A stretch of DNA of 64,000 nt from Octopus bimaculoides. Lineage: Eukaryota. The position numbers and the translations under genes are program-made. The stretch covers positions 3,431,966-3,495,965 of the forward strand of contig NC_069001.1 of NCBI RefSeq assembly GCF_001194135.2. The letters are read 5' to 3'. Positions 1 to 64,000 of this stretch are shown here, one piece after another. The notes under the pieces were generated by a model, which was not told the origin of the DNA, searched no databases, and was given only the letters and a program-made list of their open reading frames with translations. Position 1 is the stretch's first letter, and each line of letters begins with the position of its first letter.

Positions 1-501
1 AAATAAGAAGTATACCTTAGTTCACTGGTAGTGAACAGCTGACTCTGTAATACATCTCCAGTGTTAGAAGCTGTGCAAAGGCAATAATAATAATAATAAT
101 AATAATAAGGATTCTTGATAGAATCAGGTACTTGAAAGAATATACACCAAGTAGGGTTGGATAGCTTATATATATATATATATATTATATATANNNNNNN
201 NNNNNNNNNNNNNNNNNNNNNNNNNNNNNNNNNNNNNNNNNNNNNNNNNNNNNNNNNNNNNNNNNNNNNNNNNNNNNNNNNNNNNNNNNNNNNNNNNNNN
301 NNNNNNNNNNNNNATATATATCATGAACAAGATATAGTCTGTCAACCCATATTGGAGTGTATGATTGTATCAGAACTAACTCAGACTGTATTGACCCATT
401 CAATCCTTGTCAGTATTGAAAGCTGATATAAGATGATGATGATGATAATGATGGTGGTAGCTGTAGTGATGATGGTAATTGTGTTTACAATGTATACATA
501 C

Positions 502-583
502 CTGAAATGCGGAACTATTATCACTATCGCAGATGAGAAACAATGGCTTTCTAGTGTAAGGATACAAATCACCTGGATGTAGA
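502..583 (-). CDS. SCAI: SCAI internal exon (82 nt, phase 2 to 0): (C)LHPGDLYPYTRKPLFLICDSDNSSAFQ
   Basis: Acceptor taatttcag and donor CAG|gtatgt. Matches recalled SCAI CLHPGDLYPFTRKPLFIIVDSSNSVAYK. The downstream exons lie left of the window. Confidence 0.95.
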
Positions 584-780
584 CTGAAATTAAAATAGTT
601 CACCTAATTAGCAAAGGTTTGCATAGATTATTAACAAACATAATAAATATGATTAGAATGAGAAGGTCAAATCTGATACCGAGATAAGTTATACTGAAGA
701 ATAAAAAGGGGAGAAAAAAATGGTGCCTAGTTAATTGTTTTTGGAATATTTTAATCAGAAAGCAGTCCAGACAGTATATA

Positions 781-955
781 AAGCTCAGGCATAGACATGT
801 GCTTAAAAAGTTCACTTCACAATCACATGGTTCTGGGTTCAAAACCCACTGAATATTACTGAGCACATTTATCATCTATTGTAGCTTTGGATATGATTGA
901 CCAATACCTTGTAAGCAAAATTTAGTAGATAGGAACTGTGCAGAAAACTTGTATA
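781..955 (+). mobile_element. Diverged SINE family A head
   Basis: cacatggttctgggttcaaaacccactg...ccttgtaagc...tagtagataggaactg. Confidence 0.55.
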
Positions 956-971
956 CATATGATATGATGAT

Positions 972-1248
972 GGACTCTCCCATAAAAGATGACATCTGAG
1001 TATTCAGCTTTTGCCAAACAATCTGCATAAATGATTTGTTTATAGTGATCAAATGTATGTATTGTATATCAGCTCACCACTCTCTCCATCAAATCAATGT
1101 TGTCTGAACAGGTGGATGGTGTGCTACGCATCAGGTTTTGAAGTGATCGCAGAGCAACATGAGATGAAGTGTTTTGCTCAAGAACACAACATACCACCCA
1201 GTCTAGGATTTGAAATCACGATTGCTACATTGTGAGTGCAACACCTAA

Positions 1249-1318
<70 letters not shown>

Positions 1319-1533
1319 TATAATCAACCAGACTACCGGATGTTATACATTACTGGTCACAATGCACTTAGAATGTTTTTAGCTTTTGAATGATGCCATC
1401 CCGCTGGTTAGGTAACCAGGCCAACATTCCCCCTGATAGGAATTCTATTGTATTATAGGGTGACCTATTTACAGCTGAGTGAACTGGAGCAATGTGAAAT
1501 GAAGTGTCTTGCTTGAGAACACAATGTGTCACC
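972..1533 (-). mobile_element. Two SINE family B fragments (972-1250 and 1320-1533) separated by (AT)n
   Basis: Both contain gagcaa..tga.atgaagtgt.ttgct..agaacacaa, shared with 52063-52360 and 62961-63170. Confidence 0.65.
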
Positions 1534-1869
1534 CACACACCCACATGTGTGTATGTGTATATTTGACACAAAACCACTAGTTAAAAACTGGTGTTGTGTT
1601 AAAGGTAACTTCGTTAAAAAAAGATTGCTGAAACAAGTATCAGACAACAATGACTGGAATGGATATGATCAACTAAAAAAGAAAAAATTGTGAAAGGCAG
1701 TACTTCAGCTTGGCTGTAGTTCAATAACTGAAACCAGTACAAGAAACGATTTCCCTGTTGTGTTTTCATGTAGACATGACAATGATCTGTTTTTTTATTA
1801 GAACTGACAATTGGGCATATTCTGAAGAATTTCGTTTGATCTGTGGATATCTGAGAGTTTCAATTATCA

Positions 1870-1903
<34 letters not shown>

Positions 1904-2012
1904 TCAATGTAAATTCTGGGCCTCTGTCTTTTTTATTTATCCAATTGGTACATATAATGTCTAAAAAGGAAGGGAAGAGAGTTCCCATTGAAAAAAACAT
2001 CTGATGCCTCAC

Positions 2013-2109
2013 CAATGCATTTCTTTCAAACTTCCAGGTCTTTTGTTTTTATTTAATATGTCCCCTTCTCGCCGACTATTGGTCACTACACCTCCAAGGT
2101 CGTAGGCAG
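2013..2109 (-). CDS. SCAI: SCAI internal exon (97 nt, phase 1 to 2): (A)AYDLGGVVTNSRREGDILNKNKRPGSLKEMH(C)
   Basis: Acceptor aatttgcag and donor TG|gtgagg. Matches recalled SCAI GPYDFGGVLTNS...HKEMHC. Phases agree with both neighbouring exons. Confidence 0.93.
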
Positions 2110-2766
2110 CTGCAAATTGGTAAAAAGAGTTTCATGTTCAATCAATTTTTAGTTTCTAAAAATTATTCAAACCAATAACACATGCATATATATTACTTAC
2201 ATAAACTTTGAAGGAATGAATTATAATACTAAATATCAAAGACTATTTTCTGAATTCTTATAAACCTGTATTGCCAATTATAGAGTATCTCAAACCTGTG
2301 GGATTATTAATTTTGCTTTTTAACTTTCAAAGGCTTGGGAAAAAGATATAGTAGAATGCAAGTTCTAAGTAAGTAGAATCTCTGATTTAAGTTTATTCTA
2401 GGCCACAGTAATCTAAAACAGTTTCAGAAGAATTTAGACAAATTTCAGCCTAATCATGTGTTCTTATGTTCATTTCTCCATGTTAACATGAGGAAGCTAA
2501 TTGAGAAAATGTGTACAATCAAATGAAGTAGTTTGTATCTGTTACTTTCTTCATTATAATTTATACATGACATTATATGTATAAATGGTGCCTGTTTGCA
2601 ACTAGGTAGACTGAGGCAAAGAGAATAATGACTTGTATAAGGGCTTGATATAATGAGCAAGAATTTTACATAAAGTATGGTCAATTAAAGAATTACAAGG
2701 TAAACACACACACAGAAAGGAATAGTTATAACTGAACTGCATTGAAACAGTGGCACATAAACTTAC

Positions 2767-2947
2767 CATCATCTGTGTGTTTGGAATTCCCATAGCAACC
2801 GTCAGCAGATATATACAAGAGAAGGGCTCCATTTGGAGGAAGTTCTTTAAAACCTGACGCTAGGAATGTATTCAGTTGACTGAATGTGGGTTTGTAGAGC
2901 AGATACTTGTGTGGGTTATCTCTTCGTATAGAACGATCGCCATTTTC
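2767..2947 (-). CDS. SCAI: SCAI internal exon (181 nt, phase 0 to 1): ENGDRSIRRDNPHKYLLYKPTFSQLNTFLASGFKELPPNGALLLYISADGCYGNSKHTDD
   Basis: Acceptor tttcaag (AAG type) and donor G|gtaagt. Matches recalled SCAI RRENPHKYLLYKPTFSQLYTFLAASFKELPANSVLLIYLSA. Confidence 0.93.
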
Positions 2948-3573
2948 CTTGAAAGATAAAATAAACACTAGTTAGGCTAGGTACAACTTAAAGATGAAAA
3001 TAATTTCTGTAGAGAATAAGAATGATTTTATTATTTACAAAGAAAGATGAATATTCTGATAGACATTGAAAAATAAAAATCAATGTTGATTTCTATCAAC
3101 ATCATCACCATTAAATCACCATAATACCTACACATACCTCCTGAACACCTCACACACACACAAATCAAGGGACTCTCTATACAGTCACATGACCTGCTAG
3201 AAATAGCAGACAAATCTTCAAATCACATCTTACAGTATCATTGGATAAAAGCTTAGTCCACTGGTTTAATACTTGTGTCATTACACTCTAATAACTTAAT
3301 AATTACTCATCTAAAATATTAGCTTTTCCATCATCAAAAAACTATTTATTACAAGATTTTATTCAATTGTACATATTATTTTCTTTCTGAAACCCCCAAA
3401 CTCTCAAAATATCCAAATCACTGACTTGTACTCTTGAACCCAGAAAACAAAACAGTAAATAAAAAAGAAAAAAAAACCAACTTTGTTACTGATAATCTGA
3501 GAACTAAGAATATTTATGTAGCAAGGAAAAAATAACAATAACTGAATCAGTAATGTTATACTTTGGAAAGTAT

Positions 3574-3903
3574 GGGAGACAACTCTAGACATGTTTCAGT
3601 CGTATTAGTAAAGTATAAGTTTAGCTGCACTGTATTTGATAAAGTAGTGATGAGAAAATCACTTAGTAGGTATGCAATGTTATACATGTGTATTGTAAAA
3701 ATGTTCAGTAAATTCTATATTGAATATCATTAGCTTATACTTAATAAATTTAATACACTTTCTCTGTTAATAAATAAATGGAAGCATAAGTATCTCAATG
3801 TTTAAATATATAGTATATTCAATGTATATTTTGGTTGCTAGCATTCAACCGAAAAAGTGTGGTAAAATAACTATAGATTGTCGTTCAGGAAAAGTTATCT
3901 CCC
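3574..3903. mobile_element. Possible MITE (~330 bp) with 11-bp terminal inverted repeats
   Basis: gggagacaact (3574-3584) and agttatctccc (3893-3903) match 10/11 as inverted repeats around an AT-rich interior. The TSD is unclear. Confidence 0.35.
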
Positions 3904-4757
3904 TTATATACTACAGAATAATTTTAGAGAAGAATGATAAAACAAAAAATTGCCAAGAATTATTTGAAATCTGAAAAATGTTTTGTTTAGATAAAAATAC
4001 TAAAATATAATTGAAATAAAACAATATTTCCATTTTTACCCACAAAATTTTATACTCACTAATAGATGTTTATATTGTTGAAATTACTCTCTTTATTCAC
4101 ATTACGAAATATATGACAAATTTTGATTTTTACAAACACTTTTATCTAGATCAATGTTTTCCATGCTTGAGTATCATCATGACACTGAAATCATCATAAT
4201 CGTCACCCTTGTCCTTTTAACATTCACTTTCCCATGCTACAAGTCTAAGACAAGACTTACTGGGGCAAGTTTTTTTTTTTCATTGGTAGGAAGGAGGGGA
4301 TTTCCCAATAGTGCAATGCTTGCACTGCTGTGAAATCTACTTAAAGATATGCAAGGGTCATGTCATGCTGTTTTAAACCAAATAACTGATTAGCTAAATC
4401 AATTAAGTCATTGAATATTGCATCTTCTGCAATGATGCAATGCTATATCAAGAGATGAACCATCAATACTTTGTCCAGGGAATGTACAGAGCATTAAGCA
4501 CTTCATCTCACATCTTATTTATAGTTATATGAACTCCTAGCTTACCTAACTGTAAACTTGAGAATTTAGAGTCATTAATACAGCAGCAATAGATGATACA
4601 AAACACTGACCATTGATCTTAATAACTAGTTTGCCAGAAGCACTAACTCTATAAACTACAGTTTGACAAAGGCAATCAACATTTGGCCACAAATGACATA
4701 ACCATGTTTTGCCAAAAAAAATGATTAATAAAATATTTTCAGTTTCTGTACTTCCAT

Positions 4758-4792
<35 letters not shown>

Positions 4793-5276
4793 ATGCACAC
4801 GCTATACATGCAATGAAGTACTCATAGTTTTCTTTTCCTTTCTTCTTATTCATTTATCTATACAAATTCACTCACAAATTTATGAGGAAATTTCTACATA
4901 GTTGCTCAATATGCTAGATATAGCAGCCAAATCTCCCTTGAACTATGCTTTAACAGCTGAAAAAATATATACAAAGAAAGAAAATAAGAAAATTGATAAT
5001 GTAGTCCTAAACTTCACTTTCTGAAAAAAAAGAAGAATTATCATAGCTGGCCTGAAGCTAAACAACAAATGTTTGTAGTTTATTTCCATAGAGCAGATAG
5101 CCCAGTCTCTTAATGTACTAATGGTACTTGTTGAATTTTTCAATACTCACGGCAAACTAACTACTGAACTTCATTTTTACTTATGAATTTTATATTTAAA
5201 TAATTGTTTTAACTGGAGGGAATGTAAAACAGTATAAAAAGACAAATATTTAAAAAAGAAAGCATTTGCTGCTCAC

Positions 5277-5399
5277 AAATGGCTGTCTTCCTGGGGCAGG
5301 TGACGTATCATATAGTTGAGTTGTTAAATCTTCTTGTGGTTCTCTTTCTAATGTCTGTAGCATTCGGAACATGTCAAGAGTTAATTCACTAAATTTCAC
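5277..5399 (-). CDS. SCAI: SCAI internal exon (123 nt, phase 0 to 0): VKFSELTLDMFRMLQTLEREPQEDLTTQLYDTSPAPGRQPF
   Basis: Acceptor gtattttcag and donor TTT|gtgagc. Matches recalled SCAI VKFSELTVDMFRMLQALEREP. The 3' boundary is chosen because it keeps the frame into the next exon. Confidence 0.9.
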
Positions 5400-6280
5400 C
5401 TGAAAATACAATACAGTGTTACATTCATTTAAATCAAGTTTATTGTTGTTATGTAACAATGGGCATAGAAAGAGTACAGTGGGATCTCAGGTAGAATAAA
5501 AGAAAAGATGGATTTCCTATGCAATTACCAATAAGGTTACCCCACCAAATTTAATTTTTTAACTGCCTAGAATGCTTGCAAGAATTGGTATGTAACTTAT
5601 GCTACCTAGACGAACTAACTGGAGGTGGAGGTGGGCATTACAAAAGCATAGTAGCAAATGTAAGGATTAAATGGAAATTTTCAGGGAACCAATAACCTCT
5701 GGTGGTAGCAAAGAGCATCTTTTGTTGAATAAGAAGTATATTGTAAGGTGCTTGTTTATGAAGTTGTGATATTGTGTGCTAGCTAAACAAGAGTGGTAAA
5801 TATGTGCAGAATGTTCAAAGACTGAAAAGGAATGAGATGAGTATGCTGCACAGAATGTATTGGGTCATTCCATAAATAATGTGCTTTTTTATACTTATTT
5901 TATTTTATTATAAGTAAGATGAAAAATAGCTGGGCATTAGGTGTGTATCAGTAAGAGAAAAGCTCAACTACTTACATGAGTGGGCTCAAGTTCCTCTAAC
6001 TCACAAATAAAAGCTGAAAGTACTTAACTCACTTTCTCTCTCTCTCTCTCTCACACACACAGAATGGACCATAGGGTGGTGCTTAATAGATAACAAAGTC
6101 AAAATATTCATGTCATCATTAACTTTCCAAGTAAATCTTTAGTATATGCTCATACATGAGTTAACATTACATGAGCATAGAAGTTTCATTAGTTTCTCTA
6201 GTTTATGTAGATATGACTTTAGGAAAGGAAAGCAAATAAACTTGAGCTCATCTTGTCACAAAACAGAATTGCAAACTATA

Positions 6281-6456
6281 CATGTGATCACTTGGTCTGA
6301 TGGAAAAAGTAGTGAATTCTCTTAATAAAAAAAAAATAATTTAAAAAACCACTTTGGATAATGTAGTCCTAGATATATTGTGTCTGAAAGAAAGACAAGA
6401 TGATCATGGTTGATAAACCAGTGACCTTTGGCTAAACAATAACAACAATGACAACA
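6281..6456 (+). mobile_element. Interspersed repeat family D, with (CAA)n-like tail
   Basis: ggataatgtagtcctagat...gacct..ggctaaacaataacaac. The same motifs recur at about 4891-5070, 11975-12160, 46300-46500 and 55030-55232. Confidence 0.6.
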
Positions 6457-6472
6457 GAAGCAATGCACTTAC

Positions 6473-6625
6473 TTGTTCATTACAATTGCCTACAATGAGA
6501 ATCTCTTGAAGTGTTAAATATACTGGAGTGCCCTTATCCAAAGGAGGGGTGTTGAGAGGAGTCAGTCGGTGGGATAAGACAATAGAGGAAGAGTCAACAT
6601 CAACGACACTTATTATATTATCAGC
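6473..6625 (-). CDS. SCAI: SCAI internal exon (153 nt, phase 0 to 0): ADNIISVVDVDSSSIVLSHRLTPLNTPPLDKGTPVYLTLQEILIVGNCNEQ
   Basis: Acceptor ttttattgcag and donor gtaagt. The C-terminal LIVGNCNEQ matches recalled SCAI LIIGNCNNQ. Confidence 0.93.
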
Positions 6626-6948
6626 CTGCAATAAAAGGATCAAAAGAAAACAATGAGTATTCTGTATAAATATATACTACTGGCAAGAGTGCTGCAAGAG
6701 AGGTTATAATAAAGAAAAGAGATAAATGAATATTTCAAGTCTATTTTCAAAGACAACATACTATTATGAGAGGATTTGGTTTCCTTTTATTGGTGTCAGT
6801 CATTGGGATGCATCCAAAATGGGACCCCACAGTTACTTATTTTATTAGTCCAACTTATTTTAGTCTGCTACTTACTTTATTAACCTTTCTATTGAATGAC
6901 TGAGTTTTATCTTTTCAATATAAAGAGACCTAACTCAGTGCACTGGTA

Positions 6949-7004
<56 letters not shown>

Positions 7005-7415
7005 AATACAATGTACCCGAATATATATTAATGACACAGACAAATAAGAGTAAAAATTGTATTAATTTGATAGTGAATGAATGAGGGGAAAAAATGTTTG
7101 TAATTTCAGACTTATTTGTTCTTCATCAGAAAGAAGAAGAAAAAAAAGAGAAAAAGAAAAAAAAAGAGTTAATCCATGTACATTTATGATGAGGTCATGC
7201 TTTCCACATTTAATCAACATCAACTAATATAATTTTATATTGTTATTCATTGCCTGTATTCTTATATATTTGAATATATTCTACTCCATGCTGATGTAGT
7301 CTGACCAGCTTGCATCCATACTGAATCACCTTTCAGATTTACAACTCAAGTTCACCTGGATTACTATTTCAGTTAACTTTGGATTACACTGGATATATTT
7401 TATTGCATCATACGT

Positions 7416-7780
7416 CAGGTGTAGCTGTTTGGTTGAGAAGCTTGTTTCCCAGCCACATGGTTTCAGGTTCCAGGTATCTTGGACAAGTGTCTTCTGCTAT
7501 AGACCCAAGCCAACCATAACCTTGTGGATAGATTTGGTAGACAGAAACTAAAAGAAGCTTGTGTGTGTGTGTCCTCCATCACTGCTTGATGACTGTTTGT
7601 TTATTTTCATCTTTTGCCTTTTACTTGTTTCACTCATTAGACTATGGCCATGCTGGGCCACTGTCTTGAAGAATTTTAGTCAAACAAATTTACACCAATA
7701 CTTGTCTTTTTTAAACCTGGTACTTATTCTATTGATCTCTTTTGCTGAACCACTAAGTTACAGGGACACAAACACACTAT
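7416..7780. mobile_element. SINE family A head (+, 7416-7600) abutting a family A tail in the opposite orientation (7605-7780)
   Basis: Both parts align by eye with the 26461-26998 copy. Confidence 0.65.
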
Positions 7781-7865
7781 ATTTGCAGTATATGTATATT
7801 AAATGGAATGTTCATCTCTCAAGATGTGATTAATAATTTGAAAAAAACACTAACATTAACATATT

Positions 7866-8005
7866 TAGGTGCAGGTGTGGATATGTGACAAAAAGTTTGC
7901 TTCCCAACTAAGTGGTTCTGGGTTCAGTCTCACTGTATGGCACCTTGGGCAAGGGTCTTCTACTAGAGCCTTCAGCCAACCACGGCCTTATAAGTGGATT
8001 TGGTA
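7866..8005 (+). mobile_element. SINE family A head and CORE region
   Basis: gggttcagtctcactgtatggcaccttgggcaagggtcttctac...ggatttggtagatggaaactgaaa. Confidence 0.7.
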
Positions 8006-10934
8006 GATGGAAACTGAAAAGAGTCTGTCAGTGGCACTCTCGGTGGAGTAAAAAATGTGGAGTATAGAAAGATCAATCTTATTGTTCATTAAGTGAAAAT
8101 GTTAAAGTTGACGTTTTTAAGTGGTAAGAAATTCTCGAGATAGCTGGACAGCAGAAGGTCTTTAGAGAAGAAACACTCCTCAGGCAAATGTTTTGGCCCT
8201 TAATTTCTTACACTCTAAGTAAGCTGGGCCGCATCCAGGTCATGACTTTTGAATGCCCTTCTGCTGACATTTTTTAGCCACTTGGATATCAGAGTCTTGT
8301 GCATTTAAACTGCTTGGCAATTTCATCTAGTTGTAACTCTTCTCTGTTGACTCAGTTTCAAAATTATATTTAAAAGAAAAATAATGTTGGTTGTCATGGT
8401 AGCTTAACTTCTGTTTTTATAGAGATGTGAGATAAATTTCATCTTGAAACAGTTTAACAGTAGTGTGTTTCTCATAGAGAGGTGTACAGAGGTATGTAGA
8501 ATTAAATATCTCAATTCCAGAAAACATACTAAAATGTCTGTACTGGATTTGAACTTGTAACCTACAAACTGATAATGCAATACTTTACCAACTCAACCAA
8601 TTTGGTTAAGACAAAGGTTATACAAAACATAGATTATTTTCTTCAGACACAATGGTTATCAGCAAATATTGATATCTGGAAATCTATCAGCAAAATTATT
8701 GATCATTTGGTAAACAAATTCTGTTCAAAGAAAACTCTAATTTATGCAATCACTGCCAAATGGATACACAGTGTATGTATGTGTGTGTGAGTGCAGGAGT
8801 ATGCATTCGATTAAGTTTGCATGTGTTGTGTGTGTGTATGTGAGAGAGAGAGAGTGTGTGAGTGAGTGAGTGAGTCAGTATGCGTGTGATTAAGTAAGTA
8901 TATAAATATGTGAAATGGAGTGAGTATGTGTGTAAATGGATGCAGACATGGTAGAACATTTGAGAAATTCATTTTCTCATCATGGGGTGTCAGGTTCAAT
9001 CCCATCATGTGGCATTTGGAGCAAGTAGGAACATTAAATGATGATGATGATACAACTGAAATTTTCTACTCATATGTTTTTATATATCAGAAAAACACAC
9101 TTTTCCCATAATATTGTACTAATTTGTATAATTGTTCTAAGTATTTTTTTAATGAGCAGATTTTCTCAGTGTCTATTGCAATGCTTTGGAATACATAAAA
9201 TTTACTTTTTCTGTCAGGAGCTAAACAGGAGAAATTTCAGAAAAAGTTACATAGACTTTGAAAACATGTGCTCCTTTCCAAATTTTCAACTACATAGGTC
9301 CATAACTATGGCCTATAATTTAATACTTTCATTCACTTATATGTGCATGTACACACATACAGTCACTTACTTGATTCTTCAGCTTTAAATAACTGAATAA
9401 AATTGATTGCATGTTTGTCTCATATATAAAATATCACCTTATATATGACAAATATGTATATGAAAAATAATATATGAAATTGATTAGTTACAAAGAGGAT
9501 TTTTCCCTTTAAACAATATCTGAATAAACATGTTATCTACAAAAAAAAAATATATATATACATAAAAACTAGAGTATTAAATGTTTGACTGCTTTTTAAA
9601 TTTCAATTTCAAAAATGCTTCTGCAGTAAAATTTTAATTTATCACAATTGTATAGAGATACAGACAGATAGATAATATTAACTTTGCTAAATGTTTCAAT
9701 GAATGGAACCAAGAAGTAGTTTAACTATAAGTATACTGATCACTATGAAATGGTTATCAAGTAAGCAAAGAAAGCATAGCATAGAAGTTCTTCATAATTG
9801 TATTACTGATGTTGAATAGCCTCAGATGACTGGAGCTATTCAAAAACAAAACCAACAAATAATGTGAGTAGTAATACACAAAGTTTACTTTATTTGAAAT
9901 TGTTCGGATGGTGATAGAATTAAAATACTACTTTCAAAGCTTGCATTGAAACACTTTTGTTCTATAGTTGTGAGGCTTGAACAATATCAGAAACACTTGC
10001 AGAAGAGATAAACTCTAGCCATTTCTCTCTTTTATGATTTGCAATTGGAGTTCATTTCCCACAAAGAATAAATAATAAATGGTTAATTGCAAGAGCACAG
10101 ACTTTGTCAGCTGATAGCATTTTTTGATTAATTCTGACTGGATAGGCTTTGAGACCTAATATACCAGTAATCACTCTTTTCAATCACAAAAATTAAGCTA
10201 TAGGGCCTTATTGTGTTGGAGAAGCTTTACAAAAGATGCACATTTCACAAGTTAATGAGGAGCTAATCGGATACAATATTAGATTTATTGAAACAGTTTA
10301 AATTGCTAAGGATGGGGACCAATGGTGACAGCACAGTGGCCAGGGTTGAGTACACATTTCTTTTGGAGACAATCACTTATAGAAATGATAGGGGATGTTA
10401 AAGAACAACAATAAAATGTAAACTTTTCCAAATCAAAGGGACCATTAAGGTTGGTTGATCTGTTTTCTGTAGTATTTAGAAAATGAAAGAAGTATTTCCC
10501 CTTGAAGATGATGCTAGCCTATCACAGGTAATCTTTGTCATGGAAAGAATTGAACAACAAACTTTGAAAGTCAAATATTATCAATATTATCAATGCTGTG
10601 GTATGTTTACATTGGTGAATTATAGCTCCATAATACCTACTTAGATCTAGGAAGATTTCTATATAGGAGCAATGCAATACCAGTTATAATAACCCTCTAG
10701 TCTTCTGTGACTTCTAACAACTATCAAATCTAGTTAACTAACATAGACATAAATGTAAATTTCACCACTTCATGTGAACATTGTGTTGTAATTAATAAAT
10801 ATCTAATGTTTATTAGCTGCAACTAATAAACATCAAACAGTATTCAATTATCCCTTTCTTCTTTTTTGAGAATGGGGAGGCTCTGTATAAAAAAAGAGCT
10901 TTTATGCACACATACATACTATGTACATAAGTAA

Positions 10935-10982
<48 letters not shown>

Positions 10983-11264
10983 ATGTGTATGTGGATTGCA
11001 TGTATGTGAACAAATATTTTTTTATTGTATATACATGTTAAAAGCATATATGTGTGTAAAAATACAAAATGAGTAAAAATACAAAATGTATATGTGACTG
11101 AAAGTGTGTGAATGTATTTGTGTGTGCATGAACAAGTGTGTATAGTGTTTATAATGATACACTAATTACACATCAACAGAGATAACAGTGAATCATTTAT
11201 CTGTATATGAAGATAACCACAAACATTTCAATTGTAAATATATTGTAAAATAGGAATAGTTTAC

Positions 11265-11363
11265 CTCAATAAAGGATTTAATTTCACCTAAAACTAAATT
11301 CCATTCCATCTGATCATCTGGTTCATATGTGGTGGTATAGTCATCAATTTGTTTGGCTAATTC
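11265..11363 (-). CDS. SCAI: SCAI internal exon (99 nt, phase 0 to 0): ELAKQIDDYTTTYEPDDQMEWNLVLGEIKSFIE
   Basis: Acceptor ttttatttcag and donor gtaaac. Matches recalled SCAI ELSDEIEDYTHRFNTEDQVEWNLVLQEVAAFIE. Confidence 0.95.
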
Positions 11364-11974
11364 CTGAAATAAAAGAATGAATGGAACAGAAATGTTTTTT
11401 TTTTTTTTGAAAAAATCCACAAGACATTTCAAGTTTCTATTATTTGAAGTACATTTCAATTGTGGTAAAACGGATTGTCTTGAAAATTGGTTTTTTGTGT
11501 TCTGTATTAACTCCAATCATCTTGGCTCAATATCACTGTAGTTGAAAATTTTTTTAGTGTATGTTATACAGTATAGTGTTCATGACCTATGCAGGCCACA
11601 CTGCCATACTTGTGAGATTGATGAATGTGGCTGATACCTAGAGAGAGAGAGAGAGAGAGGTGGGGGGCTAGCAGAGATGAGTTGGAACAGTCTAGTTTGA
11701 ATGCTTGCAACAGAGTAAACTTTGCCAGAAGCATGCAAAGTCTGTTTGACGGGGTTTTGAACCAGGTGGCTAGTTAAGGTTACTACCCAGTTAGGCCAAC
11801 ATTTAATCTTATCAGTTATCTGGCTTATCTATCTTGACTTATATTTCATATATTCTAAAATTTCTAAAACTCATTTTTCTTATCTCTTGTTATTTCATAT
11901 TTTGGTGGAGATATACTTCATCTGATGCAATATTAATCCCCAAATCTTCAGGTACTCTAGCACTGACAACTTTC

Positions 11975-12160
11975 ATCAACCACTAGCTAATAAGGGTTGC
12001 TTGAAATAGCAACCAAATCTCTTTCAAATCATGCACCACCATCTTTAAAAAGAAGAAGGATACATTAGATAATGTAGTCCTAGATACCATAAAAACAGAA
12101 ACATTTATTTAAACCAAGCATTCTTAACATGCCTGGAATGGAACATTATCAGGCATGTAA
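11975..12160 (+). mobile_element. Interspersed repeat family D
   Basis: gaaatagcaaccaaatctctttcaaatca...agataatgtagtcctagat. Confidence 0.6.
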
Positions 12161-12705
12161 GGAACAGTACAGTATCTTTCACTGACGATCACAGAGAGAA
12201 AAATCTGGTGTTACAAGATCAAGTTTATTAATTTTACTAAATTAATTGAACTAAAACATTGTAAAAAAACTTTTAGACAGATCGTGACACTAATTGGTAC
12301 TGTTTTTAAAATTATTTTAAATGGATGAAGAGTACTGGACATGAAAGGAGGCAATAAGATGACAAGAAATAAAAAAAGATCAAAAATACAGTAAGAAGTA
12401 GTTAGGTCAGATTCATGAGTACCAAGCTTCAGATAAGCCAACACAGGATTAAACATGAAAAGAAGCTGTTTATCAGACGAGTCCAAATAGAGAGAATTGG
12501 ATATTCAAATAATGTTGAAGGTGCTTTTAATAGTGACCTGCAAACAAATACTACAAATGATATTTTTATTATGGTAGGAGTGGGAAGGGAAGGACTGGTG
12601 AAGGTTTATGAACCCAGAGTTGCAAATTCCTCACTTATTTCCCAATTAGTTTTACCATCACTGGTATACATAGGAACATAGCAACAATATAGCATTCTTA
12701 CTTAC

Positions 12706-12802
12706 TCTCACTAGATCTCGTACCAGCTTCATCTTCTTCAATAATAAACACACCACAATGAACCGTGCATAGTATCGGAGTTTCTTCACCATTAAATCTG
12801 GC
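12706..12802 (-). CDS. SCAI: SCAI internal exon (97 nt, phase 2 to 0): (R)PDLMVKKLRYYARFIVVCLLLKKMKLVRDLVR
   Basis: Acceptor ctgtttag and donor gtaagt. Matches recalled SCAI PELVVKKLRYYARFIVVCLLLNKMDVVKDLVK. Not in the ORF track; found by reading the minus strand. Confidence 0.95.
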
Positions 12803-14289
12803 CTAAACAGTAAGACAAAACAGGCAGAGGATATTTTATTGGGGAAAAAAATATATTAAATTAAAAACAATTGTGTAATTGACATTGAAACAGATGTGTA
12901 TAGACATATAAGATTAAACACACACACATATGCATATATATTATATACACATAGATACATAAATACACAAACTTCAGATGATACGTACATTACATTCCTG
13001 GACATAATTATATATATATATATAGGGTAAGATAGGTGAGAGAGACATATACACTACATAAATACTTACATAACAATTCTAGACCCATTCAATTTCCACA
13101 CACATATACTAATATATACATATATGAATGTTATATATAAATATATGCAGAAACAGATTTTTTTGTACATAAAAAAGAAATATACATAAACACAGGGATG
13201 CAAAATGACCATATAGCTATTAAATTACACTAAAGTGCAACTTAAAAGATTCATAAAAAAACTTTTATTTAAAGTTTAAACCTGTCTAAGATTTAGCCAT
13301 ATCTTTGGTTATTTTGTCATTGTTTACACTTCATTCATATTCCATAAGCATGAAAAAAAAAATCAAGTTAAATCTAGTTAAAAGAAGGTTTACAATGCAT
13401 ATCGTCTTTGAAAATATGACATGAGAAAATGCAAAAATCTCAGGAAGCTATTTCTAACAGTCAAATAACTAAACAGAGGTTTATACAATTCCATGTACTA
13501 ATGAATCAAAGCTTTTGTAATTTGAGGTACAGCAGAACTATTTGAGCATTTCATCAAGAACAGAGTCTGTTCTGGATGCCTTTGCAATAGCTGTTTCTAC
13601 TTCAGAGAGATTTCTGCAAGCAACTGTTCATTTATTGCATGTTGTTGCAGATGTTCAAAGACTACTTCATCAAATGTTGAAGGATGATTTAAAACATTGT
13701 TAAAATGTTAAGTCCATCATTTCAACAAAACAGTTGAAGCAATTAGAAAGTTTCCATCTTTGTTGTCTTTGCAAAATCTCTTAGATTAAGTGATAGGACA
13801 TGCTACCCAATACAGAAACCCTATCACAATGTAAAATCAGTGATAGGCAGGCATTACTAATGAAACAACTACTTCACTGATATAGTCAGGTAACATAGAT
13901 GAGAAATGATTGCATTCTCAAATCAGTCTTTTACAACCAGTTTGCTAGAAGTGTTGTACATGAGCATCACTGAAGTTAATATAAAAAATTTCTAAAGTGA
14001 AATCTGATGATGTGCCATATAAGCAAAGTGATGACTTTCTTCAAAGATTTAACAGACAATCATTGTGATTGGAGAACTCTCTGCATGAAGGCCACTAAAC
14101 ACTTCAAGTAGATTTCATATTGAGAAAAGGAGGAATGAAAGATACAGAAAGAGATCCAAAATAATTACAATGCCCTGTAACTTTCTACACCTTGATAGCT
14201 TCTATAGACTTGATTGTCTTGTCTTACTCTCATTATTTCTTTATATTATGTCTACTACTGTCCAATCCATGCCAACATAAAAAGTCAAT

Positions 14290-14430
14290 GTAAAATAATG
14301 ATGATACCATTACTTTACTATGTCTTACTATTCTTATTTCAATATGCCTCAGTAACATTATTTCTATATATATGCCTTACTATTATTATTTCTATATGTC
14401 TCACAGCCACAATTTCTACATGTCTCACTC
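14290..14430. repeat. Degenerate ~25 bp tandem repeat
   Basis: The motif tatg[tc]ct[tc]actatt.ttatttc recurs. Confidence 0.5.
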
Positions 14431-15109
14431 CTGTTCACTGACAGCAAATCAATTAATTGTTCCTAAAAGATAAACATGAAAAACTGCACTACAAATACAA
14501 AATGTTGTAGTGTTTCTCTTACAACATGAATTACAAGCTGCATCCAGTTATTGAGTCTAATTGTTAATCAATAAAATTTATCAACCAATAATTAGCTATT
14601 ATAATTTACCTGACAACTAGTCCTATCAATGAAGCAATGTTGTTAAATAGTATCACACAGCATATAACAATAATAATGTTTAAATAGCAGAACAAAGTAA
14701 CATGTTTCACACTGAAATTAATATTATGATTATCAGCAACAACAAGCTTTAAATAATGTAGTTAATTAATTATTGATACAACATGATAAAGGTATTTTTA
14801 TAGAGAATTGATTAGAAAACAATATTTCATTAAAAAATATGGTCATTGATTTTGCAATAAAAGCTGTATGAGAATCTTAAACACATTATAATGTTCAACT
14901 AGAATAGACTAAGCTAGCTCCTATTCAGTATATACAAACTATATTCTATTTTCTTTGATATTATTGCTATTGATAATGCCTTTCATTACAAGTTAAAATA
15001 AGAGTATTAATCAGTTCTGCAATTGGAAATGGATCGGGTCAACTAATTATTGTTTGTGGTTTATCTCGACAAACATGCACATGTCTTATAACATAAAATA
15101 TACTATTGC

Positions 15110-15320
15110 TGTTGTTGTTATCTAACACCCCCAGGTCAAACCTGATTGAATAGACCTACGATCAAAAACATTCCTATCTTAACCACCTTGTTTTCACTCA
15201 GCCACAGTGTATCTAGGACTACATTACCCAATATATCTTTCCTTTTTTTTAACACAGTAGGGTGTGATTTGAGAAGGGTTTGACTGCTTTTTCCAAATAT
15301 GTTGAGCAATTATGTAAAAG
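15110..15320 (-). mobile_element. Interspersed repeat family D, inverted copy
   Basis: gttgttgttatctaacacccccaggtc...atctaggactacattacccaat...tgtgatttgagaagggtttgactgc. Confidence 0.6.
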
Positions 15321-15482
15321 CTTTCCCTTTGAGTGGGGGGGGGGGATAGTACCATTTAGCTTGATACTCCACTGTTCTGATTTCAAATTCTAACTGCACT
15401 GACCCATAACTTTTAAACTTAAGGATATAAGCCCCAGTAACATACTGACAGTGATGCTTTCGAGTTTACCTTTCTGCCTTAA

Positions 15483-15693
15483 CCTTTAGCATTCCTATTA
15501 CTCTGTCGAATGTAATGTTTATTTATTAACACTGTTTTGAATTAATCATGTTTTTATCTTGTAGCTTTGGTATTTCGATGATATGATGGTATATTTTTAG
15601 AATGACATTGTTGGATGAGTATGATTTGGTTGGTTTGGACATAAAACAAGTAGAATATTTAGGCTGGATATCGTTGATTTAGATGCTAAAGGG
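15483..15693. mobile_element. piggyBac-type MITE (~211 bp)
   Basis: TTAA on both sides (15479-15482 and 15694-15697). The termini cctttagcatt and gatgctaaaggg are inverted repeats, and the AT-rich interior is non-coding. Confidence 0.75.
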
Positions 15694-16650
15694 TTAAAAG
15701 GAAAGCAAAATAGAATTTATACTTTTTAAAGATGCAAATACATAAAGAGCTATGTTATTTTCAATTCACCTAACTGGGTGTACTTGAAAGGTATAAAAAG
15801 ACCACCATAGATCACCCAATTAGAAAGTGGTGGTATACGACACTCAACACCTGAGGACTTTGAATATTATGTACATATGATGATGAATCTTGATATATGA
15901 GATAGTATGGCTAGAATTAACACTGATGATATGGAGCAACTTTTCATAGAAATATATTCTTACAGTTTAGATAAATCTTCAAGCTGTGAAATTGAACCTA
16001 AAACCTTGTGATTGTAAAGCAAACATCTTAACCACAAAGCCATGCCTGTTCCCTTAAACAACATGCAATGATATATCTCAACAGTCAAGGCAATAGTATT
16101 ATATAATTATTAGATATATTGGCAAAATATTAGCAAAACAGGTAGACACATTTAGATTCATTCATACTTTTCTGTGTTTATGTGGTGAATTGTGGAGCTG
16201 GCAGCAGTGTTTTAATGATACTGATGGCATTGACAACATAACCATAGGTCCAGTTAATCAGTTGAATATTAAGTTTTATCAAAACTCAAAAACAGTTCCT
16301 GATTTGTGTATTTGTGCATATGTCTACTATCTCTCTCTCACACACATACATACCACATATACATAAATACAAACACCACACATACAAGTATCACGTATAT
16401 ACAAAAGATTTATAAAAATACACATACACGTTTTATATCTATATATATATATATATATATATACGCACACAACACTTATACATACATGTACATTTACACA
16501 TAAACACACACAACCATAAAACCCATTTGTATTTATGTGTAAATATATACATATGCAAACAATGATTATAATATTTACATATTGTATATATGTATACATT
16601 ATGTGTGTGTGTGCATACATAAATACACACAATATTTATAATCACACAAA

Positions 16651-16686
<36 letters not shown>

Positions 16687-18919
16687 NNNNNNNNNNNNNN
16701 NNNNNNNNNNNNNNNNNNNNNNNNGTGTGCATGTAGGTGTGTGTGGGGGGGGGGTTGAATATTCAAGTCTATGCACATGTGTATAAACACAAATGCACCC
16801 ATTCAGAGCAAAGCAACCTTATGCAAAGCTTGACATTAAGACAAAGACAACAATGAAAAAAGTCACAACACAAACAACATATACAACAATTACTGGTAAA
16901 ATAGATATATCTATTTTACTAACATCAAGTGAGTAGAATTGTCAGTGGTGGAACAATGGTAATAGCCATAAAGATATATGCTGATAGAAGTTAATGGATG
17001 GCGCAAGGATAGAACTTCTATCCCTGTGTGTATGTAGGTGTGAGTGATAATGTGGTCAGCTTCAGCTGACCACATGATAACTACAAGATTTGCTCCATGC
17101 GAGAGCTTGTTCTCTTTATGAGACAGCTATGAAAGCTCCTATATTGTACCTTGAACTATTAGAAATGCAGCCAAATTCCCCTCAAATCAACACATGATTT
17201 TCTAAAATGATGAATATATTATGTGTCCCTAAATGTACTTTTCATTAAAAAAATAAAAAGAGCTCAGCTGGGACAGCTTTGATCATGAGTCTGCTCAATT
17301 AAAGCTGACTTGGAGTTCAATAACAACAACAGGAGCAATGTATCACAAACAAATCTTTTATTAGCTTGAAGAGCTGAGTTTAAGTCCTCGTATATATACG
17401 TAACATAGTTCTGGCCTCCAACCAGTTCTATCATCATTAAACAGAGCTCTGGCCTTTGAGTAGATGTATCATCACTATAAGCAGCACAGTTTTGACCTCT
17501 GACCAGATTTATCATTGCTGCAAGTAGTACAGTTGTAGCCTCCAACCAGGTCTGTCATCAGTACTGATAGCAAAGTTCTGGACCCAGCATATAGCTGGCT
17601 TCCTTGTTGGTCCATCATCACTACACTAATGTTCTGTATTTGATGTTAATGACTAGACTTTATTTATTGCTATAGTTTGCAGTGGGATGGATAATGTTGT
17701 TGGATTCTATACCTAGTCCTTGGGTACCATTAGAGTATTATTGCAAGTATTTGGACTCAGTTCCCTCTTGAGCCACATTTTTCTTCCAAATGCTTTCCTC
17801 GGTAAATGGAAGGGGAATGAAAAGATCATAGGCACTGTCTGTCTCTCTTAACTTACATAAATAAAATAGAGTTCACTTTCTACAATATGTGTAGTGGTTT
17901 GACCTCTGAAACTGTGAAATATTTAATTTTATTTACATCATAACCACAGACTTCCCTACAGATGTGTATGACTCAGGCTCTCTATTCCACAGTACATATA
18001 TGAGCTGGACTTATCCAAGGAGATGGATACTTCCACAAAGTATGGTTCTTCACAGAACTTAGACACCCCTGTTGTTAATAGAATAAAATGGTAGAATATG
18101 GCAGAAGCTTGTATGAATAAACATATAAACAAGGAAGCCTCTATTTAGTCACTCCATTTGGTAGAAGAAATAGCTGCTAAATTCCATGAAAGCACATCCT
18201 ACAATCTTCCAGAAAGAAAAAATAAATTGGATAATGTGATCCGAAACTTTATGGTTATAGTTGGAATGCCTTCGATCATAGAGTACTGAATCAAGACTGA
18301 CTTGGGTCTACATATCAAACAACATATATACATACATGTATACAGAAACATAAGGACATTGATGACAAGCTGGCAAATATATAGATACAACAGAGAAATA
18401 GAATTTCACATCAAATTTAGTAGTTGTACTTTAGAACCAAAGTATAACAGTTTTTTACAACATTCAAATAACTGGTTTCATCTGAACAAACATTAACTTC
18501 ACTTCGATGTTACTTTTATAACATTTGAACGTGAAGAATATTTTACAATATTCTAAAATTTGTCTTAACAAGAAGTTTAGCATTCTCATTTCTTATGTCT
18601 GAAAATTTGCCTTTCCTACTTGAATTTGACATTAAAATTAGTCAACATGAACATTTATATTATAAACTGGTTAAAGAAGTAGTCTATTTCAGCTGGCAGA
18701 ATTTTTTTATATTTGATGAGTTAAAAGACGTATTGAAAGAACATCTCCCCTTAAAAAAAAATCCAAGCAAAATACTTGTACATACAGATGAAAAAGCTTG
18801 TATATAAAGTATATATACATGTATATAGGAAGATGTGTGTTTCAAGCTATCCTATCTACTAACTGAACCACACATCTATATCTATATATAATATACATAT
18901 ATATATATATATATATATA

Positions 18920-19398
18920 NNNNNNNNNNNNNNNNNNNNNNNNNNNNNNNNNNNNNNNNNNNNNNNNNNNNNNNNNNNNNNNNNNNNNNNNNNNNNNNNN
19001 NNNNNNNNNNNNNNNNNNNNNNNNNNNNNNNNNNNNNNNNNNNNNNNNNNNNNNNNNNNNNNNNNNNNNNNNNNNNNNNNNNNNNNNNNNNNNNNNNNNN
19101 NNNNNNNNNNNNNNNNNNNNNNNNNNNNNNNNNNNNNNNNNNNNNNNNNNNNNNNNNNNNNNNNNNNNNNNNNNNNNNNNNNNNNNNNNNNNNNNNNNNN
19201 NNNNNNNNNNNNNNNNNNNNNNNNNNNNNNNNNNNNNNNNNNNNNNNNNNNNNNNNNNNNNNNNNNNNNNNNNNNNNNNNNNNNNNNNNNNNNNNNNNNN
19301 NNNNNNNNNNNNNNNNNNNNNNNNNNNNNNNNNNNNNNNNNNNNNNNNNNNNNNNNNNNNNNNNNNNNNNNNNNNNNNNNNNNNNNNNNNNNNNNNNN
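18920..19398. other. Assembly gap (largest of seven; both flanks are (AT)n)
   Basis: Run of N. Four of the seven gaps abut (AT)n tracts, which is typical of short-read assembly collapse. Confidence 0.99.
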
Positions 19399-19441
<43 letters not shown>

Positions 19442-19731
19442 CACACACACATATATATATATATATAATATGTAATGTTTTAAAAAATGATGATATGGTC
19501 TAATTTGTTGTATGATGTGATGAAGCAAAGTGTTATTTGATGTCATATCAGAGACGTATAAAGAGAGAAGATGCCATAAGACAAAGAAAAAGAAAGAAAG
19601 AATTGCAAAGATTGAAACGGTGCTAGCATATAGAGCTAGATCAATACTGATTCAGTGATTAACATTGATAGAGATACTCTTTCACTGGTTTCAGCCATTT
19701 GGCTGTAGCCATGCTGATGGCCCCAGCTAAG

Positions 19732-19763
<32 letters not shown>

Positions 19764-19842
19764 ATATATATATATCAATATCAAAAACGGTACGACGATG
19801 AGGAACAATGGAAAGAGTTCAAAAACATGCATGATATCTTAC

Positions 19843-19857
19843 CTGGCGGCGTGACGT
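19843..19857 (-). CDS. SCAI: Candidate 15-nt alternative SCAI microexon ACGTCACGCCGCCAG (inserts 5 aa: EDR-RHAAR-PDL)
   Basis: Acceptor aacag (19860-19858) and donor gtaaga (19842-19837). It is symmetric for the phase-2 intron and has no stop codon. There is an AG-free stretch of about 75 nt upstream, UGC motifs at -15 to -26, and UGCAUG at +12. No transcript evidence is available. Confidence 0.6.
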
Positions 19858-20076
19858 CTGTTGATGCCAAAGCAGCAATAGCAAGGTTTAAAAAAATAAT
19901 AGAAATAAAGAAAAAAAAAACAGTGACAACGAATGCTTACTTGAAAAAAAATAATGGTAGAGATATATATATATATAGGTGATATCATGACATGAAGGAG
20001 TGCAAGTGAGGTGTAAGGATATAGGATATATATAAATATATATATAAGTATATATATATATAAATATACATACACA

Positions 20077-20113
<37 letters not shown>

Positions 20114-20128
20114 NNNNNNNNNNTATAT

Positions 20129-20173
<45 letters not shown>

Positions 20174-20998
20174 TATATATGCGTATACATATATAACAGC
20201 ATAAAAGGCAGAATTGATTAACTTTACAGAAAAAATTCCTTTGTTTTTTCCTTTCACAACTTTACTACTATGCTGCCAGTATTCAATGTCAATTCATTTA
20301 AGTTTTGCTATAAAACAAAGCTACAAAAGAACTCTCTTATATAGTCTATATCTAATTTCCCAAATTAATAACAGTTTTTGAATAATCAACAATGAATTCA
20401 ATATTACAGAATTTTCAAAAAAATCGAATAATCAAATATGCCCTTTAGCTTACAATATATATATATACATATGTATATATACATATATATAAAACAAGAA
20501 TAAGAGCGGAATTAAAATATTGTCACAGTTCTGAAATATGAAATTAGACAAAACAAAATATAAAAACACAGGAGAAGTAAATTGAAGGTGAGGTTATTAA
20601 TATATCCAAAGGAAATTAAGGGGGTCTTCATTGCAATTTTTAAAAGTTTCTTCAAGAAGTGGACGTTCTTTCAGATTACTATTGAAAGTTCATACTGATA
20701 CTTAGTTTAATTAATACTTGAACAACTACATCTAATTTCTGACAGTAGGCATTATAGGCACCTATTTGAGACAGAAAATGAAACAGACTTGCTCATATAA
20801 CCACAACTATGTGTCTATCACTTGCTGTGCAACCATTTTACCAATTACGTCAATTACCTTGTGGAGATAAAACAGCACAGTTATAATATCAGAAATAATT
20901 TATAGTATCTAATTTGAGACGATGGAATGGCAGGTATATATTCTGTAATGTAATTGGTGACATAGTCACCATGCAAGTGGTAGATACATGCTTTGACA

Positions 20999-21087
20999 AG
21001 TTGTCTTGAATAGGTTCTTATAATTTATAATATCCTAATATATAATGTCAGTTGCCTTGAATAGGTTCTTGTAATGTATAATATCAT
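20999..21087. repeat. Two-copy direct repeat with ~51 bp period
   Basis: agttg[tc]cttgaataggttctt[ag]taat[tg]tataatatc occurs twice. Confidence 0.7.
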
Positions 21088-22739
21088 TTGCAATTAATTC
21101 ATACATCCAGTCAAACTGTTGTTGATGTTTAATATCAAGTCAGCCCTAATCAAACAGACTTATACTCAAATGTGTATCAACTGTTAACATCTTTTCTTTC
21201 ATTCATATACGGTGCATCTAGGATGACATTATCTAATATGTCCTGTTTTTAAAATGACAGGAAGTAATTTAAGGAAGACTCCTAGCAAGTTCAATAACCA
21301 TACAGAGGCTTTCCCCTTAAGAATATTCTGACAAAGCTTTGTTGGTTAGATCTAGTCAACTTGTTAGTACAAATTAAACTACTGACTAAAGGATCAATAG
21401 TTTCTGTACCAACATCAACACTGCTGCGTTCTTGCCAGGGGCCCAGTTTTACATAGAGGTAACATAGGGTAGTTACAGTTTGTTATTGTAAGCAGAAAAG
21501 ATGATGTGTAACTTATGGGCATTCTATTAGCTTTTAAGGGTAAGAGTTCAAATAAGACCCTAGGTCTAAAGAGGATATCAGGAAACTGTTGTCTGTTAAG
21601 ATGAATCTTTCTTTTCAGCAGTAACCCATTGACTCAATGAGCTACAGTACATTATTTATGATGTATTTCAATGTATAAATCTGCTGGAAGTAAGATATTT
21701 TTCTGATAATAATATACTGCTCTTCCTGAAAGAGGTTATAGAGGACTAGCACTTCAGTAACTGATCAGTGGTTATTTTACAATATTATTATTACAGGTGA
21801 CAGATGCCCACTATATTGCTAATCACTCAAACATAAAGTACAAATCTATTCTACATTCAATAAATATATGAAAAGTGAGCAAATCCTGATAAATTATTCA
21901 ATAACAATGAAACCAGCCAGTAGTTCAACCCTCACACCCAATCTATCGACAAGGCTAACTTGGGCTTAATTTCCTGAGACAAAATAAGTATGTATATAAG
22001 TCAGTATATTTATTTATTCATAACCTATACTATTCTCTAGCAAACTATTTGAGCCAAACTGAAACTAGCAAAGTTATGGATCTTGGTCAAGCCCATGACA
22101 TAATGGCTACAGCATGTACCCATGCCATGTGGACAATAGTCCAACACACTAATCTCACAAGTATCATACATACAGGATTGATCAAGATTAAATTTCATAA
22201 GTTTTAACTAATCAATAAAGACAAAGTTGAAAACTGAATTAGTATTCTTAGAGGAGCTAAACATTTTGTTAATAATTTGAAAAATTTACATTGAAATATC
22301 ATTAGATAGTCATTTATAAACAAAGACTACTTTTCTTTTTCCAAACTTCCATACTTCTGCTGGGACAATAATAACAACTCCTTCATAAATGTTATAAAAT
22401 TTATCATATGACAAACAGAGGAGGAGAGAGAACAAACAAATAAACAAAAACAAAATGAAAACTGGTGATAAAAACACTGTCTGAAGCTAACAGCCAATGT
22501 ATATTTATTATTTAGGAGCTGTAGTTGTTGTTGTTGTTAGTAGAAAAGAAAGTAGTTTGAAAAGAGAATACTACATACATATACACATATCCAAATACAT
22601 ATTTACATGTTTACACATATATTTATATGCAAATATAAATATTATATATATATATACACACACACATACATATATACACACACACACAGACATACACACA
22701 CACATATACATACATACTTACAAAAAGAGCAGGTGTATA

Positions 22740-23749
22740 TGTGTGTGTGTGTGGTTACAAAGTTTACATGTTTTCAGGTTTAATCCATTATGCAGCACCT
22801 TGGCCGGTTTGTACTGTAATTTTTTAAAGTATTTCCATAAAAAAAGTTTAGTGGTGGTGGAGTCTGAAGAACATGGAGGGTATTCTACTGAACATCTTTG
22901 TTCAATCCATCTGTTTTGCAAAATTTCATCCTTATATTACTATAGTAGTGTTGGAGTGTCTCATCTGGCTGAAAATAAACTCCAGATCTTCAAAGTCTTC
23001 TTGAATGCTTGGCATGACATATCACAAGTTCAAGTAAATGGGATCAGTTACAATACCATTAAAAAAGAGTGGTTTAATTAATCTTTTTGGTGGTAAGCTG
23101 CACCATAATTAACCTCTGGTTCATTAACATAATGTTCCTCTGTAATATGTGAATTCTCAGGTCCCCAAGTAGGTGCAGCTGTAGTGATTAATTGATCCAA
23201 TTATATTTAAATGTAGCCTCATCACTCCAAACAATCTTTATTGGAAGGTTTGCATCTTTATACATCTTGCCAAGTGTAACTCACAAAATTGCACTCTTCA
23301 GTCTAGATCATCTTCATTGACATCTGGGACTTTTCTTGGAATGTAATTCTTCCAATGACAATGCTTCAAAGTGCAATGGATGTTTGATTTTATAATTCCT
23401 GTCTCACAACACACTTGCTACACGTTTTCTCAAAATTTGGCAATATTTCTAGTGCTCTTTCTTGCTTTGTGGGAGTCATCAATGATGGCAGTCTTCCAGA
23501 ACATTTCTTGAAGTCATTCTGAACTACAGTTCCTTCTGCTTCAAGCTTATCTCTAATTCAAGTGATGGTAAGTTGTGCAGGTGGATCTGTGTGAAACTCC
23601 TATCTTAACTTCAACTACATTTTCAAACTTCCAGTAGCACTTTCATCAGAATTTCCTTTGTTTAAAGTACTTCAACAATGTTTTCAAATTTCCAGTAGCA
23701 CTTTTAAGTCAAATTTCCATTGCTCAAATCTTAGTCTGGCTCCCTTCAT
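22740..23749 (-). mobile_element. Decayed IS630-Tc1-mariner transposase pseudogene (DUF4817-like N-terminal HTH, DD..D-type catalytic region)
   Basis: Minus-strand translation with frameshifts and stops gives the motifs in the expected order: MKGARLRFEQ (ATG at 23749), CYWKFENVVEV, EFHTDPPAQLTIT*IRDKLEAEGTV, CSGRLP, WKNYIPRK...NEDDLD*RVQFCE, WGPENSHITEEHYVNEPEV, FFNGIVTDPIYL, YFQPDETLQHY, NRWIEQRCSVEYPPCSSDSTTTKLFLWKY. TIRs were not identified. Confidence 0.8.
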
Positions 23750-24480
23750 TATTTTTATTCTAGTGGGTTGAACAAATGTATGTGTGTGTGTGTGGGGGGG
23801 TCATCAAAGGCAGATGTAAGAGGGTGTTCAAGAGAAAGGAGTGTTTAATGGAAAACAAAATGTGGGATGGGTGACAAAGGTGATTTAAAGGAAAGGAATA
23901 ATCGATAACATGAAATTACAGCACCTGAGTGAGCAGTGCCATAGTTAGAGGAATGATGGAAGGATGGGTGTTAGATGAGTTGTGGGGGGAGGTGTGACAG
24001 GGACAGATTGAGTGTGGAGGCATATAGACACGAACGGTATGCTTTTTAGGGCCTCATTTTTGCTGAGATGGACTGATATTCTTGAGCACAGCAAATCACC
24101 AATCATTTTTATCATCTCCAAGAGGCTCAACACCCAAGGCTGGTCTTCACTAATTTCTCCCACACCTTTCTGGATCTCACTCTTCCACAGGTTCCATCCA
24201 ATAATCATACCAGCAAGTCTTCTCTCTTGCACACAAATGATTCCTCTTACACCCAATTTTTCTCTCGACTGACTTGTCATATATACATACTAACAGTGCA
24301 CATCCAGTGGAACACGCTAGCTTCATTTCTTTGTAGTCTTCACATGTCCTTCACATTCATAGACCAACAGAAGATTTATATGAAATAATTTAGATCAAAT
24401 TAAATTATCAGATATTGAGAGACATTTCAAATATTTTGCAATGGAAAATTAATAGTAAATCATATTATTAGAAATTATAT

Positions 24481-24855
24481 GGCCACAAGTTCAGAAACTG
24501 TTGAGGGTAGTTAGTTGGAATTCAACCCCAGTTTTTGACTGGTACTTTGTTTTTGCAACCTCTGAAGGATGAAAGGCAAAGTTGACATCAGTGACATTTA
24601 AGATTAGAATGTAAGGGGATGTTATGAAATAAAACAAGGTATTTCATCCAACAATCTCCAACATAGGTACAAGGCCTCAAATCTACAGAAAAGAAACTAT
24701 AGCCATCACAGTAGTCAATCGGTAATATTTTATTGAGTGCTAGAAGGAAGAAATGCAAAATTGAACTGAGTTAGATTTGAAATGAGGCCCTAAAAAGCCA
24801 GAAGAAATATGGCAAGGTATTTTGTTGAATGCTCTAATGATTTTACCAATCTCAA
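24481..24855 (-). mobile_element. Two head-to-tail diverged copies of SINE family C
   Basis: Each begins with gg[ct]acaag-type tail sequence and contains aagga[ta]gaaa.gcaaa.ttga. Confidence 0.6.
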
Positions 24856-25424
24856 TAACAATTTATGGTACAAACACAAAACACATTCACAAAGGTATAC
24901 TGCTAAAGAACTCCTGTTCATTAAAGCATGTCTGGTTAAAAGTTCACTTAAGCATATGTAAGATTACAAAAGGTGCATAGCAATGACTTTCTCCAAGACT
25001 TTACCCAGATGCATTCAGACACACAGCTATTACTAATGTATAATGATGACATCATACAATTGTAAGAAACACTAATCAGATATGTGTGTGTGTGGTTGTA
25101 TAGATAGAGAGGTAGATAGATAATCAAATGAGACAAATATATTTTTCTCTCATTTGGGAGAACCCAAAGAAGAGCTTCAGGAATTCCCAGAGGAGAGAAA
25201 CCAACATATATATTTGTCACATTCAATTATTTCTTTAAACATTATTATTTACTGTGTAGCTAATACATGAAATTCTTTTCTACAGTCTATAATTACCGTT
25301 ATTCTTCTGAACAAACTGTATCTATTTATAGATACAGTTTCATATTCTAAGTGTCCAAACATGTTCCTATGAACGGGTAACCACAGGACTCCTATAAAAT
25401 ATATATAAATTGTGTGTGTGTGTG

Positions 25425-25485
<61 letters not shown>

Positions 25486-26460
25486 TTGTGGGGTTTTGTA
25501 TTAAAATTATTTAAATGTTGCTTCAATGAAGGCTTAGGTGTATGATTTCAGATGGATGGAATCAGAAAACATTTTGTATTGAAACACAGTGAAGGGTGGT
25601 TTCAACACTGTAGTAATGCTTTTACTGTTGGGAGCAGCTATATTTTGATGATGTAAATAATTTATTCATCATCATCATCAATTAACTTCAATCTAAAATG
25701 CTTACATTTAGCAGAAAAATCCTATACTAATTAGGCATGCCAGAATTTCTAAAAAGGCAATGAAAAAATGAACCAAAGACAAAAATACAACTTCCATAAG
25801 CACTGATGGTCAAAGAGATATCACACAGGCTAGCAATGTTCTCAGTGGGATAAACCAAGTCAATAGACTTTCAGGAGATTGAGATATATCCTGGCCAGAA
25901 AGACAAAAATATTGATTAAATTAGCAATACTCACACCATATACTTTTATACATTTGTGGGATTTAGGTTATAAACTTGAGTAATAACAAAACCATAGACT
26001 TAAAACTTCCAATACCACAGCAGAATGCATTTGTATGTACATTCTTCTGTGAGAAATCTTATATTGTTAAATTGATTTTTCTTTTTTTTAAAGAAAGAAA
26101 GAAAACAAAATTCAACAGGAATAAAAAAGATAACTAATAAAACAAAACCAAAATCAAAGTAAAATTTTCAAAATAGATACAAAATCCGCATCCTCAAAAC
26201 TTGTTGCTATATATTGCGATAAATTGTATTTATTTAATTTTGCCTTCCCTGCAGCAACAAGTTGGTCGAAATGGGACATTGATTACTTTTAAAAAATCTA
26301 TAGAACAAATCTATAGAACAATACAGCATTGCTCTGCTTGAATGAGACTTGCATTCCAGCCACTCCTTTGGGAGTCTCTATGTGGTTGTTTGACCAATTA
26401 GAATTAACAGCCAAATTTTCCTCAAATCCCTCTTTACCATGTTAAATAAGGAAAGGTTAT

Positions 26461-26998
<538 letters not shown>

Positions 26999-27981
26999 AG
27001 ATCATAAGAATTCTCTTCTATAAGAAAGGAAGGAGGTGATGTGCTGAATGTTGTATGCAAATAATTCTAAATGCATTGAAATTTATTTCTTATTTGGAGA
27101 AAGAAAACAAAACCTTGCAGGAAAAATTAGTGACTCTTAAAACAAAAAAAGGAAACAGTCACAAAAGATTAACACCTAATTTCATAGAAAATTATTTATT
27201 TTCATGCTTATAGGAAAAAAAACAAACTGATCTTTGGTTATCAAACATGGTGACATACAGACATACTGCAGTCTTATCAAATTTCATCAGCAAAGCATAG
27301 TAGTCTCAAACTGGGATGGTTAGGATGCATTTGGTTATAAATCTGGTCAATCAGAGTTGACCTGGGACTCAAGGACACCACCAACAACATCGAAATTTTA
27401 CACAAATACAGTAAAATGTTTCACAATGACTCCTACTGTGTGAGTTGTGTTGTATGTGTATGTCTATTACTGTTTAAGTCACACATCAGTTCTGATTCTG
27501 AAAATCTTTTTGATCAAAGACATTCCAGCCAAAGTCATTCTGTCTTTTAGCCAAACATGAATTACCTAAGACTACATGACTACATTATCTATTGTGTTCT
27601 TCGTTCTTTTCTTAAGGTGTGATTTGAGCAAGATTTAGCTTCTTTTTCTAGTAGGTCAAGCAGCTATGTCGATGCTCTCTTGTATGCATGTGGTGTATGT
27701 ATGTCATTAAGTATTATAGAGCAGCTATTTCTTGTTTTGGTTATTCCATGAAAATATTGGAAACCTGTCGTAATTTCGTTATTTTTTATTTTATTTGTTT
27801 TTTTGCCTTCAACTTCAGAGAACAAAAATAAATAAATAAATAAATAAAACAAAAAGTCAACACCAGCAAAAACAAGTGTGAAAGTCTGAATATATGCATC
27901 CATGTGTTACTGCAATATTTGTGATATCATTTGTATGTTTTTCACACTCATATGTGGTCTAATACGTGTGTGTGTGTGTGC

Positions 27982-28012
<31 letters not shown>

Positions 28013-28020
28013 TGTGTGTG

Positions 28021-28051
<31 letters not shown>

Positions 28052-28950
28052 ACAATGTTTGCACAGCTCTACCTGATGAGGAAACAAATACAACAACAGA
28101 TTGTCACTCATTATTCTTAAGATAGAGAAGCAAAGATGTGAGTATACATAAGATTAAGATGATAACGATGATGATAGTGGTGGTGGTCACGATGATGATG
28201 ATAAGGGAGGGTGGAAGGGCAGAAGAGTGAAATCTATATAACCCCATGAAGGAACAAGGATGCTGATCTTTTCAGTGGAAAACGGTTTGAAAGCAATGTG
28301 ATAATTTTGATATCAAATTGTATTATTGTTTGCTTTGTATTCCAAACTGACAGTAGAATGTAGGGGTGTGGGACAGAGAGAAGGAGGGAGATGGTTGTTG
28401 GTGTGTAGGGGGGGGTGTTAGATGAAGATGCTTCTGTGAATATGTTATGCAGCAATAATATCAACCAATGCTGCACACCACAGTGTTGGTGGTGATGGGT
28501 AGAGGTAGGAGATAGAATGGTAAGTTCTAGCTATTTAATCATTCTATAGAGAGAAATACACAACACTCTAAGAACAGAGGCGCAAACATAATAATACATA
28601 CATTACATATATACATTCCATACATACATACACAAAAGCACATAAAACCCAATAAATCATATATACAAACATATGTTACATACATATGTACATACACACA
28701 AATTCAGTTACACCTGCACACATGATTGACTAAAACACACACACACACACACACACACCACCACCACCACCACCAGTACAAATAGTAATGCATAAACATC
28801 AGTTCATAACACTTATGCAGACACACTCAAAACCACATACACATAACTCATAACCACACACAGCAACATATAAACATAGCTACACTTGTACAAATAGATT
28901 TACCAACATGTAGCTAGCCAGATAGTTAGCAACCATACCATACACCACCA

Positions 28951-28996
<46 letters not shown>

Positions 28997-30629
28997 GTTC
29001 GGCTCTTGAAACAAGAGACAGCATCAGTGCAGCCAGATGGAATACTGGCTTTTGTGACCAATATCAACAACAACAGCTAACTGACTAGAAAGAGGGAGAA
29101 AAAAAGAGACTGTATGAGATAGACAGAGAGAAGAGAGTGAGGGAAAGCAACCCAGTGGATCTGTTAGCTGGCAGTAACAGCTTCAACCAATCATGAGAAA
29201 ATAAAACATAAGAGAAATATACAAACCCATCTCTATTTTAACAATACAAAGAGTGATGAACAGTGTGTGTGTGTATAAAAATCATATTTATATAACAGTG
29301 CAGCTAGTTAGGATTTCTATTTGTATTTTGTCATTTCTAGATTTTGTCATTTTTATTTTCAATCTTATCATTTTTACACCCATTTTCCCATGCTTGCATG
29401 GATTGGCTAGGTCTTAGTCTCACCTCCTGTTGCAGTACCTCATCATCTGCTACACACAATAACAGAGGAAATTACCTTTTTTTGTGGTTTTTGTTGGGGG
29501 TTTTTTCTGATATGGCTTTTTTTACAGCTGCATGCTCTTCCTAGGACCAACCATTTCACTGCATGAACTGAGTATAACTTATCATGCTACACTGGCACTA
29601 GAAAGGTTTTCTGTGGCAGAACTAAAGTGTTAGCTGCTTAGTTGTTATTCACAGTTACTGCTCTCCTAGTAGGGTTGGGTTGCCTGCATTGCAACTTGTT
29701 TAGTCCCCATTTCTTTTATTTATTTCAGTCATTGGACTGTGACCATGCTGGGGTACCATCTTCAAGGTTCTTTTAGTCAATCACATCAACTCTAGTATAT
29801 ATTTTTAAGCCTAGTGTTTATTCAATTAAATTCTATTTGGTGAACACCTAAGTTATGGGACATAAGCAGAGGTACAGGTATACACACACACACACACACA
29901 ATCTTAATAATTGTATTGACAATGAGGTACAGGGATGGCTCCACCACTTTTAACAACCCGTGTTGGTTTGTTTACATCCCCATAACTTAGGAGTTCAGCA
30001 AAAGAGTGTGGCAGAAGAAGTACCAGGCTTAAAAAAAAAATAAACACCAGGGTTGATTCTTCAAGGCAGTTCCACACACACATATATAGATATCTGCACA
30101 CATGCATGTATATACTACATACATGTATATGCATATATATATATGCATGCATATACTCATGCATACACATACATATATGTTTTATAGGACAATTTATGAA
30201 CAATACCATTGTTGTTTACAGGTTTCCCATGAACCAATTATTGGTTCACTACATTTCTGATGATAAGAATGACAAGGGAGTGTCTAACTTGATTCAAGAA
30301 ACTTCATTAGTAAAGCACTGGCTTTCCGGGTTTTCTTTCCAATGCTTGTATCTTAATGGTAAATCAGCTAGTTGGCTGATTTAACATAACCAGTCTGCAT
30401 AAGCCAGAGCCCCTCCTTTCCAGTGTTGGCATTTGAAAAATAACTGATTAGTTATTTTGATCAGTACAGACAAAGCTAGCTTGCTTTCCATCTTCTTAAT
30501 AATGGATTTTTAAATCCAAAACAAGGTAAAAAAAAAAAAAAAAGTCAGTGTTCTTGTTTTGCTCTCTGTTAACTCATTCTTCCCAAACTTGCATTGCAGT
30601 GGCTTTCTGGAAAAACACACACACACTTA

Positions 30630-30795
30630 GATAAAAGGCTTCTACTTAGTGTCCATCTACTAGATGCCACCGATAAGGTATTGGTCAACCCAAGATTATA
30701 TTAGTAGAGACTTGCCCAAAGTACTCTGCAGTCAGATCAAACTCAAAACCATGTGTTTGTAAAGTAAATACCTTAACCATACAGCATACTTGCAC
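30630..30795 (-). mobile_element. Diverged SINE family A head
   Basis: gacttgcccaaagtactctgcagtcagatcaaactcaaaaccatgtg...taaccatacagc is the reverse complement of the head and CORE region. Confidence 0.6.
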
Positions 30796-33016
30796 TCATA
30801 ACTGCTAGGTCATTTTGCCAGTGTAAATCATCTCACTGTTATTAATTATACCAGTGAACAGGGAGAACACAGACATGGCAAATATGAAAATCAAATCCCT
30901 ATGGAGAGAAAGCTTTACACCTGTCAACAGTATATGCATGCAGACACACACACATACACACACACACATGAAACTATAAAATGTTACTCACATACTCAAC
31001 TGTGAATCTACTGCATCTTAAAGCAGAAACTGCTGTAAGCTAATGAAGCTCATAAAATAATCATTCATTCCTTTGTCATCTTTTTCTTATTACCACTCTG
31101 TACTTGACTAATGCTTCATTTTGAACCATGTCTACACTGAGTTATACACTAGGTCATTAGTCTCAGAATGAATGAATGAATGCATGCATGCAACTGTGGC
31201 TATATGGTCAAGAAGCTTTCTTCCAACTATGCAGTTTTGGGTCAGTTCCATTGCACAACCTCAGGCAAGTGTCAGGCTGACCTAAGCCCTGAAAATTGAT
31301 TTTGTAGGCAGATGTTCTTCCTGTATTCAACCCTTTTAGTTAATTCTTATGACATGCAATAATGATGATGGTGATGATGATGATGATGATGATGATAATG
31401 GCCATCAGGGCCCATACATACAATACAAAATGCACCATACAAAAGAGTTGCAAAACCAAGGAATAGACATATGTATAATAAATTGTAGGGTGGGGAGATA
31501 ACACAATATGTTATGCAAAGTTAAAAATTTGACACACAAAACAAATACAAAAGTAAGAAGTTAACACCTAAATAGTGTAATGGCATCCTATGGCTAATTA
31601 CCTCCCATTCTGATCACTTTCAATAAAGTGGGTGCCTCAAAATTACTCTTGAGCGTTTTTGGCTAGAGTTGAACTGAAGAGCCCCACATCCGCAAGGCTG
31701 TAATCTTTCAACTGTTGATAGACCACTCACTTGGTCTTCAACAACTATTTATTATCTTGTAATCATCTCCATTTCCTCATCAATCAAAATGGTTTTTAAT
31801 TGGTTTTCTTTTACAGACAGTATCAAAATCAAATAATAGGGGTACTTAAAAGTAAGGCTTCATGTGAGAGTGGGTACTCCTTCATGAATGAACATCCATC
31901 CTTTTGCTTGCCCCTAGTCATGGATCACATTCTCTTTTTCTTACTGCCTCCAACAACTTCCCACCCTTTTGCTTTTTTGTTGCATCTACCTCCCCATCAT
32001 TCCAAGATGATATTACTGCTGCACACAGCCTCTGGTCAGTCCTGTGCTGGAGGGGAGACCTTGGCTTCTCAGTTGTCAGCCTTTGTACGTGTAGCACTGA
32101 GGATGAGGCAATTTCATTTCATTCCATTCTGGCTATACTTAGAGCTATGACTGGAAACAATGGTAACAATAGTCATATTTTTCACCTCAAAGCCTACTGT
32201 TATTGATGCTACATGAAATGCTCTCATTTTTGCTCCTTTTGTATCCCACATGTAGCAACTGAACCTTCTGCCCTGCACCTCCAATCTGATTTACCTTTGC
32301 TCCACTCACTAAAAGGGATACAGTTCTGGGATAGCTTTCTGATTTATTTGGCTCATTAGTTACAATCATTCCAGTGTTTATCATATATACATACTATTGT
32401 GCAAAAGTCACAAGGAAGCCATGGTTCAATGTCAGTGCCAATATCCCTGGCTCTTCATATTTTGGATCCCCATATTCTGAGATCCATGCACTATACAAGT
32501 AACTCCTTTTGATTCACATTTGCAAAAGATAGAATATTGTTATTGTTGTTATCAACACTGCTTATCCCTTACCTACTCAATGTTACCAACACTATTTTTC
32601 TTGTGTCTTCTATTGAACAACTGCAAGTGTTTAGATTGAAGTTCCATGTCCTTTGAGATTTTCATAATTGCTTTTGAAATGCTTTTTTTATATTTTTTTC
32701 AATTAAAAATAATTTGAGGATATGCTTGCTTATATTATTAAGGTTGTTGCTGCCACCACTGTGGTGAGAACCTCTTGCTCTTTAACTTGAGGTGCATCTT
32801 GCAATGTATGTAAATACTGCAAAAGGCCATTTGCCAAAATTATAAAAAAGTTAAAAACATCAAAGACAAAACCCTCCTCCATACCAAACAACTTGAAAGC
32901 ACTTGGCTAGCAAAAGTGGAACAAAAAAATCCTTTTTCATAAGGTAATCTGGTCAAAAGTTACACTTTTGTGGAGCTCCAACACAGATGTCTGCTCCCCT
33001 CAACATAGTGATAATA

Positions 33017-33077
<61 letters not shown>

Positions 33078-33513
33078 TTTTTCTAGCACTGAACTGAAAA
33101 TCCAGGTCGGAACATGCATGTACTATTTCTTGGAATCAGCTTTGGTCAGCAGACCAACAACAAAAAGGATGATAATAAAGGCAACTTGAAAATCAGAATA
33201 ATCAAGACTAAAAACTGATCAAAGATTAAAGGTCAAGCAGAAATAAAGAAAATATTGAGTTGCAGCAAAAAAAAAAAAAAAAAATCAATTGATAATTTTT
33301 TTTGATAACGTTTTCTTTTGGGAAAATGGGATGGGAGAGAGACTGACGGCAGGATTAATATTTTATTGAAATTCTTTTTTTGTTGAAAAACATAATACAA
33401 CAGGTTAAAAACAGTTAGAAAGATGGTTTTAGTACTTAGCTAATACTGACTGATGAACTTATTTGTTTCTAAATCATGCAGCAGCAGTAGCAGTAACAAC
33501 AGCAGCAGTTGTA

Positions 33514-33568
<55 letters not shown>

Positions 33569-36500
33569 TAATAATAATAATAGTTGAAGGAGGCGCTATA
33601 CAGATAAGGAGGAGGGTAGCAAGCATCTACACCCACATAGAAAGAGATGTATTACGAGACCATTCTTTGTAGAATGCAGAAGGAACTTACCGGTTTTGTG
33701 CACACAGGTTTTCTTTCCATTTTATTCTGTTAGTAGAGAGAATTGGAGTCACAAATCAGATGTCAGTAGTTGGTGCCTACTGAGAAGTCTAAGAGTCTAA
33801 GTATAGCTTCAACAAGGTAAAGAAGGAATTAATAGCTCATGGTAAAACATGATAGAGGAACCAAGTCATTTTAGAACTGTTAAGACGGTAGAAGTTAAGA
33901 CTTCCTATTGAAATAGAAGCCAAGACAGTACTGTTACAAGTTGCTCAGACAAGACAATCAGTGAGAGCAATTTGAACAAGAGTACGATATTTCAAATAAA
34001 AGAAGAGAAAATAAATAAAAAGAAGAAAAGAATGAGACAATCATGTAATCCCTTGCAATGTAAACAGTCTTTAAAAAGAAAAAAAGGATTTGGAAATTCT
34101 TATATTCCAGGTAAGTGCAGTGGATATAGAGGTGCAGAAGTTGTCACAACAATATACAAGTAGAACAAATCAAAGCATTTTAACAGATTGACTTCTCACA
34201 GGATAAGAGATGGAAAATTATGACAACCACATAGCTTACATGCAGGTTTCATGATCTAATTTAATGCTGAGCAGAGAGAAAAAGAAAGTTTCTTTTGTTT
34301 GTTTGTTAAAATTTAATTAAAACAGAAGTTTTAAAGTCTCATATAAAATTATACATTTGAAAGAATGTAATCTGAAACTACATGAAAGAAGAGATTAGTT
34401 ATGATTATTAAAAATAAGCTCTGTTGAAATATGGAAGTAATAGGATTCTAGGCAATAACATAATTGATGTGTAGCAATTGTTGTGGTAAGCAAAATGGTT
34501 GTTATTGACTGTTACCATTATTTATATTACAACCACTGACTCTGGCCTCAATGCAAGGCATAAAACTGTGTGGTTGTCTCAGTTTGTCCAAGCTGACAAC
34601 AGTCTCCATTTTTTTCTTTATGGTTGAAAAATAAAGTAAGTGGTAGGAAAGGCATATCCAACTGTAAAACCAACAATCCTACACATACGTGAATGGGACA
34701 TTAAATGAGAGAAAGAGAGAGAAGAGGGCAGACAGGCAATGAACAAGTGACTGAATTTCCTAGCATTATGAAGCCACAGTCACCTCACCTCTTCAGTAAC
34801 AAAAAAAAAAAAATGTTTGTTGGTTTCATCTCAGTTCTATATCTCATAGTTCAAATACATTCATGGATATAGACATTGTTCCTTATTTTTATAATCGTTG
34901 TGTCTGAGGAAGAAATATATTGTGCGTAGACCCAGAGGCTCGGGTGGGAAGAGGAGCATAAGAAAACTTTCATTAATAGAAGTGGAAGACAGGCTGGAGT
35001 AATAAGTTATATGCAAAAGACAGACTAACTAGTTTAAAGGATTTCATTCATGAGTATAGAGAATTGTGTCATCTGAACATGAATAAATGGTGTCAGAGGT
35101 GATAAATGTTGAGGAGACAACAGTTCCTTAGATGATGGAGACAAAACCAATATAGTACAGATAATGAAGTTTTTTTTTTTAAAACAAGTTATTAGTTTTT
35201 TGTGTAATCAACAGAAAGAAGATTTTTCAAAGGTTTTTCTCATACATTTTGTGCAACAGCTTTAGTTTATTCTCTCTAGAGAAGAGTTTGGAATGTCAAA
35301 TTCAATTACTGTGAGAAGTAGAAAGTCTAATGTCTTGGCTCTTGCTTTCCAACATAGTAATTGGATTTAGCTAGCCTTCCATAAACTCTCCCTTTGATTT
35401 ATCACTGCTGACACACACTCCGATCAATTTTATTTGGTTCTGGACTTCACCCTATTCTCTCTATAGTTACAGATTATTTCTGTAAAGATGACCAATGGAT
35501 CTGGCTTAGTTGTCCACAATATTATCATCTCTTGTGATAATAGCAGTATGGTAGTTTTCAACTGATCTTATGCATAGATGGGATTTACTTCATTGCTTGT
35601 GATGTTGCCTCTGCACAATAAAGGAAAAATCTACATGATCACCTGACTTGCTAAAATTAGCTGCTAAATTTCCTTCAAATGACAACCTACTATTTTAAAA
35701 ATTAATAAAAGATGTGATGGTCACAACTGGAACATCCTTAAAGTTGACCTGGAAATAAAGAACAAGTGTGGTAGTTGGAGAAGCTAAAAAAGTATTTTAC
35801 AGAGAGATAAAGAATATTGCAACATGATTCCAAGATTCTAAATAGCTACCTGCAAAAACACAGTTACTGTAAAACTTCATAGGAGAAGTCAATAACTACC
35901 CACAAAAATGCAGACATTGCAACACTTCAGGACAGAAAGCAATTCTGAGGTAGATCATTTGACGGTAGCTGCTAGGATGTCACCTGATCTTTGCAGTTTA
36001 GGCGATCTCATAACCCTAATTACTTCAATCTAGCTCACAAAAATACCATGCCTGCCTTGCAGTTGAGAGATTGCCGTTAAGAAAATCAGTATATTATATG
36101 AATTCAAATATTCAAAATAACTAAATTAACCATTCAGTGGATATTAAGGAGAGATGAAAACACAAAGTTATGCCTACATCTAAGAAGCTTGTTCACAAGC
36201 ACGTTCCCAGGATTCAATGTCACTACATGGCATGTTAAGAAAGTATTTCCTACTATTGTAGACTCAGGTTGATTAATGCTTCATGAGCAGGATTCTATAG
36301 ATGGAAACAATCCAGAACCCTTGTGTGTGTGTGTGTGTGTCTGGGTAAAATGGTACATCATATTTTGTCACTTTGCATCAAAATGCAAGTTAGCCATTCA
36401 ATAAAAAGAGATTGATAAAATAAGTACCACAGTAACCAGAAGATAGAAATATTTTATCGATTAAAACCCTTGAAGTTGGTTTCCCTGCATGGACACAGTC

Positions 36501-37195
36501 CACTGAATGAAACCAGTAAAATATATATATAGAAAAATAAAAATGCAAAGGCATTACAAAAAATATACAGTAATATTTTTATAAGATAGTACAATATTTT
36601 TATAACACGGTTCAATATTTTCATAGCACAACATACTGCAACATCTCAATATTTCATTTGTTGTATTCCCTAAAATGACCATCTCTGCTATCAAGAACTT
36701 TTAAGAGACTTTATTTCTCTATAACAGTGTGTTAATGAAAGCCACATAGCTACTTTATCATTTCAGAAAGAAGATTTTTCAGTTGTAATGAAAATGCTTC
36801 CTTCTCATTCGCTCTTTCTATAGCATATAACAGTTAGGTGATATTGTAAGCAATAACACTAAAGAATTCCATCATTAGACCAAACCGAATGTTGAAACTG
36901 TTACTTTGCATGAGACAGCCTACTTATGGTTGGTAGAGGGTGTCTTCTTAAAATAAGAATCAGAAGGAATGTATGTAGGGGGAGGGGCAGGGATACAAAT
37001 GTAGTTTCAGATACACAGTTCTTCTAAAGTGACATAAAATTCAAGTTCAACTGAATAGAATTTTTCAAGATTCTCTCTCTCTCTCTCTGTTAGTTCCCTT
37101 CTCTTTATCCCAGTCTACTCTAGCTCATCTCCCCAATCTCATTCCTGTCCTTTCTCTTGGCATCTCCCCCCCCACACACACACACACTCACTCAC

Positions 37196-37248
<53 letters not shown>

Positions 37249-38004
37249 CTGTTTATTCCAAATTCCTTTCCATTACCATTCAGATATATTCAGTTTGTCT
37301 TTGTCAAGGACATCAATTACATAGGTCAATCATCATCAACAGCAGCTTACACTTGTTTTAAACACAATTACAGATGCACCACCATTTTGTGAATTACAGA
37401 ATTTATGTAGCATTGTTCCATCATTGTGTCTTTCAAAGTCAACAATGTCTGGGGTCGCTGTTCCTCACAAAATTACTGTGGGTCATATGAGTTTACAATT
37501 TTCCTTAAAATGCAAGCAATATGAAAAATATTTTGGGGGAAATTATGATGTGTTACATTGATTTCAGAGGAAGTATGGTAGCTAACACGAATACAGTTAC
37601 CATGACAAAAAGAAAATGCCTGACATTGCAGGCTAACACAGTTCACTGAGGAAAACAAAAGAACAGAGAACTTTCTCTTCTCTTCCTCAATAAAAGATCT
37701 AAACCTGAAACAGTGGACATTTTTTTTTTCCTTTCCTTGTGGCAACTACATTTATTGTAATTCCTACACTTCCTTTTGGATAATTTGTTACTGATGCAGG
37801 CCATCAGGGTTTTCTTCTGATTTTAGACTTCACATTGATTTGACCTAATAGAAGTTATATATTTACCTTGTTGGTTAATTGGTTCAGAAGAACTACTGAT
37901 TACATGATGGCAAGTTGAAATCATACAACAGCTGTTTTTTTTTTTTGTTAGCTTTGTTTTGCATTTGGTTGAAAGCTTTGCCTACTTTGAAGTGTCAAGC
38001 TGAC

Positions 38005-38500
38005 ATCATATTCCCTCCCTTACTTCATTGTTCAGCTTTTAGTAATGGGAAGGACAGCGTAAACAACATATTCCACCCTTACTTCACAGTTGAGTTGTGA
38101 TCAGTGCAAAAGACAGTATAAATGTCACATTTCACTCCTTACTTCAGAGTTAGCAGAGGAAAAGACAATATGAACAACATAGTCCACCTGCTACTTCACA
38201 GTTCAATAGTTAATAATGGGAAAGAAAATATAAACTGTTTCACAAAATGTAAACAGCAGATTCCACCCCTACTTCACATTTGGGCTGTTAGTAGTGCAAG
38301 GGACAGTATAAACAGCAGATTCCACCTCTTACTTCACAGTTGACTTGTTAGCAGTGGAAAGGACAGTATAAACAGCAGGTTCCACCCCTACTTCAAGTTG
38401 GGTTGTTTGCAGTGGGAAAGTTAGTATCAACAGCAGATTCCACATTCTACTTCACAGTTGAGTAGATAACAGTAGGAAAAACTGTATAAACAATTAGTCC
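38005..38500. repeat. Degenerate minisatellite, ~60 bp unit, about 8 copies
   Basis: The core ttccacccttacttcacag recurs at about 38011, 38071, 38130, 38182, 38261, 38320, 38380 and 38438. Confidence 0.85.
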
Positions 38501-41500
38501 AACTAGAAGCCATACACCCATCCCTACCCACTCGCAATAACATAGTAAAATAGGTGTAAAACAGTTAGGAATAAAATATTCAACAGAATAAGAATCAGAC
38601 ACTAACAAAGTGACAAAGCTCTTTTGTTGGAAGTTGGACAGTAATGGGGGGGGGGGAGCATATGCATGAGTTTATATACAACCTCGTGTATGATTGCTTA
38701 TACGTGAGCTTCATGTGTTTGTATGTGTGGATGTTTTTGTGTGTTCATATTTGCATGTGTTTACATTCATATATGTATATATGCATGTATGTGTGTTCTG
38801 TCTCCACAAACATTTGTAAGTTCATATGTGTACTTTTTTATTTTTTAATCTAAAAAGAGAAATGAAGGAGAGAGGGGGGAGAGCAGGAAGAGTGGTGAGA
38901 GAGAGACAGCAGTACTCAAGCACATTGAGTTCTATGCGTGAATTCTGTATGTGTGTGAGTGTTTTCTTGAGGACTCTCATAGAATATGTCAAGAATATAT
39001 TTAAACAACAGATAATTCAAGAGAAAATGGGCTCAGATTACCAGCTCAGTGATTGGAAACAGGAACCTTGGAGTATTGGAAATTATGAACCATAAAGTTA
39101 TAATGTAGTTATAATGTATTAAGGAATTATCTACATTTATATATTTGTGTTCTGTAATTTTGGTGCATTTTGGTTAATCAACAGAAATTAATAAAAAGAT
39201 GTAGAAAGATATACTAAATACAATACAAAATTTATTGAAATTATTTTCACTTCAAGAGAAGGAAAACAATCACCTTGGTGGTTTGAAGAAAGGCAGCATC
39301 TGCGATAAATTCTGAATAAGAAAAGATAATCTCAAGGATTCAACATTTCTTTTGAATTGACATGCCATTAAGAAATAATGTGTGTNNNNNNNNNNGGGGG
39401 GAGTATAAGTATGTATGTATGTATACACAAATAGAGAATATTTGAAATGTTTTACATATCTTCCTCATTTCAATCATTGATTAGATGTATGGAATGTAAA
39501 GCTTACTCCATAAACTATGGAGTATGAATGCCTGGGACATGTACCAATAATTGAGGGTATTAGCAAGAACTTTTCTTCAGAGTGAATTGTGTAATATATT
39601 AGTGATTACGAGTATAAATGAAGGTCTATAATCATGAAATATTGACCAATAAACTGTTGAGTATAGCCATGAGAATGTGTGTGTGTGTGTTTATTAACTG
39701 AAGATTACTGTATCACACTAAAACTTGGGATTTTGCCACTCCATGGTACAATGAGTAATGTCACAAAGTAGTGAAACTGAGGTACAATTTGATACTCTAA
39801 TCTTTGTCTTATGATAAACAAAGACATACTGCATTCAGCAAATAAGCAATCGAGTCCTCTTTTGATCTGTGAATGCTTAAATTTGTGTCTATACATATAT
39901 ACACATATGAATGCATGCACAGACACACATACATATATGCATACACACATATTCTTATCACTTAATCAGAGGAGGAAGAGATGTGCCCTTGACATTTTTT
40001 AGGGCTTCCATGAAAGATAGGGAGAAGAAAGTTATCTTCAGACCAGAAACCTGGTCTCAATGCTTGCAGCAAAAAGGATTCGGTTAAAGAAACTCAAGGG
40101 CCATGGGCCATATGACAATGTTAAACCAGGCAACAGATTAATGTATGTGCCTTGTATGTGTGTGTACACTGAATAAGCTGTTAAAGATAAATCTTGAAAC
40201 CCTCCTAAATCAATATAATATATATCTACACACACTCACACACATACACACACATATATATATTTGTACTTGTCTGCACATTTACATATACAAAGAGCTT
40301 TGAACTTATCTTCATACATAAATTAAGCTTCAGAGAAATGTGCACAAAACATTATTCATGTGAACACTTGCAAACAGGCTTTCTTTATACAAAGGCCATG
40401 GGAGAAGGTAAGGTGATATGAGATATGGATAATCCAGTAGAAAGGGTGATGGGCTGCTGATGGCATATTGTTCAAACCTCGCTGTGACTATTTGTCTGTG
40501 CAAGACATATTGTAGTACTGGACTAAACTGACCTTGCTGAAAATAGACATTATTCTTGCTTCATATATGTGAAAACCTCACTCAGCTGTAGAAATAATTG
40601 CTGAAAGAACCTACATAACAGCAAAATTTGCACCACCATCCAACCAATTTTTAGCAAAGGAGAATATGGAATGCTATTAAAATATATTTGCATGTATGAG
40701 GGTATATATAGGCACACACACCTTATCTTTGAATGCCTTTAACAGAGTTTCATGCTTTTATAAGCATTTGAACTGGATCACTGGTTTTCTATCCAATGTG
40801 TTTTTGCTTGTGGCCTTCCCCTTGCACTTTGGATAGCTTATAACACACATATGCATGCGTGCGCGTGCACACACACACACGAGTACGAGTACATATATAT
40901 ATGTAGCTAAATAAACTTATGTGAAGAGAAAAACATGAAAGTTTCATGTGAGAACTGAATGTAAATCTTTCATTAGATAGCCAAATACATTAGTTTTGTT
41001 ATCTACAACCTCTTATAGTATCATTTTTTGTATATTCCTGTTCATTTGTGTATATTGTCATTAACAGTTATAGTATGTACAATAATTTTTTTCCCCATTG
41101 CAATTCTGACCCACTTGTCTCTCCACTTTTCATCACCTTTGATGTGTCCAATTCTCTAGGCATCACACTAACAACTCTTCTCAGTCTTCCCTCCCTAGAA
41201 CATCAACCTTCTGGAAACTCCTCCCTGCTCATGTCTTTTCTGTAGGTATATACTTTCAACAGTTTAACTAGAATAGTAAAGGCATCCGTCTCACTGGTCT
41301 TAGAAGGGGCCTGCAATGGTCATAATCACTGCCCCTTCTTCCACATCCAGCAAGTAAAAAAAGCCTATCAGATAGATTGTACTAGTAATTCAAAGGTGCA
41401 GCCTTGTCACAGATTGTGTCATGCTGAGAATTACATGTATCTGAGGAGTGCTCTGCCACTTATACTCTAATTCAACAAGATAGTAATTCAATTGACTTTA

Positions 41501-43282
41501 TCACACACTCTTAAAAAGGACTGCAATAACTTCCACCATAGATCTGCTTGACAGGACTGACCTGTGGCTAAACAACAACAACATTAACATCTCCAACTTT
41601 AATCCATTTTTGTCATTACAACTAAATCCATCCTGAAGTACTACCTTCTCTAACTATGAAGAATATTTTAACAAAGGCACTGCAGATATTTGTTTTGTTT
41701 TGCTTGTTTGTTTTTTTTCTTTGCTGTACACTATTCATTTTTAATTTCTTTTTCAAGAAGTAAACAGCATAATCATTCTACTGAAACTTTCAACTAATTT
41801 TTCATGCAATGCTTCTATTTCTCTGGCAAAGATCTATCATAAACATTTCTTTATCCTCCCACCCACTATTGCTAAATACAAATTTAATCCCAGACAATAT
41901 GCAGATTACTACAAGTTTTAAGTGAGATTTGTTGGGGAAAGCTGGTCAATTATTTTACATATATTCTCAGGAAAGTAAAAGTTATTACCCTTGGCTCCTC
42001 AAACATAGATTCATATGTAATGCACACAAACACAACTATAATCAACCACATTCACAACACACAAAGTATGTAACACATGAAGTCCATAACACATCTCTCA
42101 AACACACAATATGTAACCCTGATACACTCAAATACATACAAAGTCTAAAATACACAGAATCTATTATACATACATACACAAACACATTCAATTAAAAAGT
42201 CAGAAGCAATTTCTATCAGGTGTTTTTATCTCAATAGGAATAGAAAAAAGTCAAATTTAACAAAGGACAAGAAAGACTTTAATGTATATCTTTATCCCAG
42301 TTAGAACAGATCCTTTCACCTCCACATTACTATTAAGACTTCAGTGATTGCTACACTCTAAATTTCACACAAGTAATGCATGGTTCTCTCTACTGACAAA
42401 TTATGTGTGTGTCCGCATCAAAATGAGTTAACTACACAAATAGCATCACGGTTTTTGTAGTAGTCAGTTCATACAACAACTTATTTTAATATTCAGAATC
42501 AATAACCATAAAATCCACTGTTCCAACCAACGTTTCACAGAAATATTCTCACATAAAGTATGATAATCTTTTAGTTGAAATCCATTGCATTAAATACAAG
42601 ACATTGTCACTGAAATTCCAAATGTTATTTCCATCCTAATACAAGAGCTCCTCACTATTCTTAGCTTTTTTTATGTCTGTCTTCCTATGCTGGCTGATAT
42701 AGGTTAGATAAATCTGTATTACAGTATCTTTCCAGTATTTTTTAATCTTGTGTGTGTGTTGGGGGGGGGGGGGCATTAAACTTTTTCATCGATATATCAT
42801 CTGGAAACAGCTTTTGCAGCATGAAACTTGAAGTAATAGTACAGTGGTTAACCACAAAGACATAATAGTGTAGTACTTGTACAAAAGTAACATGGTTTAT
42901 TTATTTCTCTGTCTCTCCTGACTCCACATATCTATTTATCTGTCAAATCTCTCTCTCTCTTTATAATATTTTCTCGTCTTTACCACTCACAGCATAGACA
43001 TGCTTTCTCCCACCATACTAAATGTTTTATTATATCATTTCTCTAATCCCCACTTTTCTGTTGTTGAACTTCCTTTCCCCAGCCCTTCTCTCTTAATTGT
43101 AGCATACTCTTTACATTTCAGTGTCAGCTCACTTGAGTACCTGTCTCACTTTCCAGTTGATTGCTAGCATATTTTATCATTTTATCTAAAAATGTCCAAG
43201 ATATTACAAATGTCATAATAATTATAATTCTTGTATAATTTTATTCGCATTTTGGATGTATTATAGGAATGTAAATAAAACT

Positions 43283-43420
43283 TTATTTCATCAACCCTGG
43301 GTGAAAGGATGAAAGACAAAGTTGACCTCAGTAGTATTTGAACTCAGAACATAAAATACCAAAACTAAATACTGCAAGGCATTTTGTCCAATATTCTAAT
43401 GAATCTACCTATCTACTACC
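43283..43420 (-). mobile_element. SINE family C copy
   Basis: gaaaggatgaaagacaaagttgacctcagtagtatttgaactcagaac. Confidence 0.6.
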
Positions 43421-44706
43421 CATAAATGGAGACAAATGCTTTAGTCTAATATTTAAGTACCTTGAAATGACAACACTTTTGTTTCATAGCACAACAGGCA
43501 AGTGGTTAAATCAGTAGACTAGTAGTTAGTAGCATCAAGTTTAAACCCTGGCATAGCTCAAGAATAATCCCCTGGAGACAACTGGTGATAATACTAATCA
43601 AAACATTGCTACAAAATATGATAAACGTCTATATTTACAAATTTAAATACCAAAGACAATGGAAATAGGACTATATTGACACAATCCTGAGAAATGGTGA
43701 CTCAGGAAGGTAGACTCAGCAACGAATAAATAACATTATTTAGACAATCCTCCAAAAAAGTTCAATAAAATTGGGGAAATTTATTAATACTTTTCCAAAG
43801 AATTCTCAGAAACATATTTTTTCATTACTAGGTAAAATTGTTCTATAAGCAGACTTCTGATAACAACCAGAACATAGGTGTTGTCACTACACAGTTGTTG
43901 ACAGCAAGAGTTCCATAAAATGTCAGAGATTACTTTTGATACATGTCAGTAAAAATAAGATTCAGTAGTCAAAGATTTAGGTATGAAACTCAATCTCTAT
44001 GTCTGTCTACTGCACCTTGTCTTAATCTGCCATTCTGGCTTTCTTGGATTTTTAGCATTGAAATTGCTTTGTGGAAATCTTATTGTTATAATTATAGGAT
44101 TTCATTTCTAGAGACTCTATAGAACAGTTCTCTTAAATAAACAGACAATCATTAGAACAACATCCAAATGACAGATCAACGTCCATAAAAGTGATTCATT
44201 ATTCAAACATTATACAAATGGACTTCAATGGTGACAAATCTTTCACACAGCCAAAGAAATGATGCAGAGAATTTGCTTGGAATCAATAACATTAGCAAGC
44301 AGACAGCACTAGCTAGAATTCCAGCAGGCAAGAGTTCTAAAAGGGAAAAGTTCTTCTCAGGTCTTTTACTCACTCTCATGCTTCAGGCTTTTATCATAAT
44401 TTGATCATCTCATGGTTTTGTCATTTATCCACATATTCTAAATCAATCACAGTTAAGTTATTGGCAATAGAAAAAGAAAAAAAAAACCTAATACACTATT
44501 TAGCAGAACATCTCCCCTTGTTTGGAGCTGGAAATAATAACTTAATGAAAGATTCAGATTTCAGTGGAATATTTCTCATCTTGTATGTAATTACCATTGT
44601 GTGTATGTGTGTGTGTGTGTATTTTTTATAGAGCAAATTAATTTTAGGGTCCTCTTGATTAAGGTTTCTATTTGAAGTAAATAATTTAAATAAACATTGG
44701 ATAATG

Positions 44707-44799
<93 letters not shown>

Positions 44800-44960
44800 C
44801 TTTCATTATACACATAGATGTATATATATATACGAAACTTATACACATACAACAGCTTGTAGATTTAAGGAAGATTATCTTTTTTGTAATGGATTATTGA
44901 TTGAAGATACTGATTTCAAATAAAAGGTAGTGGTGGTGGTGGTGGTGGTAGCAGCAGCAA

Positions 44961-44992
<32 letters not shown>

Positions 44993-45347
44993 ACAATAAC
45001 AAAACAAAAAAATCTAATAAGTAAATGTTAATATAATCTTGAAGGAAGGTCATCAGAGAAATTACAAAGCAGAGATTGCTGTAAATCCATGTTTACTGCA
45101 GATGTTCTCTGGCATAACACGAAATTTGTGTGTATGTTTGCATGTGTGCATATATGTGTATAACAGTAACATTGATGATGCATTATTAACATTTTTTCAC
45201 TCTATTCATTGTTCACAGTCAGCAGATTTTTAGACAAATATCAATTTGTTCTACTAATCATTGCTCTTTGTTATCCATAAATTCATACACACGCACAAAC
45301 ACATGCCACCAGCAAAACAGTTTATATACACACAAACACACATATCT

Positions 45348-45680
45348 TTTATCTTTTACTAGTTTCACTCACTGACTGTGGCTATGCTGGGGCACTGCCT
45401 CAAAGAATTTTTTGTCAAATGAATCAACCCAAGTATTTATCTTTTTTTTTTTTAAACCTGGTACTTATTCAATCGGTTGCTTTTGCGAACTACCAAATTA
45501 CAGGGACAGTAACACACCCAAAATTGGTTGTCAAGTGGAGGTGGGAGATAAACATAGACACAAAGACAAACAAACACACACACACACACACACACAACAA
45601 ACTTCTCACAGCTTCCATCTATCAAATCTACTCATACGGTTTTGGTCAGCCTAAGGCTATAATAGAAAACATGTGCCTAA
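45348..45680 (-). mobile_element. SINE family A (tail, (CA)n and part of the body)
   Basis: The reverse complement aligns with 26560-26998. Confidence 0.65.
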
Positions 45681-45992
45681 TATACACACACACACACACA
45701 CACATACACAGAATTGGTTCATAAACAAAATCTTCTCATTAGTCAACAGTACTAATCTCTACATACTTCTAACACAAATACGTGTTGCGCATTTTGCATT
45801 TTTGCACAAAAACCACAAACTGTGTGTGTGTGTGTGTAGCGAAATGTTTATCAAAAAGGTTGATGGACTGCTTGGCTCCAAACAGTGTCTATGCTTACTA
45901 CAAAAGTCATAAAAGGAAAACATGCATGTTTTGTCATAAATGTGAAAAACAAGAAAAAACATGAGTGTGTGTGTATCTATCTATCTATCGAT

Positions 45993-46025
<33 letters not shown>

Positions 46026-47664
46026 ATTATATATATATATGCATATATACACACACACTCATACAAAACAAAACAATGAAGTATTTGAATTTAGAAAATT
46101 GCTTTTTTTTTCACTTTTTCACCACATCAAAATGAAAATTGATTCTCATCCTAAGAATTAATAGAGTAAATAATGTTTGATTGTAAGGCAATGAGGGGGA
46201 ACAGATTTCCGGAGCAATCATTGGCATAATAGATAAGAATTGTTCTTGTTCCATGGTCAAACATTTCTCCTCCATACAAATATTCAAGCTATCTAATCAG
46301 AGAACTTTTATATAGTCATCCAACCTATGTCAAAACATCAGATAAAAACCTTCCTCAAATCACATCCTACTCTCTTAAGATAAAATTAAAACACATTGGG
46401 TAATGTACTGCCAAATATATGTTATCTGAAAAAATAAAAGGATGGTATGCACATGATTAGAACACTTTTAGTCCTAGATGCTTTATGACTGAATGCCCTG
46501 CCAAACACCAACCACCTTACAAAGTGGACTGAGTGCTTTTTACATGGCACCATAACTTGTACTTTATTTTATNNNNNNNNNNNNNNNNNNNNNNNNNNNN
46601 NNNNNNNNNNNNNNNNNNNNNNNNNNNNNAAGTTGGTTTCAGCAAGAATTGAACCCAGAATGTAGAGAGTCATAACAAATGCTGTAAGGCATTTTGTTTG
46701 ATGCTCTAGCAATTCTGCCAATCTGCTGCCCTCATGGGACTAAATAATAACAACGAAGAACACATTGTATAATGAAGTGCTACATACACTAGATCTTTAG
46801 ATAAAGGATAAGACATTCAGAGCTGAAACACCTTTGAATATAGGTATCTTGGATCAGGGCTGAACTGAGACTCTACAACAAAACACAAGCACACATACAT
46901 ACAAGTGCACATACACACATATACACATACACACACCATTTTGTCTATACAGTGTGAGTAGCATTGACATCCATAATCAAAGCTGGCCATTTTTAGCACC
47001 GAGTTATTGATCTACATGGCAAAATATTGATTGACATCACAAAAATAGCTGACGTCTCTAATAAGAAATGCATGATGTTTCCAATGAATGTGAAGATACT
47101 TGAAGACAACAATGAATTTCCTCTGTGTTTTGCCTATGAACCACGTCTTCCATGTGTCTGTATAGAGGGGAGGTTGTGTGTGTGTGTGTGTGGGGGGGTG
47201 ACATGCATGTACGTGCACATGTGTGTGTGTGTGTGTGTGTGTGCTTTGGTGATGTAGAAGAACAAGGTTTTTACCTTCAGCTAACAAAGGTTTACTGGGA
47301 TGATGATGATGATGACGACAGTACTAATAATGATTATGGCAATGGTAATGATAATGATGTTAGTGGTGGTGGTGGTGGTAATGACTGTTAAGGATAACTG
47401 TTGTGATGATGATGATATCTTTAGTGGCAATGGTTGCAGTCATGATGGTAATGGGATGACGGATCTAGTATTGATGATGATGAAGATGATGATGATGATG
47501 ATGATGATGATTCTTAATGAGTACACAATGTTAATCTTTCATGAGGAAACAAAAAAAAAGAACAGCATGTAATTCTATTACACATTAAGAGTGAGGATGA
47601 GAGGGAGAAGAAATGAGATAGTAGAGAGAGTAAGGGAGAAAAACAAAATTTTTTAAAGTATGTC

Positions 47665-47702
<38 letters not shown>

Positions 47703-47756
47703 GAAAAAGAGTGTGTGTAAATATATATATATATATATGAAGAATCAGGCAGACAT

Positions 47757-47794
<38 letters not shown>

Positions 47795-48828
47795 TCATAT
47801 AGATATATAAATAGAGGGTAAGAGAGAGAGAGAGAAGTTAAAGAATGAGAGAGATGCAAGAGTTATTAGAACTCCTCAGATGAATGAGTGATGGCTCAGT
47901 ATTAAAACAGTTTGTTTCCACTAATAGGTTTCAGTTTATAGAAATAACTGAGAACAATTCTATTACAACTTCCGGTGACATTCAGATTGTACAGATCTCC
48001 CCCCACTCCTCATCATAACCAGGACATTAAAAAAAGAAAATGATGAGGGAAGCTTTAATCAATGCTGGTTTTATGTTTATGATCACTGAAGACTTATCAA
48101 AAGATATGAGAAAATGAAAACTAAAATCTGAGGAAATTAGTGACAGTCTGGTGGGGATCTGGCAAAAGAAAAAAATAAAGAAATAAAAAAAGTTATAAAA
48201 AAAAAACTAAAATTTTACAAATTTTATAAAGACGTAAACTTAAAACAGTTTCTCGACCCAGATTCTTGACAACAACCACAAATAGTGGTGATCAAATTTC
48301 AAAGATTAGCTTAAACATGGAGAATAAGAAACAAGAAGCCACATCTTTACAGAAAAATCATTTAAAGAAAAAAATTTTGTTTGCTTGTTATTGCCCCCAC
48401 CCCCACCCCCACCNNNNNNNNNNNNNNNNNNNNNNNNNNNNNNNNNNNNNNNNNNNNNNNNNNNNNNNNNNNNNNNNNNNNNNNNNNNNNNNNNNNNNNN
48501 NNNNNNNNNNNNNNNNNNNNNNNNNNNNNNNNNNNNNNNNNNNNNCAATAGTCACAACCGAAATTAAAATAAAAATTCTATATTTTTCCAACAGTGTTAA
48601 ATGAGGTCCTGAAGATGTATTGATGTCATGCAGACTAGTTCAATGGATTAAATTGTAGATAAAAGATCAACCTGAAGAGAACACCATATTATAGATTGAG
48701 AGTGACCAAATAGATGTGAGTTAGCCAGAAGCAACTTTTGACAATTAGTGTACAGATTACAGAATTACTTCATTGGTGAAACTTCTTTTTCTATCACTGC
48801 AAACATATGAACAAATAGAATATATATT

Positions 48829-48859
<31 letters not shown>

Positions 48860-49482
48860 GGTGGAGATGCAGCTAAGTGAAGAATTTTACTTCACAATCA
48901 CACAGTTCAGGGTTCAGTTCTATTGTGTGACACCTTGAGTTGGCCAATATCTTGAATTTGGCATACATAAACTGTTCATTGCATAAGAAAGGTAAAGAGG
49001 ATTCTTTAATGTTGCCAAAGACAGCATTTCTAGAGCCAGTGGCATGATGAAACATACCCAATCTATGCTGTGAAATAGTTGGTGATACAAAAATCTATGC
49101 CACAAAAAAACACAACATATCAAATAGAGTTAGCTAGCTTTCTGTTGCTGTGTCACTGATGAGAAAGAACAGCATCAGTGTGGAAATATTGTGGGATCCA
49201 TCATAGATAAGTAGAGAAAAATGATGATCGTGATCACAATGATATGTACATGGGTGTGAGTGTGCCTGTATTTATGTTTATTGATATAAGTAGATGTGTC
49301 AAGTTGCATTCCTTTATGTTAAATGGTCAGCTAATCATCCAATAAATGAAGAATACTAAAAAGTCATAAACCTGAACATTTAATGCCCTCAGTTATTGCT
49401 TCCACTCAATAGGTCTATGACACTCTTCAATATTAAAACTTCAATTATAAGAGGAAAATTATGCCCCATTACATATTACACC

Positions 49483-50182
49483 AATAATAATAATGATAAT
49501 AATAATAACTTCTAACTAAGGCACAAGGCCAGCAATTTGTGGAGGGAGATGGGTAGCTAATTAAATCAACCATCCCTATACTTAACTTATACTTAATGAA
49601 CCTTGGAGAGATGAAAGGCAAAGTTGACTTTGGTGGAATTTGAACTCAGAAATATAAAGGGCTCTAGCTAAATACCACAAGGCATTTCATTCAATGCTCT
49701 AACTATTCTGCCAATGCAAATGATAAATAACAATGATTCCTAATTTAGGCACAAGGCTAGCAATTTCGAGAGGAGGGAAATAGTCAGTAACTATTAACCC
49801 CACTACTTGACTGGTACTTTATTTTATTGATTCCAAAAAGATGAGAGGCAAAGTTAACCTTGGCAGGATTTGAAGTCAGAAAGTAAAAAGCCAGAGCAAA
49901 TAACAACATTTTATCTGATATGCTATTGATTCTGCTAACTGAAATAATAATAATAATAATACTTTCTGGTAACTTTTGGTAAAGAGGGGTTTGGTCAATT
50001 ACATCGACCCCAGTGCTCAACTAGTACTTATTTTATCAACCTTGAAAGGATGAAAGGTGAAGTCAATCAATGCAGAATTTGAACTCAAAACATAAAGGCG
50101 GAAAAAATGTCACTAAGTATTTTGTCCAATGCAATAACAATTCTGCCAGGTCACCACCTTCATAACAATAATAATTATAGTA

Positions 50183-50235
<53 letters not shown>
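49483..50235 (-). mobile_element. Three head-to-tail copies of SINE family C separated by (AAT)n-like tracts
   Basis: Copies at about 49509-49716, 49737-49940 and 49962-50160, each containing ggatgaaaggcaaagttgac...ggaatttgaactcagaa-like sequence. Confidence 0.75.
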
Positions 50236-50236
<1 letters not shown>

Positions 50237-50958
50237 TTTTTTTAAATAGGTATATTTATTGCTTGAATTTATCAATCAGCTTTGAGAAGAGAGGGAACCT
50301 CAATGTTGGAATAAAATGCAAGAGAGTCATGGTTGAAAATACTTCTGATCATAAATTTGCTGGATCAAAGCTGATCAAGGACTGAACAACAATATCTAGT
50401 ATGGTGATTCTATTGTCCAGTGAAAGAAGCTCAAAATATTTACATTTTCTTAACTGATATATAGACAGGTGTTGTGGATGGAGAGAGGGGAAGAAGTGAT
50501 CAAGTAGGAACATATCAATTAGACAGGAATGTAGTAGAGAATTAAGTGATACTTCATCGTACTAATTCACATGTACACATAACACGTTAACACACTGAAA
50601 TAAGAACGGTGAGAATCAATATTCATTGGCAGCAGATCCAAACAGCAACAGCAGCAACAACATTAACAACAACAGCAACAGCAGCAGTAGCAGCAACAAA
50701 AAGAAAAAAAACCAAAAAAATATATCAAAAATATTGTGAAACAAAAGACGAGAGAGAAACTGGTGGGGAGGGAAAAGAGAGAAAAATACTGTGACAAACA
50801 ACTAAGGTTGTGCATTAAATATAGGTCAGAAAAAGATGCAGAGGTTGGGGAAATACAAGGAATGTTCGGCAATGCCAAGACCAAGAGAAAGATTTATTAG
50901 AGTAAAAAAGAGTAAAAAGAGAGAAAATTAAAAGGTCCATTTAGCTTGTTACACTTAC

Positions 50959-51057
50959 CTGTCCTCTTTGTTTGCCTTTGAGTAATATGCTCGCATACGG
51001 ATTGCTGAGTAGAACGAAAATGATTCATTTAGGTAGTTTGTTTCACTAGTTCGTAAA
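50959..51057 (-). CDS. SCAI: SCAI internal exon (99 nt, phase 2 to 2): (Y)LRTSETNYLNESFSFYSAIRMRAYYSKANKED(R)
   Basis: Acceptor tttttcag (AG at 51059-51058) and donor gtaagt (50958-50953). The peptide closely matches recalled vertebrate SCAI YLRTSETSYLNEAFSFYSAIRQRSYYSQVNKEDR. It ends AG|, which the next exon completes with G. Confidence 0.95.
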
Positions 51058-51249
51058 CTGAAAAAGAACAATAAATAAATTAAACAAAATTGAAATTTAG
51101 ATTTTAGGAGAAAAAAAAACCCAAAGAAAATAACAAGCAAATAAGGTTTCAGTCAATGTAAATCATCACATCCACTGCACAGGTATTTCATTGCACACAT
51201 AATAACAAATAATGTTTGACTCAGCATTATTAACCGAGTAAATAAAAGT

Positions 51250-51613
51250 AAATGTTCTCAACATATGTGGTGAGTGCATGGTTGGATGATCAGTGTTTTC
51301 TACATATGTGGTCAATGTCTGGCTGAATGGTCACTGTTTTCTATATATGTAGTCAGTGCCAGGCTAAATGGTCAACTTTTTCGACATATGTGGTCTTTGA
51401 TTAGTTAGTTGAATAGTCAATGTTCTTTACCTGTGTGGTCAGTGCCTGCATGAATGGTAATTCAGTTTTGCACAAGTGGTCACTGCATGGCTGACTGGTC
51501 AATACATGGTTGAATGGTCAATGTTTTCTATATATGTAGTCAATACATGACTGAATGGTTAATGTTCTTCCCATAGATGATCAATGAATAGTCAGTACTG
51601 AGTTGAGTGGTCA
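51250..51613. repeat. Degenerate minisatellite, ~41 bp unit, about 8 copies
   Basis: Units like acatatgtggtcaatgtctggctgaatggtcactgttttct start at 51261, 51302, 51343 and 51384, then decay. Confidence 0.8.
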
Positions 51614-52062
51614 AGGAGTGCAGGCATGACTGTAGCAAAGATGTTTTGTCTGCAAGAATGCAGTTTCAGGTTTGATCTGATTGCATAGCACCTTAATTAA
51701 GCGGCTTCTACAAAAGTCTTGGATTGTCTCTTGGATTACCACGTGAGTGGAATTTGGTTAATGGAAATTGTTCCTGTTCATCAGAGGACCTGTTCCTGTC
51801 TTTGATGGTAGAATTAAAAAGTTGCCTAGTTTAACACCACACCTGGTCATTGGGTGCCTTTAGCAGAGCCAACACTGTAGCAAGCATTTGAACCAGATTA
51901 TAGGTTGAGGGTAATTTCCTACCATTAATGCTTTCAACACAGTGGATTCCAGTAAAGGCACCAAAGAATCATGTAGTGATGTTAAACCAGGTGATGGAAC
52001 TTCCAAATTAAACTTAAAAGACTTTGGTTGATTTAAGGCTTGGCACTCTGTCAATTATGATG

Positions 52063-52360
52063 TTGAGGGTTCCAGTTGATCTCAAAGAAACAACCAACAC
52101 ATGAAATTAATGTGTAAGTAGTTGAGTACTCCACTGACACACATACCCTTAACATAGTTCTCATGGAGATTCAATGTGACACAGAATGTGACAAGGCTCG
52201 CCATTTGAATTAAAGGTACAACTGATTTTTGCCAGCTGAGTGGACGGGAGCAACATAATATAAAATACCTTGCTCAAGGACACAATGTACTGCCAGAAAT
52301 CAAACTCATGATCTTGCAACCATGAGCTGAATACCCTAACCACTAAGCCACACGCCTTCA
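52063..52360 (-). mobile_element. tRNA-derived SINE, family B, near full length
   Basis: The reverse complement begins gtgaaggcgtgtggcttagtggttagggtattcagctc (A box)...gagtttgatttc (B-box-like), followed by tgtccttgagcaagg and ccactcagctggcaaaaat. Confidence 0.7.
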
Positions 52361-53029
52361 CTTGATTTAAGGCCATGCAGAAGGATCAAACCTGAATTCA
52401 TATAGATGCTAAAAGAACTTCTTCACCATGCAGTCATCTCAGCACCAAATGATTCAGTCAACCTAAACTATAGTATATAATCAGATATTTTACACTATTT
52501 TACAATGATGCCTTAGAACTGTCATAAGCATCCTTTTTCAAAAAGCAGACTGCATGAGATATGGTTCATCATCAGGCAAGCTGCACTACTAAAAAAAAAT
52601 TGAAGGCAATTTTTCATTAGGCATGCCACAAGCTGCAGTTTGTCCATGGCTGCCTTAGAAGATACATTTACAACTGGAACTGAATCTAATGATTTGGTGA
52701 AACAACAGATATTTCTCACTGACAAAGAAAAAGGAGAACCTGTTTTTAACAATTCAAGCACCAACTGCAATTTGAACCCTCAAGGTGATGATGAAAGCAT
52801 GGAGGAAATTAAAGAATTTGTCTGTCAGATTTGTGATCAAAGGAACACCAAGAGCCCATCTTCAGCAATGTACTTATAATGCCTGGGTCAGAGCGCTCTT
52901 CATACACAAAGCTAAAATAGATCCATGGAAAGAAGCTAGGCTGGTTCCATCAGAAAGTAAAGCAGGTCTCAAATATGTACAGATTTATTGTTACCATTAT
53001 TATTATTATTATTATCATTAGCAGCAGCA

Positions 53030-53057
53030 GCAGCAGCAGCAGCAGTAGCAGTAGTAA

Positions 53058-53123
<66 letters not shown>
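53030..53123. repeat. (CAG)n/(TAG)n compound microsatellite
   Basis: Seen directly; it accounts for the spurious poly-A/V/T ORFs here. Confidence 0.95.
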
Positions 53124-53124
<1 letters not shown>

Positions 53125-53760
53125 TCTTTTTCTTTTTAAATCAATATGTTGTTTGAAGAAAATTTCAAAATGGAAACTGCTCATTGTTTTGTTCTTTAAG
53201 TGATATTTTATTCAAAGGTAAAATTTACAAGGCCATTTCCATCCAATATTGAAATTTTATAGTCAGATCTTTTGAAAACAGTCAAGTATAGAAAATAATT
53301 CTAGAGTTCTTCTTTTAACTCTTAAAAAGACTATTGCTGTATATTATGCAAAAATCATACAATATGTAATTTTAAAAAAAAAATGTGATAGTGGTTTATG
53401 TGTATATCTTTGATGCCTCAAAGCCACTTATCTTTGCTTTAACTCATTTCTTCACATATTTACAGATTTAATACAACAAATTATAATTTTTTTTCCATTT
53501 TTAAATCTATAATGTGGCTTAATAGCAGGTTTTGGACCAAAGACAAGAAACTTTGATCTGTTGATATATAAGGATGATTTTATGGCACTTCAATTCATTG
53601 ATTACTATGACACGGCTTCATTAAAGTTTACTTTTATAAAAAGAACTAAAGGTTTATTGTTTATCAACTCACAAGCTATCCAGCAAAATGCTACTCCATA
53701 TTTTCAACTTTATTAAACCAAATACCCACATCTGATATTATTAATTACCATAAGATAGAT

Positions 53761-54509
53761 TATAAGAACGTAATGAAAAATAAAATCACATTGCTTCAGG
53801 TAATTGATGTCAAATCATTTAGGTTAAACTTTGCCAAAACAAGCAAATCTTAACTGCTGTAATTACAGTAAATGGCTTTTAAAGCTTTGTTGCAGCTACC
53901 ATGATTGGTGGGGTTAGCTTTGATTCTAATGACATTACTTTTAAGACTGTTGTTGCTTCTTGCAAGGTTGCCATGAGACTGAAGTTTATTCTGACTTAAC
54001 CTCCTTTCATGGCAAACCTCCTTATCAGAGTTAACCCTAGTCTCATCTAATCCTATGAGAGTTAACTGCAATTTCATGGTAACCCCACTACAATTAATTA
54101 ATCTCATGGCAACTCCCAGCAGAGTTAACCTCAATTTCATGGTTAACCCAGCAGAGTTAACCTCAGTTTCATGGTTAACCCAGCAAAGTTAACCACAACC
54201 TCCTGTTAACTCCACCAGAGTTAATCACAATTTCATGGTAATCTCAACTTACCCTAAGTCTCATGGCAACCTCAACAGAGTTAGCTGTAATCTTATGGTA
54301 GCCTCACTAGAAACAACTTCAATTTTAAAGATGAAGACACCAGAATCAAAGCTAACCTCATCAATGACGGTAGCAACAACAGAGTTTTAAAAGCCATTTA
54401 CTGCGATTACAGCAGTTACAATTTGCTTGTTTTGGCAAAGTTTAACCCAAATGATTAGACATCAATTACCTGAAGCAATGTGATTTTTATCTTTCAGTAT
54501 GTTCTTATA
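53761..54509. mobile_element. Foldback-like element: ~230 bp imperfect inverted arms enclosing a ~30 bp tandem array
   Basis: 53761-53990 is the reverse complement of ~54260-54509; for example ttgcttcaggtaattgatgtc...ctttgccaaaacaagcaaat pairs with atttgcttgttttggcaaag...gacatcaattacctgaagcaa. The centre carries repeats such as cagcagagttaacctcaatttcatggttaacc. Confidence 0.75.
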
Positions 54510-54895
54510 GTTATTAATACTGTTTTTGAAAATAGCTTTTGGCCCAGGTGTGAACAAACCAATTATAGATACTTAATCCTTCACAAGCCCACTTTTCTTT
54601 CTTTCATTTCAGACTCTTTCTTTTGGCTACAATCCCAGATGAAAAGGGGCCATAAATGTAATTTGAACAGTAAATTTGAGTTAAATGGAGTTTACTGATA
54701 CATGCTATACAATTTATGGTTTTAAATGTATCAAATTTATGTCACTCTGTTGCTATCATTCCAACTGGATGACAATGATAATGGTTAAAACTGATGATTT
54801 TATTCTAGGGTTTATTGCAAAATATACCAGAATTTCTTTACATTTTTATATTTGATTAGATAAAAACCATAATATATCTATATGTGTATGTGAGC

Positions 54896-54897
<2 letters not shown>

Positions 54898-54976
<79 letters not shown>

Positions 54977-55005
54977 TATATATATATAGATATATATATA
55001 TATAT
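54898..55005. repeat. (AT)n microsatellite (~105 bp)
   Basis: Seen directly. It is one of many (AT)n, (CA)n, (GA)n, (AAT)n, (GAT)n and (AGAT)n tracts in the window. Confidence 0.95.
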
Positions 55006-55029
55006 TGCAAAACTTTAATTCACAGAAAG

Positions 55030-55232
55030 ACACCACCACCAACATTAGCTACTTATATCAAGAGAGGAATACCTGCTAAATTTCCCTCATATAATACTCT
55101 GCTGTCTTAGTGAAATGAAGGACAAAGATATTGTAGTCCAAGATACTTTTATAAAAAAACAGGATAGTCACGGCTGGAATGTCTTGACCATGGGTCTTCT
55201 CAATTAGGGCTGACGCAAGGTTAAACAACAAA
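55030..55232 (+). mobile_element. Interspersed repeat family D
   Basis: gtcacggctggaatgtcttgaccatgggtc...agggctgacgcaaggttaaacaacaa. Confidence 0.6.
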
Positions 55233-55392
55233 TTATATTTATGATAAAAACAACTGAGTCGGATTCTAAACTGCTCGTTTTAGATATCTAAGTTACTATT
55301 ATGAATTAAGTTGGATAGCTGGATATTCTACAATATTTACTCTTCCAGCAACATGTGTTTGTTTGAGTGTGTGTGCACATGGGAACATGATA

Positions 55393-55555
55393 GATTACAT
55401 CGACCCAAATATTCAACTGGTACTTATTTTATTGACCATCGAAAGGATGAAAGGCAAAGTCAACCTCAGCGGAATTTGAACTCAGAATATACCACCAGGT
55501 GAAATACTACTATGCATTTCATCCAGCATTCTAACAATTCTGCCAACTTGCTGCC

Positions 55556-55599
<44 letters not shown>

Positions 55600-55812
55600 G
55601 GTTTCAAATTTTGGTACAAGATCAACAACTCCAGGGGAGGGGATAAGTCAATTACATTGACCCCAGTACTTGATTGGTACTTATTTTACCAAACCCAAAA
55701 GGATGAAAGGCAAAGTCAACCTTGGTAGAATTTGAACTCACAATGTAAAGATGGATAAAATACTGGTAAGTGGTTTATCCAGTATGCCACGTTAATAATA
55801 ATAATAATAATC
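55393..55812 (-). mobile_element. Two head-to-tail copies of SINE family C with (AAT)n spacers
   Basis: Copies at about 55393-55557 and 55599-55792, with (AAT)n at 55558-55598 and 55793-55812. Confidence 0.75.
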
Positions 55813-56734
55813 TGATAATAATATAACAACCCACACAAATTATACTCAATGCAATCACCACCTGACACTAAAACATATTACACAACCCACACATCACATA
55901 TTTTATTCAATCACCATCTGACACCAAAACACAACTCACATTGCACATATTCTACGCAACAAACAGACAAAACACTGAAATAACACCATGAACAATTCTA
56001 CAACCCCTAAAGACAATGCTGCACACACCTCAGAAACAAGGAAGTGCACCTGATGATTCAGAAGAAACTCACATGAAAATGTTGAAAACACAATAATAAT
56101 AACTGCCACAATAACAAAGGAAGAAGAGAAAAAGGAGGAAGAGAGGGAGGCGGGGGAGGAGGAAAAGAAAACCTAGTTAATCCCACATGAAAGAAGATAG
56201 TGATTGACAAATTAAAATAATAAGAATAATAATTAGGTTCTTTAAACCATTATGCTGTGGAATGAGGAAGGGGAGAAGTGTATGATAGCAAGGAGAAAAA
56301 AGTACAAAAAAAAAGAAAGGACAAGAAAAAGAAAAAGATACAGAAAAAATACTGAAGGAACCAATATGAAAAAGACACACTGACATATACAAACACATAC
56401 ACACACAAGTGTAGATATACACACAATTCAACATATAGCTAATTCTTTTTCTTACAAACACAAACACAGTTATACTCATACACATACACACACCTAACCA
56501 CACAATTATACATTCTATTCATTTATTTATTTATTTGTTTAGTACTACAATTGGTGAACAACAGTACCATTGATTACAGGTTTCAAATGGGTGAATCACT
56601 GATTCACAGCATTTATGATGGTGACAGCGGCAAGAGAGTGCCTATAACTTGGTGCAAAGCTATGTTAGAATTCACTTCCCATGAAGTGTTTGAAAAATCA
56701 CTAGATTCTGTAGCAATATTTGCATCCTTTAAAA

Positions 56735-56850
56735 CATTGAGTTGGCAGAATTGCTAGCACACCAGACAAAATGCTTAGTGGAATTTCATGTCTTTATGTT
56801 CTGAGTTCAAATTTTGCTGAGGTTGACTTTGCCTTTCATCCTTTTGAGGT
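56735..56850 (+). mobile_element. SINE family C 5' part
   Basis: gttggcagaattgctagcacaccagacaaaatgcttagtggaatttc...gttctgagttcaaattttgctgaggttgactttgcctttcatcc. Confidence 0.7.
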
Positions 56851-56859
56851 TGACAGCAC

Positions 56860-57055
56860 TATAGTTATGTTTTGGAACTGGGTACTATAGTACTACACTA
56901 CTATGTTCTGACACTGGTCAATACAGTACTATACTATGTTTTGAAACTAGACACCACAGTTCTATACAATATACTGGTAGAAGTCAAGTCACTTCAGCAC
57001 TACATCATATTCTGGAACAATACAGCACCATACTAACTTTTGATAGTGCTATACA
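56860..57055. repeat. Degenerate ~34 bp tandem repeat
   Basis: The motif actatgtt[ct]tg.aact...acagtactat recurs. Confidence 0.5.
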
Positions 57056-57143
57056 CAGGGGCCATGTGGAAGTAATGTTGACACACATGGGAGTGCATGT
57101 GAAGGTACATTTCACATTAGCTAAAAATAGGTATCATATAGAG

Positions 57144-57403
57144 CAGTGTTTCTTAACCAGGTCCATATGGCCCTTAGGGGTTCATATAAAATCTTGTTAT
57201 TAAAATTTAAAATTTACATACAATAAATTGCTTATAGTTTGTAATACACAAAATATAAACATTTTTTTATACAATTACTAGTAATATTCAATTACGAAAA
57301 TACAGTAGGATTTTTTTTTAAACATCAAATGGCTATGGCAATCCAGTAGAGTAAAATAGGAATAAAAGAGAGCCATAGGCTAAAAATGGTTGAGAACCAG
57401 CTG
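57144..57403. mobile_element. hAT (Charlie-like) MITE (~260 bp)
   Basis: The termini cagtgtttcttaacc and ggttgagaaccagctg are imperfect inverted repeats of the CAGTGGTTCTCAACC type. The flanking 8-mers atatagag and aaatagaa (offset by 1 nt) look like a decayed NTNTAGAN target duplication. Confidence 0.65.
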
Positions 57404-57719
57404 AAAATAGAAACCATGATGTAGTATAGTTCATATTGTTTGAAAATATCTATCATGTGGTGACAGAGATAGAGTTTGATATAGTGACCTTCTAGAGACA
57501 CAACTCACAGCTTTTAATAAGTATCATTAACAGTATAGACTGCATAACTGGAAAGGAACCAAAGACAATTCATTTGAAGTCCATTGCTATAAGCAGTAAG
57601 AGCACTATGCAATCAATTAATGTTCTATCGTCTTAGGTTACAGTGCAAATGGTTAAATCTTGCAAAACATATATCTGAACTCAGAAACAATCAAACATCT
57701 GACTGACTGGCCCAATATC

Positions 57720-58160
57720 ATGCTTGAGTGTGAGTGCAAATACATACTAATTTAGTGAGTGAGTAATACATGAGGGGGAGGGAAAATATTGGTTGATTAA
57801 GTGAGTAATACCTGAGTGTAAGGGCAAATAAACATTGATTAACACTTGAGGGTGAAAGCAAATATATACTGAATGAGATGTTGGGAAGGGCAAATAAATA
57901 TGGATTGGTTGAGTGACACATGATTATGAGGGGAAAAAAAGATTGAGTGACACTTGAAGGTGAGAATAAATAATTAAATTGATTGAGAGATTCTTGAGTT
58001 TGAGAGATTCTTGAGTATGAGAGCAAATAGATATTGACTGAATGTGTGAGTGATACATGAGCATGAAGGCTAATAAATAGAAATTAAATGAGTGATATTT
58101 TAGTGAGTAGAAATAATGCTGAGTGACACTTTAGTGTGAGGGTAAATGAATATTGATTCA
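57720..58160. repeat. Highly degenerate ~40 bp tandem repeat
   Basis: The motif gagtgacacttgag.gtgagggcaaataaata.tg recurs. Confidence 0.6.
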
Positions 58161-58570
58161 TTGATTGATTGGTTGTACTCAAATGGACAAATATCACAAA
58201 AACAGATACCCAATAGAAAGATGAAAGGTGGAAATGGGGTCGGGTGAGGTGAGCGTTTCTATAAAGTAATAAGAGACACAGTTAATAGAGTACAGCTTCT
58301 CTATCAATTAAGAGTAAAAAATATATATATCCATCATCAAGAATTCACTCTTTTTTTTTTTTAGAAGAGGGGGGAGTAGTTTGTCTTTTTTTTTTTTTAA
58401 TTTACATTTATTATATTCCTTTTAAAAGTGATTTCACTTCTTTTTTTTTTCTGTATTTTTCTAATTTTAAAAGCAAAAAAAAAGTTAATAACTAATGTAA
58501 ATTGTATTGCATGTTGTTGGTTATTACTTAAATTTTTTTTAATGAAGGTAATCTAGTTCAGATAATACAT

Positions 58571-58623
<53 letters not shown>

Positions 58624-60092
58624 ATATATACGTATATATTCTTAATAACTGTTTCACAGGTTTTAGTTATTGGACTTCAGCTATTCTGGCTGGTCATAAT
58701 GAACCAAGTACTTATTTATGTCTGATACATAATTTATCAATATATATTTTGTTGATTGGCTGAGACCATTTTTTAACCTTACATAGACATAGTATACATT
58801 TACAAGTCAACCAACATTAAAGAGAGAGAAAGAGAATGGGTGTATGAGAGAGTGTAAAATAGTGAGAAAGAGAGAGAAGAGAGAGATGTTCTGGTCATGA
58901 CTACCTCGTCATTTTCTTATGTACAGGTTACCCAAGATTACATCATCCAACATAACTATTATAAGGTGGTAGAGTGTGAAATAATGATTTGGTTGCTGCT
59001 TCTAGCAAACTGAGAATGATTTGCTCATAGAATTGTTCCTTCAAACAAAAGCAACAACCTATTAGAAGCTACAGATGACTGAACATGAAACTAACGCACA
59101 GATACACACACAAGCATACTTGCATGCAAACAGACGTGCACATGTGCTCACAGCTGTCTTTCACTAACTTCCTCTGTGTGTTTTCATCACAGTATATATA
59201 TAAAGCAATGTAATATAGATAGGTAGGTAAATAGATAAACAAAAATGTGTAGACATGCATACACATTGCCATATATCTATGGGTGGCTTTCTGTTCTTTT
59301 TCTGCGTGTGCAGGTGTTTCATTGCATTTCTATCAATTATTCATTAGTATGGTGTGGAGTGGGTGACTGATCTTTTTTCTTTTTTTTCACTTGTTGAGTC
59401 CAGTAGAAGAAGTGGCCATGACCTTTGCAACCCCTCCGAGACCAGTGAGATTGATGCTATTAATACACTGTTTAAATTGTTGCAGGTCAACACTGGCTGG
59501 GAAAAGGTGAGCAAAGATATAAACACACAAAGCTGATACTCAAATAACGATTGTGAATTTTCAGTGTCAAAATTATATTTTTAGTACCATATCCTTAAGT
59601 GTGTATTTCCTATGTATGTATACACACATATATGTTTGTAGGTATTATGTAAGTTTGTATATACATATAATGTATATATAAGGTATTTGGATTCTGCCAT
59701 AGAGGAAGCCGATGTTCAATTTACGTGTTTGCTGACTACTGTTTTGGTGTCTCGCTTGTTTATAATCAGGAGTCGAACTGTATGAATGTGGTGTAGAGCA
59801 TTAAGTTGACAAAACTTTTAGAATAGGTTATAAGTTATTTATTAAGATTTGAAATGGTACCATTTGCTATGGCTGGATATCCATCTTGTTGTTAACCCTT
59901 ATCTGTTTTTCCAAGGGATCTCTTATTCCACATGACTTGGAAGTTGCAAAGCCAGTAGAAGACTTGGTGACAGGGGAAATGTCAAAAATGTCACCATTTA
60001 TCACTCAGCGTTTTTAGAGAAGTGCAAATGTAAACAAACAGACACATATGTGCACACATACATGTGTGTATGTGTGTATACACACATATGAT

Positions 60093-60246
60093 GGGCTACT
60101 TTCAATTTCTGTCTACCATATCCATTTACAAAGCTTTGATCAGTCTGGGGCTGTAGTAGAAGACACTTGCTGAAGGTGCCATGCAGTAGAATTGAACTTG
60201 AAACTACATGATAAAGAAACAAACTTCTTAACTACAAAGCCATGCC

Positions 60247-60248
<2 letters not shown>
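60093..60248 (-). mobile_element. SINE family A head and CORE region
   Basis: The reverse complement aligns with 26461-26615. Confidence 0.7.
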
Positions 60249-60309
<61 letters not shown>

Positions 60310-61785
60310 TCATTGTATAGATGGCTATATTATATGTATGTGTGTATGTATATGTATATATATATATATGCATGTATGTTTAATAGAATATATTTACCAT
60401 TAAAAAATATTGTAATTTTAATTACAAGCTCATTAGACTTTTAAAAACAAGATCTAATTTAAATTAACTAAATTGATTGATTTTGTAAAAATGTGAAAAT
60501 AAAAAAAGTACAAATTGAAAGATTTTAAGAATAATTCTTTTATCAGAAGTATAAAAGACACGGGAACAATGGGTGTAGAAAATATATCTGAATCTAATAG
60601 TAATCTTTTGAGTTCAATCTTTGTGTAATGCACTGATTAGTGTCCTGAGAAAAGTTACATTAATCTGCTTAGCCCTGGAGGAAGTTATTAAAGTAATTTC
60701 CACTCTCAGTTAACAGTAAAAAGATTAGAAGACAGAGCTTTATGTTTTTGTTTTCTATGATAGCTAGTTATAATTAACTGAAGTTCAATTTGAATTCAGC
60801 AGTTTACCAGCAATGAATTTTGGGAGTGGAAGGATCAGGACAAATGTTTAGTACCAAAACCCAGTTGAATCCAAAGAAATTAGTAATTATAAATTAGTAA
60901 TTCACAAATGCATTAAATTGGTTTTGTGCAAGGAAGAATGAAAGTCTAACAGAGCCCTTCAGTGAAGAGTTACGTTTTCTGACATAACTGATGCTAATTA
61001 TTTGGTACCCTCAAAAAAAACCTTCCCCCCTCTTGCCCTCTGATGAAAAGTTCTGTCCAAAACATTAGCTTTTACTATTCTTTACCTCCATGTATCAGGA
61101 TTGATACATGGAGGCAAACAAGAAAAGCACATTGGTCAATTTAGGTCCTGAGCACTCTGTGTGGATACAGACAAAATGGCTTCATCAAACAAAGAAGTAC
61201 AGCACTTGTGGGCTTTTTTTTGAAGCGTCTTCAAGACTTGCAGGAGAAAAGGAGAAAGATCTTAACCTCAGACAAAAGACCTGGTTTTCAAATGAAAACT
61301 TACAGCAGAAGTACCCAAGGTAGTGATATAAACTAATCTACTGGATCAGAGCTGACCTGGGGCTAAACACCAGCAACCACAACATATCAATCAACTGTAT
61401 AAAAAACAAAGTATTGAAAGAGGGAATACTATCCCGAGTGTCATCATCCACTTCACATGACTCTTTTGACCATCTGAGAGAGTTGCAATAGACAGAAACT
61501 AAAGGAGCCTAATCTATGAAACAGATTTGTTAATTTCAATAAATATTCATTTGGTTAATTAATATTAAAAGATAACTTCCTGTTGTAAAACCTTGATTGA
61601 GTCACAAAACTTTTATCAATTCCACTGAGTTGCTGTTAATTACAATAAGTTCTCCTAACTGTGGTGCCATACTTAGATCTATCCTTTATCCCATCTTCCA
61701 TTGTATTATCTACTTACTGCTGTGATCATCCTATCTTTTATTTCAACCATCATCATCTGTCTTTTTTCAAATTCAGTATATCCAG

Positions 61786-61787
<2 letters not shown>

Positions 61788-61846
<59 letters not shown>

Positions 61847-61855
61847 GAGAGAGAC

Positions 61856-61890
<35 letters not shown>

Positions 61891-61913
61891 CAGACAGAGA
61901 GAGAGACAGACAG

Positions 61914-61950
<37 letters not shown>
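61788..61950. repeat. (GA)n/(GAGACA)n/(GT)n compound microsatellite
   Basis: Seen directly. Confidence 0.95.
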
Positions 61951-61954
<4 letters not shown>

Positions 61955-62439
61955 TTTAAGACAGTAGGGTGTGATTTAGAGAGGATAAGATGACTTATAT
62001 TTCTAGTAGTCATATTTCAGACATATGACCAAATGAGTAACCCAGTTAGTGACTCCATCATTAGTTTATTGTACAGTTGTTTTTGTTGCTAAGGGTCATA
62101 AGATATTAAACCCATGATTAACCTATCCTTCTCATAGGCATTTTGCATCTAGGAAATGTGTTCTTTCTTTTTCCAAAGCATTTAGTTGTAATTTGAGGGA
62201 GATTTGGATATTATTTCCAACAGATCAAGTGACCACATTGAGTGTCCTACCTGTAGTTGTTGTAGTGTCTGGACTAACAACTAATGAGTGTCCACACACC
62301 TCACATATAAACAGTCTTCAGGGAACATTAAATTGTGCAACTTGTTTTATTTACTTCACTGTTTTTAATTATATTTGTTCTTGTTAGCAAAGAATGTAAT
62401 TTACTAATGTGTCTAGGATAAGTGGATAGGGGTGTTGTG

Positions 62440-62690
62440 ATGAGGACAACTGTGGGATATAGGGAAGAAAGAAGAAAAAAAGAATGAAAGTGGATAGTAA
62501 GAGAAAGGAAGTGGAAGGCAAAGAAGAAGCAGAAAGATGAAAGAAAGAGAAAGGAAAAAAAGAAACAGAGGAAGGAAAGAGACGAAGAATGAAAGAAGAC
62601 AAATGAAGATGAAGATGAAGAACGAAGAAGAATGAAAGATGTTGAATAAAAACAAAAGATTTGAAAAATAAAAAAAAAAGTGTTAAGTGA
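62440..62690. repeat. Purine-rich (A/G) low-complexity tract
   Basis: About 250 bp of gaa/aag-rich sequence; it accounts for the F/L/S-rich minus-strand ORFs. Confidence 0.8.
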
Positions 62691-62960
62691 AGTGAAATAA
62701 CATCAACTAGGAATTGAAACCAGCTCACTGCCTTGATTTTGCTGTTAGCTAATCTCTCTAATTCTGCCTTAATTGTTGGGATTCATTAATATAGAAACAT
62801 GACTTCATTAGAAATAAAATGCCTTCAGTCAGGTGTCCTTTGTTGTTTAAATGACAATATGAAAGAGACTTCTTCAAATATTTTTTTAATGTCTCTGTAC
62901 TAAAAGGAATTGTTTTGTTTTGTGAACAAAAGAGTCATTGGTTACAGGTATGAATAGGTT

Positions 62961-63170
62961 GTGGAGGCACATTGCTTAATGATTAAGGTGTTGCACTCAT
63001 GATCATAAGATTGTGATTTCGATTCCTGGATTTAGTGATGCATTGTGTTCTTAAGCAAAACACTTCATTTCACACTGTTCCAGTTCACTCAGCTGGTATA
63101 AATGAGTAATCCTGTGATGGACTGGCGTTCTGTCCAGAGAGGAAATATATACACCACAGAATCCAGTATG
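62961..63170 (+). mobile_element. SINE family B
   Basis: tgcttaatgattaaggtgttgcactcatgatc...ttcgattcctgg...tgtgttcttaagcaaaacacttcatttcac...cactcagctgg. Confidence 0.7.
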
Positions 63171-64000
63171 AAATGAGATAGATGGAAACAGTTTTGACAG
63201 TGAGTTGGATAGACTGTTGTCCATTCAACCATCTGGACTTTGGAGGGCTTTAACAGAGTCCACTCAATTGCAAGCATTCACACCAGGTCTCCAGTCAGTG
63301 TATGACTCATGAGTTCTAGATTCTTCCTCTCATGTTTCTAGTCTTGGAAATTCTGAATAAAGGTCATAGCACTGCCCTTCTTCTATGAATGAAATATTGA
63401 AAAAACTGTTTTAAAGAGTTTATAAGCAAGCATTAATTAAGTAAAAGGGTTGATATAATCCAATGAACCCATCTCTCAAAATGTCTAACCTCCAATGCTA
63501 ATATTATAAATTATTATTATTGAGGCTATTAATATTAGACTAAATCTTATATGACATTTAGTTACATCCCATTAAATTTTCAGTAAGGATGAAATTTAAT
63601 CAAATATATTTCTTCCTTATAAATATGTGGCCTTGTATAAAAAAAAATAATCATCATCAATATCATTGTCAAAATAGTAGAATGATAGAAAGGCAGTGAA
63701 TTGGCATAAAGAGTAGAGCACTGAATTAAGTGGCTTTCAGTGGTTGTTGTATGATTTTGTGTTTTTTATGACTTAGTCAGAGGAATGGTACTGTTCATGA
63801 CCTTTTCCAGAGCCTCCAAGACTGGTGAAAGACCTGGCCTTTAATGTTTGTGACAGAATGAACTCTGCTAAATTCACTCAGCAGCAAGTTTTGTCCATTT
63901 TTATACTGAATTTAAATCCCACTGAGGTTAGTTTTTACCTTTCATCCATCCTGAGTTATTAAAACAAGTACCACTCAAAAACTACAGATGATTCAATCAA

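Follow-up and report, generated by a model that had tools for sequence, protein, structure and literature searches.

A conserved 15-nt alternative microexon in the octopus SCAI gene and its candidate splicing signals

Among the closest described counterparts of the exon reported here are the microexons that depend on the eMIC domain of SRRM proteins (SRRM3/4 in vertebrates and Srrm234 in Drosophila). In mammals and flies, these exons carry UGC motifs in the interval that separates the branch point or pyrimidine tract from the AG of the 3' splice site. Their other hallmarks are extended AG exclusion zones, a bipartite enhancer of the form UCU...UGC and, in mammals, a strong 5' splice site. The factors reported to bind the upstream enhancer region of microexons include PTBP1, and the eMIC domain itself dates to bilaterian ancestors. 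Hotspots of recurrent exons in orthologous genes have been described for both the eMIC and the Esrp programmes. Here we analyze a 64,000-nt stretch of Octopus bimaculoides DNA (the window), in which an initial annotation, made from the sequence alone, had pointed to a 15-nt exon of the SCAI gene. The layout of its cis-acting motifs does match that of published SRRM/eMIC-dependent microexons, as had been proposed. The exon is almost certainly a real, conserved and alternative microexon, and we assign a probability of roughly 0.85 to the reading that it is a genuine 15-nt SCAI cassette exon recognized in the general manner set out below.

The gene lies on the minus strand. A human SCAI query matched eight collinear exons by tblastn, and the Pfam family PF12070 was present on all database matches to the SCAI exons encoded by the window; together with complete identity to an annotated octopus isoform, these results uphold the original assignment to SCAI. 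The ranges of the gene, as given for isoform X1, are 210 kb in O. bimaculoides and 278 kb in O. sinensis, and the analysis concerns a single intron of 38,156 nt (~38 kb), located between the constitutive exons A and B and containing two small alternative exons:

51057..50959, minus strand: upstream constitutive SCAI exon A, encoding ...FYSAIRMRAYYSKANKED-R and ending GAG GAC AG, followed by gtaagt
33726..33691, minus strand: 36-nt alternative exon AATAAAATGGAAAGAAAACCTGTGTGCACAAAACCG, encoding IKWKENLCAQN(R), between exon A and the microexon
19857..19843, minus strand: 15-nt cassette microexon ACGTCACGCCGCCAG, which with its split codons encodes (R)RHAA(R)
12802..12706, minus strand: downstream constitutive SCAI exon B, encoding PDLMVKKLRYYARFIVVCLLLKKMKLVRDLVR and starting ag, then G CCA GAT

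As exon A ends in GAG GAC AG and exon B starts with G CCA GAT, the intron is in phase 2; in the peptide, exon A ends ...KEDR and exon B starts PDLMVKK.... Reading of the exon boundaries agrees with the form first predicted, as inclusion of the microexon keeps the frame and yields EDR-RHAAR-PDL with no stop codon. The microexon is thus within the size limit of 27 nt for such cassettes, has canonical AG/GT boundaries and preserves the frame. Its inclusion is diagnosed by the junctions GAGGACAG/ACGTCACGCCGCCAG and ACGTCACGCCGCCAG/GCCAGATTTA, and its skipping by the junction GAGGACAG/GCCAGATTTA.

Around the microexon the minus strand reads ...ttgtcactg(t)10ctttatttctattatttttttaaaccttgctattgctgctttggcatcaacag/ACGTCACGCCGCCAG/gtaagatatcatgcatg..., and it contains the following elements:

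19929..19858, minus strand: 3' splice-site region, with the acceptor cAG at 19860..19858
19929..19890, minus strand: U-rich pyrimidine tract at -72 to -33, 40 nt with at least 85% pyrimidine
19883..19872, minus strand: three TGC triplets at -26/-24, -20/-18 and -17/-15, between the pyrimidine tract and the AG
19842..19838, minus strand: GTAAG of the near-consensus 5' splice site CAG/GTAAG
19831..19826, minus strand: UGCAUG hexamer of the Rbfox type at +12 to +17, a perfect match in single copy
19800..19788, minus strand: second cluster of three CpG dinucleotides, CATCGTCGTACCG, 43-55 nt downstream of the microexon

These elements reproduce what had been read from the sequence at the outset. 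The largely pyrimidine zone without an AG, first put at about 75 nt, measures 76 nt upstream of the acceptor AG; its pyrimidine share is 65% at -43 to -4 and 73-75% over -63 to -78. The three TGC triplets, the donor and the downstream TGCATG are all present at the positions originally given. The 15-mer indeed holds three CpG dinucleotides in a CpG-poor background, as the observed/expected CpG ratio of the intron is 0.15, and at least three CpG per 15 nt are found at only three loci in its 38,156 nt. One of these three loci is the cluster CATCGTCGTACCG, possibly an intronic element under constraint. Within the window, the 15-mer and the 180 nt around it are single copy, and an origin of the segment in a high-copy repeat, a possibility raised by the initial annotation, is rejected, as no second copy is present there. 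The microexon pattern CAGACGNCACGCNGCCAGGTAAG had 0 matches in the metagenome collection that was searched. An open reading frame at 19827-19982 on the plus strand spans the microexon by chance, and an ORF look-up returned no record for it.

Public protein models of octopus SCAI differ in their use of the two small exons:

X1, XP_014777914.1 (O. bimaculoides) and XP_029649245.1 (O. sinensis): both small exons, EDR-IKWKENLCAQNR-RHAAR-PDL (P0242)
X2, XP_014777988.1 (O. bimaculoides) and XP_029649246.1 (O. sinensis): microexon, EDR-RHAAR-PDL (P0241)
X3, XP_014778064.1 (O. bimaculoides) and XP_036367730.1 (O. sinensis): skips both small exons, EDR-PDL (P0243)
O. vulgaris model, CAI9738508.1: RHAAR included (P0245)

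The peptide encoded by the window with RHAAR aligns to X2 and to the O. vulgaris model over 315 aa without gaps and with 100% identity, and RefSeq X2 is the same protein as the inclusion form predicted earlier, with no difference at the protein level. From the match to X2 it follows that the exon is real and already publicly annotated; as a feature the microexon is already known rather than novel, and in itself it adds nothing to public annotation. The RefSeq isoforms X1-X3 are computed models, and the skipping form X3 is known from RefSeq models only. The expectation that such an exon is usually missed by annotation holds for the older UniProt model A0A0L8IHM0, which lacks the microexon, but not for RefSeq. 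The N-terminal residues of A0A0L8IHM0 instead match pieces within the same intron (17636..17499 and 13110..13069, both with 100% identity). Our literature searches found no publication that describes the exon, the tissues in which it occurs or the way it is regulated, nor one on SCAI in connection with a microexon, SRRM4 or alternative splicing. A protein search with a 183-aa query returned only proteins of up to 320 aa, none from cephalopods, some of which have inserts at this junction in other animals, and a 617-aa chimeric query, composed of human ends and an octopus middle, reached full-length SCAI proteins. Among the matches of the latter search was P0121, which derives from assembled RNA, is 587 aa long and has the sequence ...KEDR-IKWKENLCAQNR-RHAAR-PDLMVKK...; its 90% cluster contains the octopus SCAI isoforms of RefSeq (O. 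bimaculoides and O. sinensis). Searching with isoform X1 added no further cephalopod cluster, squid and nautilus included.

Spliced RNA from a second cephalopod lineage contains both small exons. Nineteen Logan assembled RNA contigs, each from a different sequencing run, encode cuttlefish SCAI, with a contig protein that is 99.5% identical to an SCAI fragment of Acanthosepion (Sepia) pharaonis. Three of the 19 runs could be traced, all to papers on Sepia esculenta larvae, one of which states that RNA was extracted from whole larvae. Contigs L001-L011 were read at the nucleotide level and show the exon-exon junctions directly, in the order ...GAAGACAG/(36 nt)/ACGGCACGCTGCCAG/GCCAGACTTG, and contigs L012-L019 were counted by their called proteins. 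Both small exons are present in 17 of the 19 contigs and the 15-nt exon only in the other two; the skipping form is seen in none of the 19, a count that reflects the majority path only, as is usual for assembled contigs. Because the exon is present in all 19 contigs and the traceable runs derive from whole larvae, in this RNA it is not an uncommon form confined to neurons.

Conservation in related species, which the initial annotation had held that a functional exon should show, is also found. The cuttlefish 15-mer ACGGCACGCTGCCAG is identical to that of octopus at 13 of 15 positions, both changes being synonymous, and the cuttlefish 36-mer is identical at 35 of 36, with a single synonymous change; identity between octopus and cuttlefish in the constitutive exons is 80-88%. 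Third codon positions diverge at 3 of 17 sites in the small exons versus 121 of 311 in the constitutive exons, a difference that is not significant and amounts to a trend only (Fisher p = 0.12). Intronic sequence would not be expected to remain alignable across the octopod-decapodiform split, and conservation that keeps the peptides intact therefore shows that both inserts are under selection. For the microexon, the synonymous-only divergence between octopus and cuttlefish shows selection on the five-residue basic insert.

The number of comparable cassettes in the intron gives a measure of how discriminating the motifs are. In the intron, 1191 AG..GT cassettes with a length of 3-51 nt keep the frame and contain no stop codon, and 4 of them combine a YAG acceptor with an AG/GTRAG donor; when a zone of 40 nt or more without an AG and with at least 60% pyrimidine is also required, only the 15-nt exon is left, and it also passes the filters for at least two UGC and for a downstream UGCAUG. 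When the intron was simulated 2000 times with a first-order Markov model, the means left after each filter in turn were 0.88, 0.037, 0.0065 and 0 candidates per 38 kb, chance figures that flatter the candidate, as the filter thresholds were set after it was known. The AG-free zone alone is not discriminating, because such zones are also long before constitutive exons of the gene (97, 97, 70 and 84 nt). The UGC cluster is more discriminating than this zone: UGC has a density of 12.9 per kb in the intron, and three UGC within -40 to -4 are found at 0 of 8 constitutive exons. The UGCAUG is discriminating as well; TGCATG has a frequency of 0.5 per kb in the intron, so that ~3% of 60-nt stretches hold one by chance. 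The full motif set is unlikely by chance. A reading of splice-site, UGC and UGCAUG grammar from the sequence alone thus singled out one true exon among 1191 cassettes, which validates the approach.

At 15 nt the exon would be too short for ordinary exon definition, and its recognition likely proceeds via the near-consensus CAG/GUAAG donor in combination with a displaced 3' splice-site architecture. In this arrangement, the U-tract at -72 to -33, followed by the three UGC at -26 to -15 and then by the AG, would form the layout through which SRRM proteins with an eMIC domain enhance inclusion, and the UGCAUG at +12 could offer an enhancer site for Rbfox. By analogy with described systems, we tentatively suggest that SRRM(eMIC) and/or Rbfox may drive the microexon with enrichment in neural tissue, a proposal we hold at a little under even odds. 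The SCAI exon resembles eMIC-dependent microexons in its length (3-27 nt), its kept frame, its long AG exclusion zone, the displaced tract, the UGC before the AG, the UCU upstream, the strong donor (as in mammals) and its high conservation within a clade. It differs from them in that the tract is U-rich rather than CU-rich or CU-alternating, and in that inclusion is dominant in every cuttlefish contig. UGCAUG downstream of an exon occupies the position from which Rbfox binding promotes inclusion. The SCAI microexon is like Rbfox-activated exons in having a perfect UGCAUG on this inclusion-promoting side, 12 nt downstream of the donor, although the motif is present in a single copy with a chance expectation of ~3% per 60 nt. 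If shown, the use of the SRRM/Rbfox microexon code by cephalopods on an SCAI exon would be new.

Three other accounts of the exon were weighed against this proposal. The first, a pseudo-exon that arose from a chance pairing of AG...GT within the long, AT-rich intron and is never spliced, could draw on the 1191 frame-preserving, stop-free candidates in the intron and on the fact that long AG-free zones are common in the genome, but it has next to no chance of being correct: RefSeq isoforms of two species and the O. vulgaris model contain the exon, as does spliced cuttlefish RNA, where its divergence is synonymous only, and the RefSeq isoforms and the cuttlefish RNA refute this account. It is a good deal more conceivable, and on balance still somewhat improbable, that inclusion of the microexon is broad or close to constitutive, such that it enters most SCAI mRNA in most tissues through its strong donor and ordinary recognition by the spliceosome, with X3 a minor form and the UGC and UGCAUG motifs incidental. 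Broad inclusion is consistent with the near-consensus donor, with the single O. vulgaris model, which includes the exon, and with the cuttlefish contigs, which include it in 19 of 19 cases with no skipping and whose traceable runs are of whole-larva RNA. However, a skipping isoform is modelled by RefSeq in two octopus species, the displaced tract and UGC cluster are very unlikely by chance, and the contigs register only the majority path. Moreover, the nervous system of cephalopods is very large at hatching, and whole-larva RNA is therefore as compatible with a predominantly neural origin of SCAI mRNA as with high or broad inclusion.

The upstream motifs also lend themselves to a repressive interpretation, in which an MBNL-like (YGCY) protein bound to the three UGCU, or a PTB-like protein bound to the U-tract, would repress the exon in some tissues, and tissue-specific inclusion would come from the lifting of this block and not from activation by SRRM or Rbfox. 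Each of the three TGC continues with a T, so that three TGCT lie within -26 to -14 and match the YGCY motif of Muscleblind, a likeness that is at the motif level only; according to RNA maps of MBNL, an exon tends to be skipped when YGCY clusters lie upstream of it. PTB-like control would accord with the presence of PTBP1 among the factors on the upstream enhancer region of microexons. However, the same motifs serve SRRM4 binding in published cases, and control by MBNL or PTB and the SRRM mechanism are not mutually exclusive. Overall, we regard repressor control in place of SRRM/Rbfox activation as improbable.

The 36-nt exon, which is absent from the initial annotation, accounts for the 12 additional residues of X1, where it is included together with the microexon. 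Its acceptor reads ctactaacAG, with a TACTAAC box that adjoins the AG, and its donor reads CCG/GTAAGT, giving the downstream junction AAAACCG/ACGTCACG. No UGC occurs within 150 nt upstream of the exon, and within 200 nt downstream there is no UGCAUG, only UGCAU; of the two small exons, only the 15-nt one thus has the eMIC-like grammar. The 36-nt exon is nevertheless included efficiently without these motifs.

To place the insert in the protein, we used AlphaFold models; no solved SCAI structure was found in the PDB. The model of the skipping isoform, built with an alignment of 97 sequences, has a mean pLDDT of 78 and a pTM of 0.83, and consists in this region of a helix (100-114), a loop (115-127, block pLDDT ~58) and a second helix (128-147), with the splice junction at R127/P128. 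At this modest loop confidence, the end of the loop at R127 runs into PDLMVKKLRYYARFIVVCLL, a helix that belongs to the N-terminal helical domain. Around the insert, the inclusion isoform was modelled with a pLDDT below 50, and its model is unreliable there. Judging from the skipping model, inclusion would lengthen a surface loop by the basic patch R-R-H-A-A-R. Lengthening of a loop by a small patch is the usual way in which microexons act, and the basic patch would plausibly tune a protein-protein contact of SCAI.

Small inserts at the same position are found in SCAI proteins from many bilaterian lineages. The junction could be read in 266 SCAI proteins (cluster representatives or members); 188 have a plain split Arg or Lys, and 78 have an insert of 1-17 aa exactly at the split codon, with ~30 distinct peptides:

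Cephalopods: RHAAR, with or without IKWKENLCAQNR
Scallops: YG
Patella: LSQVQI or SLSQVQI
Pomacea: LLLMQYR
Haliotis: an insert of 15 aa
Nemerteans: 12 aa in Tubulanus and 1 aa in Lineus
Priapulus: ISGR or SISG
Ticks: LPYSHR or SLPYSH
Horseshoe crab (Tachypleus): GSLPH
Decapod crustaceans: SVQM
Daphnia: HHGGS
Sequences partly from marine metatranscriptomes: YELQR, SPHDR and YGDYR
Macrosteles: YDKRKQR
Schistocerca: SDVLCC
Tenebrio: SF
Lizards: SGHASVL
One turtle: an insert of 14 aa

This pattern of different small inserts at one split codon in many lineages is like that of the recurrent-exon hotspots described in other genes, and our literature searches found no paper that names SCAI as one. It is possible, albeit doubtful, that the phase-2 intron, which interrupts an Arg codon where ...KED(R) meets PDLMVKKLRYY, is a bilaterian-wide site of alternative microexons; it may hold an ancestral, fast-evolving neural microexon of the eMIC type, or else be a hotspot of recurrent exonisation that tunes one surface loop of SCAI, and the cephalopod pair would then have been fixed before the octopod-decapodiform split. 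Retuning of this one SCAI loop in different bilaterian lineages by microexons of their own would, if shown, be new, and this reuse of the junction is a more interesting lead than the exon itself. The inserts frequently have a leading S or R and a trailing R, a feature that follows from the phase of the intron (AG/N ... AG/G).

At the SCAI split codon, lineage-specific inserts of 1-17 residues are positioned precisely in 78 of the 266 SCAI proteins with a readable junction (from the set P0001-P0355 retrieved by database searches). The junction bearing them is the counterpart of window 50959|12802, and the taxa that carry inserts include molluscs, nemerteans, one priapulid, chelicerates, crustaceans, insects, lizards and one turtle. 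Based on these protein sequences, the split-codon junction may be a bilaterian hotspot for alternative microexons.

The 38-kb intron that houses the 15-nt exon also contains a second alternative SCAI exon:

33691-33726, minus strand: 36-nt alternative exon encoding IKWKENLCAQN-R

Both exons are included in RefSeq isoform X1, and they occur together in 17 of 19 assembled cuttlefish RNA contigs. The 15-nt exon is found in every contig (L001-L019), while the 36-nt exon is absent from L003 and L004 and present in L001, L002 and L005-L019. Its inclusion differs among runs within the same projects, as SRR25158150 and SRR8281693 lack it, whereas adjacent accessions contain it. The acceptor of the 36-nt exon is directly adjoined by a TACTAAC box, and the exon is accompanied by neither motif type: UGC is absent from the 150 nt examined upstream and UGCAUG from the 200 nt downstream.

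Two features lie close to the 15-nt exon:

19872-19883, minus strand: three UGC motifs, each reading UGCU
19788-19800, minus strand: three-CpG cluster CATCGTCGTACCG, 43-55 nt downstream of the microexon

Because every UGC triplet is part of a UGCU, the upstream cluster fits the Muscleblind YGCY motif as well, which renders its reading as an SRRM signal ambiguous. The 38-kb intron is CpG-depleted and holds just three such three-CpG loci, namely 19788-19800, the microexon itself and a site near 40872.

The microexon is located within a 715-nt resolved island with an assembly gap on each side, where N runs are accompanied by long TA microsatellites (18920-19398 and 20114-20123). Similar tracts occur elsewhere:

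194-313, 16687-16724, 39386-39395, 46573-46629 and 48414-48545: further N runs or TA microsatellites

UniProt A0A0L8IHM0, an earlier protein model for O. bimaculoides, contains neither microexon, and its N-terminal residues match three intronic pieces:

17499-17636, minus strand: match at 100% identity
13069-13110, minus strand: match at 100% identity
28802-28936, minus strand: match at just 56% identity that runs across a stop

The two matches at full identity suggest that the window is from O. bimaculoides. The model itself is probably either an artefact of ab initio prediction or a form with an alternative, unverified start.
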